Positions 1 through 64,000 of a stretch of 64,000 nucleotides of DNA are shown here, one piece after another. A model generated the notes under the pieces. The model was not told the DNA's origin, ran no database searches, and worked only from the letters and a program-made list of their open reading frames with translations. The DNA is from Malacoraja senta (taxonomy: Eukaryota). The stretch covers positions 2,420,001-2,484,000 of the forward strand of contig CM075995.1 in assembly GCA_038087875.1 (NCBI GenBank), written 5' to 3'. The position numbers and the translations under genes were made by a program. Positions within the stretch are counted from its first letter, which is position 1; each line of letters starts with the position of its first letter.

Positions 1-534
1 CGAGCCTGCACCGCCATTCAATATGATCATGGCTGATCATCCAACTCAGTATCCTGTGTCTGCCTTCTCTCCATACCCCCTGATCCCTTTAGCCACAAGG
101 GCCACATCTAACTCCCTCTTAAATATAGCCAATAAACTGGCCTCAACTACCTTCTGTGGCAGAGAATTCCAGAGATTCACCACTCTCTGTGTGAAAAATG
201 TTTTTCTCATCTCGGTCCTAAAAGATTTCCCCTTTATCCTTAAACTGTGACCCCTTGTCCTGGACTTCCCCAACATCAGGAACAATCTTCCTGCATCTAG
301 CCTGTCCAACCCCTCAAGAATTTTGTAAGTTTCTATAAGATCCCCCCTCAATTTTCTAAATTCTAGCGAGTACAAGCCGAGTCTATCCAGTCTTTCTTCA
401 TATGAAAGTCCTGACATCCCAGGAATCAGTCTGGTGAACCTTCTCTGTACTCCCTCTATGGCAAGAATGTCTTTCCTCAGATTTGGAGACCAAAACTGTA
501 CGCAATACTCCAGGTGTGGTCTCACCAAGACCAT
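1..534 (-). mobile_element. CR1 LINE 3' fragment (ORF2 C-terminus plus 3' UTR), 5'-truncated
   Basis: ORF 46..534 has CR1 ORF2 C-terminal motifs LVRPHLEYCVQFWSP, RGDLIETYKI, TRGHSL and FFTQRVVNLWNSLP. Confidence 0.92.
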
Positions 535-541
535 TATACGC

Positions 542-551
542 TATATGCACG

Positions 552-607
<56 letters not shown>

Positions 608-700
608 ACATATATATATATACACATACACACATATATATATTTATATGTAAACACTATATAGTGTATACATATAAATAGTACACATATATATATAGTA
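542..700. repeat. (TA)n / (TA,CA)-rich microsatellite
   Basis: Pure TA run at about 553-602, degenerate to about 700. Confidence 0.95.
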
Positions 701-1615
701 TATTTACACTGAAGGGTCTCGAGCCTGAGTTGCCGCTGAGTTGCTCTTGGGTCTATCTTCACACATACATACACATACACAAACATACATATACTGAACT
801 TTTGTCTCTCGTTTATTATATTGTTTACAGAGTACTCTGTTTAAATATTCTGTTGTGCTGCTGGAAGGAAGAATATCATTCTTCTGTCTGGGTGTACATA
901 TGATAATAAAACACTTTTGACTCTTCTACATTCCGTGTGTCCATACCAGAGGTCATTCATTTTCACATCCGAATGAACATTCTACATGTGTGAATACTGG
1001 CATCGCAGGAAAATGTGAGCGTTTAACTCCATCTGTTGTCGCTTGCCACAGTGAAACACACACAGGCGCAGTTTTCAAAAGGAGTCACTGGATAGTGATG
1101 AGAAGCAAGGACTCTGCCCTAATCCTCCTGCCAACTACACTTGAGCTGCCAAGCCCAATTACAGCACTCAAAAGTCTCTGTGAAGTGTCGGAACCAAACC
1201 TGGGCCTTCACGTCCCAGTAAGACACCCAGTTTTCCGCCCTGCATTCACTTGTATCCTCTGGCAGAGAAGTCCAGTAGAAATGATCGTGGCTTTAAAATT
1301 ATGATTGGGGATGGAATTACTGATTGGGGATGATCAGCCATGATAACATTGGATGGCGGTGCTGGCTCGAAGGGCCGAGTGGCCTACTCCTGCACCTATT
1401 GTCTATTGTCTATGATTGGGAAATTCGACGGCACTGACAGGAAAATACTGTTCAGAGTTGGGAACATTGAAACTCTCTTTCCAATCAAATCTGGTGGAAA
1501 TATCCAAGACTACAAGATTGTAGTCTTGGATATTGGGAAATTGCAGAGAGTTATGGGTGTAGGCCAGACCATCAAACAAACCAACTTCCCTCCCATGGAC
1601 TCCATCTACGCTCCT

Positions 1616-1888
1616 CAGAATTAAAGGATGGAGATGAGGAGGAATTTCTTTAGTCAAAGGGTAGCGAATCTGTGGAATTCATTGTCACTAAAGGCTGTGG
1701 AGGCCAAGTCAATGGATGTTTTTAAGGCAGAGATAGATAGATTCTTGATTAGTACGGGTGTCATGGGGTTATGGGGAGAAGGCAGGAGAATGGGGTTAAG
1801 AGGGAAAAATAGATCAGCCGTGATTGAATAGCGGAGTAGACTTGTTGGGCCGACTGACCTAATTCTGCTCCTATCCCTTATGATCTTC
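1616..1888 (+). mobile_element. CR1 3' end inserted in a Rex1/Babar fragment (about 1535-1940)
   Basis: EMRRNFFSQRVANLWNSL frame and CTTATGA-type tail. The flanks (ttgcagagag..ctccatctac / cactgcattggcaaggccaccagcataatcaaggacc) rejoin into a Rex1-like ORF end. Confidence 0.75.
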
Positions 1889-2029
1889 ACACTGCATTGG
1901 CAAGGCCACCAGCATAATCAAGGACCAGTCTCACCCAGGCCATTCGGCCCATCGAGTCCGCATCGACCAGCGGTCCCCGCACATTAATACTACACAACAC
2001 ACACATATGACAATTTTACATGTATACAT

Positions 2030-2978
2030 TTATAGCTGGGACCGCAGCTGTTTACAATAAACATTAATGAATTAGATGAAGGAATTAAAAGTAACATTAG
2101 CAAATTTGCAGATGACACAAAGCTGGGTGGCAGTGTGAACTGTGAGGAGAATGCAATGAGGATGCAGGGTGACTTGGATAGGTTGGGTGAGTGGGCAGGT
2201 GCATGGCAGATGGAGTATAATGTGGATAAATGCGAGGTTATCCACTTTGGTGGTAAGAACAGGAAGGCAGATTATTATCTGAATGGTGTCAGGTTCGGAA
2301 AAGGGGAAGTACAATGAGACCTGGGTGGCCTTGTACATCAGTCACTGAAAGTAAGCATGCAGGTACACAGGCATTGAAGAAAGCAGGTCCTTCTGCAGTT
2401 GTACAGGGCCTTGGTGAGACCACACCTGGAATATTTTGTGCAGTTTTGGTCTCCAAATTGGAAGAAGGACATTCTTGCTATTGAGGGAGTGCAGTGTAGG
2501 TTCACGAGGTTAATTCCACGGATGGCAGGACTGTCATATGATGAAAGAATGGAGTGACTGGGCTCATATTCACTGGAATTTAGAAGGAAGAGAGGGGATC
2601 TTATAAAAACATCTAAAATTGTTAATGGTTTGGACACGCTAGATGCAGGATACATGTTCCCGATGTTGGGGGAGTCCAGAACCAGGGGCCACAGTTTAAG
2701 AATAAGGAGTAGGCCATTAAGAACTGAGACGAGGAAAAACTTTTCCACACAGAGAGTTGTAAATTTGTGGAATTCTCTGTCTCAGAAGGCAGTGGATGCC
2801 AATTCACTGGATGCGTTCAAATGAGAGTTAGATAGAGCTCTTCGGGTTAGCGGAATCATGGGGTATGGGTAGAAGGCAGGAACGGGGTACTGATTGTGGA
2901 TGGTCAGCCATGATAACAATGAATGGCGGTGCTGGCTCGAAGGGCCAAAGGACCTACTCCTTTACCTATTGTCTATGT
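2030..2978 (+). mobile_element. Degenerate CR1 LINE fragment (RT C-half to 3' UTR)
   Basis: KFADDTKLGG-coding sequence at about 2100, MQGDLDRLGEW, NVDKCEVIHFG and TRGHSL; stops and frameshifts present. Confidence 0.9.
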
Positions 2979-3014
2979 ATACCATCTACCACCTGGTAAT
3001 ACTATCTATACCAG

Positions 3015-3192
3015 GACAATTAACCTACAAGTATGCATGTCTTTGGTGAGAAGGAGAAACTGAACATCTCGGAGAAAACCCACGCAGGTCACGGGGAAAA
3101 CGTACAAACACGGTACAGACAGCACCCGTAGTCAGGATCAAATCTGTGTCTCTGGCGCTGTAAGGCAGCAACTCCACCACTATGCCACCCTG
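3015..3192 (-). mobile_element. tRNA-derived V-SINE (HE1-like), 5' part
   Basis: Reverse complement of the SINE head and core seen intact at 16543-16858. Confidence 0.8.
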
Positions 3193-3258
3193 CAACCCAA
3201 ATTAAGTTAACTAAGAAACTAAAGAACTAAATTAACCAAACTAAGAAACTAAGTTATT

Positions 3259-3530
3259 TATGAAGGGGAAAAGATTTAATAGGAATCTGAGGGGTAACTT
3301 TTTTGCACAAAAGGTGGTGGGTGTATCGAACAAGCTGCCAGAGGAGGTAGTTGAGGCAGGGCCTATCCCAATGTTTAAGAACCAGATAGACAGGCATATG
3401 GATAGGATAGGTATGGAGAGATATGGAACAAACGAGGGCAGGTGAGAACTACTGTTGCGGGGACATGTTGGGCGGTGTGGGCAAGTTGGGCCGAAGGACC
3501 TGTTTCCATCTATATCACTCTATGACTCTA
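3259..3530 (+). mobile_element. CR1 3' end with (ACTCTATG)n tail
   Basis: MKGKRFNRNLRGNFF..KLPEEVVEAG frame, ggccgaagg hairpin and microsatellite tail. Confidence 0.85.
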
Positions 3531-5443
3531 TAAACTAATAATCTAAACTCTATCATATTCAAATACTAAGAGTAATCGACTGACATATTTCACTCCAGAA
3601 CCGGAGATATTGGAACTTATCTGAAACTAAGTTATTTTTGATTCTTTGATTTAAAACGTTGTCCGTAGTGAATGCATAACATGTCAGCTGAACCCTTACA
3701 TGCGGAGGAATGTATGATTAATGAGTCTAAAGTCACTGCACATATGGTTTCATCTTGAATTGCACACCCTGCTCCACTTTCCACAGCTATGGCGTCTTTT
3801 TTTTATTGACATATTTAAGGTTGGTGTGGGCTGTAGTACATTAATGGGGACTTTTAGTGCAGGTTATAAATAGTTCAGACACTCAGTCTCTGAGGCAGAG
3901 AAAAGGATATGCTCTGAAACAAGTTAGACATAACAAGCATCTTCACTTACAAATGAGTTTGTACAAATCTACAAATCATATATTTGCTGATTCTGCATTT
4001 TGTGAAAATATTGTTGACATACAGAAACGAGCAGACAAAAAAATCATCCCCTCCTGACATTCTAAATCCTTGACACTAACTTCATGTTCATTCCAGGGCC
4101 CAAGATAGTTTCTGTAGATTGGTTTTGATATTTTCTCTGCAATGGATTGTCCTTGCGAACAAATCAATAAAGGATACGCCGTCACCAAAATCAATAAACC
4201 TGTTAATGTAGCCCCTGTACGGGCAGGGTTGTTGAATCTGTTTTTGGATTAGAAAGCTGAGTTTTGTGAAATCATTGAAATGGTAAATGTGCATTTTCCC
4301 CCCGCCTTGTGTAAAATCATTCATTATTAAGGTTTTCATTAGTCGGAAAAAAAATCAATTTTCCGAATTCAATCAGTTTCCGCAGCCACCTGTCCTGTCC
4401 TGTCTGGGTTTGCGATGAAGCTGAAGATTACAATCGGAAACTCGGCTGGCTGCATTGAAATGAGAAGTTGTAGACCTCACAATGTCAACCGTTACAAATT
4501 GATAGCTTTTTACTTACACGGCACATTCAGCTAATCCTTCGGAAGTTAAACACTGCCCAACCCACCCCTGAGTTACAGTGATACTAGTGCGCTATTGAAA
4601 AATGCAGTGGCTATTTCTCCTGACATCTTGGACACCATTTATTTCTCAACCGATGTCATTGAAGGGGGATCATTCCCTCATTTACCTTGGCGCAGTGCAG
4701 ATATTTATATAAATCTTCCGTCGTGTATATAACTGCAAGGGTTCATTTACCAATCGAACGCTTCTCATGGTTTGATCTTGATAACGTTGGCGCACATCAG
4801 ACACAGCGATTTAATTGAGTGCTGCTGCCTTTAATAATGGATCTTATGTTTATAGCTACCAGTTTCTGTCAAATCTGATGTGCTTTCAGCAGCGCGGAGT
4901 AACACACAACACTGCACTGGAAACCTATTTGGGATGTTGCAGCTTGAGGGAATAACAGGACAGTGATGTACGGTGATGGAAGCAGAGAGAAACAATAGCA
5001 GGGAGTGGAGACGCCAGCTCTGTCAGGGAGCTTGAAAGACACAGGCAGACCTAGGCATTAGCCCTGCATTTGGAACAAATGGGTGCATTCCTGAGGCAAG
5101 AAGGTCGATGGGGAGGGTACAGAGGAGAGAAATGTGGCACTAGTGAAAGGAGACAGTGACATTTTTGCGAGTGGCAGGCCCTGAAACATATGAGACATTA
5201 ATGAGCCGGCTGGCTATGGTGAGCTCTCATCTGCAGACATAATGAAAATTTTATGGTGACATTTCAAGTCAACAGCAGAGATTTTTGCATGCTGCAAATT
5301 TGACGCGTACAACTAGGGACTAAAGTGAATTGTTGGTGGGTATGTGCTCAGGTCTGACATTGGCAAAAAGCTCCACTTTTCAGATATCAATTGAGCAAAA
5401 ACAATTATTGTGTTGGCTGGTTGATGAGAGAACTCCATACAAA

Positions 5444-5708
5444 AAATTTAATCTAAAGACTTAACAGGAATTTGAGGGGGAGCTTTTTTCCATCAAACTG
5501 GTGGGTGTGTGGAACAAGTATGGAGGTAGTTGAGGCAGGTACTATTGCAACATTTAAGAAACATTTAGACAGATACATGGACAGGACAGGTTTAGAGGGA
5601 TATATGGCAAATGCAGGCAGGTGGGACTAGTGTAGATGGGACATGCTGGCCAGTGTGGGCAGGTTGGGCCGAAGTGCCTGTTTCCACTCCGTATGATTGT
5701 ATGACTCC
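5444..5708 (+). mobile_element. CR1 3' end
   Basis: Same subfamily as 3259-3530. Confidence 0.8.
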
Positions 5709-6097
5709 AATTTTACGATGGGACCCTACATTGTGAGGTTGCTTTGCTTTTCTGGAATTTCCGGAGTCTAAATGCCAGGAAATCAAAAAAAGTGATGGTA
5801 TTCCCTTTCCCATTGTGTTTGAAGGGATATGGACAATTACTCAACTCAATCATGTCCACATCTATCCATGTTTTCCAGAAATGCTGCCTGACCTGCAGAG
5901 TCACTCCTGCACTTTGTGGATTTTTTCGTTGTACACCAGCACCTGCAGTTCCTTATTTCTACTCTGTCATCATTGTCTGTTCAAGCAACTGATTGAAGCC
6001 ATGGTTGCTCAAGGAACCTCGATAGTTTACCAGATACATTGCCCAAGTACATTGTTCTGGGTAAAATGATCTCTGAGGTACGGAAGTGATTTCTGAA

Positions 6098-6432
6098 GTT
6101 TAGTTTAGTTTAGTTTAGAAATGCAGCACGGAAACAGGCCCCTCGGCCCACCGAGTGCACCGACCAGCGATCCCCGCACATTCTTGGTTCATTGTCCTCC
6201 AAAATATTCCAAATGGAATTTAAACTGGAGGTGACACTATCCTACACACACTAGGGACGCACTGGGGACAATTTATACTTATACCAAGCCAATTAACCTA
6301 CAAACCTTTTCGTCTTTGGAGCGTGGGAGGAAACCAAAGATCTTGGCGAAAGCTCACACAGTCACGGGGAGAACGTACAAACTCCGTGCAGACAGCACCT
6401 GTAGTTAGGGTCGAACCCGGGTATCCGGCGCT
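6098..6432 (-). mobile_element. V-SINE (HE1-like) with about 55-bp internal insertion
   Basis: (TTTAG)n tail, V-core and B-box GGTTCGA on the minus strand. Confidence 0.82.
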
Positions 6433-6539
6433 GCAAGTGCTATGTTATATGATGCTGCATTATGCACAATGCTAATTGCAAATGGAAGTCATGGAGAGAT
6501 ATTGCATAGAAAAAGGCCCTTTGGCCTACCATGACAATG

Positions 6540-6720
6540 CTGTGTTTTTGATTTTTGTGTTCGGATTGAATTCTGTTTTTAATTTGTGTACTTGTGATGT
6601 CTTTATTATTTATTTCATTCCGCTTACATGTTTCTACTGTAAAATCTTGTTAAATCTTGTAAGGTGTCCTTGAGATTTGAAAGGCGCCCATAAATAAAAT
6701 TTATTATTATTATTATTATT
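6540..6720 (+). mobile_element. L2-type LINE 3' UTR end with (TAT)n tail
   Basis: tgtaaggtgtccttgag..gaaaggcgcccataaataaaat followed by (tat)n. Confidence 0.55.
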
Positions 6721-7274
6721 AACGACCCATTTTGCACTAATTCTGCATTAAACCCATTTTTTATTCTACCCATATTCCCATCATCTCTCCCCCTATCACT
6801 CACCTACACACTATGTGGGTTGCCCTCCCCACCCACATACCTTTCGGGTAACCCACACCCAAGGTTCTGGCGTCGTGAGGCAGTGGTTCCATTTGCTGCC
6901 TCACTGCGTCACCAATGGCAACTAAACGTTTGAGGATAAATGTGATGCATCAGATAGTTTCCTCCAGTCACTGTTACAGTTACAGTTTAGTTTATTGTCA
7001 CGTGTACCGAGGTACAGTGAAAAGCTTTTGTTGCGTGCTAGCCAGTCAGCGGAAAGACAATACACGATTACAATCGAGCCATTCACAATGTATAGTGTAT
7101 AGTGTTAAAGTAAGAAATGTTGCTAAAGGGATAGAGATTTAAGAGTGTGGAGCGATTGTAATCTGTGATTGTAGATATGCTTCTGTGGCCAGCACGCAAA
7201 TAGTTGCCTGGGTTGGGCACCATCTTGGAAGCAAAACTGACTAAATAGCACAAGGCATTAGTAGTAGTAATTAA

Positions 7275-7582
7275 AGGTAGACAAAAGTGCTGGAGAAACT
7301 CAGCAGGTGCGGCAGCATCTATGGAGCAAAGGAAATAGGCAACGTTTCGGGCCGAAACCCTTCTTCAGAATTGGAGGGAAGGGGGAATCACAGAGGGGGG
7401 GGGGGGGGGCAGTCAGAGAGGAGGTTGTAAAACTGTCTTCGGAGGGAGGAAGAGAACTTCTTCAAAGTAGGCATACCATGAGGAGATATCGCAGTGGAGT
7501 AGATAAAATGTTCAAGAAGGAACTGCAGATGCTGGAAAATCGAAGGTAGACAAAAGTGCTGGAGAAACTCAGCGGATGCGGC
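7275..7582 (-). mobile_element. Penelope-like element (PLE) pLTR fragments in partial tandem
   Basis: Direct repeat aaggtagacaaaagtgctggagaaactcagc at about 7274 and 7543; minimal hammerhead core on the minus strand at about 7341-7368. Confidence 0.75.
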
Positions 7583-7710
7583 ATTAATTTTCAGGGATTA
7601 AGCTAGCCAGACGAATTAAAATCAAAACTTTTCTATGTACCTTGTTAATAAAGAATCTTTTCAGAAGAAAAAAAAATCATAGCATACATCTTAAGTAAAT
7701 GCAAATATCT

Positions 7711-8040
7711 TAGAGTGATGTCATGGTTAAACTGCTGGATTAGTAAGTAGATTTCTGGATCAATGATCCAGAGAGGCAAGTTCTAATCCCACCACAGCAG
7801 TTGGTGAATTTAAATTCAAGCAATTATTTTAAAAAATCGAGTCTCAGTAAAGGTAACCGTGAAACTACTGGATTGTTGCAGAAACACATCTGGTTCGCTA
7901 ATGCCTTTCAAGGAATTAAATTTCCCATCCTCATCTGTTCGATGTGGCTGACTCTTAACTGCCTCCTCAGTTCACGGGCGACCATGGATGGTCAATAAAT
8001 GCCAAGGGTGTTCACACTCATGAACAAAAAAAAAAAAAAA
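7711..8040 (+). mobile_element. Older tRNA-derived SINE (second family) with poly(A) end
   Basis: B-box-like aagttctaatccc, internal catctggttcgctaatgcctt and AATAAA followed by an A-tract. Confidence 0.55.
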
Positions 8041-8242
8041 ATACACATTGGCCCAGATCCTGACTATGGGTGCTGTCTGTACGGAGTTTGTATGTTCTAC
8101 CTGTGACCGCGTGGGTTTTCTCTGGGTGCTCCGGTTTCCTCTCACGCCCCAAAGACTTACAGGTTTGTCGGTTATCATAACCTAGTTCTAAGTGATTCTA
8201 TTCTAAGCTATAGTAGAATTAGGCTATTCGGCCCATCAAGTC

Positions 8243-9695
8243 AATAGACAATAGACAATAGGTGCAGGAGTAGGCCATTCGGCCCTTCGAGCTAGCACCG
8301 CCATTCAATGTGGTCATGGCTGATCATCCACAATCAGTACCCCGTTCCTGCCTTCTCCCCATATCCCCTGACTCCGCTATCTTTAAGAGCCCTATCAAGC
8401 TCTCTTTTGAAAGTATCCAGAGAACCAGCCTCCACCTGAGGCAGAGAATTTCACAGACTCACAACTCTGTGTGAAAAAGTGTTTCCTCATCTCCGTTCTA
8501 AATGGCTTACCCCTTATTCTTAAACTGTGGCCCATGGTTCTGGACCCCCAACATCGGTAACATGTTTCCTGCCTCTAGCGTGTCCAAACCCTTAATAATC
8601 TTATATGTTTCAATAAGATTCCCTCTCATCCTTCTAAATTCCAGAGTATACAAGCCCAGCTGCTCCATTATCTCAGCATATGATAGTCCCGCCATCCCGG
8701 GAATTAATCTTGTGAAACTACGCTGCACTCCCTCAATAGCAAGAATGTCCTTCCTCAAATTAAGAGACCAAAACTGCACACAATACTCCAGGTGTGGCCT
8801 CACTAGGGCCCTGTACAACTGCAGAAGTACCTCTTTGTTTCGATACTCAACTCCTCTTGTTATGAAGGTCAACATGCCATTCGCTTTCTTCACTGCCTGC
8901 TGTTCCTGTGTACTTACTTTAATTGACTGATGAACAAGGACCCCCAGATCCCGTTGTATTTCCCCTTTTCCCAACTTGACACCATTTAGATAATAATCTG
9001 CTTTCCTGTTTTTGCTACCAAAGTGGATAACCTCACATTTATCCACATTAAACTGCGTCTGCCATGCATCTGCCCACTCACCCAACCTGTCCAAGTCACC
9101 CTGCATTCTCATAGCATCCTTCTCACAGTTCACACTGCCACCCAGCTTTGTGTCATCTGCAAATTTGCTAATATTACTTTGAATCCCTTCATCTAAATCA
9201 TTGATGCATATTGTAAATAGCTGCGGTCCCAGCACCGAGCCTTGCGGTACCCCATTAGTCACTGCCTGCCATTCTGAAAGGGACCCGTTAATCCCTACTC
9301 TTTGTTTCCTGTCTGCCAACCAATTTTCTATCCATGTCAGCACTCTACCCCCAATACCATGTGCCCTAATTTTGCCCACTAATCTCCTATGTGAATGCTT
9401 TCTGAAAGTCCAGGTACACTACATCCACTGGCTCTCCCTTGTCCATTTTCCTAGTTACATCCTCAAAAAATTCCAGAAGATTAATCAAGCATGATTTCCC
9501 CTTCGTAAATCCATGCTGACTCGGATCGATCCTGTTACTGCTATCCAAATGTGCCGCTATTTCATCTTTTATGATTGACTACAGCATCTTCCCCACCACC
9601 GGTAAGGCTAACTGGTCTATAATTCCCTGTTTTCTCTCTCCTGCCTTTCTTAAAAAGTGGGATAACATTAGCTCTTAAAAAGTGGGATAACATTA
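8243..9695 (-). mobile_element. CR1 LINE, about 1.45 kb 3' portion, nested in another CR1 tail inside a V-SINE
   Basis: 3' tail (TCTATTG)n at about 8243-8262. Host CR1 pieces at 8175-8242 and 9696-9885; host SINE pieces at about 8050-8174 and 9886-10030. Confidence 0.92.
8507..9379 (-). pseudogene. CR1 ORF2 reverse transcriptase fragment
   Basis: GVPQGSVLGPQLF, KFADDTKL and LVRPHLEYCVQFW; frameshifted at both ends. Confidence 0.92.
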
Positions 9696-10029
9696 TTCTG
9701 CCATTCAATCGTGGCTGATCTATCTCTCCCTCCTAACCCCATTCTCCTGCCTTCTCCCCATAACGTCTGACACCCGTACTAATTAGGAATCTATCTGTCT
9801 CTGCCTTAAAAAATATCCACTGACTTGGCCTCCACAGCCTTCTGTGGCAAAGAATTCCACAGATTCACCACCCTCTGACTAAAGAAGTTAATTGGCTTAT
9901 GTTGGGTTTATTGGCTTTGGTAAAAATTGTCAATTGTTCCTAGTAGGATAGTGTTGGTGTAGGATGCAAAACTGAGATAACATGGAACTAGTTTACGGGT
10001 GGTCGTTGGTCTGCGCGGACTTGGTGGCC

Positions 10030-11060
10030 CGAAGGGCCTGTTTCCACACAGCACGGAAACAGGCCCTCTGGCCCAATCTGACGAAGCCGATCAAGATGTC
10101 CAATCTGCACTAGTCCTACCTACCTGCATTTGGCACATAACCCTCTAAACCATTCCTAGATTTAGGGTTAGGTTTGTTGTTGTTGCATGTACAGAGGTAC
10201 TGTGAAAAGCTTTGTTTTGCATGCAGTCCACTCAGATCAGATATACCATTCATAACTTGGCCACACCGACCAACATGTCCCATCTACACAAGTCCCACCT
10301 GCCTGCGTTTGGCCCATATCCCTCCAAACCTGACCTATCCATGAACCTGTCTAATTGCTTCTTAAATGCTGCGATAGTCCCTGCCTGAGCTATCTCCTCC
10401 GGTAGCTCTCATCCTGCTGCGCTCCAGGGAATAGTCCCAGCCTGCTCAACCTTCCACATTGCTCAGACCCTCGATCCTGGCAACATCCTTGTAAATGTTC
10501 TCTGTACCCTTTCCAGCTTAAACAACATCTTTCCTGTAACATGGTGCCCAGAACTGAACGCAATACTAACTAAATGCGGCCTCACCAAAGTCTTGTACAA
10601 CTGCAACATCACCTCCCAACGTCTGAGCTCATCAAGTCATCCAGGTTTCCGTGTGTAAAATTATATAAACATTTTGTTTAATCTATTTAAAACAAATTCT
10701 GAATACATTCTGATGGATGGTCTCGCACATCCTGCAGCAGGTCAAACAAGTGTTGGGGAGCCTCAACAAACACTTAGAGTCATGGAGTGATACATTGTGG
10801 AAACAGGCCCTTCGGCCCAACTTGCCCACACCGGCCACCATGTCCCAGCTACACTAGACCCACCTACCTGCGCTTGGTCCATATGTCATTTCCATATACC
10901 TGTCTAACTGTTTCTTAAATGTTGGGATAGCCCCAGCCTCAACTACCTCCTCTGGCAGCTTGTTTCATACACCCACCACCCTCTGTGTGAAAAGGTTACC
11001 CCTCACATTCCCATTAAATATTTTCCCCCATCACCTTGAACCTATGTCCTCTGGCCCTCT
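10030..11060 (-). mobile_element. Cluster of CR1 3' fragments and a Rex tail
   Basis: Repeated ggaaacaggccc..cccacctgcctgcgtttggcccatatc units. Confidence 0.7.
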
Positions 11061-11154
11061 TGCTCCACTGTTGAAGCCGACCTGCATTCTAGAGGTGGAG
11101 TGAAGCCAGGAAACCACTGGTGCTGCCTGCCCGGGGATTTCCACAACCATCTTT

Positions 11155-11740
11155 AGACCCCGACAGTCCTTTCAGGTTAGGCAGAGATGCACTTGCAATG
11201 TAGACTGTGCGATCGTTTCACTGAACACCGTCGCTCAGTCCGCCTGGACCTACCTGATCTCCCAGTTGTCAAACACTTCAATTCCCCTTCCCATTCCCCA
11301 CACTGACCTTTCTGTCCTGGGCCTCCTCCATTGTCAGAGTGAGGCCAAATGCAAACTGGAGGAACAGCATCTTACATTTCACTTGGGCAGCTTTCAGCCC
11401 AGTGGTGTTAATCTTGATTTCTCTAACTTCAAGAAACCCCTGCATTCCGTCTCTCTCCACCCCTCTCCCACCCAAGTCGCACCAGCTTCTCATTCTCACC
11501 TAGCAAACAGCTAACAATGGCCTGTTTCCTTTATCAGCGGGTTTTTTGTTGCATATCTTTTGTTCATTTGCATATCTTTTGTTCATTTGTTCTATATCTC
11601 TCTACATCACTGTCTATATCTCTCGTTTCTCTTTCCACTGACACTAGTCTGAAGAAGGGTCTCGACACGAAACGTCACCCATTCCTTCTCTCCAGAGCTG
11701 CTGCCTGTCCTGCTGAATTACTCCAGCATTTTGTGACTAA
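11155..11740 (+). mobile_element. PLE 3' fragment: GIY-YIG endonuclease C-terminus plus pLTR with minimal hammerhead
   Basis: HTDLSVLGLLHCQSEAKCKLEEQHLTFHLGSFQPSGVN; CTGAAGA..GAAACGTC at 11649-11676. Confidence 0.85.
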
Positions 11741-12636
11741 CTTTAAAAAAAATGCCTGCCTACTGCTTCAAGCCAGCCAGCCAGCCAGCCCTGTTGTTGG
11801 GGGATGTGTGGAGAGGTGAAGGGGGGGGTGGGGAAAGAAAGGCAAGAGGGATTAGCTGGAAATTGAAGGCAGTCAGGCTTCCAATAGTGCTTGATTAGCA
11901 TAACAAAAAGGAAGCCTCAGCCTTTCAACATGAGGCAATGCATCTCATTACAGACAACTGAATCGCAATTGCCCTGCCCCCCCACCATGAATAAGGTCTA
12001 TATGATTTAACAGGGGCTTGAAATAGGGTCAGTTTAATGTACTTTTTTCGGCCTCCTGTGCATGCTTCAGGGTGAATGGCGCATACACTGAAACCGATGC
12101 ACTTGCATTTAATGGCTTAATTAGGATATAGTGCGCCGTTACCCTGCTGCTCCCATGTAATTTCCCCCCCAGTCAAATGTATGCGGGCTCAGTGCAGAGG
12201 ACTCCTGCAGCGCTGTGACTCTCTTCATTGCTCCTGTAAATAAGAGGGTGCAGTGGCTCAGAAGGTTACCTCCAATGCCATATGGCTGCATCGCAGCAGA
12301 ATCACCGAGGAACTGCATGAGAATAAAGTCAGGGATGAATTAAGTGTGATCAATGTGACACTAATGCTTAATGTTATTTCTTAAATGCGCATTAAGCAGA
12401 AATTAGCTTGAGCCTTCTTAGCATATTTTGTTCCCGACATATAGATATGAAAAATACCTTGGAGAAATGTACTTACATTATTTCAACAGAGTCAAATATA
12501 TCATGAGGAAATAGCACGGAACAGAATGTGTTGAAAATATCAACATCTTTCGATAATTTGTCAAAGTCTCGGGCATCCTGAGGTGCTTCGTAGCCAATAA
12601 GGCATTTTACAAGAGTCTGCTTCGAGGAGTCCTATG

Positions 12637-12895
12637 TTTAGTTTAGTTTAGAGAAACAGCGCGGAAACAGGCCCTTCGGCCCACAGAGTCTGCACCGACC
12701 AGCAATCCCCGCACATTAACACTATCCTACACACACTAGTGACAATTTACATTTATACCAAGCCAATTGACCTACAAACCTGTACGTCTTTGGAGTGCAG
12801 GGGGAAACCGGAGCACCCGGGGGAAACCCACACAGGTCACGGGGAGAACGTACAAACTCCGTGCAAACAAGCACCCAAAGTCAGAATAGAACCCC
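12637..12895 (-). mobile_element. V-SINE (HE1-like), head truncated
   Basis: (TTTAG)n tail and V-core. Confidence 0.85.
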
Positions 12896-13228
12896 CTACC
12901 CCTCTGTCCCTCTTCCACCACTCCCCCTACCCCTCTCCCCCTCCCTCCCCACTCTTCCACTTCTCTCCCCCCTTCCCCCACCCCTCTCCCTCCCCACCCT
13001 CTCTCTCCCCCTCCCTCCCTCTCTCCCTCTCTCCCCCCACCCCCTTCACCTACCCCTCTCTCCCTCTTCCACCACCCCCCTACCCCTCTCCCCCTCCCTC
13101 TCTCTCTCACTTCCACCACTCCCCCCGCCTGTGTGTTTGGGGGGTGGTTAGTGTGAGTGTGACGCCCGCAGCCCCCCCAGCAAACGCGCGTTGGAGAGAC
13201 AAACCCAACGCGTCTGCACTTGGTCTAG
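12896..13228 (+). mobile_element. CT-rich element with a Helitron-like 3' end
   Basis: Degenerate hairpin (caaaccc aac gcgtctg) 8 nt before a terminal CTAG (13225-13228), followed by T. Confidence 0.5.
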
Positions 13229-13356
13229 TAACTACTGAAAACAGAACAATGACATTCTTACATGCAGCAGCATAACAGGTTTGTAAACACAGCATTCATA
13301 CAGAACATAATAAACAAGTTCAATCATTTAAAAAAAAAATTGGCGCAATACAATTG

Positions 13357-13665
13357 GGGCAGCAAAATGGCGCAGCGGTAGAGTTGCTGCCTTACAGCGC
13401 CAGAGACCCGGTTTCGATCCTGACTGCGGGTGCTGTCTGTACAGGGTTTGCACATTCTCCCCGTGACCTGTGTGGGTTTTCTCCGAGATCTTTGGTTTCT
13501 ACTCACACTCCAAAGACGTACAGGTTTGCAGGTTAATTGGCTTGGTATAAATGTAAATTGTCCCTAGTGTGTGTAGGATAGTATTAATGTGCGGGGATCG
13601 CTGGTCGGCACGGACTCAGTGGGACGAAGGGCTGTTTCTGCGCTGTATCTCTAAACTAAACTAAA
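13357..13665 (+). mobile_element. Full-length V-SINE (HE1-like)
   Basis: A-box TGGCGCAGCGG, B-box GTTTCGATCC, core and CR1-like tail ending (CTAAA)n. Confidence 0.9.
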
Positions 13666-13785
13666 TTCAAAAAGGAAAGGCAAGAGGTATTTTTCTGTTA
13701 AACTGCAACACTCTCTTGCTACCTTGTTCAAATATTTTGAAAACTAACCAGAACATTTCTTAAGGCTATTAGTTAGAAACCCACG

Positions 13786-14008
13786 ATAGACACAAAAAGC
13801 TGGAGTAACTCAGTGGGACTGGCAGCATGTCTGAGAAGGAATGGGTGACATTTCGGGTCAAGATCATTCTTTAAATTATCTGAAGAAGGGTCTCGACCCC
13901 GAAACGTCACCCGTTCCTTCTCTCCAGATATGCTGCCTGTCCCGCTGAGTTATTCCAGCTTTTTGTGTCGCTTCGGTTTAAACCAGCATCTGCAGTTCCT
14001 TCTTGCTC
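13786..14008. mobile_element. Inverted (palindromic) PLE pLTR mini-element
   Basis: Two pLTR ends in opposite orientation, hammerhead core at 13880-13908, degenerate 15-bp TSD at 13771-13785 / 14009-14023. Confidence 0.8.
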
Positions 14009-14184
14009 AGTAAGAACCCCACGCTGGGCAGGGGGAGTGAAGGTATGAGCAAAAATTGTGATGTGAATACAGAGGCTCACGGAAGATGATTATGCGCGTG
14101 GTGGTCGGAGCGTGAAAGTGACAAGTGTATTAACGTGACAAGAGATGAGAGCGACAAATTTCCGTACTGAAAACAACAGCTCGT

Positions 14185-14592
14185 TGCCGCTGGTCAGACC
14201 ACATCTGGAGTATTGCGAGCAGTTTTGGGCCCCATATCTGAGGAAAGATATGCTGGCTTTGTGAAGGGTCCAGAGGAGGTTTACGAGAATGATCCCAGGA
14301 ATGAGCGGGTTAACGTGATTGACGGTACTGGGGCCGGGTACTCGCTGGAGTTTAGAAGGATGAGGGGGAGACCTCATTGGGTGTGTAGTGAAAGCCGTAG
14401 ATAGAATGGATGTGGAGAGGAAGTTTCCACTAGTGAAAGAGTCTAGTATCAGAGGCCATAGGTTCAGAATAAAAGGACGTACCTTAAGAAAGGAGATGAG
14501 GAGGAATTTCTTTAGGAAACGAGAGATATAGACGGTGATGTTGGTTGCTGTGGGCAAGTTGGGCCGACGCTGTATGACTCTATGTTTCTCTA
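14185..14592 (+). mobile_element. Degenerate CR1 fragment
   Basis: ctggtcagaccacatctggagtattg (LVRPHLEYC) through gagatgaggaggaatttcttt. Confidence 0.75.
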
Positions 14593-14631
14593 TGAAATGA
14601 TTTGCCCAACTTGCCCACACCAACCAACATG

Positions 14632-14872
14632 CCAATGGCCAGTTTCCTTTATCATCGTTACTTTTTTGCATATCTTTCATTCATTGTTCTTTATCTCTTC
14701 ACATCACCGTCTATATCTCTCGTTTCCCTTATCCCATACCGGTCTAAAGAAGGGTTTCGACCCAAAAAGTCACCCATTCCTTCTCTCCTGAGATGCTGCC
14801 TGTCCCGCTGAGTTACTCCAGCTTTATGTGTCTATCTTCGGTTTAAACCAGCATCTGCAGTTCCTTCTAACA
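14632..14872 (+). mobile_element. PLE pLTR fragment
   Basis: Same pLTR sequence as 11515-11740, with a mutated hammerhead core. Confidence 0.75.
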
Positions 14873-15021
14873 CATGTCCCATCTACATGTCTAGATGGGA
14901 GACATCTCGCCCTTCCTGCCTGCCTCTGGCCCATATCCCTCTGAACCTGTCCATGTACCTGTCTAAATGTTTCTTAAACGTTGTGATAGTACCTGCCTCA
15001 ACCAACTCCTCAATCTTACCT

Positions 15022-15501
15022 GTTTAAGAAGGAACTGCAGATGCTGGAAAATCGAAGGTACACAAAAATGCTGGAGAAACTCAGCGGGTGCAGCAGCATC
15101 TATGGAGCAAAGGAAATAGGCAACGTTTTGGGCCGAAACCCTTCTTCAGACTGATGGGGGGTGGGGAGAAGAAAGGAAAAAGGCGGAGGAGGAGCCCGAG
15201 GGCTGAGGAAGGGGAGGAGACAGCAAGGGCTAGCAAAATTGGGAGAATTCGACGTTCATGCCCCCAGGATGCAGACTCCCCAAGCTGAATATGAGGTGCT
15301 GTTCCTCCAATTTCCGGTGTTGCTCGCTCTGGCCATGGAGTCCTGGGTCTCCTCCATGGCCAGAGCGAGCAACACCGGAAATTGGAGGAACAGCACCTCA
15401 TATTCCGCTTGGGGAGTCTGCAACGTTGGGAAACGTTGCCTATTTCCTTCGCTCCATAGATGCTGCTGCACCCGCTGAGTTTCTCCAGCATTTTTGTGTA
15501 C
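15022..15501. mobile_element. PLE insertion with nested inverted repeats and 14-bp TSD
   Basis: TSD cctcaatcttacct at 15008-15021 / 15502-15515. Inner arms about 15270-15340 / 15352-15422; outer arms about 15057-15128 / 15431-15502. Confidence 0.85.
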
Positions 15502-16542
15502 CCTCAATCTTACCTCCTCACTTGATACCCATGTCCTCTGGCTCTCGATCCCCCTACTCTGGACAAGAGACTCTGTGCGTCTACCTGATCTATTCCTCAC
15601 ATGATTTTGTAAACCTCTATATTTAGGAAACATTCACGTTGAGAAAATGAAAGATAATCAGAACAAAAACACACTTGTGATAATTGTTTTGGAAACCTTT
15701 TCTGGTACAGTATACTCGTTTGAAAGCAATGTTCTTTTGACTGAAACTCTGTTTAGATAGCCAGGTCTCGTCTTTAAATAACGGCGAAGAATGGTGACAG
15801 CTCTGCCCCAGATATAGGTTGACCCTGTCATTGTGAATCTGCTGCTTGGGCAGACATCAGCCTGCTTGTTAAACAAGCCAAGAAGCACAGCCAAGACACA
15901 TGCAAGCAGGGACGATAACAGGATTTACTGGTCCACGGTCCCTTGTGGAAATGAAAAATGAAGAGCACACGGACCCCTGTTAAGATTATGCTGCAACCCC
16001 CAGCCAACCCCCCGGCTCATTATTAACTGGCATAAATTCCCGGCAGTCTGAGTGGGACCTTCTGATCTTCGGAAAATGGAGGATTCCATCCTGAGCGTGG
16101 AATTACCATCTTTTTGTTTAAGCCAGATTCAGCTGCTGACACTGGCATAAGAAGATTACAGAGGCATCAACAAGATGAGTGCCTAAACTCATTAATTCCT
16201 GAGTGCTGTTTGTAATCGGTGGAGCTTGAAATTTGCATTTTGCATTTTGCCGTCCTACTGCTCGTCCCGTGTGAAGAGTGTTCAAAGCTAAGTAATACCG
16301 GCGGGGATAAGTCTCACAGCGCTCAACGTCGTCAACCTAAGACACCTGCCAATAAACTGGCATCGAGGACCTGGAGACAGCGGCCACCTTCTAAAAGCCG
16401 CAACATGTAAAATTATTATGGATAGCAATTTGGATAACTCTCTCGTGGCAGTGATTTACTTTCCTGTCATACTTGCTCTGTCACTCCCCCAGCGACGTGT
16501 GTCCAGACTGTGTTCTATGGTCCGAAAATTGTTTAACTATTA

Positions 16543-16858
16543 GGGCGGCACGATGGCGCCGCGGTAGAGCTATTGCCTTACAGCGCCAGAGACCCGGGTT
16601 CGATCCTGACTAACGGTGCTTGTCTGTACGGAGTTGGTACGTTCTCCCCGTGACCTGCGTGGGTTTTCTCTGAGATCTTCGGTTTCCTCTCACACTCCAA
16701 AGACGTACAGCTTTGTAGGTTAATTGGCCTAGTATAAAAATAATGTGAAAACTGTCCCTAGTGTGTGTAGGATGCGTTAATGTGCAGGGTGACTGGTCAG
16801 TGCGGACTCGGTGGGCCGAAGGGCCTGTTTCTGCACTGTGGCTCTAAACTAAACTAAA
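16543..16858 (+). mobile_element. Full-length V-SINE (HE1-like)
   Basis: gggcggcacg head, GGTTCGATCC B-box, ggtttcctc..cactccaaagac core and (CTAAA)n tail. Confidence 0.9.
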
Positions 16859-17030
16859 TTCTTTGGCAGAGGAAGTGTGAATTATGGAAGATATAAGTAG
16901 ACAGTGGAGATTTTATTTTATTTTGGAAGTTTACAGTGGCAGAATATGAAATATTTAAAATATTTTTACGTTATTTCCTCACCATTGCCCATGTAAGATG
17001 TTGGCAAGACAGCTGCTTAAGCATATTATG

Positions 17031-17236
17031 TGTAGGAAGTAACTGCAGATGCTGGTTTATGCTGAAGATAGACACAAAATACTGGAGTAACTCAGCGGGT
17101 CAGGCAGCATCTCTGGAGAAACAAAATAGGTGACGTTTCATCATCTGATGAAGGGTCTCGACCGGAAACGTCACCTATTTCTTTTCTCTAGAGATGCTGC
17201 CTGACCCGCTGAGTTACTCCAGTATTTTGTGTCTAT
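17031..17236. mobile_element. Palindromic PLE mini-element with 15-bp TSD
   Basis: TSD cttaagcatattatg at 17016-17030 / 17237-17251; CTGATGA..GAAACGTC at 17145-17172. Confidence 0.85.
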
Positions 17237-17254
17237 CTTAAGCATATTATGGTT

Positions 17255-17527
17255 CGGAGTTAGATATTCAACTGTTATCAGGCAACAGAACCATCCTAAC
17301 AATAATTAGAGAGCAGTCCTGTACAACTATCTACTTCATTAGAGACCCTCAGACTATCTTTGATCAGACTTTACAGGACTTTGTACTAAACGTTATTCTC
17401 TTCATCATGTATCCGTGCACTGTGGATGGCTCGATTGTAATCATGTATTGTCTTTCCGCTGACTGGTTGGCACGCAACAAAAGCTTTTCACTGTACCTCA
17501 GTACACGTGACAATAAACCAAACTAAA
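17255..17527 (+). mobile_element. Rex1/Babar-type 3' end
   Basis: ctgttatcaggcaac..gcttttcactgtacctc..aataaac tail, shared with 31297-31742, 39415-39685 and 58660-59170. Confidence 0.65.
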
Positions 17528-17704
17528 CTTTACCTCTGAACTTCAGGGCTAGATGGTTTTTGAAGTAGATCTGATTGAATGGAAAGGATAGAATTATGGA
17601 GCTAAAACCGCTCTTTCCTAAGTCTGCAAGAAAATATTATTATTGTTATGTAAAATAAAATGATCCTGTTTCTCAGAAAGATGTTTCTCAACGTCCATCC
17701 CTCT

Positions 17705-18127
17705 TTAGTTTAGTCTAGTTTAGAGACACAGCGTAGAAACAGGCCCTTCGGCCCACCGAGTCCGTGCCGACAAGGGATCCCCGCACACTGGTACTATCCT
17801 CCACACACTAGGGACAATTTACAACTTTTACCGCACGGTGGCACAGCGGTAGAGTTGCAGCCTTACAGCGCCAGAGACCCAGATTCGATCTTGTCTACAG
17901 GTGCTATCTATACGGAGTTTGTACGTTCTCCCCGTGACCCACGTGGGTTTTCTCCGGGTGCTCTGGTTTCCTCCCACACTCCAAAGACGTACAAGTTTGT
18001 AGGTTCATTGGTTTTGGCAAAAATTGTAAATTGTCCCTAGTGTGTAGGTTGTTGTCAGAGTACGGGGATCGCTGGTCGGTGTGGGCCGAAGGGCCTGTTA
18101 TCGCACTGTGACTCTAAATTCAACTAA
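17705..18127. mobile_element. V-SINE 3' part (minus, 17705-17830) directly abutting a near full-length V-SINE (plus)
   Basis: Tails at both outer ends in inverted orientation. Confidence 0.85.
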
Positions 18128-18715
18128 AGTGCTGATCATGACGAGAGACTATAACGGAAACTGATCCTGAACAGGCACATTGAAGGAATCCAAAACAGAA
18201 ATAAGACTTTGCAGCTCTGATCTTACAAAGGCCGGCTTAACTGAGTATGCCGAAGGATCAAACCGTTGCTGAATCAGCATATCACCAGGTAAAGCCCCAA
18301 GCCCATCGGAGAGACATCCGATAATATGTGGAATTCATTGCCACAGACGACTGTGGAGGCCAAGTCAATGGATATTTGTAAGGTGGAGATTGATAGGTAC
18401 TTGATTAGTAAGGGTGTCAAGGGTTATGGGGAGACGGCAGGAGAATGGGGTTGAGAGGGAAAGATTGATCGGCCATGATTGAATGGCGGAGTAGACGTGT
18501 TAGGCCGAATGGACTAATTTTGCTAACATAATTGCAAATTTTAGGCCATTATAGGTAGAGGTGTTCATTCAGGGGAATTCAAAACATCCAGTTTATTATA
18601 TTGTCTCATTTTGGAATTTGTTGCAACCCCCGAGAAGTATTTTTGCATTGATGTATGGAAATGCAATTAATATATGTTCCGAGCCAACAAATGCCCTGGC
18701 AGGAAAGCTTGTCAG

Positions 18716-19561
18716 GAGAGCTTCAGGTACCTCGGCATCCACATCTCCCAGGACCTGACATGGTCACACCACCTCAGCAGCCTGGTAAAGAAGGCCAACC
18801 AGCGTCTTTACCATCTCAGACGGCTGAGGGACTTCAAGCTCCCCCTCAGGGTGCTCAAGAACTTCTACACCCATACTGTGGAGAGCATCCTGAGTGGGAG
18901 CATCATCACCTGGATGGGGAACACCATCAGGAGGGACCAACTGGCTCTGAGGAGGGTGGTTCGCTCAGCTGAGCGGACCATCAAAACCACCCTTCCCAAC
19001 CTGCAGGACATCTACACCAAGCGCTGCAGGTCAAGAGCCAGGAGGATTATCCAGGACCACACTCACCCCAACAACAGACTGTTTTCCCTGTTGCCCTCAG
19101 GGAAACGGTACCGGCTGCTCAGGGCCAACACGGAGAGAATGAGGAGGAGTTTCTTTCCCCAGGCCATGAGACTGCTGAACGAGGACGGAGTGTCGCCGCC
19201 CCCCCCTCCCCCCAGCCCCCCATGCCCAAACCCCCCGCCCCGCATCGCCACCATCAAACACACACACATGGGACTGAACTGGATGGAACATGCTGTCATC
19301 ACAGGTATTCCATGGCACTTGTCACTTTGCTTGTAACAGCACTACTTGTTATGTGGTATATTTATGGGGTATGTGTTATATGTAGGTATTGTTTTATGTA
19401 GGTTATGTGGTATTATGTGTTATATGTGGGTATTGTTTATGTGGGTTATGTGTAAGTGGGGAACCATGCACAACTGGACAGGCACTTAAGCATTTCACTA
19501 CTGGTTATACCTGTATAATTGAGTATGTGACCAATAAACCTGAATTGAATTGAATTGAATT
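18716..19561 (+). mobile_element. Rex1/Babar LINE, 5'-truncated, C-terminal frame intact
   Basis: FRYLGIHISQDLTW..KKANQRLYHLRRL..VESIL..DHTHP..FSLLPSGKRYR..SFFPQAMRLLN; AATAAA followed by a (GAATT)n tail. Confidence 0.85.
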
Positions 19562-20534
19562 GTTTATGGCAAATTTGCTCCAGAATAACTTTAATAATAA
19601 ATTGTGTCGAGCGTTTTTACTTAACAGACTGCAGTTATTATAATTAACAGCTGCTCCTGAGGTCTATACCAATTGTTGGAAGCCAACTCTATCACGCCAC
19701 TTCAGCCTTTGTCCTCAATAGATGCACTACATTTGCTTCTGCAGGGATAAGCTTACGACCCATTTGATGTTGTGAGTTGTTACTTGGAGAAGCCTGAGTT
19801 CCTGCTTCAGACGGCATGTGCAATTGTGTACTTTGCTCAATAATTAAACACGCGAACAAAATATCCTTTTAATGACGTTCCTGCAAAGGGCATAAGCGTT
19901 AAAAAGGGCCGCAGCGTGCCTGACTTAATTTAGACGGGGGGCCGAATGCCAACATTTTCCAGTGAAATAGAAAAACTGCTAAACTGAAGAAGGTACGATG
20001 TGCTACTGTGCACTGAAATGTTAATCCCTGGGCACTCCTAGTAGCATATCAACCCATTCGCTGTTAGACATTAACACCAGGCAAACTGTAAATAATCTAA
20101 CACCAATGTAAATCATAAGCCGGTGAGGCCATAGTATCCACAACACTCAGAACCATCTGTCCACACAAGAAACAGAAAATTACATGTATTGTACGTTCAT
20201 TCTTGTTCAGTTGGGATAAGGCCTTAAGGAACACACCTGTGCTCGCACAAGAGGCAGACATTTTAATAGGACATAGAACTTTGAAAGGTATAAAACTGGA
20301 GCAGGCCCTTTGGCCCACTATGTCTGTGCCGAACATGATGTCAAGATAAATGATCTTATCTGCTTGCATGTGATTCATATTTTCATAAGTCATAGGAGCC
20401 ATTCGGCCCATGAGTCTTCTCCGCCAGGCAATCATGGCTGATCCACCTTTCCCTCACAACCCCATTCTCCTGCCATCTCCCCATAACGTTTGACACCCTT
20501 GCTAATCAAGAATCTGTCAATCTCAACTTTAAAA

Positions 20535-20953
20535 GGGCCATTCTCCGGAAAGTAAACCAACGTGTCACACACGTGACCAGATCACATAATACATAAAAAA
20601 ATTACTGTGCGATTAATCTTATTCATTGCTATTTTCCTGCCAACAGAACTATAATGCATGTCTGCTAAAGATATGAACATTCTAGCTATTAAAAATTCAG
20701 AGTTTGGAAGATAGAACTGAGTTATAAAAAAAATGCTTCCGAGCGAGGTCACACACGTGACCAGTCATATTTGACCTCTGACCCTAAACAAACATTGTCA
20801 GCATAACATAAAAATTTCGCTTGATAAACTTCAGACAAAATATGAATCATATATACAATACAAAACAATATACCTGTAACGCTCTCAGAATTAGAAGAGA
20901 TGTATTCCACAATTTTTCATATTTTCAGTCACACACCTGACTAAGAATGGGCC
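20535..20953. mobile_element. Non-autonomous DNA transposon, possibly Sola2-like
   Basis: Ends GGGCCATTCT / AGAATGGGCC, flanked by AAAA on both sides, interrupting a CR1 tail; three internal GTCACACACSTGAC motifs. Confidence 0.5.
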
Positions 20954-21696
20954 AAAAATACCCAATGACGGTCTCCACAACCGCCTGTGCCATTTCCCTC
21001 CATTCCTTGCATATTCAAGTGCTATCTAAAAGCGTGTAGGAAGGAACTGCAAATAGACACTAGACACAAAATGCTGGAGTAACTCAGCAGGACAGGCAGC
21101 GTCTCTGGAGAGTAGGAATGGGTGACTTTTTGGGTCGAGACCCTTCTTCAGACTGTATCAGCGGGGCAGGTCTGGCTATAGCGCCCAGGTCGCTTGCGTG
21201 CCCCGGGACTGGCTGCAGTTCCCAGGTCGCGTAAACTAATTGGAAAAAAAAAACACCGGATGATTTCGTGCCGACCCCTTTCCTAGATGTCAGGCCTCAT
21301 TGTGTCCCCCCCCCCCCCATGTTTTAAAAGCGATTCCCGCCCATGGTGGGGAGTGTTATGTAGTAACCTAAAATTTGAGAATTAAATGAATTTATTGAAT
21401 GGCAACAGAGAACAAAGCAATGGACAAACTCAGCAAGTCAGGCAGTAACTATGGAGGGAATGGACAGATAAGGGTTCGAATCAGGGACCTTCTTCAGATC
21501 ATTCCCACAGATACTGCCTGACCCGCTGAGTTCCTCCAGTTCTTTGTGTTTTAATCAACTTTCCTGCATCTTCAGGTTCTTATGCCTCTCTTGCTGAATG
21601 ACAGAGCAGGCATAAGGGGCCAAATGGTCTATTCCTGTTACTGCCTTTTATTTAGGACTTAATTGTGGTCTTGCCAGTGTCATCAACTTACAAGAA

Positions 21697-21968
21697 TGGT
21701 GCAGCACGGTGGCGCAGCGCCAGAGACCCAGGTTCGAACCCCACTACGGCTGCTTGTCTAGACGGAGTTTGTACGTTCTCCCCGTGACCTGCGTGGGTTT
21801 TCTGCTGGAGTTCCGGTTTCCTCCCACACTCCAAAGACGTAGAGGTTTGTAGGTTAATTGGTTTGGTATAACTGTACATTGTCCCCAGTGTGTGTAGGAT
21901 AGTGTTAGTGTATGGGGATCGCTGGCCGGTGCGAGCCCGATAGGCCGAAGGGCCTGTATCTCTAAACT
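21697..21968 (+). mobile_element. V-SINE (HE1-like)
   Basis: Head, B-box GGTTCGAACC, core and tail. Confidence 0.85.
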
Positions 21969-21977
21969 TTCACTGTA

Positions 21978-22375
21978 GAGGGGATCTTATAGAAGCACAT
22001 AAAATTCTTAAGGGATTGGACAGGCTAGATGCAGGAAAAATGTGCCCGATGTTGGGGGAGTCCAGAACCAGGGGTCACAGTTTAAGAATAAGGGATAGGC
22101 CATTTAGGACTGAGATGAGGAAAAACTTTTTCACCCAGAAAGTTGCGAATCTGTGGAATTCTCTGCCACAGAGGGCACTGGAGGCTAATCCACTGGATTT
22201 ATTCAAGAGAGAGTTAGATATAGCTCTTGGGGCTAATGAATCATGGATTATGGGGAGAAAGCAGGAACGAGGTACTGTTTTTGGATGATCAGCCACGACC
22301 ATATTGAATGGCGGTGCTGGCTCGAAGGGCCGAATGGCCTACTCCTGCACCCATTTTCGATGTTTCTATGTTCCT
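21978..22375 (+). mobile_element. CR1 3' fragment
   Basis: LDAGKM..ESRTRGHSLRI..FFTQKVANLWNSLP. Confidence 0.88.
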
Positions 22376-22933
22376 AACTAAACTAAATATTTAAGTTTCA
22401 TTACTGTTGGGGGGGGCGAGGTGGAGGAGGTAGGATGAAGAAAGGGAGATTGTGACGGGCTCATTATCTTTTCCACCATATGTCAGCAAGGAAGATCCAT
22501 GCTCAGAATAAATGACTACTTACAGTATGTCACGCGAGGCAAATAAGACTACAGTGTGTTGGGATTGGAAGCTCCGTGCCAATACTTCCGTCTCCGCAAA
22601 TTGTCGACCTGTTCTGACCATCTGTTTAAATGCTAACGTGTGAACGTGAAACTGGGTCCATGAGATGCAGATTCGCACCTGATGGTTTTAGTAATTAGTC
22701 TTCGTGACGGGGAAGTTTGCCGAGAATGCCAGCTCCGCGATGCTGGAACCACAGTTCCCATCAGATATTCCAGGTTCACTGTCCATATGCCAGCTCCTAC
22801 CTCCACAGGCTGACAAGACAATTGCCGCTGAAAATGCCGCCAAAATATTCATTGAAAAGCGTGAGTACCGAAGGAGTCAAGAGTGTTTAATTGTCCTGTG
22901 TACTGACTACAGTACTATGAAACAATCACAATC

Positions 22934-23580
22934 ATAATAATACTTTATTAGCCAAGTATGTTTTGCAACATACGAGGAAGTTCATTTGCCAAGTCAGTCA
23001 TACAAATAAAAAGCAACAGAACACACAAAGCACATTTAACATAAACATCCACCACAGTGACTCCTCCACATTCCTCACTGTGATGGAAGGCGAAAAATAA
23101 AGTTCAATCTCTTCCCTTGTTTGCTCTCCCGCGGTCGGGGGCCTCAAACCCTCCGTTGACGAGATGATCTTGACTCCCGTAGCCGGCGGTCGGGCCCACC
23201 GCATTGGGGTGATCAGCTCCTGCATCGGGGGGGATGTCAGAAAGGCGATCGAATCTGTCGGGGCTGGTCGAGCCTCTGCGTTGTTGGAGCTCCCGACATC
23301 CACGACCCTTCCCGAGACTGCGAGCCCTTGATGGTAAGTCTCCACGCCGCAGTTGGAGCGACCCCAGACAAGGGATCAAATCCGATGTTAAGTCCATGCC
23401 CCGTGGGGGCGCTCAAGGTCAGTCCGAGGAGGCCTCCAGCTCCATCGATGGTAGGCCGCAGAGCGACCAGAGACACGTCCGGAACGTAATCGCATCTCCG
23501 GCAGGTAAGACACTGAAAAAAAAGTTTCCCCCGACCCCTACCCCCACATAAAACAAACCAGAGAACATATACATACATTT
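22934..23580 (-). mobile_element. GC/CpG-rich non-autonomous retroposon with AATAAA and (ATT)n 3' tail
   Basis: Minus-strand end ..aataaagtattattatg; no coding homology recognised. Confidence 0.45.
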
Positions 23581-23639
23581 TTCCTGCATTCTTACTTGCT
23601 GCAGCATAACAGATCTATAAGCGCTATACAATTCGAATA

Positions 23640-24360
23640 GTGAAAGGCCTGGATAGAGTAGATGTGGAGAGGATGTTACCACTATAGACAGTAGACAATA
23701 GGTGCAGGAGTAGGCCATTCGACTCTTCGAGCCAGCACCGCCATTCAATGTGATCATGGCTGATCATCCACAATCAGTACCCCGTTCCTGCCTTCTCCCC
23801 ATATCCCCTGACTCCGCTATCCTTAAGTGCCCTATCTAGCTCTCTCTTGAAAGTATCCAGAGAACCGGCCTCCACCGTCCACTGAGGCAGAGAATTCCAC
23901 AGACTAACAACTCTCTGTGTGAAAAAAGTGTTTCCTCATCTCCATTCTAAATGGCTTACCCCTTTATTCTTAAACTGTGGGCCCTGGTTCTGGACTCCCG
24001 CAACATCGGGAACATGTTTCATGCCTCTAGCGTGTCCAAACGCTTAATAATCTTACGTTTCACTTGTGGATGGGGCTAGGACCAGAGGTAGCCTCAGAAT
24101 AAAAGGACGTACCTTTAGAAAGGAGATGAGAAGAACATTCTTTACTCATAAGGTGGTGAATCTATGGAATTCATTGTCACATAAAGCTGTGGAGGCTATT
24201 AATGGATATTTTTAAGGCAGAGATTGATAGAACCTTGATTAGTATGGGGAGAAGGAAGGAGATGGGTTTGAGAGGGAAAAATAGATCAGCCGTAATGGAA
24301 TGGCAGAGTAGACCTGATGGGCCAAATGGCCTAATTTTGCTCCTATCACTTATGAATTTA
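23640..24360. mobile_element. CR1 (plus) interrupted by a CR1 3' end (minus, about 23685-24056)
   Basis: Host reads ggatgttaccact..gtggatggggctaggaccagagg across the insert; the insert is very similar to 8243-8600. Confidence 0.8.
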
Positions 24361-24902
24361 AGAACAAATAGATAATATATAATAAGCAAAAATTCAATAA
24401 ATTAATAACCACAATAAATGCTGGAGTAACTCGGCAAGTCAGGCAGCATCTCGAGAGAACATGGATAGGAGATATTTCGGGTCGGCTCCCTTCTTCAATC
24501 TGAAAAGGGTCCCAGCTCGATGGTGGTCACGGTTTTCAGTCTCCTAAGATAGACACAAAATGCTGGAGTAACAGCGGGACAGGCAGCATCTGTGGATAGA
24601 AGGAATGGGTGACGTTTCGGGTCGAGACCCTTCTTCAGATTCCTATGCTTTCTTCCCAATGGTAGGAGAGAAATGAGAGGATGGCTAGGGTGGTGTGGAT
24701 CTTTGATGATGCTGGCTGCCGTTTTGAGGCTGGATCTCCTATAGATCCCATCGTTGTTGGGGAGGTCAATACATGTGATGGACCGGGTAGTGTCTATCAA
24801 AATCTGAATTCTAGTTACATAATATCTGAAGCATAGCGATTGCTACATTAGGACTTGAGCAGACAAAAGATGTCCTATGCTCTGTCTTATGATCTTATGA
24901 TA

Positions 24903-25007
24903 TCTACAGTTTTCCCATGGATTGGGGTATTGAAGAGCACATCAATATTACTTATTTGTAACTTGAAATGTGCTCTTCAATACCACAATTCATGGGAAAT
25001 CTGCAGA
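24903..25007. repeat. Isolated inverted repeat (40-bp arms, 25-nt spacer)
   Basis: tctacagttttcccatggattggggtattgaagagcacat pairs with atgtgctcttcaataccacaattcatgggaaatctgcaga (4 differences). Confidence 0.85.
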
Positions 25008-25534
25008 CATCAAAAGATCATAAGACATAGGGGAAGAATTAGCCCATTCGGCCATCGAGTCTGTTCCACCATTCAATTATGGTTGATTTATTTTTCTCCT
25101 CCCAATCCCATTCTTCAGCAATCTTTGACACTCTTACTAATCAAGAACCCTTGCTATCAAGCTCGGCTTTAATAATGCCCATTTGGACTTGGCCTCCCCA
25201 GCCATCTGTCAAATGAATTTATAGATTCACCACCCTCTGGGTAAAGAAATTTCTCCTCATCTCCATTCTGAAGGTACATCCTTTTATTCTGATAGTGTGC
25301 CCTCTGGTCTTAGACTCTCCCACGAGTGGAAGCATCCTCTCCACATCCACTCTGCCGAGGCCTTTCGTTATTCGGTGGGTTTCAATGAGGTCCCCCGTCA
25401 TCATTGTATAATATTTCACTGTCGAACCAGCAGACAGGTACCACAGTGCTGATGTGGAATACTGTACACTCTCCTGTTGGTGCAGATGCCCTTGGTGACT
25501 TATGCTTTCTGGGTTAATTCTCAGAAATATTTAA

Positions 25535-25840
25535 TTTAGTTTCGTTTAGTTTGGAGATATAGCGCGGAAATAGGCCATTCCGCCCACCGAGTCTCTGCCG
25601 ACCAGCAATCCCCACACACACACACACGGGACAACTGTTTTACATTTATACCAAGCCAATTAACCTACAAACCTGTACGTCTTTGGTGTGTGGGTGGAAA
25701 CCGAAGATCTCGGAGAAAACCCACATGGTCACGGGGAGAACGTACAAACTCTGTACAGAGAAGCACCTGTAGTCAGGATCAAACGCGGGTCTCTGGCACT
25801 CTAAGGCAGCAACTCTACCGCTACACCACCGTGCTGCCCC
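25535..25840 (-). mobile_element. V-SINE (HE1-like)
   Basis: Full head to tail on the minus strand. Confidence 0.85.
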
Positions 25841-26339
25841 GTAATATTAAGCAAATCTTTTCAAAATAAATAATTTGGAAATTTTGCTGTCACTTGAAAT
25901 TCCATCCTTAAAACTGCCCATCCGTGTTTTCTGTGATTTGAGACATCTCGGTAGCTTGTTAGGCAGTTAGGGGTCACGGTAGTCGATGCAGGACTGGAGC
26001 GATGTACAGCTTGGGAGGTTTCCTTCCCAAAGGGAATTTCTGAAATAGTTGGGATTTCACGACCATCCTTTGTGAGGATGGTCTGGAGAGGCCCAGGAGC
26101 AAAATGCCACATCGTTTGTCTCTAAAGGGATGCTGTGCACTTGGCCACAAGATGGTGGCCTGGCCCTAGGATGACAGCTGTTACATTTGCCATTGGACTG
26201 CATCCATCTTTGAGCATGGTGTGTGCCATCTCTTCAGATGCATCTCAGTGCCCCTTGTTAAAGTATCGCCTTGTAAAAGGTGTAACGTACTACCCATTAT
26301 TCAGAGGGATATATTTGCAACCCACATCAGGTTAAGATT

Positions 26340-26707
26340 TCTGAAGAAGGGCTCCGATCCGAAACGCCACCCGTACTTTTTCTCCAGAGATGCTGTCTGA
26401 CCCGCTGAGTTTAATTCAGATTGGAGATACAGAGTTACAGTGCCCGAATAAGCTCTTCGGCCCACCAAGTCCGCACCGATCACCGCACATTAACTCTATC
26501 CTACACGCACTAGATACTATTTACATTTATACCAAGCCAATTAACCTACAAATCTGTACGTCTTTGGAGTGTGAAAGTTCTCGGAGAAAACCCACGCAGG
26601 TCACGGGGAGAACGTACAAACTCCGTTGTCAGTTCCGGGTCTCTGACGCTGAAACACAGCAACTCTACCGCTATGACACCATGTCGAGTTTTTACATTTT
26701 TATCTTT
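26340..26707. mobile_element. PLE pLTR fragment with a nested V-SINE and 17-bp TSD
   Basis: TSD cacatcaggttaagatt at 26323-26339 / 26708-26724; CTGAAGA..GAAAC core at about 26341; SINE (minus) at about 26410-26685. Confidence 0.75.
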
Positions 26708-27603
26708 CACATCAGGTTAAGATTGTAAAAACAATATGTAAACTAATTTATCATAAGTTCTAGGAGCAGAATTAAGCCATTTAGCCCATCAAGTGCCATT
26801 CAATCTACCTTTCCATCTCAACTCCATTCTCCGACCTTCTCCCCATAACCCCTGACCCCCTTACTAATCTGTCAAACTCCGCCTTAAAAATTTCTATTGA
26901 CTTGGCCTCCACAGCCATCTCTGGCAATGAATTCCATAGATTCACCACCCTCTGACTGAATAAATTCCTCCTCATCTCCTACCAAAAGGTACGCCTTTTT
27001 ATTCTGAGGCTATGGCCGCTGGTCGTAGACTCTCCCAATATTGGAAACATCCTCCCCACATCCACTCTACCCAGGCCTAGGTAAACAAAAAATATTGAAA
27101 AGGTGCCAATATTAAAGCAAATTTAGAAATTGACAGAAACTACCCCTGCGGTTTCAGTAATATGGGTGGATTTCAGTACAAATAATCAAATGTTTACAGG
27201 GAGAATGTAATGGGTGCTTTATAATCCAAGACATAAATAGGGTGGACAGTGGCATAGATTGGGGAGATGGTCAGAACCTTTTTCCCTGAGTAGAAATATC
27301 AAAGATTAGAGGACATAGCTTTAAGGTGAGAGGGGCACAGTTTAAAGGAGACGTGTGGGGCAAGTTTTCTTTACATAGGGTGGTGGGTGCTAGAACGCAC
27401 TGCCAAGGGTGGTGATGAAGGCAGAGCGTTTTAGATGGACATGCAGTGAATGGAGGGAGTTTGGAATCAAGTACACAGGACAAGATGTTAAGAATTCCCT
27501 TGTGCCAATAGGTGGGGAGCATTTCACGACATTCATTGATTGTTGAGAGTGGTAGACGTTCAACATCGGGGGGGGGGGGTAACCTTCAGGACAGTTGGGC
27601 ACA

Positions 27604-27679
27604 GGACACATCATCAGTAGTGTACCCTTGCATCACTGGGTGTTTCGGCCTTTTAACACTATACACCCTCCACAAGGGC
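27604..27679 (-). ncRNA. Predicted hammerhead ribozyme with non-canonical (pseudoknotted) strand order and a kink-turn, in the Hero 3' UTR
   Basis: CUGAUGA (27611-27617), GAAA (27643-27646), GUA site (27662-27664), perfect 6-bp stems I and III, weak stem II, consensus k-turn. Confidence 0.72.
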
Positions 27680-27736
27680 GGCCCGCTGCAGGATGATCAA
27701 CCCTCAGCGCGTCCCGTGTCAAACCGTCCCAAAGAT

Positions 27737-30700
27737 TCACCCCGACATACTTGGGGCCCAGCATGGGTCTTTCCGCTTGAGCCAAATCCACCGGCTGCTT
27801 CTTTCAGCCGCCTCTGAGAGTGATCTTATGGTCTTCCGCAGAGCCTGACCGTGGATTCCAAGCTCCTTCAGCAGTCTGATGGTAGATGACGCAACAAATC
27901 CTCTGCATCCCACTTCAACTGGATAGACTTTGGTGTTCCAGCCACGCTGCGTTGCCTCTGCTGCAAGCTCTGCGTAGCGCAGCTTCTTACGCTCATAGGC
28001 CTCCTCAACAGAGTTCTCCCATGGAATTGTGAGCTCTATGATGTAAGCAGTCTTCTGTGAAGGGGACCAGAACACCAAGTCTGGCCTGAGGTTGGTGGAA
28101 GCAATTTCAGGTGGAAAAATTAGTTGTCGGCCGATGTCCGCCAGCATCCTCCAGTCAAGGGCCCTGCATAGGTTTCCTTCTTCTGATCTGGTGGAAGGAA
28201 GTTTAGATGTTTTCTGTCCTTCTCGGACAAAGGTTGTTACCCTTGGGGGGGGGGGGGGGGGGAGTTGCTTGCTCTCGGAGGCAAGGAGTTGGTCGCACAC
28301 CGCCTGTTCTCAAGGGCTGATGCCAGGCTTTTTAGTACCTGATTATGCCGCCACGTGTATCTCCCTTGCGTGAGGCTGGTCTTGCAGCCTACCATGATGT
28401 GTTTGAGGGTCGCTGGAGTTGGGCAGATGGCACAGGTAGGATCCTCGCCGTACCACTGATGGAGGTTCTTTGGTGATGGAAGCACGTCATATGTCGCTCT
28501 GATGATGAAGCTGATCTTGCTTGCTTCCATTTCCCATAGTTCTTTCCAGCTGATCTTCCTCCGCTCCACACCTTCCCACTGCATCCATTGCCCCTATTTG
28601 GCAAGAGAGACCGCCTTTGCACTTCTTGCGGCCTCCTCCTGTCGCCGCACCTCTTCGACCACCAACGTCCTCCGCTCTGATGTTGTGGCCTTTCGCCAAG
28701 TTGGTTTACTTGTCGTAAGGCCAAAGCCTCCTCTTCCCTGCTGGACTTGCCCCACTATGTCTTTGTGCCTCAGGGCTGATGAAGCTTGCTGTACTGCATC
28801 AGATGGTGTCCACGTCCGGCCAGTTGCCAGGGGCGGCGCAACAGCACTGATGGTCTTGTCTCTAGAGTCCCTCAGTGTCATCTGGAGTCTTACTTTAGAA
28901 CACTTATATTCCTAGTTAGACGAGTGAGAGGTAGTTCCAGGACCCCTTTGCCATAGAGGCCGATGTTAGTTAGACATCGTGGGACACTGAGCCATTTCTT
29001 CGCGTATGAAGTTATGGTTCGCTCCATCTTCTCCACAGTTGTTATTGGGGCTTCATAAACGGTCAGTGGCCACATTGTCTGAGGAAGGAGTCCAAACTGT
29101 AGGCACCAGAGCTTCAGTTTCCCAGGCAGTAGGGTCTGATTGATGTTCTCCAGGCTGTTGACAATTTCTTGCCTTAGTTGTTGCACCTGCTCTTTGTCCT
29201 TGAGACTTGCGTTGTACCATCTGCCCAGGCTTTTAACTGGATGCTCAGACACTGTTGGTATTGGGTCATCACCGATACAGAACCTTGTTTCTCTAAGCAC
29301 CCCCTTGACTATGGAGATGCTTCGAGATTTACTTGGTTTGATTTTCATTCGGGCCCACTTGATGTTCTCCTGCAGCTTTCCAAGTAGCCGCTTGGTGCAT
29401 GCTGCAGTAGTGGTTAGTGTTGTCATGTCGTCCATGTATGCCCTGATGGGTGGCAGACGGAGCCCAGCCCTGGTTCGTTCACCGCCCACCACCCATTTTG
29501 AGGCCCTGATGAAGACTTCCATGGCCATTGTAAAGGCCAAGGGTGAGACTGTGCAGCCTGCCATGATGCCTACTTCCAAGGGCTGCCATGTTGTACTGAA
29601 GTCAGCTGTTGTGAAGCACAGCTGCAGGTCTTGGTAATATTTCTTGCCCAGTGTGGTGATGAGCTCTGGTACATGGAAAAAGGCAAAAGATTCCCGAAGG
29701 AGTTCATGGGGAACTGAACCAAATGCATTGGCCAGATCGAGGAAGATCACATGTAGGTCTCTCGTCCTTCTTAGCTGCTTGGATCTGGTGCCAGATCATG
29801 CTTGTATGCTCCAAGCAGCCTGAAAATCCTGGAATTCCTGCTTTCTGTACAGATGTATCAATGTACTTGTTTGTTACCAGATAGGTGGACAGCCTTTGTG
29901 ATACAATGCTGAAAAAGATTTTTCCCTCGACGTTGAGGAGACATATTGGCCGGAATTGGCTGATGTCTGACGCATCCTTTTCTTTAGGCATTAGCACGCC
30001 GCCGGCCCTTCGCCACGCCTTAGGTATTGTTTGCTTCTTCCACACCACCCTCATGAGCTTCCATAGAAAGCGTAACACATCCGGTGCGTTCTTATAGAGC
30101 TTGTATGGTACTCCGTTTGGCCCCGGAGCTGATGCTGCTCTTGCTCGCCGGACCGTGTTCTCCACCTCTTTCCATCTCGGAGGGCTGGTGTCCAGGTTGA
30201 ATTCAGGTGGTTGAATAGGCGGGATGTCATGTGGGATGACTAACTGCTCATGCCTTTTCGTGTCTTTGTGGGCCTTTTCCAGGTGTTCCTCCAATTCCTG
30301 TTTTGATGTTTTCAAAGTTCCACTTTTTTCCTTTGCGAAGAGGTCTTTGATGAACTTGAAAGGGTCTTTGTAGAACCGTGTTCTTGTGTGTTCTTTCTTC
30401 TTGCGAAGTTTCCTCAAGTTCTCTGTTTTTCGCAAGGTTGCCAATCGGTTCTTGATGTCCTCTTGGAGTAGCATGAGACCTTCTCTCTCTGCGTCAGTTG
30501 CTTTTTTCCATTGCTTTTTCAACTGTCTCCTCTCTCTGATTAGCCTCTCGATCTCCTGCTGCCTCCTGGACTTGATTGGTGTTGGTAATTTCTTTCCACC
30601 TCTCCCTTTACTCACCCCAAACCGTTCTTCTCCATAGCTGTAGATTGTGTTGCCCATCCTTTCAAGCTTTTCCACTGCTGTGCCCGCTTGTTGCTCCAAG

Positions 30701-31110
30701 ATATGTATAAGGTCACTGTTGACCGTCTCCCACTCTTTCTTTTCAACAGCTTTGGGCCATTTCACTCCAGGTTTGTGCCCTTTGATCTTTCCCTCCAATG
30801 GAGGTCTTTGTAGTTGTTGCGTGGGATCCTCCACCGGCATTTCTGTGCTTGTATCACCCTCTTTAGTGACATGGGTGCTGATGCTCTGCGAACTTTGGTT
30901 TGTGTCCCGTCGCTGTGCTTCACTCGACTGATTTGACTGGTTGCTTCGTAAGAAGTACTGGTCAATGCGAGGCCCATGTTTCTGCTCTCTCAAGCACTTT
31001 TTCTTCCCTTGGTGGATCTTCAAGCCCTTCACTGATGTTATTTTCTCCCAACCACAGATGCACACCTGAAGTTTGTGTCCCGCAGCTGTTGTGAATGTCT
31101 CATGTGCCAT
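27737..31110 (-). pseudogene. Hero-type RT-RLE polyprotein, broken by 3 frameshifts and 1 in-frame TAG
   Basis: N-terminal CxC..H..C finger (CICGWEKITSVKGLKIHQGKKKC); RT motifs APGPNG, FRPICLLN, FLDLANAFGSVPH, GIMAGCTVSP, AYMDD; CCHC CAICPTPATLKHIMVGC; RHNQV; RLE RPDLV..IIELTIPWE..RKKLRY. Breaks at about 29760, about 28910, TAG at 28594-28596, and the homopolymer at about 28245-28263. Confidence 0.9.
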
Positions 31111-31296
31111 GCTCTCCTTGTCAGTAGTCGTTTCCGTTCCTGGGTCTGTAACCGTGTTATCAATCGGTGAGCCATCTTGCGCCCCCCGCTCTCGCAGGCT
31201 CTAGGGGTATTCTCTTTAATTTACTTTTAGTAGCATTTAGCGGGTGTCTCCAACTAGCTGAAACAGCGTTGGGGACTGCTGTCATGGGTAGCTAGC

Positions 31297-31742
31297 TTAT
31301 TATCACGTGTACCAGTGAAAAGCTTTTGTTGCCTGCTGACCAGTGAGCGGAAAGACAATACATGATTATAATCGAGCCATCCACGGTGTACATGATAAAG
31401 GGAACATCGTGAATAATGTTTCTAGTGCAAGAGAAAGCCAGTAAAATCCGATCAAGGATAATCCGAGGGTCTCCAATGACATAGATAGTAGTTCAGCACT
31501 GCTCTCTGGTTGTGGTAGGATGATTCAGTTGCCTCATAACAGCTGGGACGAAACTGTCCCTGAATCTGGAGGTGTGTGTTTTCACACTTCTATATCTCTT
31601 GCCTGATGGAAGAGGGGAGAAGAGGGAGTGGCCAGGGTGCGACTTGTCCTTGATCATGCTGCTGGCCTTGCCGAGGCAGCGTGAGGTATAAATGGAGTCA
31701 ATGGAAGGGACGTTGGTTTGTGTGATGGTCTGGGCTGCGTCA
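31297..31742 (-). mobile_element. Rex1/Babar 3' fragment
   Basis: SIYTSRCLGKASSMIKDKSHPGHSLFSPLPSGKRYRS..RFRDSFVPAVMRQLN plus 3' UTR. Confidence 0.85.
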
Positions 31743-31972
31743 CGTGCAGGAAAGGAGAGTAGACTAACCTGGCATAATGTTTGGCACAGACATTGTGGGC
31801 CGAAGGGCCTGTTCCTGTGCAGTACTGTTCTGCATTCAAGGCAGAAATGCACGAAGAATTAATGCGATTTTAAAGTCATATTCCATATTCTCACACTTCC
31901 TAGAGAACTTTGCAGCTAAAGTATTTTTGAAAATCGCAAAACTATAGATGCTGGAAATCTAATATAAAAATA

Positions 31973-32295
31973 AAAAAAGATAGACACAATATGCTGGAGT
32001 CTGGAGAGAAGGAATGGGTGACGTTTCGGGTCGAGAAGGGTCTCGAGGCCTATAGATGCTGGAAATCTAATATAAAAATAGATACAGAAAGAAGATAGAC
32101 ATAAATAGCTGGAGTAACTCAGCGGGACAAGCAGCATCTCTGGAGAGAAGGAATGGGTGACATTTCGGCTCGTGAAGGGTCTGGAGAAATGTCACCCATT
32201 CCTTCTCTCCAGAGATGCTGCCTGTCCCGTTGAGTTACTCCAACTTTTTGTGTCTATATTCGGTTTAAACCAGCATCTGCAGTTCCTTCTTACAC
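31973..32295. mobile_element. Two PLE mini-inserts within an older PLE remnant
   Basis: 31-bp direct repeat at 31942-31972 / 32050-32080 around the first insert; the second (about 32090-32295) is palindromic. Confidence 0.7.
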
Positions 32296-32383
32296 ATACA
32301 AATAAAAAATGCTGACAAAACACCCTTTTTCTTTCCACAGATGCTGCTTCCACTGATTGCTTCCAGCATTTTCTGATTTAATT

Positions 32384-32475
32384 GAAGCATTTTTTTAAAT
32401 GTGGTCATTTTTTAAACATGGGACACAGAGCAACCAATCTGTACACAGTCAGGTCCCACAAACAGGAGTGATCTT
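32384..32475 (-). mobile_element. Ancient DeuSINE (SacSINE1/AmnSINE1-like) 3' remnant
   Basis: gcaaccaatctgtacacagtcaggtcccacaaacag resembles the reverse complement of the Deu-domain end (recalled, not aligned). Confidence 0.45.
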
Positions 32476-32609
32476 GTTCTCTAGGGCAAGACGCTGGATT
32501 GGGAATTTAATTCACATCGTCTGCCTAGAGGCAAGAGAATCACCATACAGACTGATTAATAAGTAGCTGACAAATAGAATTATGATTGATTCAAAAACAA
32601 AATTCTAAG

Positions 32610-33980
32610 ATTGTCTTATCTGATTGAGTTTTTTGAAGATCTAACCAAAAAAGTTGTTGAGGGTAGAGCTGTAGATGTTGTATATATGGACTTCAGCAAA
32701 GCATTCGACCAGGTTTCACATGGTAGGCTGTCCTGGAAGGTCAGATTGCATGGGATCTGTGGAGAGATAGCTGAATGGATAGAAAATTGGTTTCATGGAA
32801 GGAAGCAAAGGGTGATGGTGGAAGGTTGCTACTTGGACTGGAGCCATGTGACTAGTGGTGTGCCTCAGGGTTCGGTGCTGAGCCTGTTACTGTTTGACAT
32901 CGATATCAATGATTTGGATGAGAACGTACATGGTAAGATTAGCAAGTTTGCAGATGATACAAAAGTGGATAGTATTTCAGCTTAATCACGCCAATCAAGT
33001 TGGCATACTCGGCTAGTCCCCTTTGCCAAAATTTGGTCCATAGCCCTTTAAACACTTCCTATCCGTATATCTGTCCAAATGTCCGTTGAAGATGATATAA
33101 AAGTGGGTGGTATTTCAGAAAGTGAAGATGGTTGTGAAAAATTGCAGCAGGGTCTTGATCGGTTGGTCAGGTGCGCCAGAGAATGGTTGGTAGAATTTAA
33201 TGCAGAGAACTATTATACAGTGAGGTGTTGCTTTTTGGGAAGTCCAACATGGGCAAGACTATGTCGAGTGTTGTAGAGCAGAGGGATCTATGAGTGCAGG
33301 TGCATGATCCCTTGAAGGTGGAATCGCAGGTAGATCGGGTGATCAAAAAGCCTTTTAACACATTGGACTTCATCAGTCAGAGTATTGAGTATAGAAGTTG
33401 GGAGGTTATGTTGCAGTAATATAAGACATTGCTGAGGCCGCATTTAGAGTATTGTGTTCAATTCTGGGCGTGATGTTACAGGAAAGATGTTGTCAACTTG
33501 GAAAGGGTACAGAGAAGATTTACAAGGATGTTGCCAGGACTCGAGAGTCTGAACTAGGTTGAGCAGGCTGGGACTCTATTCCTTGGAGCGCAGGAGGATG
33601 ACGGATGATTTTATAGAGATGTATAAAATCATGAGAGGTATACATCGGGTAGACGCACAGAGTCTCTTACCCAGAGTAAGGGAATTGAGAACCAGAGGAC
33701 AAAGATTTAAGATGAAGGAGGAAAGATTTAATAGGAACCTGAGGGTTAACATTTTCACACAAAGGGAGGTGGGTGTATGGAGCTGTCAGAGGAGATAGTT
33801 GAGGCAAGGACTATTGCAATGTTTAAGAAACAATTAGACAGGTACATGGATAGGACATGTTTGGAGGGATATGGGTCAAACGCAGTTAGGTGGGACTTGT
33901 GTAGCTGGGACATGTTGGTCGGCGTGGGCAAGATGGGCCGATGGGCCTGTTTCCACGCTGCATAACTCTATGACTATGAC
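32610..33980 (+). mobile_element. Degenerate CR1 LINE (RT domain to 3' tail)
   Basis: VDVVYMDFSKAFDQVSH, GVPQGSVL, KFADDTK; (ACTCTATG/ACTATG) tail. Confidence 0.9.
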
Positions 33981-34259
33981 TTATGAAAATACAAAATAAA
34001 ATGTATTCTAAATTGTGCAACTTTCACAGTTTACACTAGCACAGTAAAACAAAATCCACTAGCTAATATATCAAACAAAGTACTGTCATGGAAACAGCAC
34101 CAAATAAAGAAAAGTATTTTGGAGGTGATCTACACACCCTTGATATATTTGAAACTTGTTTGGCAGAAATGTGAACATGTGAAGTAAGTTTGCTCACAGC
34201 CATCAGAAGTCAGCAATTGTTAAGTGGCATCATTATGACAAGATATCGCACTTTCAACT

Positions 34260-34615
34260 GATAGAAACATAAAAAATAGGTGTAGGAGTTGGCCATTCGG
34301 CCCTTCGAGACGCACCGCCACTCAATATGATCATGGCTGAACCTCCAAATTCAGTACCTCTTTCTCACCATATCCCTTGATTCCGTTAGCCCTAAGAGCT
34401 ATATCTAATTCTCTCTTGAATATATCCAGTGAATTGGCCTCCACTGCCTTCTATGGCAGAGATTCCACAACTCTCTGGGTGAAAATGTTTTTCCTCATCT
34501 CAGTCCTAAATGGCCTACCCCTTATTCTAAAACTGTGACCCCTGGTTCTGGACTCCCCCAACATCGGGGACATTTTTCCTGCATCTCGACTGTCCAATCC
34601 CTTAAGAATATTGAT
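34260..34615 (-). mobile_element. CR1 3' fragment
   Basis: ESRTRGHSFRIRGRPFRTEMRK frame. Confidence 0.82.
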
Positions 34616-34671
34616 GTACCATTCTTTTTTTGGGTATTGAGTTGGTTTGCTTATAAAAGTGTTCTGTTGAG

Positions 34672-34745
34672 AACAGTGATCGTGATAGAGATTCAAAGTG
34701 ATCTTGACAACAGTGATTGTGATAGAGATTCAAAGTGATCTTGAC
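34672..34745. repeat. 37-bp tandem duplication
   Basis: aacagtgatYgtgatagagattcaaagtgatcttgac twice, 1 mismatch. Confidence 0.9.
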
Positions 34746-35159
34746 ATCCTTTGTTTCTAACGTACACTACGTACGCCATGAAATACAAACCATGGTCTTA
34801 ACTTTGACACATTTTCAAACTTCTATCCTGCTTCCCAGACCATCACGGATACTGATTTCCTCACCGTCGAAGGGATCTGCAAGAGTCGTTGCCTCAAAAA
34901 GGCAGTCAGCATCAACAGAGACACACACCACCCTGGCCACACACTCATTTCACTCCATCGGGGAGAAGGTACAGGAGCCTGAAAACTGTAACGTCCAGGT
35001 TCAGGAGCAGCTTCTTCCCAACAACCATCAGGCTATTAAATAGTACAACCTCCAAATAGGCTCAGAGCAATAAAAAACTTGGGGGTATTATTCTTTTTAC
35101 ATTGCACTATTATTGTCTGTTTATTTATTTGTTTTATATTATGTAAATTTATATATATC

Positions 35160-35295
35160 TATGGCGTTCACTCCAACTTGGGGTTGAGTGGTGCCATCTG
35201 CTTCATGATGTCCTGCCACTCTCTTCTGTCCTTAGCTGGCTGGCTAGCTCTGACCAGAGAGTTGATGTTCTTTCTGACTGTTGATGTTGACTGCC

Positions 35296-35298
<3 letters not shown>
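35160..35298 (-). mobile_element. RTE-like LINE extreme 3' end embedded in (TA)n
   Basis: AKDRREWQDIM resembles the A.DR..W C-terminal motif of RTE proteins; TA repeats on both sides. Confidence 0.45.
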
Positions 35299-35338
<40 letters not shown>

Positions 35339-36225
35339 TAGACACAAAATGCTGGAGTAACTCAGTGGGACAGGCAGCATCTCTGGAGAGAATGGGTGGC
35401 GTTTCAGGTCGAGACCCTTCTTCAGACTGAAGTCAGGGGAGTGGGTGGGACAGGGATAGAATGTAGTCGGAGACAGTAAGATTAGTGGGAGAACTTGGAA
35501 GGGGGAGGGGATGGAGAGGGAAAGCAAGGGCTATATATATATATATATATATACACGTACACACACACACACACATATTATATATATATATAGATACTGC
35601 ACTATTTTGTTGTTCATTATGGGTTTTACAGAGTACTAGGTTTCCTGTTGTGCTGCTGCAAGTAAGAATTTCATCATTCCGTGTTTCGGGACATATGACA
35701 ATAAAAATGGTAGAAGTGGTCAGTAATAGGCTGACATGACGGATAGGCATTGAATGTATAGTTTGCATCCCCAAGTTTCAAAGTTCTACAATTGTTGGTT
35801 GTGCCTTTTGCTCTTCGACCTAAGGTTCAGAATTCCCTCCTTAAGTCTCATCATAGCTTCCTCTTCCTTTTTACACGCTCTTAAAACCTTGCTCTCACAT
35901 CATTTGTTGATTCGACAGAAAACTTCTTGTTTGATCACGCTCCTTTGAAGTAGTGCAGGCCATTTTACCGCAGTAAAAGAACCACATAAATAGAAGCAGT
36001 TGTTTTCTTTTTAACTGGAAGAGAAGATTTGAATTTCCATTCCTAAAGAGGCACATAAATAATTTGAAATTTGTGGTCTCCCACTTCTGGCACTGCACAA
36101 TATCACTGAAAGGAATTCGGTACTGACAGCAATTGCTGAAAGCAAATTACCTGCTACTTTTGATGTTGCTCGCTAAGCTTTTCTGCTGCTTCCCAGAGCA
36201 GGGATCAGGGTGTTCAGCCTCATTT

Positions 36226-36520
36226 TTAGGTTAGTTCAGAGATACAGCGCAGAAACAGGCCATGCGGCCCACCGAGTAGCGATCCCTTACATTAACACTA
36301 TCCTACACACACTAGGTACAATTTACACTTATACCAGCTAATTAACCTACTAACCTGTACGTCTTTGAGTGCGGGGGGGGGGGGGGGAAACCGAACATCT
36401 CGGAGAAAACTCACGCGGTCACGCGGAGAATGTACATACCCTGTAGGGACAAGCACCCATGGCCAGGATCGAACCTGGGTCTCTGGCGCTGTAAGCGCTG
36501 TAAGGCAGCAACTCTACCGC
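36226..36520 (-). mobile_element. V-SINE (HE1-like)
   Basis: Tail, core and head on the minus strand. Confidence 0.82.
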
Positions 36521-37254
36521 AAAATTGTTGGTATATCCTTTTCGGCAAAGGAGGCTTCTCAGTCATTTTTTTTAGTATGATGTGGAATATACTTCTTCAT
36601 CTCATGCTACCATATCCCAAGCTGCAATCTACTAAACAGATGGGTGTCTGTAGATACCGCAGTGACTTTTACTGTTCCGTGGCCAGCTGTATTCACATAC
36701 AGCCCAAAGTGCAATGAATGTGGCTAGTTTTCACTGGCAAGGCATGTTGACTGATATGGTACCACATCAAGCCAATATTGAAAACTCACCATCTGGTAGA
36801 AGCCCAAGTGTGAATATCAGCTGGGGCTAAGCTTTGAACTTGGATCTCTTGGTCTATATCGCTGTGCATTAATAGGATGTGCACTGCAATGTTTTATGAA
36901 GGGTTTTTGAAAAACAACACCTACTTACCAGAAAAATATTGCTGCTCGACTTCATCAAATTATGTCCAACCTTTTTTATTTAAACACAGTTTTTCCACTG
37001 TGTTTCTACCTGTGTGATTTCACTATCTTGGTAGCTAATTGGCCACCTTTACATCCTTCTGTTTGAGACACAGGACCAGAGAGGAAATGTGGTGAAAAAC
37101 TGCTGAGCTGCAGCAACTCCTGCTCAAGCTGAGCAAATATATGCGGATCCATTATTACAATGTTCTTCAAGTGAAAGGCACAGCACTTACGGAAGGAAAT
37201 CACAGTTTTTTTGCCACTTATTTGACAGAACAGCATCAGCACGCTTTCTTTCAT

Positions 37255-38615
37255 GTTCATAAGTTCCAGGAGCAGAATTAGGCCCTTCGCCCATCAAGCC
37301 TACTCCGCCATCCAATCATGCTGATCTATCTTTCTCTCTCAACCCCATTCTCCTGCCTTTGCCCCATAACCCCTGACACCCTTACTAATCACAAATCTAT
37401 CAATCTCCGCCTAAAAAATATCCATTGACTTGGCCTCCACAGCACGTCTGTGGCAAAGAATTCCACAGATTCACCACCTTTTGACTAAAGTGCTGGCAAA
37501 CCACTCGACTTTAGCCTTTAAGACTTTAGAGATACAGCATGGAACCACTGGGTCCGCGCCAACCAGCAATCACCCCGTACACTAGCACTATCTCACACAG
37601 CTAGGACAATTTAACAATTTTTTTTACAGAAGCTAATTAACCTACAAACCTGTACATATTTGGAGTGTGGGCGGAACCAGCAGCACCCGGAGATAACCCA
37701 TAAGGAGAACGTACAAACTCTGTTCAGACAGCATCTATAATCAGAATCGAACTTGGGTGTCTGGCGTTGTAAGGCAGCAACTCTACCGCTACGCCACCAT
37801 GCCGCCCCAATCCTGAAAGGTGGGAGAGTACATCAGGATCAGCACCAGAAGGAGATGCCAACCTGGTGAGACTTCAACGTGCTTGTCTTCTTCGTGCATG
37901 TGCAACATCAGAAGTGGCACGCTTAAGATGGAGCTGAGCAGTCCCTGAACTAAGGGTGGCACAGTGGCGCAGCTGGTAGAGCTGCTGGCTGCCTCACAAC
38001 ACCTGTGACCCACGTTCGATCACTGGCTGTGTGGAGTTTGCACTTTCTCCGTGTGACCATGTAGGATTCCTCCGGGTGCTCTGGTTTCCTCCCAGATCCC
38101 CAAGACGTGCGGGTTTGTAGGTTAATTGCCCTCTGTAAATCGCCCCTAGTGTGAAGGGAATGGATGCAAAAGTGGGATAAAACTATTGTAAACGGGTGAT
38201 CAAGGGTCGGCATGGACTCAGTGGGCTGAAGGGTCTGTTTTAATGCTGTACCTCTAAAAGTAAACTAAACTAATGAGATCAGGGAAAGATTATCCATTGG
38301 TTGGAATTACATGTACATGGTGGCAGCACGGTGACGTAGCGATAGATCTATTGCCTTAGTGCAGAGACCCGGGTTCGATCCTGCTACAGGTGCTGTCCGT
38401 ACGGGGTATGTACGATCTCCCCGTGATCTGCGTGGGGTTTTCTCCGAGGTCTTCGGTTTCCTCCCACACTCCAAAGACATACAGGTTTGAAGGTTAATTA
38501 GCTTAGGGTAAATGTAATTGTCTAGTGTGTGTGTAGGGTAGTGTCAGTGTGTGGGGATCGCTGGTCGGTGCGGACTCGGTAGGCCGAAGGGCCTGTTTCT
38601 ACGTTGTATCTCTAA
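37255..38615. mobile_element. Cluster: CR1 tail (minus, 37255-37490), V-SINEs at 37515-37808 (minus), 37954-38272 (plus) and 38320-38615 (plus)
   Basis: Each copy shows the SINE head, core and tail motifs. Confidence 0.8.
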
Positions 38616-38891
38616 AAAAAAGAAAACACCAGATGGTTGCTATTGTTGAAGGACAACCATTTCAGCCACTGCATGGCCTTCTCTGAACATCATCATAGAC
38701 CCAGCCATCTCCTGTTGCCTTGGTAATGACTCCAGCTCATCTCGAAGGTCAGAGCAGCAATTTTCAGGCTAGATAACAATGTGTTCAAGTCTGCTTCAAC
38801 TTTTAAGCACTCCTAAAGGAGTTATGTCAATGCAAGTTGAGGTGGCACGAATATTACAGCAGTGGAGAGGGAATGCTCTGGAGGACATTTA

Positions 38892-39226
38892 AGAGCCTGT
38901 CCCACTGTTCTAGGTAATTCAAGAGTTCTCCCGAGTTCTCCCTGATTCAAGCTCGTGTAATGTACGTAGCGGGTTCGTAGGGGCTCGTACGAGTAAAAAG
39001 CACAAAAAATTTTCATCACGAGTATTCTTTTACTTGTGGACATTTTTCACAGTGTTGAAAAAACGTCACGAGTTTACTGGATTTCCCGAGTACCTACCGT
39101 TACTCGTACGAGCCGCTACGTGACATCCACGAGCTCCTACGTACCCGCTACGTACATTACACAAGCTCAAATCAGGGGAGAACTCGGGAGAACTCTTGAA
39201 TTACCTCATACAGTGGGACAGGCCCT
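38892..39226. mobile_element. PIF/Harbinger-like MITE
   Basis: TIR AGRGCCTGTCCCACT with about 100-bp imperfect arms; TTA on both sides. Confidence 0.82.
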
Positions 39227-39901
39227 TTAGTCATTGCTAAACACATTGGCCTGTTCAGCTAAAGCTGATTTGCCCGATGAAAATTATTTTCATCATTTAC
39301 AAACATGCATTAGCTTCTAAATACTCGCTAATAAGATATTAAATTAATGATATCATGCTTTCCCACACAAGATCTTGGACTTAAATGAGCATTTGGAATC
39401 TAATTTGAATTGAGGGACAGTTTCTTCCCAGCTGTTAACAGGCAACTGAATCATCCTACCACAACCAGAGAGCAGTGCTGAACTACTATCTACCTCATTG
39501 GTGACCCTCAGACTATCCTTGATCGGACTTTGCTGGCTTTACCTTGCACTAAACGTTATTCCCGTATCATGTATCTATACACTGCAAATGGCTCGATTGT
39601 AATCATGTTTGTCTTTCTGCTGATTGGATAGCACGCAACACAAGCTTTTCACTGTACCTCGGTACATGTGACAATAAACTAAACTAGTATGTTCCTCTCT
39701 CCTTTTAGTCCAACAAAGAGAAAATTATGTGGAGGAAATGTGTAGGAAGTAGGTGAATCAAGGACCAGAGGATATAGGTTTAAGGTGAAGTGGAAAAGAT
39801 TTAATAGAAATCTGAGGGGTAACCTTTTCACACAAAGGGTGGTGGGTGTATGGAACAAGCTGCCAGAGGAGGTAGTTGAGTCTGGGATATCCCAACGTTT
39901 A

Positions 39902-41939
39902 CACTCCACGATTACACATAATGCATTCACATAAATCTTATGACCAAGAGTTAGCTATCATCTCACTGGACGCAGAAAAAGCGTTTGATCAAGTAGAATG
40001 GGACTATATGATCAAAGTATTGCAAAAATTCCAATTGGGAGAAAACTTTATTGCATGGATAAAACTACTATATAACAAACCTACGGCTAGAATACTAACT
40101 AATAATATATTATCTTCAAAATTCGAATTATCTAGGGGCAACAGACAAGGATGTTCACTATCACCGCTGTTATTTGCTTTGGTAATTGAACCCCTTGCTG
40201 AAAAAATAAGAACACACTCGAATATTCACGGTTATAACACAAAATATTCAAACAACAAACTATCCCTATATGCTGATGATGTACTACTGTACATCACAAA
40301 ACCACAAATTAGTATACCAAATATATTAAACTTAATTGAGGACTTTGGATCCTTTTCAGGATATAGAATAAATTGGAACAAAAGTGAAATTATGTCGATT
40401 AAACCAAAAGACTCAACACATCTCAGGAAATTCCCTTTTAAAATAGCTATGGAAAAATTCAAATATTTAGGAATTGAGATTACTAGAAATTACCATGATA
40501 TGTTTAAAGCTAATTATAATCCCCTACTTAAGAAATTAAATAATCTGATTAAATTTTGGAAAACACTTCCGATGTCCTTAATAGGTAGGATAAATGCTAT
40601 AAAAATGATTTTCTTACCACAAATCCTTTACCTATTTCAATCAATACCTATATATCTCCCAAAAAAGTTTTTCAAAAAACTGGACTCAGACATTACAAAT
40701 TTTATATGGGATTACAAATCCCACAGAATACAAAGAACACACCTTAACAAACGAAAAGAGTTGGGGGGTCTAGCGCTCCCTAACTTTATGTATTATAACT
40801 GGGCAGTAAATATTAAAAATATGATTCACCTGCTGGACAATTCTGCCCAGCAGGTGGACTGGATTATAATGGAAAAAGGGGATTGCTCCCCGAATAATAT
40901 AGGAGCGATTATTCTCTCTCCAATAAATTTGAATAATAAAAATTATAATAAAAATCCAATTATATATAGCACTATTAGAACATGGAAGCAAATAAAACAG
41001 AATCTAAAATTAAGAAACCTATCTCTCTTAATACCAATAGTCAATAACCCATCGTTTAAACCTTCAATCATAGATAAAGCATTTATACAATGGGAAAGAA
41101 TGGGAATTAAAACGCTCGAAGATCTGTATGAATTAGAAAAATTACTATCATTCCAACAACTACAACTGAAATATAATTTGAAAAATAATCAATATTTTAA
41201 ATATATACAAATCTGTGACTATTTGAAAACACACACAAAAGATTATTATAATATGCCTTCCGACTTACTAGATGAAGCAATGAAGACAAAGGCGGAATCA
41301 GTTAATTTAATATCATACTTATATAATATCATCTTAAATATAGAAATACCCACAACAGATGGAATTAGAAGAGATTGGGAACAAGATCTAGGTATAAAAA
41401 TTTCAAAAGAGAGTTGGGATAATCATTTATTACAGGTGCATAAATGCTCGATCAACGTACGACATACGCTTATCCAATTTAAAACATTACATAGATTATA
41501 TTATTCAAAAACCAAACTAAATAAAATCTTTCCTAACGTCTCACCAATCTGTGATAAATGTATATGTCAAGAAGCTACCATAGCACATTCTTTTGTTTTT
41601 TGTACAAAAATCCAAAAATTCTGGTTTGAAATATTTGATATTTTTTCAAAATTAATCAAAATAAAACTGGTACCAAAACCAGAATGGATTATTTTTGGAA
41701 TATCGGAAGGTATTCCTGAATTAAACGTGTATCAGAAGAATTTACTCAATTATGGGCTAATAATGGGAAAAAAGCTTATACTTAAATTCTGGAAAAATGC
41801 GCCCACACCAACAATAAAAATGTGGACATCAAATATGTTGGAAACATTACATCTGGAAGAGATGAGATTCCTCCTAGTAGGCAAAGTAGATCAATTTCAA
41901 AAGACGTGGTCTACGTTTTTGGACCTATTACAAGCATGA
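39902..41939 (+). CDS. L1 ORF2 C-terminal part (RT core plus Cys-rich domain), uninterrupted frame, N-terminally truncated
   Basis: SLDAEKAFDQVEW, RGNRQGCSLSPLLF, LYADD, GYRINWNKS, KYLGI, GGLALPN, CDKC..HSFVFC. The first ~9 codons of the listed ORF come from flanking CR1. Confidence 0.9.
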
Positions 41940-42357
41940 GGTGCAATAGTAATTTAGAAAAACAAATAAATAAATAAAAGGTATTTGGACCTGGTAATGG
42001 GAGGTAAAATAAAAACAGACTTGGTTGGTAGTTCCTTCTCTATGAAGTATGGTATAAGAGTTATAATAGAGCGATTGTTCCTTCTTTCTTTCTCTTTTTT
42101 TTTCTAGGGTCTATTTTCTAACTTTACTTCCTTCTCTAACCTCTTTTCTAAGGGGCTTTCTTTTCCCAACACTCTTTTGCACTTCACAACCTTTGCGCAC
42201 TTTCTTCACTTTTCTTACTTCTTTCTTTTTCTTTCTTAAAGTTTAAAAAAGTGAAGCGGTACAAAAAATGTATTAATATATACGTGTTGTACATTACTGT
42301 AATCTACCGTACTTCTAAAAAATAAAAAAATAAAAAAAAAAAATAAAAAAAAAAAAA
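39902..42357 (+). mobile_element. 5'-truncated L1-clade LINE with poly(A) tail and 142-bp TSD
   Basis: ORF2 RT to C-terminus, pyrimidine-rich 3' UTR and A-rich tail; identical flanks at 39760-39901 and 42358-42499. Confidence 0.95.
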
Positions 42358-43889
42358 AAGGACCAGAGGATATAGGTTTAAGGTGAAGTGGAAAAGATTT
42401 AATAGAAATCTGAGGGGTAACCTTTTCACACAAAGGGTGGTGGGTGTATGGAACAAGCTGCCAGAGGAGGTAGTTGAGTCTGGGATATCCCAACGTTTAA
42501 AAAACAGTTAGACAGGTACATGGATAGGACAGATTTGGAGGGATATGGACCAAACGCAGGCAGGTGGGACTAATGTAGCTGGGACATGTTGGCTGGTGTG
42601 AGCAAGTTGGGCCGAAAGGCCTGTTTCCATAACTCTATGAAGGAACTGGAGATGCCGATTTACACTGAAGATAGACACAAAATGCTGGAGTAACTCAGCG
42701 GGTCAGGCAGCATCTCTGGAGAGAAGGAATGGGTATTATTTTGGCTTTCCCAGGAGATCATATAGCCCGACAGGGTTACAAATATCTTCACTGTATATCA
42801 CAGCTATATGGACTGGAGACACTAGACTAATTGGAACAGTGTTTTTTTTTCTAGTTCGTTATTTTTGTATGAGTGATTCAGTTGCTAGGGTGGTGCATAA
42901 AATATGGCCTGCCCTTTTAAGGTGACAAGATGACACTGCTATAAATAGTTCTAAAGTTACTTAATAGTTAATTGTTACCAGACAGGCCAATTAGAGGATA
43001 ATTGGTGTCGCGGGGAAATGTTCTGGTCAGATTGGGGACTGCTTGTTTTCTCCAGGTGCAGAGGAAAGAAATGGGAAATTAATAGATTTACCTATTTTAA
43101 AATCGTGATATAAAGATTTTTCTGTGTTACAAAGTATGGCAAGAATTATATGAAACACACCATGCCGTAAATAGATGCATGTTTAAGTAGATACAGTAGA
43201 TACTTTTTTTTTGCAAACTTAATTATATAAAAAAATATAAATGGAAGAGTGACTTATTGGCCATTAAAAAAAACACCTTCATTGACCTAAGTGTTGCGAC
43301 TGAGTTCTTTTAACTTAAAACAGGATCCAAAAAAGACACATTATACCCACTTCCTGACAAGTTTCAGTTTGTACAGGGCTCAACATTTTAAATAGAGCAA
43401 AAAAAGCAATTTGTAATTGAGCTCATATTGTCATATAGTGAAGTCAGGTTCTGAAATAATTTGCAGCATGAACTTGCTCCAGTTTGTTCTTGCCCATTTT
43501 TCAGATTCTCCCTCAAACACCTCGACAAGATCTAAGCAAGGGCTGTGACGTGAACTCATTGTACCTCAGAAAGAAACTCATTTCATTTCTACAAGAGCTT
43601 CTCTTTCAATTTTCTCCTTTTCTTTAAAATAAAGAATTATCGCCTTAGTTTATGTCAGTCATTATTTATCTCAATATTTATCTCAATTATTTATCTCAAT
43701 AGTTTGAGATAAATAAATAATAGCAAGCAAGAATTTCATTGTCCTATCTGGGACACATGACAATAAACTCTCTTGACTTGACTCTTCACTTGACTTGACT
43801 TGACTTTGCTGGACATCTTGCTCAGTCAGTCTGACTGGTAATACATTTATGTGTAGCCCATGAAGACAATCTCTGCCTGGCTATGCTTT

Positions 43890-44400
43890 TAGACACAAAA
43901 TGCTATGGTAACTCAGCGGGTCAGGGAGCATCCCTGGAGAGAAGGAATGGGTGACGTTTCGGGTCAAGACCCTTCTTCAGACTGACGTCAGGGGAGAGGG
44001 CACATATAGATAAGGAAGTGTAAGGTGTGAAAATGGGACAATGGGAATGAGGTTCAAGGAAAATGTAGAATAGGTCATTGTTAGCTGGGAGAAGTTAACA
44101 ACAAAGCAAACAGAGATACAATGTAGTCAGACAGTAAGACTGGTCGGAGAACTGGGAAGTGGGAGGGGATGAAGAGAGAGGGAAAGCAAGGGTTACTTGA
44201 AGTTAAAGAAGTCAATGTTCATACCGCTGGGGTGTAAGCTGCCCAAGTGAAATATGAGGTGCTGTTCCTCCAATTTGCGCTGGGCCTCACTCTGACAATG
44301 GAGGAGGCCCAGGACAGAAAGGTCAATGTGGGAATGGGAGTGGGAGTTAAAGTGTTTAGCAACCGGGAGATCAGGTAGGTTTAGGTGGATTGAGCTGAGG
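43890..44400 (-). mobile_element. PLE 3' fragment (GIY-YIG C-terminus, pLTR, hammerhead)
   Basis: DLPVAKHFNSHSHSHIDLSVLGLLHCQSEAQRKLEEQHLIFHLGSLHPSGMN; core at 43953-43980. Confidence 0.85.
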
Positions 44401-44796
44401 TGTATGATGTTTCTTTTGCTATCCTTCGCCATCTTTCTAATATACAATGAGTGATGATTTCTCCTCACAGTATGCCTTTTCAATCAGCGTATTATTCTAT
44501 AGCTAAATCTGTGGAACCTGTGAAATAAATCTAGCATCCAACAGAAATTAAATTTACGGTAGCCATCGTTAAATAACTGAATCCATATGGAAAAGTACTT
44601 TGGTGAAAATTCAATTCGGATAGGAAAGGTTTAGAGGGATATCGGCTAAATGCAGGCAGATAGGACCAGCCTAGATCGGCTATCTTGGTCGGCATGGGCA
44701 AGTTGGACCAAAAGTCCAGTTTCTGTGCTGTACAACTCTATCACTCTAATGTGTGTCTATTATTCAATTGCTGCCCCTCAGAGCCTCGGTTAATTT

Positions 44797-46040
44797 TAGT
44801 TTAATTTAGAGAAACAGGCCCTTCGGCCCGCCGAGTCCGTGCTGACCAGCGATCCCTGCACATTAACACATTCCGACACACACTGGGGACAATTTACACT
44901 TACACCAAGCCAATTAACCTACAAATCTGTGTCTCTTTGGAGTGTGGGAGTAAACCAGAGCTCTCGGAGAAAACCCATGCGGTCACGGGGAGAACGTACA
45001 AACTCCGCACAGATAGCACCCGTAGTCGTGATCGAACTGGCGCTGTAAGTACTAAGGCAGCAAATCTACCGCTGCGCCACCTTTAATAACAACATAGGAT
45101 GATGACTGTCTTAACTTTTAACAATGTGCAGGATACCTCATTGAACTGAGACTTAAAGGACAATTGGACAAAGAACAATTTAAAAACACGTCAGATATTC
45201 AGCAAGACCACGGTACTTCAAGCAGTGAACTGTTGTTCAATGAGAGATGAAAAGTCCCTTAAATCAATCTTAAGTGCACTCAATTTAGTTGCTAGAACTC
45301 ACCACTGAGTTAAAGAAGTGATGAACCTTAGGAATCATTAATCATTTGTAAGGTATTAAATGAATTTTGGCCTAGATGCTTTAATTACAAAAGAATACTA
45401 TTCAAGAGTGAAATCTACTTTTGATCAGAGACTTTCAAATATATGCATCAGGAAAAGGCCACAACATTTAAAGTATTTAATTTTTCATAAACAATCATGC
45501 TTCCTTTGATAAATTTATTCAAATTGTAGGCTAATTTCAGTTTAAAAAACACCTACTAATTCAAACTGCTGGTTGGAACAATAAAGCCAGTATTATATTT
45601 GGGCGGCACAGTGGTGCAGCGGTAAAATTGCTGCCTTACAGCGCAAGAGACCTGGGTTCCATCCTGACTATGGTTGCTGTCTGTATGGAGTTTGTACGTT
45701 CTCCCTGTGACCACGTGGGTTTCCTCTGGGTGCAACAGTTTCCTCCCACACTCCAAAGACGAACAGGTTTGTAGGTTAATTGGCCTATGTGTGTTGGATA
45801 GAACTGGTAAATTGATCCTAGTATGTGGGATCGAACTAGTATACAGGTGATCGTTGGTCGGCATGGACTCGGTGGGGCTGACGGAGGAGGATTGAAGAAG
45901 GGTCTGAAGAAGGGTGTCGACTGTACGTCACCCATTTTCTTCTCTCCAGAGATGCTGCCTGTCCCCGCTGAGTTACTCCAGCTTTTTGTGTCTATCTTCG
46001 GTGAGCTGAGAGGCCTGTTTCCACACTATATCTCTAAACT
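44797..46040. mobile_element. V-SINEs at 44797-45082 (minus) and 45601-46040 (plus, with a PLE insert at about 45890-46000)
   Basis: SINE motifs; ctgaagaagggt pLTR piece inside the second SINE's tail. Confidence 0.8.
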
Positions 46041-46653
46041 GAATAAGGATACTTACTCTATCAATTGATAGAGAATATTGAAAAAAGGTAAGTGATGTTC
46101 GATTCATCATTTTACAATTATGAGTAAAGTGAAGGTGTTATTGCAATGTTGGATTATATTATTTGATAATTTCACACATTCAGTGCATCCTTTACCTTTA
46201 TTCATATTACCTTTTCCTTCATTTTACCCTGTGTATATACTATTCTCTTTCTGTGAGGGAGAAAGATAACATTCTGGAAACTAATAAACTGATCCTTTCC
46301 CTCTCTTTGAGGCAGCCTGTGATTACCTTGGTGACCTCCTCCAATGTTGAAAGAAATCAGCGGGCAATCTGGTTACCTTGGCTCTGTGATATCGTATTTT
46401 TTGGCACAATTTATTGCATGGCAAATCTTGCAATGAAACCCTGTAACCTACATTTACTGGCAGCTTAATTTTTCCTCTACTTTGGTTCCTCGGTGCAATA
46501 AATTAAGTCACAATTTGAATATGTGAGGAATCCATTGCCAGCTCCTGTAGAGTAAAACGTTCATCTAAACTTATAATGCTGCTGTGCAAGCAACCAATTT
46601 GTTCATTCAGTCTTAGAACCAGAGCAATATGGGTGTGCATATGTATGTGTGTG

Positions 46654-47110
46654 TGGATACAGCAAAGATGTGGAGGCTTTGGAGAGGGTGCAGAGGAGGT
46701 TTACCAGAATGCTGCCTGGATTTAGAGGATTTCAGCCACATGGTGAGTTGGATAGACTTGGATTGTTTTCTCTGGAACGTCGGAGGTTGAGGGGACACCT
46801 GATAGAGGTGTGTACAATGAGAGGCATCGATAGGGTAGACAGTCTGATCCTTTCTCCCAGGGTGGAAATGTCCAACACTAGCGGGCATAGCTATAAGGTG
46901 AGAGGGGAAAAGATTAATGGAGACGTGCAGGGCAAGACTTTTAGACAGAGAGTGGTGGGGGCCTGGAACGCATTGCCAGAGTTGGTGGTGGAGGCCGATA
47001 CAATAGTGCCGTTTACGAGGCTTTTAGAGAGGCACATGGAAGTACATGGAATAGAGGGATCTGGATCATTTGCAGGCTGATGAGATCAGATCGTGTTCGG
47101 CACAAACATC
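46654..47110 (+). mobile_element. CR1 3' fragment
   Basis: KDVEALERVQRRFTRMLPG..LGLFSLERRRLRG..RVVGAWNALP. Confidence 0.88.
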
Positions 47111-48231
47111 GTGTCCGTTTCCATGCTGGTCTGGGAAGGGTCTCGACCCGAAACGTCGCCCATTCCTTCTCTCCGGAGATGCTGCTTCACCCGCTGAGTT
47201 GCTCCAGCATTTTGCATGCTGTCCTGCTCGATACGTTCAATAGTGTACATAACACTGGTTCCACCAAGATGCAGTACAGAGCGCCACAGGAGATCGTTTT
47301 TCCCTGTGGCTATCAAACTGTACAACTCCTTCCTCCTCTGTCATGGGATAAGACTGACTCCCCCTCCCCAATCTTTGCACATCCCCAATCCTTCCACTCA
47401 TCACTTTAATTTCATTTTACATGTATCTTGTGGTTTTATGACTGTTGGCAGATCAATTCCCCTCCTGGGATAAATAAAGTTCTATCGTATCGTGTAACTC
47501 TGAAATATTACTGAGCAATGCGCAGACAAGAGCTAAGGTTTGATCAAAAGGACACATTTATAACACAAACCCTGTATTGTGAGGGGAGGGGGGCGGCGGA
47601 GTGAGTAGTGGAGAAATAAAATATAAACAGCAACAGTGTCTTAAGAGGCACTCTCTCTGGTACAAAGTGTGCCAATTAGACATAACATGAGAACAGGTGC
47701 CCATTTCTTTCCACTCATCCTCAAATCATTTTCCATCGAATCCCTCAACCATGTATCTTCTAGAAATATACATAATTAATTTATAAAATGACAGCAAAAA
47801 ACCTTTTAAATTGTAATTATGATTTTTTTTTAAGATGCCCTTGATATAAAGTGTCCATACAGGAATACCTACTGATTTTCATATGAAATCTATGAAAATA
47901 ATTCTATCAATTCTTCTCACATTGCTCTTCATTAGGCATAAAACATATACAGTGCAGCACATGTATCTGTACACTGTGAATGGCTCGATTGTAATTATGT
48001 ATTGTCTTTCCGCTGACTGGTTAGCATCCAACAAGAGCTTTTCACTGTACCTTGGTACACGTGACAATAAACTAAACTGAACAGGAACAGGCCCTTCGGC
48101 CCCCATTGTGCGTGCCGAATATGATGCCAAGTAAACTAATCTCTCCTGCTTGCATGCGATCCTTATCCCCTCCATTCCTACATATCTGTGTGCCTATCCG
48201 AAAGCCTGTTAGCTATACCTACCTACACTTA

Positions 48232-48575
48232 CAGAATAATGAAAGGCATAGATAGAGTGGATGTGGAAAGGAGCGTCTGGGACCAGAGGTCATGGCCTCA
48301 GAATTAAAGAACGCTCTTTAGAAAGGAGGTGAGGAGGAACTTTTTTAGTCAGAGGGTAGTTAATCTGTGGAACTCATTGCCACAGAGGGCTGTGGAGGGC
48401 CGTCAGTGAATATTTTTAAGGAAGAGATAGACAAATTCTTGATCAGAACAGGTGTCAAGGGCGATGGATAGAAGGCAGGAAAATGGGATTAGGAGGCAGA
48501 GATCAGCCATGATTGAATGGCGGAGTAGACTCGGTGGGCCGAATGGCCTAATTCTACGACTATAACTTGTGAACT
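48232..48575 (+). mobile_element. CR1 3' fragment
   Basis: tttagtcagagggtagttaatctgtggaactc and terminal ggccgaatggcc. Confidence 0.8.
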
Positions 48576-49223
48576 TGTACCCCATCACCCCTAGCAACGT
48601 CTTTGAATATCTATTCAGACATCACACCTTTATTTAAAAAAAATTAGATTTTAACCCCGATAGCGAACACCAGCACACCCCATTTTACCACATCACCATA
48701 CTGCATACATAGGATCAAGGGTTGGAAAGATAAACAGTTAAAAATAGTTAACACCAATAATAAAGGGATGCAAGAAGCCTCCATGTGGCGCATCCCGGGC
48801 AATGCTGACGACAGAAACTGTACCACAGTGACTGACTGAAGTAGCCAATTCTGCAACCACCGACCGTCAACCGCCACTGACCGACCGGAAAGATGTGATA
48901 TGGAAGATGGCCGGACACGAGGAAGAAGAACCAATAATAAAGAGAATAAATACAATCCACAACAAGTGGACATGACCATATATTCTTTATTTGAATGATA
49001 GCCAAGCTTTTCATCAGAATTATTTTAATAGCAACAACAGTACGTCTGTTTTACATGCGCTACCACCTGCTTAGGATACTAAAACCCAAGATACTTGGCA
49101 TGTTGATGTCAATATTTATATCACCTATAACACTTGGAAAAAACAGTAACTTCTACAGCTAGTACAGCTCTCAAAAGCCAGCAATATAAAGCAATGATAT
49201 GTAACTGAATCATAGGCATATTC

Positions 49224-50310
49224 GGGCAACACGGTGGCGCAGCGGTAGAGTTGCTGCCTTACAGTGCCAGAAACTCAGGGATCAATCCTGGCTACGGGCG
49301 CTGTCTGTACGGAGTTTGTACAGTCTCGCCGTGACCGCCTGGGTTTTCTCCGGGTGCTTTGGTTTCCTCCCACACTCCAAAGACTTACAGGTTAATTGGC
49401 TTCGGTAAAGATTGTAAATTGTCCCTAGTGTGATAGTGTTAGTGTACGGGGATCGCTGGTCGGCGCGGGCGCAGACTCGGTGGGCCAAAGGGCTAGTTTA
49501 TGCGCGGTATCTCTGAACTAACCTAAACTAACCATACACCCTCATGAAGTCTTCACTGGTTTGGGGTGACTCAATGAGTGAAATTCCTTTATTGCTACAA
49601 ATGACAGGATTTAAATTTACACTTGCGAAATGTGTTTAGGCAGTACTTCAGATTCAGATTCAGATTCAGATTCAACTTTATTGTCATTGTGCAGTGTACA
49701 GTACAGAGACAACGAAATGCAGTTAGCATCTCCCTAGAAGAGCGACATAAATATGAGCAGTAAATAAATAAATCTAATCTAATAAATCCTGTACATAGTA
49801 CATAGCAAGTCATTTTCCTTCGCTCCATAGATGCTGCCCCACCCGCAGAGTTTCTCCAGCATTTTTGTCTACCTTCTTGCTGTGAAAACTGACTTTGTGA
49901 CTCCTTGTGTACACAGTTGCAAACCAGCTGTTTTCTTTTTAATCCACTATCCAAACCCTTTGTTTGGATCTTCAGATTCGCAACTGCTTATTATGCTCTC
50001 CGCACTTCATTCCGTTTCAAGTCGTTTGTCTTTGCCAACCACTCTTTGACTCACGGGAAGGAGCAGCGGTAGAGCTGCTGCCTTACAGCGCCAGAGACCC
50101 AGGTTCGATACGGACTACGGGTGCTGTCTGTACGGAGTTTGCAGGTTCTCCCCGTGACCGCATGAGTTTTCTCCGGGTGCTCTGGTTTCCTCCCACACTC
50201 CAAAGACATACGGGTTTGTAGGTTGATTGGCTTGGGTAAAATTGTAAATGGTCCCTGGTGTGTGTAGGACAGTGCTAGTGTGTACGGAGTGAGCGCTGGT
50301 CGGCGCGGAC
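49224..50310 (+). mobile_element. V-SINEs at 49224-49532 and about 50060-50310, with a Rex tail and PLE piece between
   Basis: SINE motifs; (TTCAGA)n tail at about 49647-49675. Confidence 0.75.
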
Positions 50311-51039
50311 CTCTTCACACTGATTGGAGCAACGGGGAGAAAGCTGGAAAAGAGAGGTGGAGCATGATAAAGCCTGGTAAAGTGATAGGTGGATACAGGT
50401 GAGGGGGGGGGGTGGAATACTGACAAAGGCTGGAGGTGAAAAGGAGACAAAAGGGTGTCGGATAAGGAGAGGAGAGGGGTGAAGTGCAAAGATGGATAGA
50501 GGGATGTGCGTGGAAGGGGACAGAAAAGAGGGGGGGGGAAGGGAAGTGAACTTCGGGTGCTGAGTGTTTAAAAAAGCAGGGGAAAGGAGCAGGGTGACTG
50601 GGGTGTGGGCGGGGAGGGTAGGAGAGGGTGGTAGAAATGGGAACAAACTGAGGTGCGGATGTCAACAAAGGAATAGCTGATGCATGACTCCTCCCAAATT
50701 AAGGGAAGCAATGCGAGGAAGGCTTCTTACCCTTTGCTATGTCAATAGTTTTAGTCAGACTTAAAGAGAAAAAACACCAATATGTCTTGCTGGATTTACC
50801 GATCAGTATATAGCAAAATGAAATAAATACATTTCCTCAAGAAATATGAAAGGAAATGACACCGTCAGCACCATTTGCCCCCAGGTCAATTGGGTTTCTA
50901 ACGATGTCATCATGGTGGGCATGTCTGCAGTTATTAAATTAAATTGAACAATAAGGAGCGACATCCAAACCTTGTTTATTAAACTAAATAAACTCAACAA
51001 ACCCAGCCAGACGTTTAAAAAAACACTAACTAAAGGATG

Positions 51040-51725
51040 TGTCAGAAGAAACTGCAGATGCTGATTTAAACCGAAGATAGACACAAAATGCTGGAATAGG
51101 CAGCATTTCTCGAGACAAGGAATGCGTGAAGTTTTGGGTCGAGACCCTTCTTCAGACTGAGAGTCAGGGGAGAGGGAGATACAGAGATAGGTCTCCAAGA
51201 CCAAGCACAGGCTCGGCGATCGTTTCGCTGAACACCTCCGCTCAGTCCGCCTAAACCTACCCGATCTCCCGGTTGCAAAACTCTTTAACTCCCCCTCCCA
51301 TTCCCACACTGACCTTTCTGTCCTGGGCTTCCTCCATTGTCAGAGAGAGGCCCAGCGCATATTGGAGGAACAGCACCTCATATTTCGCTTGGGCAGCTTC
51401 CAGCCCAGCGGTATGAATATTGACTTCTCTAACTTCAAGTAACCCTTGCATTCCCTCTCTCTCCATCCCCTCCCCCTTCCCAGTTCTCCGACCCATCTGA
51501 CTGTCTCTGATTATTTTATCTCTGCTTTATCGTCACCTTGTCCTTGCTAACAATGAACTATTCTACATGTTCCTTGATCTCCATCCCCTTTGATGTCTCG
51601 TTCTCACAACTTACACTTCCTTATCTCTGTATTTCCCCCTCCCCTGACTCTCAGTCTGAAGAAGGGTCTCGACCCGAAATGTCACCCATTCCTTATCTCC
51701 GGAGATGCTGCCTGTCCCGCTGACA
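51040..51725 (+). mobile_element. PLE with inverted 5' pLTR, GIY-YIG fragment, pLTR and 12-bp TSD
   Basis: TSD aactaaaggatg at 51028-51039 / 51726-51737; RLGDRFAEHLRSV-coding segment at about 51210-51250; hammerhead-like cores on both strands. Confidence 0.88.
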
Positions 51726-52314
51726 AACTAAAGGATGATTTGCTCACTTGCTCTGCCAATACTTAATTTTCACTCAATTCATGTGCAGACACGTTGCAAT
51801 AATCACAACACCTCGATGCTTAGGATCGGACGTTACTGGCTTTACCTTACACTAAACGTTATTCCTTTACCAAGTATCTATACACTGTAAATGGCTCGAT
51901 TGTAATCGTGTATTGTCTTTCCGCTGACTGGATAGCACGCAACAAAAGCTTTTCACTGTACACGATCTCGGTACACGTGATAATAAACTAAACTGCTGCA
52001 ATGTTATAAGATTGATGAGCCTGCACATCAGTGTGGTACAACTGTGGCATGGGACTTCATCAGAGCAGTGTGACATATAGTGGGTTGACACATGCACGAG
52101 AGACTTCTTTTTCCTCTTTCCCTGATGTTTTCATTCACATGCACAGCAATCTTTACAGCAATTGTTCTCTGGGTGCCATGTGGGACGTCTTTTAATGTCT
52201 GACCTCCTTCCCTGAGATCAGTGCAGAAATGATACAGCAACTCCGAGTTCTGTGGACAGCCCCCCGATGGAAATTATTCTACTGCATGAATGGGTGACAA
52301 AATGCCCTCGTAAG

Positions 52315-52970
52315 ACCATAAGACATAGGAGTAGAATGCGGCCATTTGGCCCATCAAGTCTGCTCCGCCATTCAATCATTGCTGATCCAATGACTTGATC
52401 TCCAAATCCCTCTGACTAAATAATTTTTTCCTCATCTCCTTTCTAAAGTGGGACAGGCAACCTCCTTTCATTCTGAGTCTGTTCCCTCTGGTCCTGGACT
52501 CTCCCACTAGTGGAAACATCCTCTCCACAATTGCCAGGACTCGTGGGTCTGAGCTATAGGGAGAGATTAAGCAGGCTGGGACTCTATTCCTTGGAGCACA
52601 GGAGAATGAAGGGTGATCTTATAGAGGTGTATAAAATCCTGAGAGGAATAGATCGGGTATTCCTCTCAGGAAGAGCCTCGTGCCCAGAGTTGGGGAATCG
52701 AGAACAAGAGGACATGGGTTTAAGGTGAAGGAGGAAAGATTTTAATGGAATCTGAGGGGTAACATTTTGACACAAAGGGTGGTAGGTGTATGAAACAAGC
52801 TACCAGAGGAGGTAGGTGGGGCAGGTGCATGGATAGGAGAAGATTAACGGGATATGGGTCAAACGCAGGTAGGTGGGACTAGTGGAGATGGGACATGTTG
52901 GTTGATGTGGACAAGTTGGGCCGAAGGGCCCGTTTCCACGCTGTATGACTCTAAGACTATGACTCTATAA
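52315..52970. mobile_element. Two CR1 3' fragments in opposite orientation
   Basis: Minus piece at 52315-52528; plus piece LPGLVGLSYRERLSRLGLYSLE at 52530-52970. Confidence 0.8.
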
Positions 52971-53333
52971 TTGTATTCAACTGGTTGTGTCTCACAGCAG
53001 ATTTCACTACTCAGCAGTTACAGCTGCAGGACGATGATCGGTAAAACCTAGCCAAAGCTTATCATTTTTCAGAGCCTAGTCACAGGAAGTAATAGGATTG
53101 GGAGACCAGCCAATTTGGGGCAACTTCTTTGAAAAAGCAGGTGGACAGGAGGAGCTGGAAGAAGCTGCTTTATTATGTGGGGATAAGTATACAACAAAAG
53201 GGCCCGACAAAAAGATCTTATTTTAAATGCCAGTGTCGTTCAGGAAAATTTAGTTTTGTTGACCAATCAGTTAAACTATTCAATTTCTAGGAAACCTTTT
53301 TTTCAAAGAGAGCAAATATATTATTATTAAAAC

Positions 53334-53738
53334 GTTCTTCCAAGATGGCACCATTTTCTTCCAAGATGGCACCCTTCCATACGACTATCTGCGTGCTAGC
53401 CACTGCAGCAGATCTACAAACTCATATTACAATCGCTCCACACCCTTAAATCTCGACTCCCACAGCAATATTTCTTACTTCAACTGTGATCTTCTTAAAC
53501 GACTCCCTTATCATGTATCTATACACTGTAAATGGCTCGATTGTAATCACTGACAAAAATGCTGGAGAAACTCAGTGGATGAGGCAGCATCTATGGAGCG
53601 AAGGAAATAGGCCGAAACCCTTCTTCAGACTCCATTGTAATCACGTGTTGTCTTTCTTCTGACTGAATAGCACGCAACAAAAGCTTTTCACTGTACCTCG
53701 GTACACGTGACAATAAACTAAACTGAAACTGAAAATGA
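53334..53738 (+). mobile_element. Short bipartite Rex1/Babar-derived element with a nested PLE piece and 38-bp TSD
   Basis: Starts with a duplicated ttcttccaagatggcac (YY1-like) and ends with the Rex 3' tail. Flanks 53296-53333 / 53739-53776 match at 36 of 38 positions. Confidence 0.65.
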
Positions 53739-54169
53739 CTTTTTCTCAAAGGGAGCAAATATATTATTATTAAAACTTGTTCTACAGGGAAAATATATTT
53801 AGTAGACAGGAATATAATGAAATTCAAAGGTGATATGCATGAAATGCGACAAATTTAATTAATATAAGCATTCATTTAAGCATCAATGAGAAATATATTA
53901 ACTTGGCCTCATGTTCGGCACAAACATTGTGGGCTGAAGGGCTCGTTCTTCTATGATCTATGTTCTATATTGGGGGATATTGATTGAATGGAAATCATTA
54001 AATGTAAAGGTGTGTTTTGATCTTAAAAAGGAGGTTTTCATTCCAATGTTTTTATTCTGAACTCCAAATGTTCAACAAGTGACTTGGAACTGCCAGTGGA
54101 CTTTTTGCTCTGCATTTATTAATATTCACATACACGAAAATTAAGTGCTACGAGAAAGAAAAGCAAAAG

Positions 54170-54378
54170 ATAGACACAAAAAAGCTGGAGTAACTCAGCG
54201 GGACAGGCAGCATCTCGGAAGAGAAGGAATGGGTGACGTTTCAGGCCGAGACCCTTCTTTCTCGACCCAAAACCTCATCCATCCCTTCTCTCCAGGGACG
54301 CAGCCTGTCCCGCTGAGTTACTCCAGCGTTTTTTGTCCAACTTCTTTCTGAAACCAACAGCTGCAGTTCCTTCCTACA
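54170..54378. mobile_element. Palindromic PLE mini-element
   Basis: Inverted pLTR ends as at 13786 and 17031. Confidence 0.75.
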
Positions 54379-55317
54379 AGAGAAAGAAACGCAGACAGGC
54401 GAGCTGGCTGCAGGACCGTCTCAACACGAGAAAGGCTCAAGGCAAAATACAACAACATGATTTTTTTTTTTTGAAGGAACTCTCTAGTTGAGAGGGAGAG
54501 ACACCATTGCCCGCAGTTATCTGGCATGCTGCCCTAATGACAATGGGCTGACATCCCTTCCCTGTGTAATACAGTGGTTACATATCAGATCACTGCAGAC
54601 AGTGCAGGCTGAGGGCAAAGGAAAGAAGAGCTTTAACTAAATGGGGCCTGCCATAAACAACAGTTTGAACAGAGTAATTTGATGCACTGAGTGCTTCGGC
54701 TTCGCCAGATGCTAGACTCGGCTTGTGGTGGTAAGATAAGGCTGGACTGTTTACTTCAGAGAATACAGTATGGCAGAACAAAGCTGTAAAATAAACCTTA
54801 CGATGCAAATGTGAAAATAATCCACAAAGCTCCTTAAGCGCACCCATTTCCATCTAATCTGTTGGAAACAAGCCGGCGAGGAATATTTATATTAAATACA
54901 GACAGCTGGCAAACTGAGAGCTTAATGTTCTTCATCTAAATGTGGTTATTTTGCAGTCACTAACATTAAATATTGAGTGTGCCTTGAACTATTTTGTTTA
55001 TTAAACTCTTCCAAATAATACTGACAAATTAAAATTATCTGTGCTGAATGTTTTTCCCTCAAATAAAATATGTCGAATATATCACCTGATTTATCCAAAT
55101 TTTAGAAAGCAAATTCTCCTTTATTCCAGTGAGGAACTCAGAATTTTGCTTCTGCAATCCTTGGAAACTCTCAGAAACTTTTCCGTCGGTGAACTATGAA
55201 GGCTTTCCGTTCATTACTAGCGTAACATGTGAATGATGCCCAGAAAGTCTCATACACAAGCACATTCCTGAAATATACACAAAATGATGGAATAACTTAG
55301 TGGGTCAGGCAGCATCT

Positions 55318-55688
55318 CTTAAGGGGTTGGACAAGCTAGATGCAGGAAGATTGTTCCCGATGTTGGGGAAGTCCAGAACAAGGGGTCACAGTTTAAGAAT
55401 AAGGGTGAAATCTTTTAGGACTGAGATGAGAAAAACATTTTTCACACAGAGAGTGGTGAATCTGTGGAATTCTCTGCCACAGAAGGTAGTTGAGGCCAGT
55501 TCATTGGCTGTATTTAAGAAGGAGTTAGATGTGGCCCTTGTGGCTAAAGGGATCAGGGGGTATGGAGAGAAGGCAGGTACAGGATACTGAGTTGGATGAT
55601 CGGCCATGATCATATTGAATGGCGGTGCAGACTCGAAGGGCCGAATGGCCTACTCCTGCACCTATTTTCTATGTTTCTATGTTTCTAG
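55318..55688 (+). mobile_element. Young CR1 3' end (same subfamily as 1-534), inserted in a PLE pLTR
   Basis: GLDKLDAGRLFPMLGKSRTRGHSL..GIRGYGEKAGTGY and (TCTATGTT)n tail. Confidence 0.9.
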
Positions 55689-55689
55689 A

Positions 55690-56160
55690 GAAATGGAATA
55701 GGTGACGTGTTGGGTCGAGACCCTTCTTCAGACTGAATCAGGGGAGATGGAACCGAGAGATATGAAAAGGTATATTGAACAAATAATTGAAAGATATGCA
55801 AAAAAAAGACAGATCAAAGAGAGCAACGAAGATCAATGAAAGGTGGAACCCACAATGGTCCATTGTTGGCTGTGGGGAAGGTGATAATGAGTAATACAGT
55901 GAAACTCAGCAGGATGACAGTGAAACTAGTATGATGCCTAGGGTGGAAGAGGGACGGAGAGAACGGGGACGCAAGGGTTCTGTGAAGTTAGAGAAAGCTG
56001 CCAAAGCAAAATATGAGGTGCTGTTCCTCCACTTTGCATTTGGCCTCACTCTGACAGTGGAGGAGGCCCCGGACAGAAAGGTCAGTATGGGAATCTGAAG
56101 GGGAGTTAAAGTGTTTGGCAACCGGGAGATCGCGTAGGCCAAGGCGGATTGAGCGAAGGT
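55690..56160 (-). mobile_element. PLE 3' fragment
   Basis: HLRSIRLGLRDLPVAKHFNSPSDSHTDLSVRGLLHCQSE. Confidence 0.82.
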
Positions 56161-56164
56161 GTTT

Positions 56165-56575
56165 GGAAAAATGATCGAACACTGCCCAGTCCATCATGCC
56201 ATCCCCACCATCGAAGGGATCTACAAGAGTCGCTGCCTCAAGAGGGCAGACAGCATCATCAGAGCCACACACCACCCTGGCCACACACTAATTTCACTCC
56301 TGCCATCAGGAAAAAGGTATTGGAGCCTGAAAACTGGAACGCCCTGGTTCAAGAGCAGCTTCTTCCCTACAACCATCTGTCTATTAAACACTATAATCTC
56401 CAAATAGACTCCGAACTACATAAACTTGGGGCATTATTTTTGACTTTGCACTAATGTTGTTTGTCTGTTTAATACTGAACTTATTATGGTTTTTACAATG
56501 TTTACATATATGTTGTGCTGCTGCAAGTAAGAATATCATTGTTCCGTTTTGGGGCATATGACAATAAAACACTTA
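56165..56575 (+). mobile_element. Rex1/Babar 3' fragment
   Basis: IYKSRCLKRADSIIR..HPGHTLISLLPSGKRY..FKSSFFP. Confidence 0.82.
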
Positions 56576-56597
56576 TGATCTGCCCATATAGGACTTA

Positions 56598-56904
56598 AGG
56601 GCCTGTCCCACTGTACGTGGTAATTCAAGAGCTCTCCCGAGTTTAAAAAAAAATCAAACTCGTGGTAAGCACGTAGAATGTACGTAGCGGGTACGACGGA
56701 GCTCGGGACGTCTCTTAGCGGCTCGTAACGCTAACGGCAGGTACTCGGGAAACGCGGTAAGCTCGTGAAGATTTTTCAACGTGTTGAAAAATGTCCACGA
56801 GAGCCCCGAGTACCTATGAGCGGCTATTACCGTAATTCTCCGAGTTCGAATCAGGGTAAACTCGGGAGAACTCTTGAATTAGCTAGTACAGTGAGACAGC
56901 CCCT
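56598..56904. mobile_element. PIF/Harbinger-like MITE
   Basis: TIR AGGGCCTGTCCCACT / AGTGAGACAGCCCCT; TTA on both sides. Confidence 0.8.
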
Positions 56905-58119
56905 TTAACCTGACCCCAAAACTGGAGTAGCAGCACCTCATGTTTCACTCTTGGGGAGTTCTCAACCCAATGGTATGAACAGAGTTCTCCAATTTTAGAT
57001 AACCTACCAACAAACACCCTTCCCCTATTCAAGCCCCCTCCCTCCCTTCCCTGTGCCCTGTGCCCCACCTGCATGTGCACCCATTATTTCCACAATCACC
57101 CCCCCCCCATTTCCCCTTCCCCCTCATCCCCTTCCATCCAGATCTCTTCCCTGACTTCATATTTCACGCCTATCCTCTCGTCTCCTTTTCTCACACCATT
57201 TGCCTTTTCAACTGTGGACTTTGTCCAACCATCTGTGAATCAACCCCTTCTCCCTCTCCCCCCCCCCCCCCACCCCCTCACCTCTATCCCGCTATCACTT
57301 GCCTCGCTTTGGCCTATCCCCATCAGTTTGCACCCCCCTACTACAATCAGTCTGAAAAATGGTACCAAGCGGAAACGTTGCCTATTTATGTCCTCCAGAG
57401 ATGCTGCTTGATCGGCTGAGTTACTCCAGCACTTTGAATCTTTTTTTGTAAACCAGCATCTACAGGACACTGTGTTGACACTTTTTTTTTTGTCTCAGCA
57501 CACGTAGGTAGTGCATTCATAGATAGTTTAACATCCCAGAAATCGCCAAAATTCACACTTTCCACTCAATCAAGACCAGAGCAGTCAACCCACCCAATTC
57601 TTCCAGCCTTCTCTTGTCTTGCACGACCTCAATTTCTTACTCTAGTCATAGAGTCTCACTGCGTGGAAACGGGCCCTTCGGCCCAACTTGCCCACACCGG
57701 CAAGCATGTCCCATCTACACTCGTCTCACCTACCTGCATTTGGCCCATATCTCTCGAAATCTGTCCGATCCAGTTACCTGTCTAAATGTTTCTTAAACAT
57801 TTACTGCCTTTACTGTGGCTGTAGCTGAGATCATGCAGAAACCAGACTTGTTACCCTTCTAGTTTCCATGATGTAATACCAAGCCTCAATGCTCCAGTGG
57901 AAGCACGGCGATCCCTCGCAGCTCTGCCTGAAGCCCCTGTTATTCCATTTTACGAGGCAGCACTTTTGTCATTAGTTCTTGAAGGAGAAAAAGCAGTGGC
58001 CTGTACAGTTACCTGCTGGTCTGAGTTAGTGAAGGGATAAATTACAGTCTTTTTATGGTGAGCATGTTAAATATTCAGACTAATTTTCCAATTTCTGTTA
58101 AAAGTACTGATGTACTGAA

Positions 58120-59170
58120 GGGCGGATGGTGGTGCAGCGGTAGAGTTGCTGCCTTACAGCGCCAGAGACCCAGGTTCGATCCTGACTATGGGTGCTGGCT
58201 CTACGTGGTTTGTATGTTCTCTCCTTCACCTGCGTGGGTTTTCCCCGGGTGCTCCGGTTTACTCCCACACTCCAAAGACGTAAAGGCTTGTAGGCTAATT
58301 GGCTTGGTAAACTTGTAAATTGTCCCTGGTGTGTAGGTTAATGTTAGTGTGCGGGGATCGCTGGTCGGCATGGGCTCGATGGGCCGAAGGTCCTGTTTCC
58401 GTGCTGTATCTCTAAACTAACCTAAACTAAAGTAACCTTTGGATTTGGAAGAATAAAACTGACATTCCAATTGAATGAAACAGATACTGTGTACTTTCCA
58501 GGCCCCATATACTGCTATCAATATATTTGTTTTCTCCTTTGTTTTCCCCATAATATTTTTTTTGTCAGAGGGCAAGCAAGCAGTTTTTTTGTTTCTCTCA
58601 TGCCATTCTCAAATGGGAAGGACCACATAGCTGGCTTTGCAGTTTCAACTTTAGTTTAGTTTCATTTAGTGTAGTTTATTGTCACGTGTACCGAGGTATA
58701 GCGAAAAGCTTTTGATGCGTGCTAACAAATCAGTGGAAAGACAATTCATGATTACAATCGAGCCATCCACAGTGTATAGATGCATGATCAATGGAATAAC
58801 GTGTATCACGTTTCATACAAGATCAAGTCCAGTAAACTCCAAACTAAGATAGTCCGAGGGTCTCCAATGAGGTAGATAGTCATTAAGGACTACTCTCCAG
58901 TTGTTGGTAGGGATGGTTCAGTTGCCTGATAACAGCTGGGAAGGAACTGTCCTGAATCTGGAGGTGAGCGTTTTCACACTTCTATTCATTTTGCCTGATG
59001 GGAGAGGGGAGAAAGAGAGAGTGGCCAGGGTGTGACTTGGCCCTTGATTATGCTGCTGGCTTTGCCGAGGCAGCGTGAGGTGTAAATAGGTTTGATGGAA
59101 GGGAGATTTATGTGTGATGGTCAGGGCTGCGTCCACGATTCTCTGCAATTATCTGCGGTCTTGGATGGAG
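58120..59170. mobile_element. V-SINE (plus, 58120-58430) and Rex1/Babar 3' fragment (minus, about 58655-59170)
   Basis: SINE motifs; FSPLPSGKMNRSVKTLTSRFR frame. Confidence 0.8.
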
Positions 59171-59194
59171 TGGGTAATCAGAAACTTTGGCACA

Positions 59195-59850
59195 ACTTGT
59201 CCATGCCCATCACAATGCCCCATCTAAGCTCATCCCATTTGCTCGCATTTGGCCCATATCCTTCTTAACCTTTTCTACCCATGTACTGCCCAAGTGTCTT
59301 TGAAATGTTGTTTTTGTACCTGCATCAGCAAACCTCCTCTGGCAGCTCGTTCCACATACCCACAAACCCCTCAGGTTTCTATGAACTATTTTCCTTCTCA
59401 ATTTAAACCTATGGCCTCTAGTTCTTGATTCCCCTACCCTGAGATTAAGTCCATGTGCATTCACTCCAAACACTCACCTCTTGATTATTTACACCCTGAT
59501 AAGATCATCCCACCCCCCCCCCCCCAATAGTGTGGAAACAGGCCCTTTGGCCCAACTTGCCCACAACGACCAACATGTCCCATCTACACTAGACCCACTT
59601 ACCTGTGTTTAACCCACATCCCTCTAAACCTTTCCTATCCATGTGCCTGTCTAACTGCTTCTTAAATGTTGCGATAGTCCCTGCCTCAACTACAGCCACC
59701 GGCAGCTTGTTCCATATATCACCACAACTTTGTGTTAAAAAGTTACCCCTCAGATTCCTATAACATCTTTCCCCCTTCGCCTTAAACATAGGCCCTCTGG
59801 TTCATGATGGTGGGACTCTGTGTGTCCACCCGATCTACTCCTCCAGAATT
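59195..59850 (-). mobile_element. Two tandem CR1 3' fragments
   Basis: GESRTRGHRFKL and RNLRGNFLTQ..WNKLP frames. Confidence 0.75.
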
Positions 59851-60214
59851 GAAGAACAGTTTGGCATACTTTTTTGCATTGTCTTGTAACTCTGTGGACT
59901 TATCGTTTGTCCGATGATGAGATGGGCTGGCCTCCTGACAAGGGAGGAATGCCAAGTCAGATTGGCTGATGGCCTGTGTTGTATGAATGATTTGTGCTAA
60001 AGCGCTTAGTCACCAGGAGGATGCACGCTTGCCAATGGGGCAGATGACAGATGGCATGGCCTGTAGTCGTCTTCCATCTGTGTCAACTCAGAAGTAAGTT
60101 GAAGCCACAGTCTGTTAGACGACCATCCTGCAAGGTGCTGTGTGACTTCATCTCTTGTGATGTGCCAGGCATTAAATCTGCATCAAGAGTGGGAAAACTA
60201 TAAACTGAGCTACT

Positions 60215-60660
60215 TTAGTTTAGTTTAGTTTAATTTAGTTTAGTTTAGAGATACAGCACGGAAAGAGGTCCTTCGGCCCACTGAGTCCGCACCGGCCACA
60301 TTAACACTACCCTACACACACTAGTCAAGTCACTTTTATTTCTATAGCACATTTAAAAAACAACTCTCGTTGACCAAAGTGCTTTACATTGGTGGAGGTA
60401 CTAACGTTATTCAACAGTGGTTCATAGATACAACAGTGGTTCATAGACACTAGGGATGATTTTACATTTTGTACCAAGCCAATTAACCTACAAACCTGGA
60501 CATCTTTGGAATGTGGGAGGAAACCGAAGATCTCGGAGAAAACCCACGCAGGTCACGGGCAGAACGTACAAACTCCGTACAGACAAGCACCCATAGTCAG
60601 GATTGAACCGGGTCTCCGGCGCTGTAAGGCAGCAACTATATCGCCGCGACAACGTGCCGC
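60215..60660 (-). mobile_element. V-SINE with an inserted L2-like tail (about 60325-60446)
   Basis: acactag duplicated on both sides of the insert; 17-bp tandem caacagtggttcataga at its 5' junction. Confidence 0.75.
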
Positions 60661-61505
60661 CTGTAACTTCTTTGGGAGCCATTTGTCAAAAGCGACTTGT
60701 GAGGAGAGACTTTGATTGCACAACATTTCTGAAAGCTGTAAAACTGAAGAAGAAAGGCAATGTTACATTGAATTTTACAAGGTTTTCAAATTGGTACCCA
60801 TGGATTTCATTAAGCAGCTTAAAGCTTAGCACAAAGTGCCTGGCCAAAATCAAGGAATATCGTTTAAGGAGATGCCCGGAGAAAGTTTTTTTTTACATAG
60901 CGTGTGGTGGGTTCCTGAAACATGCAGCCATTGGTGATGGTGGAGGCAAAGTGGCGTTTAAGAGGCTTTTAGATCGGCACATCGATATGTAGGGACTAGA
61001 AGGATATGGCTCATGTGCATGCAGATGAGATTATCTTGGCATCATGTTCGGCACAGACATGTGGGCCGAAGGGCCTGTTCCGGTGCTGTACTGTTCTATG
61101 TTTAGATTCTAGCTTCATGAATGATTTTAAAATTTAGCTTCTCGAGTCGGAGATAGAATCATAGAGTTATACAGTGTGGAAACAAGCCCTTCGGCCCAAC
61201 TTGCCCACACCAACATCTCCTATCTACACCAGTCCCTCCTGCCTGCATTTGGCCCATATCCCTCTAAACATGGTGAATCTGTGGAATTCCTTGCCACAGA
61301 AGGCTGTGGAGGCCAAGTCAGAGGATATACTTAAGGCAGAGATAGATAGATTCTTGATTAGTACGGGTGTTAGAGGTTATGGTGACAAGGCAGGAAATGG
61401 GGTTGGGAGGGAGAGATAGATCAGCCATGATTGAATAGCGAAGTAGACTTGATAGGTCGAATGGCCTATTTCTGCTCCTATCTCTTATGATCGTATGGTC
61501 TAAAC

Positions 61506-61697
61506 CAGTGGTTCTTAATCTTTTTGGCACCAGTATGAGCATACGCAAACAAAATACTGTATTTGGTATGTACCTTTGTTAGGTTCCTAAACATGGGCTC
61601 AACAAATTGATATGTTATTTGTGTCCCCTTCATGACCCCCGGCAAAGCCCCAAATGACCCCCATAGGGGGTCACGACCCCCAGGTTAAGAACCACTG
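61506..61697. mobile_element. hAT (Charlie-like) MITE
   Basis: 13-bp TIR CAGTGGTTCTTAA / TTAAGAACCACTG; perfect 8-bp TSD GTCTAAAC at 61498-61505 / 61698-61705. Confidence 0.88.
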
Positions 61698-62345
61698 GTC
61701 TAAACCCAGTAAAGATTTCCCAGTAAAGATAAATGTCAGAGAATATATCCCTCTGAAAAGGGCTTTTCTGTCCTGTAGTTAGAACATCAGGTCAGTAAAG
61801 TCCAATATTCTAAGACAGAGGGAGTCGACATTGCAGTGGATTCCCATGAAGTTTACCAGCTACCGAGCTCTAAGATGGAACTTACTGTTGGAAAATATTA
61901 CTTGGCCCCAAACCAGCCTGGAAGCTAATACCTGAAATGTTACAGTAGTCTTACTTGGATGGCAATGAAAGATGACCACTGTTCTTTGCTTCGAACATTT
62001 GCCATTTAAAGTCAACGTACATTCCTGACATTAATGTGACCCGAAATGAACGGAACTCCAGATCAAGCGAAGACAAGCTTTATTTATGTGAGCTTTGCTG
62101 CCTTAGTTTAAGACTTTTTCCCCCCATCAAAATAACAGATTTCAGTTATCTAAGAAGGGCTTTTCTTTGGGTAGATTACACAAAACTGCAGAACATAGAA
62201 AAGCACAGCGCAGGAAAGGGCCCTTCGGCCCATAATGCCCGTGCTAAATATGATGCCAAATTAAACTAATTCCTTCAGCTTGCACGTTCGCTCCGTTCCG
62301 CGGACCACCATATTCATGCGTAATATGCATGTTCCTTGCATATCT

Positions 62346-62468
62346 TCTTCTTCTTACGTACAGCGTGCACAGCCTAAAGTGTGAGGACAACTTGTTCTAT
62401 TTGATCTTATTTGATTGTGCATACCGTCGAAACAGGGCGGACCACGTGAAGGTTGCAATATCCCACCC
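62346..62468 (-). mobile_element. Short non-autonomous retroposon, Vingi/Ingi-like
   Basis: 12-bp TSD ccttgcatatct at 62334-62345 / 62469-62480; G-rich 5' end and tacgt(aag)n 3' end. Confidence 0.6.
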
Positions 62469-62578
62469 CCTTGCATATCTAAAAGCCTCTTAAATACCAC
62501 CATTGTATTTGCTTCCACCATCAATTCCAGCCATCGACCACACTCAATGTAAAAAACGTATTCTTCACATCTCCTTTA

Positions 62579-63130
62579 CGGGCCTGTCCCACTTGGGCGA
62601 CCTAATCCGCGAGTTCTGGCGAGTTTGCCCTCGACTCATACTCGCAGCATGGTCGTCACGAGGTCGTAGGAGGTCTTCGTAACTCTCCTTCATGCTCGAG
62701 AGTGGTCTCCGCGTACTCGAGGCCTCAGCAAGGTCGCGGCATTTTTTTCAATATGTCAAAAATTGCCCGCAAGTAAAAAAAGGTCGCCATGGAAAAAATC
62801 AATACTTTTTTTACTCGTAGGTTTAGTCGTAGTAGGTCGTAGTAGGTCGCAGTAGGTCGGCATGTTAGTCGTAGGTAATCGAGGGTAGTCGTAGATAGTC
62901 TTCATCATAATCGAAGGGAGGTCGAAGGAGATCCAAGGAGGTCGTCTTCACTCTCCACTATTCGCTGTCCAATTTTCCCGAAGTTAGTTGTAGCTAGTCG
63001 TAGCTAGTCGAAGCTGGCTTCAACATAGTGGAAGGAGGTCTTCTACATAGTCGAAGGAGGCCTTCAACATGTCATTTTTTCAAACTCTTCCAAACTCGCC
63101 AATTAGGTCGCCCAAGTGGGACAGGCCCCT
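62579..63130. mobile_element. PIF/Harbinger-like MITE (longer subfamily) inserted in a CR1 tail
   Basis: TIR GGGCCTGTCCCACTTGGGCGACCTAAT; TTA duplicated; internal gtcgtagtag repeats. Confidence 0.85.
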
Positions 63131-63489
63131 TTAAGCTTTCTCCCTCTTACCTTAAAGCTAAGGTCTCTATCCTCTCCAATAGCTACCCTAGAATAAAAAC
63201 ATCCTTTATCACTGCCGTATATTTTCTGCAAAGACTCTCTAAATTTACATTTTATACTTTAACAATGCATTTATTCTACCCTCTGCCTGCTTTCAGAGTA
63301 ACCGGCCTTTCTTCAGTACCAAGATAAAATACCATGAATAAATAGCGCAAGATGGACAATAGAGAAATGATGAATCAGGATATTATATCTTCGTCTGAAT
63401 CTATAAAAATCTTCATGAAAGGTTTGAGTTTGCATTTGTTGTAAAATTACAGTGTTGTTATGGTTTAGTGCAAGAAGATCCAATCACGA

Positions 63490-63803
63490 CAGCACGGTGG
63501 CGCAGCGGTGGAGTTGCCGCCTTACGCCATATGCCTTAAGACCCGGGTACGATCCAGACTACGGGTGGTGTCTGTACGGAGTTAACGTTCTCCCTGTGGG
63601 TTTTTGGCCGAGATTTTCTGTTTCCTCCCACACTCCAAAGACGTACAGGTTGTCGGTTAATTGGTTTGGTACAAATGTAAATTGTCCCGAGTGTGTGTAG
63701 GATAGTGTTAAAGTGCGGGATCGCTGGTCGATGCGGACCCGGTGGGCCGAAGGGCCTGTTCTGTGCTGTGTCTCTAAACTAAACTAAACTAAACTACACT
63801 AAA
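63490..63803 (+). mobile_element. V-SINE (HE1-like)
   Basis: Head, core and (CTAAA)n tail. Confidence 0.85.
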
Positions 63804-64000
63804 CAAGTTACATAATGCATCAAAACATGCCAGCTTTGATGTCATTTGTAAAGGGTTTGATGTTTTTGATTATAGTCAAGGAACATAGAACAGAACAGCA
63901 CAAAAAACAGGCCCTTCAGCCCTTAATCTCTGGGGGGGAACATGATGCCAAGTTCAAGTAATCTCCGAACAACGAATACTTGTTTTTGGTCCGCCAAGGC

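What the first reader, a model, noticed from the sequence alone, without database searches (positions are those of the whole stretch)
27604..27679. Hammerhead core in a non-canonical pseudoknotted strand order, with a kink-turn, in the Hero retrotransposon 3' UTR
Seen: about 60 nt after the ORF stop, the sense (minus) RNA reads GCCCUUGU-G-GA-GGGUGU-A-UAGUGU-UAAAA-GGCC-GAA-ACACCC-AGU-GA-U-GCAAGGGU-ACACUA-CUGAUGA-UGUGUCC. All invariant hammerhead nucleotides are present: CUGAUGA (27617-27611), GAAA and a GUA cleavage triplet. Stem III (GGGUGU/ACACCC) and stem I (UAGUGU/ACACUA) are perfect 6-bp helices in exact register with the core. Stem II is weak and needs an extra U after A9, a variant known in some plant satellite/viroid hammerheads. 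Known: type I, II and III hammerheads are circular permutations of strands X (III-UH-I), Y (I-CUGANGA-II) and Z (II-GAAA-III). Here the order is X,Z,Y, which is none of these and requires a pseudoknot. Seen: stem III continues through a consensus k-turn (C-G pair, 3-nt AGU bulge, tandem G.A/A.G, U.G) into an 8-bp helix (GCCCUUGU/GCAAGGGU) whose 3' strand runs with no linker into stem I. Inference: the k-turn folds that helix back onto stem I, and the 5-nt UAAAA link joins the tips of stems I and II where tertiary contacts normally form. Predicted cut is between 27662 and 27661. R2-group elements are known for 5' HDV-like ribozymes. I do not know of a described 3' hammerhead with this topology, but cannot check the literature. 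Puzzle: the sequence 3' of the cut is retained in this copy, so the TPRT template was uncut or re-ligated, or the fold is a regulated or silent RT-binding module.
Basis: partly seen in the sequence, partly recalled or inferred. Interest (0 to 1): 0.93.

Follow-up and report, generated by a model that had tools for sequence, protein, structure and literature searches.

The report
Permuted hammerhead ribozyme in Hero retrotransposons
The tail of this animal jumping gene carries a strongly conserved hammerhead-ribozyme fold wired in a rare knotted strand order, with a kink-turn and an extra four-way junction; no such design turned up in the papers I could search.

Summary
A covariance model of the motif hits 65 of 80 sources: the window once (E 5e-19) and 64 metagenome relatives at 36-82% protein identity. 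Every hit lies on the sense strand after the ORF. All hammerhead core nucleotides are near-invariant, N7 varies freely, and H17 is G in 1 of 64. Stems I and III, the extension helix and the kink-turn covary strongly (92.5% of cells paired, 38-44% when slid).

Two corrections:
- **Stem II is misassigned.** The partner of GGCC 27650-27647 is GGCC 27683-27680, directly 5' of the extension helix. The bases after A9 form a closing helix P0. With hairpin PA this makes a perfect four-way junction between A9 and G10.1.
- **The strand order is already described.** It is the 'type SGC' non-circular permutation, validated in vitro by Eckert et al. 2023 (PMC10085705).

Still not found in print: block C split by the RNA ends, a kink-turn joining stem III to the helix that bridges stems I and II, and the setting in a LINE-like element. 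Cleavage itself is inferred, not shown. No copy begins at the predicted cut.

The parts
27464..31296 (-). The retrotransposon copy that holds the motif. It lacks about 121 nt at its 5' end, its ORF is frameshifted, and it has no poly(A) tail.
   Evidence: Homology to an intact unit runs from window 31296 to 27463. The 3' end falls at 27464 in 26 of 29 other copies and within 3 nt in the other 3. The ORF is broken into pieces, and RVT_1 scores E 6e-17.
27737..27739 (-). ORF stop codon (UGA).
27708..27718 (-). P0 closing helix, 5' strand (CACGGGACGCG). The MFE fold extends this helix outward as far as the stop codon (27737).
   Evidence: It pairs over 11 bp with 27610-27600, starting at the base after A9. 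With register fixed independently, 79.3% of P0 cells pair in 55 relatives, against 40-50% when shifted.
27684..27710 (-). Hairpin PA with the palindromic apical loop UGAUCA (27698-27693). In this copy a 2-nt deletion at 27711/27710 makes PA and P0 compete for GCG 27710-27708.
   Evidence: All 29 other genomic copies carry 2 extra nt after GGGAC.
27680..27683 (-). Stem II, 5' strand (GGCC). G27683 is G10.1.
   Evidence: It pairs with 27650-27647. The helix is 91.2% paired, and 10.1-11.1 is GC in 52 and GU in 7 of 63. G10.1 is G in 60 of 64.
27672..27679 (-). Extension helix, 5' strand (GCCCUUGU). This is the helix that bridges the distal ends of stems II and I.
   Evidence: 87.8% paired, with compensatory changes in 6 of 7 pairs.
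27669..27671 (-). Kink-turn, non-bulged strand: G (3n), G2n, A1n.
   Evidence: G2n is G in 51 of 64 and A1n is A in 54 of 64.
27663..27668 (-). Stem III, 16.x strand (GGGUGU). U27663 is U16.1.
   Evidence: U16.1 is U in 63 of 64. The helix is 96.4% paired.
27662..27662 (-). H17 (A). The predicted cleavage is 3' of this base, between 27662 and 27661.
   Evidence: H17 is C in 21, U in 26, A in 16 and G in 1 of 64. The cut site is inferred by analogy and has not been assayed.
27656..27661 (-). Stem I, 5' strand (UAGUGU).
   Evidence: 96.0% paired, with compensatory changes in 6 of 6 pairs. This helix was not part of the model's structure.
27651..27655 (-). A-rich linker (UAAAA) joining stem I to stem II.
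   Evidence: The common forms are 4-5 nt and A-rich: UUAAA, AUAA, CUAG and similar.
27647..27650 (-). Stem II, 3' strand (GGCC). C27647 is C11.1.
27644..27646 (-). G12 A13 A14.
   Evidence: G12 is G in 60 of 63. A13 and A14 are A in 63 of 63.
27638..27643 (-). Stem III, 15.x strand (ACACCC). A27643 is A15.1.
   Evidence: The A15.1-U16.1 pair forms in 62 of 63, and C15.2-G16.2 in 60 of 63.
27632..27637 (-). Kink-turn, bulged strand: AGU bulge, G1b, A2b, U (3b).
   Evidence: G1b is G in 55 and A2b is A in 56 of 64. All four G.A/A.G letters are present in 46 of 61.
27624..27631 (-). Extension helix, 3' strand (GCAAGGGU). It runs into stem I with no linker.
27618..27623 (-). Stem I, 3' strand (ACACUA).
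27611..27617 (-). C3 U4 G5 A6 U7 G8 A9.
   Evidence: Out of 62: C3 58, U4 62, G5 62, A6 61, G8 59, A9 62. N7 is U in 34, C in 16, A in 9 and G in 3.
27600..27610 (-). P0 closing helix, 3' strand (UGUGUCCUGUG).

Best explanation
This is a genuine, conserved hammerhead-fold RNA on the sense transcript of a Hero-like (R2-group, restriction-like-endonuclease) non-LTR retrotransposon. It begins at or just before the ORF stop.

Wiring, 5' to 3': P0(5') - hairpin PA - stem II(5', G10.1...) - extension helix(5') - kink-turn - stem III(16.x) - U16.1 - H17 - stem I(5') - short A-rich linker - stem II(3') - G12 A13 A14 - stem III(15.x) - kink-turn bulge - extension helix(3') - stem I(3') - CUGANGA - P0(3').

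The cyclic block order is therefore S, G, C, the non-circular permutation of Eckert et al. 2023. Here, however, the RNA ends open inside block C. Between A9 and G10.1 sit P0 and PA. With stem II and the core they form a four-way junction with no unpaired bases. Inference: G10.1-C11.1 can still stack under the A9.G12 pair while the backbone crosses over, as in a Holliday-type junction.

The far ends of stems I, II and III meet at a second junction. Inference: the kink-turn bends stem III back so that the extension helix can reach stems I and II.

Mechanism: ordinary hammerhead transesterification 3' of A27662, giving a 2',3'-cyclic phosphate and a 5'-OH. This is inferred from the conserved core, not shown.

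Most likely role (weakly supported inference): every full-length copy examined is preceded head-to-tail by a truncated copy that still carries the ribozyme. Cleavage would therefore trim read-through or tandem transcripts about 341 nt upstream of the next ATG. The ribozyme in the RNA's own tail must stay uncut, or be re-ligated, for reverse transcription from the true 3' end. P0 overlaps the last codons in some relatives, so translation and folding may exclude each other.
For: **Conservation**
- Model R1 hits 65 of 80 sources with 67 matches. All are on the ORF strand, and there are no hits elsewhere in 362,609 bases searched on both strands.
- The core letters follow the hammerhead rules: U16.1 in 63 of 64, A13, A14 and A15.1 in 63 of 63, U4, G5 and A9 in 62 of 62, and H17 = G in 1 of 64. 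N7 varies freely. All core letters are intact in 50 of 61.

**Covariation**
- On A4 (64 distinct rows), 92.5% of cells pair against 65.0% shuffled (0 of 500 shuffles reach it) and 38-44% when slid. The covariation score is 0.601 against 0.167.
- Stems I and II were not in the model's structure, yet they are 96.0% and 91.2% paired.
- The plain MAFFT alignment A3 gives the same picture (90.0%).
- G.U pairs are frequent, for example 22, 13 and 7 at single pairs. They would be C.A on the other strand, so the sense RNA is the folded form.

**P0 and PA**
- A helix starting exactly after A9 has a median length of 10 bp. It is at least 6 bp in 37 of 44 sequences, against 11 and 14 of 44 for shifted controls.
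- P0 of at least 6 bp plus PA of at least 4 bp occurs in 35 of 58, and 31 of those have zero linker bases.
- When the P0 register is fixed only by A9 and the foot of PA, 79.3% of cells pair against 40-50% when shifted.

**Kink-turn:** all four letters are present in 46 of 61.

**Precedent:** type-SGC hammerheads cleave in vitro at the predicted site (PMC10085705, sections 13, 15, 18).

**Tandem context**
- 9 of 10 full-length loci have a complete upstream 3' UTR ending 132 nt before the ATG.
- 6 of 6 arrays consist of a truncated copy followed by a full copy.
Against: - No cleavage was observed. No run on record as RNA was listed, and contigs cannot show RNA ends.
- No genomic copy begins at the cut. 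Of 33 copies sampled by their last 112 nt, 29 run through the ribozyme and 4 stop at about 27669, 27620, 27619 and below 27576.
- The six upstream partial copies start at unit positions 1023-3275, not at 3750.
- Every copy keeps the sequence 3' of the cut, so cleavage of an RNA's own tail would destroy it as a template.
- The backbone break between A9 and G10.1, a metal-binding site by my recall, is untested for catalysis. Eckert et al. found the permuted forms slow.
- Folding energy is unremarkable (z -0.88 and -0.69).
- 8 relatives with at least 275 nt after the stop have no hit. 11 of 61 carry a core substitution.
- The relatives are unnamed metagenome contigs that share ancestry. The shuffle control is therefore not a probability.
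- The window's own copy has a 2-nt deletion at the P0/PA junction.
Confidence: 0.75

Rival explanations
1. It is a non-catalytic scaffold. The hammerhead-like fold is kept as the 3' UTR structure that the element's reverse transcriptase recognises for target-primed reverse transcription, as R2 proteins bind a pseudoknotted 3' UTR. Cleavage would be suppressed or absent.
For: - The motif sits in the 3' UTR of an R2-group element, where RT-binding structures are expected (PMC12222951, abstract only).
- Every copy keeps the sequence 3' of the cut, and none starts at it.
- The A9-G10.1 backbone is interrupted.
- Many core nucleotides are also structural (my knowledge).
Against: - The conserved letters are exactly the catalytic set, including H17 not being G (1 of 64) and a free N7.
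- The motif lies 140 nt or more from the 3' end, not at it.
- Permuted hammerheads with the same block order do cleave (PMC10085705).
- A fold this close to a hammerhead would cleave unless actively prevented.
Confidence: 0.17
2. One reading: a plain type-SGC hammerhead in which stem II forms between GGCC 27650-27647 and UGUGUCC 27610-27604, with an extra U after A9.
For: In the window copy alone, a partial G-C/C-G match can be drawn.
Against: - Across 44 sequences that pairing is 52.8% paired against 36-54% at slid registers.
- The upstream strand gives 91-96% pairing with compensatory changes.
- The bases after A9 pair with P0 instead.
Confidence: 0.02
3. It is a chance resemblance, or a C/D-box-like kink-turn RNA, with CUGAUGA read as a C box.
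For: Rfam sR52 (a C/D snoRNA) matches 27612-27673 weakly: 17.7 bits against a gathering score of 50, E 3.6.
Against: - The match is far below threshold.
- The middle base of CUGANGA varies (U 34, C 16, A 9, G 3), which a C box does not allow (my knowledge).
- Four helices covary in hammerhead register.
- The model hit has E 5e-19.
Confidence: 0.01

Closest known systems
Type-SGC (HRIMA-1) non-circularly permuted hammerhead ribozymes (Eckert, Friedrich, C. Weinberg, Z. Weinberg 2023, PMC10085705)
   Same: - The core letters are the same, and the order is the same: cleavage-site block, then GAAA block, then CUGANGA.
- A short linker joins one side of stem I to stem II.
- A helix ties the other sides of stems I and II together; here that is the extension helix.
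- Both are doubly pseudoknotted.
   Different: - Their block C (stem I strand, CUGANGA, stem II strand) is contiguous, and they assumed blocks cannot be interrupted. Here the stem II strand lies upstream, and P0, PA and the RNA ends sit between A9 and G10.1.
- Here both strands of the bridging helix join stem III through a kink-turn. That fits as an answer to the geometric problem they raise in their Discussion, where the distal end of that helix and distal stem III are far apart.
- Their RNAs come from metatranscriptome contigs with hairpin ribozymes and are thought to be circular virus-like RNAs. This one lies in the 3' UTR of an animal retrotransposon.
- Term searches of the main text and the one held supplement found no retrotransposon or eukaryotic instance beyond reference-list entries, and no kink-turn.
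Type I hammerheads of Penelope-like elements and animal retrozymes (PMC4209133 seen as search listing and abstract; PMC7761336 seen as passages)
   Same: - They are hammerheads carried by retroelements that sit in tandem or partial-tandem arrays, so each functional unit has a ribozyme upstream.
- Their role in the element's life cycle is still unclear.
   Different: - Those are minimal, canonical type I three-way junctions, and many act as dimers.
- The elements are of a different class (GIY-YIG endonuclease, telomerase-like RT).
- None has a permuted order, a kink-turn or a four-way junction.
HDV-like ribozymes of R2 and other LINEs, and twister in RTE elements (passages of PMC7761336 and PMC13725137)
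   Same: They are self-cleaving ribozymes built into non-LTR retrotransposon RNA. They are used to free the element RNA from co-transcripts and may aid translation.
   Different: They are different ribozyme classes and sit at the 5' end of the unit. Here the ribozyme is in the 3' UTR and becomes 'upstream' only in head-to-tail arrays.
Kink-turn (Kt-7 / box C/D type)
   Same: The window copy shows a canonical stem (stem III), a 3-nt bulge, tandem G.A/A.G, and then a non-canonical stem that starts with U.G.
   Different: - The consensus is recalled, not tested against a model.
- 15 of 61 relatives lack one or more of the four letters. One family (L072, L080, L086) has a plain 3-nt bulge instead.
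- Protein binding and kinking were not tested.

Membership tests
Hammerhead ribozyme | A conserved CUGANGA with a free N7. | tested here: met
   out of 62, C3 58, U4 62, G5 62, A6 61, G8 59, A9 62. N7 is U in 34, C in 16, A in 9 and G in 3.
Hammerhead ribozyme | A conserved GAAA (G12 A13 A14 A15.1), with A15.1 paired to U16.1, followed by H17 that is not G. | tested here: met
   G12 60 of 63, A13, A14 and A15.1 63 of 63, the U-A pair 62 of 63, H17 = G in 1 of 64.
Hammerhead ribozyme | Stems I, II and III abut the core in register and covary. | tested here: met
   96.0%, 91.2% and 96.4% paired, with compensatory changes in 6 of 6, 4 of 5 and 5 of 6 pairs. Slid controls give 38-44%.
Hammerhead ribozyme | A9 is joined directly to G10.1 of stem II, forming a three-way junction. 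| tested here: not met
   helices P0 and PA and the RNA ends lie between A9 and G10.1. The G10.1-C11.1 pair itself is kept (GC 52, GU 7 of 63).
Hammerhead ribozyme | Site-specific self-cleavage 3' of H17. | not testable with these tools
   No RNA reads with ends were available. A bench assay is needed.
Hammerhead ribozyme | A match to Rfam hammerhead covariance models. | tested here: not met
   no hammerhead family up to E 10 in window 26500-33500. This is expected for a permuted order.
Type-SGC permuted hammerhead (Eckert 2023) | The 5'-3' order is cleavage-site block, GAAA block, CUGANGA. | tested here: met
Type-SGC permuted hammerhead (Eckert 2023) | Block C is uninterrupted: the stem II strand directly follows CUGANGA. 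| tested here: not met
   One search gives 52.8% paired, no better than slid registers. The real strand lies upstream.
Type-SGC permuted hammerhead (Eckert 2023) | A short linker runs from stem I to stem II, and a helix bridges the other sides of stems I and II. | tested here: met
   The linker is A-rich, commonly 4-5 nt. The extension helix follows the stem II 5' strand and precedes the stem I 3' strand, and is 87.8% paired.
Kink-turn | A canonical stem, a 3-nt bulge, tandem sheared G.A/A.G, then a non-canonical stem. | tested here: met
   The window has AGU + GA opposite GA. All four letters are present in 46 of 61 relatives. The kinked geometry and protein binding cannot be tested here.
Hero clade of non-LTR retrotransposons | A single ORF with RT followed by a CCHC motif and a PD..(D/E)xK restriction-like endonuclease. 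| tested here: met
   RVT_1 scores E 6e-17. C952, C955, H963, C968, R1064-P-D1066, E1081 and K1097 are invariant across 10 relatives. An intact 1179-aa frame exists elsewhere in the genome.
Hero clade of non-LTR retrotransposons | It groups with the Repbase HERO families in an RT tree. | not testable with these tools
   No Repbase sequences are held. The named relatives are from teleosts, sturgeon, lamprey and amphioxus. Repbase HERO families from Branchiostoma and Tetraodon are listed in PMC7650587.
Box C/D snoRNA (Rfam sR52) | It reaches the family's gathering score. | tested here: not met
   17.7 bits against 50, E 3.6.

The most novel reading that the evidence does not exclude
The ribozyme makes unit-length element RNA from head-to-tail arrays by cutting at two successive copies. 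The 5'-OH and cyclic-phosphate ends are then joined into a circular RNA that encodes the whole protein.

Reverse transcription starting at the fixed 3' site runs more than once round the circle. Alternatively, it switches to a second RNA held by a kissing contact between the palindromic PA loops.

Either route would explain two observations:
- Every full-length copy is preceded by a truncated one.
- Upstream partial copies of very different lengths keep being regenerated.

This would be a retrozyme-like circular intermediate for an autonomous LINE-like element.
Probability: 0.15. Interest if true: 0.92.

Novelty: new variant of a known kind. Interest (0 to 1): 0.82.

Why it matters
- **New home for the hammerhead.** It would put a hammerhead in an autonomous LINE-like element. 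The 2020 review passages I read list HDV-like and twister ribozymes for LINE-type elements, and type I hammerheads for Penelope-like elements, Terminons and retrozymes.
- **Wider distribution of permuted hammerheads.** Non-circularly permuted hammerheads would be common parts of animal genomes, not only curiosities of environmental circular RNAs. This genome alone gave more than 1000 first-look candidates.
- **A broken working assumption.** The design shows that the three hammerhead blocks can be interrupted. Descriptor searches built on the opposite assumption will miss this class.
- **A natural structural answer.** The kink-turn and the two-junction cage suggest how stem III can be tied to stems I and II, a question Eckert et al. 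left open.
- **A testable life-cycle question.** A cutter inside the RNA that must stay whole to be copied, sitting next to a palindromic loop in elements that always insert as partial tandems, makes the question of how Hero RNA is processed, dimerised or circularised directly testable.

Tried and rejected
- **Covariation within the family:** 30 genomic copies are 97-100% alike, and the motif shows only single-copy substitutions, so this was uninformative.
- **Divergent families in the same genome:** a search with an amphioxus relative returned only this family in all 40 scored places.
- **Viral contigs:** 41 pattern matches, none a relative.
- **Rfam:** no hammerhead family. The only overlap is sR52 at E 3.6.
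- **Folding energy:** the MFE z-scores are not significant.
- **RNA evidence:** no RNA holder was listed. The four runs laid were contigs. The table of places where molecules begin or end was empty, and no joint bears on the cut. This says nothing about expression or cleavage.
- **Copies that begin at the cut:** none among 6 arrays and 33 sampled copies.
rejected.
- **Alignments not used for P0:** A2 (164 nt) and A5 (the full domain; 35 of 36 candidates, with L041 dropped because its P0 had been mis-picked). MAFFT put the P0 5' strands out of register, so no counts were taken from them. An anchor-based script was used instead.
- **Palindromes in PA:** a raw count of 6-nt palindromes anywhere in the 28 nt before G10.1 is only modestly above shuffles (37 of 63 against 35%). 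The signal is their position at the hairpin apex.
- **Literature:** searches found no paper on a hammerhead in Hero or any LINE, or on a natural hammerhead with a kink-turn. Subscription journals are not covered.
- **Genome sequence:** Smaller requests were made instead.
Full report
**1. The observation**

- CUGAUGA is at 27617-27611 and G12-A15.1 (GAAA) at 27646-27643.
- GUA is at 27664-27662, which puts the predicted cut at 27662|27661.
- The helices GGGUGU/ACACCC, UAGUGU/ACACUA and GCCCUUGU/GCAAGGGU are all in register.
- The ORF stop (UGA, 27739-27737) lies 58 nt upstream.

Rfam has no hammerhead match here. The only overlap is a C/D snoRNA family at E 3.6, far under threshold. Minimum-free-energy folding is not unusual (z -0.88 for the UTR, -0.69 for the motif).

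**2. The element**

The surrounding ORF pieces carry a reverse transcriptase (RVT_1, E 6e-17). They also carry a C-terminal CCHC motif and a PD..ExK endonuclease signature that is invariant across ten relatives.
- The window copy runs from 31296 to 27464 on the minus strand. It lacks about 121 nt at its 5' end and is frameshifted.
- The genome (1.94 Gb) gave more than 1000 first-look candidates at 97-100% identity. All share the 3' end at 27464 (26 of 29 exactly, 3 within 3 nt) and have no poly(A) tail.
- Frames of about 1180 aa are open elsewhere.
- Named protein relatives come from teleosts, sturgeon, lamprey and amphioxus. This fits the Hero clade, for which Repbase lists Branchiostoma and Tetraodon families (PMC7650587, passages). 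I could not place it in a tree.

Within the family the motif shows only single-copy substitutions, so it gives no covariation. The window copy lacks 2 nt after GGGAC (27711/27710) that all 29 other copies have.

**3. Relatives**

A metagenome scan with an alignment of ten proteins gave 79 loci encoding relatives at 36-82% identity.
- CUGANGA lies within about 450 nt after the stop in 54 of 68 usable downstream stretches. My arithmetic expects about 0.11 per stretch, and the middle base varies.
- A register-strict script found stem III and stem I, each at least 4 bp and both abutting the core, in the window and 46 loci.
- A covariance model built from 44 distinct sequences, with only the extension helix and stem III as its structure, found 67 matches in 65 of 80 sources. 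All are on the ORF strand, and there are none elsewhere in 362,609 bases on both strands. The window has a single hit at 27599-27691 (E 5.3e-19).
- Of the 15 loci without a hit, 7 have under 110 nt or no sequence after the ORF. The other 8 have at least 275 nt.

**4. Core and helices**

In 64 distinct aligned sequences the core letters follow the hammerhead rules:

| Position | Count |
|---|---|
| U16.1 | 63 of 64 |
| G16.2 | 61 of 64 |
| H17 | C 21, U 26, A 16, G 1 |
| C11.1 | 55 of 63 |
| G12 | 60 of 63 |
| A13, A14, A15.1 | 63 of 63 each |
| C15.2 | 60 of 63 |
| C3 | 58 of 62 |
| U4, G5, A9 | 62 of 62 each |
| A6 | 61 of 62 |
| G8 | 59 of 62 |
| N7 | U 34, C 16, A 9, G 3 |

All of these are intact together in 50 of 61 full-length rows.

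Pair counts for the pseudoknotted structure:
- 92.5% of 1391 cells are paired, against 65.0% in shuffles (0 of 500 reach it) and 38-44% with partners slid by 1-3 columns. The covariation score is 0.601 against 0.167.
- By helix: stem I 96.0% (6 of 6 pairs with changes on both sides), stem II 91.2% (4 of 5), stem III 96.4% (5 of 6), extension helix 87.8% (6 of 7).
- Stems I and II were not in the model's structure, so the alignment does not lean towards them.
- The plain MAFFT alignment gives 90.0%.
- Frequent G.U pairs mark the sense strand as the folded one.
- The sequences share ancestry, so the shuffle control is not a probability. The slid controls and the many pair types carry the argument.

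**5. Stem II corrected**

Across 44 sequences that pairing is 52.8% paired, no better than slid registers at 36-54%.

The real partner is the strand directly 5' of the extension helix: GGCC 27683-27680 in the window, and GCUCC/GGAGC, GACUC/GAGUC and so on elsewhere. Its first base is G in 60 of 64. It pairs with C11.1 as GC in 52 and GU in 7 of 63. That is the conserved G10.1-C11.1 pair of hammerheads.

**6. What follows A9**

- A helix (P0) starts exactly at the base after A9 and pairs with a strand further upstream. Its median length is 10 bp. It is at least 6 bp in 37 of 44 sequences, against 11 and 14 of 44 when the 3' strand is shifted by 15 or 25 nt.
- Between the P0 5' strand and G10.1 lies a hairpin (PA), 22-27 nt long in most sequences.
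- P0 of at least 6 bp and PA of at least 4 bp occur in 35 of 58 sequences, and 31 of those have no unpaired base at either joint.
- When the P0 register is fixed only by A9 on one side and the foot of PA on the other, 79.3% of P0 cells pair in 55 sequences, against 40-50% at shifted registers. All eight pairs show several pair types.

So the core, stem II, P0 and PA form a perfect four-way junction. I infer that stem II stacks on the core, because G10.1-C11.1 is conserved while the first P0 pair varies, and that P0 stacks on PA. Only the backbone between A9 and G10.1 would then be replaced by crossing strands.

**7. The kink-turn and the second junction**

- The stem II 5' strand runs straight into the extension helix, and the extension helix's 3' strand runs straight into stem I.
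- The stem I 5' strand is tied to the stem II 3' strand by an A-rich linker, commonly 4-5 nt.
- The far ends of all three arms therefore meet at a second junction.
- Stem III reaches it through an internal loop with the kink-turn signature: about 3 bulged bases, then G.A/A.G. The signature is complete in 46 of 61. One family (L072, L080, L086) has a plain 3-nt bulge.

It remains an inference.

**8. What is known**

Eckert et al. 2023 (PMC10085705; I read sections 13, 15 and 18 part 1, text passages, and a term search of the one held supplement) divide the hammerhead into blocks S, G and C. They report natural, in vitro-active 'type SGC' ribozymes.
- It includes a short linker from stem I to stem II and a helix joining the other sides of stems I and II.
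- So the order is not new.
- They assume that blocks cannot be interrupted. They also note as unexplained that the bridging helix and distal stem III, far apart in the crystal structure, are sometimes joined directly.

The element here keeps the S-G-C cyclic order but opens the RNA inside block C. It joins the bridging helix to stem III on both strands through a kink-turn.

Term searches of their main text and the held supplement found no retrotransposon or eukaryotic instance beyond reference-list entries, and no kink-turn. Seven searches found no paper on a hammerhead in Hero or any LINE, or on a natural hammerhead with a kink-turn. Review passages list HDV-like ribozymes in R2 and other LINEs, twister in RTE, and type I hammerheads in Penelope-like elements, Terminons and retrozymes (PMC7761336). 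The library lacks most subscription journals.

**9. Function**

Cleavage is inferred from the conserved catalytic set and from the activity of type-SGC relatives. I have no direct evidence for it.
- Only contigs of runs guessed to be RNA were available, and they show no ends.
- Genomic copies give no sign that cut RNA is copied. Of 33 copies sampled by their last 112 nt, 29 run through the ribozyme and 4 stop at about 27669, 27620, 27619 and below 27576.

The context is suggestive all the same.
- 9 of 10 full-length loci have a complete upstream 3' UTR ending 132 nt before the ATG.
- 6 of 6 arrays examined are a 5'-truncated copy (starting at unit positions 1023-3275 of 3958) joined precisely to a full copy.
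- Tandem units also occur in the relatives L059, L060 and L043.

A ribozyme in the upstream copy would cut 341 nt before the next ATG. This resembles the upstream ribozymes of R2 and the partial-tandem layout of Penelope-like elements.

The partial copies are longer than a cut RNA would allow, and their lengths vary. Simple read-through can only shorten them, so I infer that something regenerates them, either template switching or rolling-circle copying.

In three relatives (L066, L069, L111) the stop codon lies in the PA loop and P0 is coding. In the window the P0 extension starts at the stop. Ribosomes should therefore unfold the ribozyme.

**10. Verdict**

- What remains apparently undescribed: a split-block, kink-turn-braced, four-way-junction form of the permuted hammerhead. 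It is conserved across a deep clade of animal non-LTR retrotransposons.
- I rate it a new variant of a known kind, with 0.75 confidence in the structural and ribozyme reading, and high interest.

Noticed in passing
window 27698-27693 (minus); the PA hairpin apex in relatives, e.g. L058 2342-2456, L068 3035-3150, L088 1377-1492: The apical loop of hairpin PA is very often a 6-nt palindrome that changes while staying self-complementary. Counts over the 63 sequences scanned: UGAUCA 14, UGGCCA 8, GACGUC 6, UGUACA 1, UCAUGA 1. Nearly all are centred 11-13 nt before G10.1. This looks like a kissing-loop dimerisation site. The raw count of palindromes anywhere in the 28 nt is only modestly above shuffles (37 of 63 against 35%).
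   Followed up: partly
L031-L040; L120-L125 (genome G000): Full-length copies sit head-to-tail behind a 5'-truncated copy with a precise junction. This holds in 9 of 10 loci and in 6 of 6 arrays, with truncation points at unit positions 1023, 1803, 2009, 2496, 3175 and 3275.
   Followed up: partly
window 27464/27463 and the 3' junctions of L002-L030: Of 25 non-tandem copies, 22 have T directly after the ...GAUUC end. 10 of these continue TG, then 3, 2 and 1 continue further into the first bases of the next unit. Either the template RNA runs on past the nominal 3' end, or this is microhomology with the target.
   Followed up: partly
L131 and L145 (genome G000), equivalent to window 27620 and 27619: Two of the four copies truncated inside the region end one base apart, just 5' of CUGAUGA. 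This could be a reverse-transcription stop at the folded RNA, or chance.
   Followed up: no
L060 3454-3543 and 7176-7265: Two adjacent head-to-tail units in one metagenome contig carry clearly different ribozyme sequences but the same UGGCCA loop. This could reflect a template switch between different RNAs, or an assembly chimera.
   Followed up: no
relatives, just 3' of P0, e.g. L058, L062, L068, L071, L076, L083, L088, L094, L097, L116: A second conserved element follows the ribozyme: a hairpin framed by GCAG ... CUGUAU. It is a candidate for the 3'-end or RT-recognition signal. The window family ends ...CCUGUGUACUUGAUUC.
   Followed up: no
L066, L069, L111: The ORF stop codon lies in the loop of PA, and the P0 5' strand is coding. 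Translation and ribozyme folding should therefore exclude each other.
   Followed up: no
window 27577-27566 (minus): A C-run in the 3' UTR varies in length and is interrupted differently among copies. Related contigs carry a 27-37-nt insertion there.
   Followed up: no
window 32113-32238: A near-perfect hairpin matches the miRNA-precursor family MIR2118 on both strands, at 48 and 45 bits against a gathering score of 85. It is probably a palindromic repeat, not a miRNA gene.
   Followed up: no
window 32590-32985 (+): A fragment of a different reverse transcriptase, containing the motif ...YMDFSKAFD..., lies just beyond the element's 5' end.
   Followed up: no
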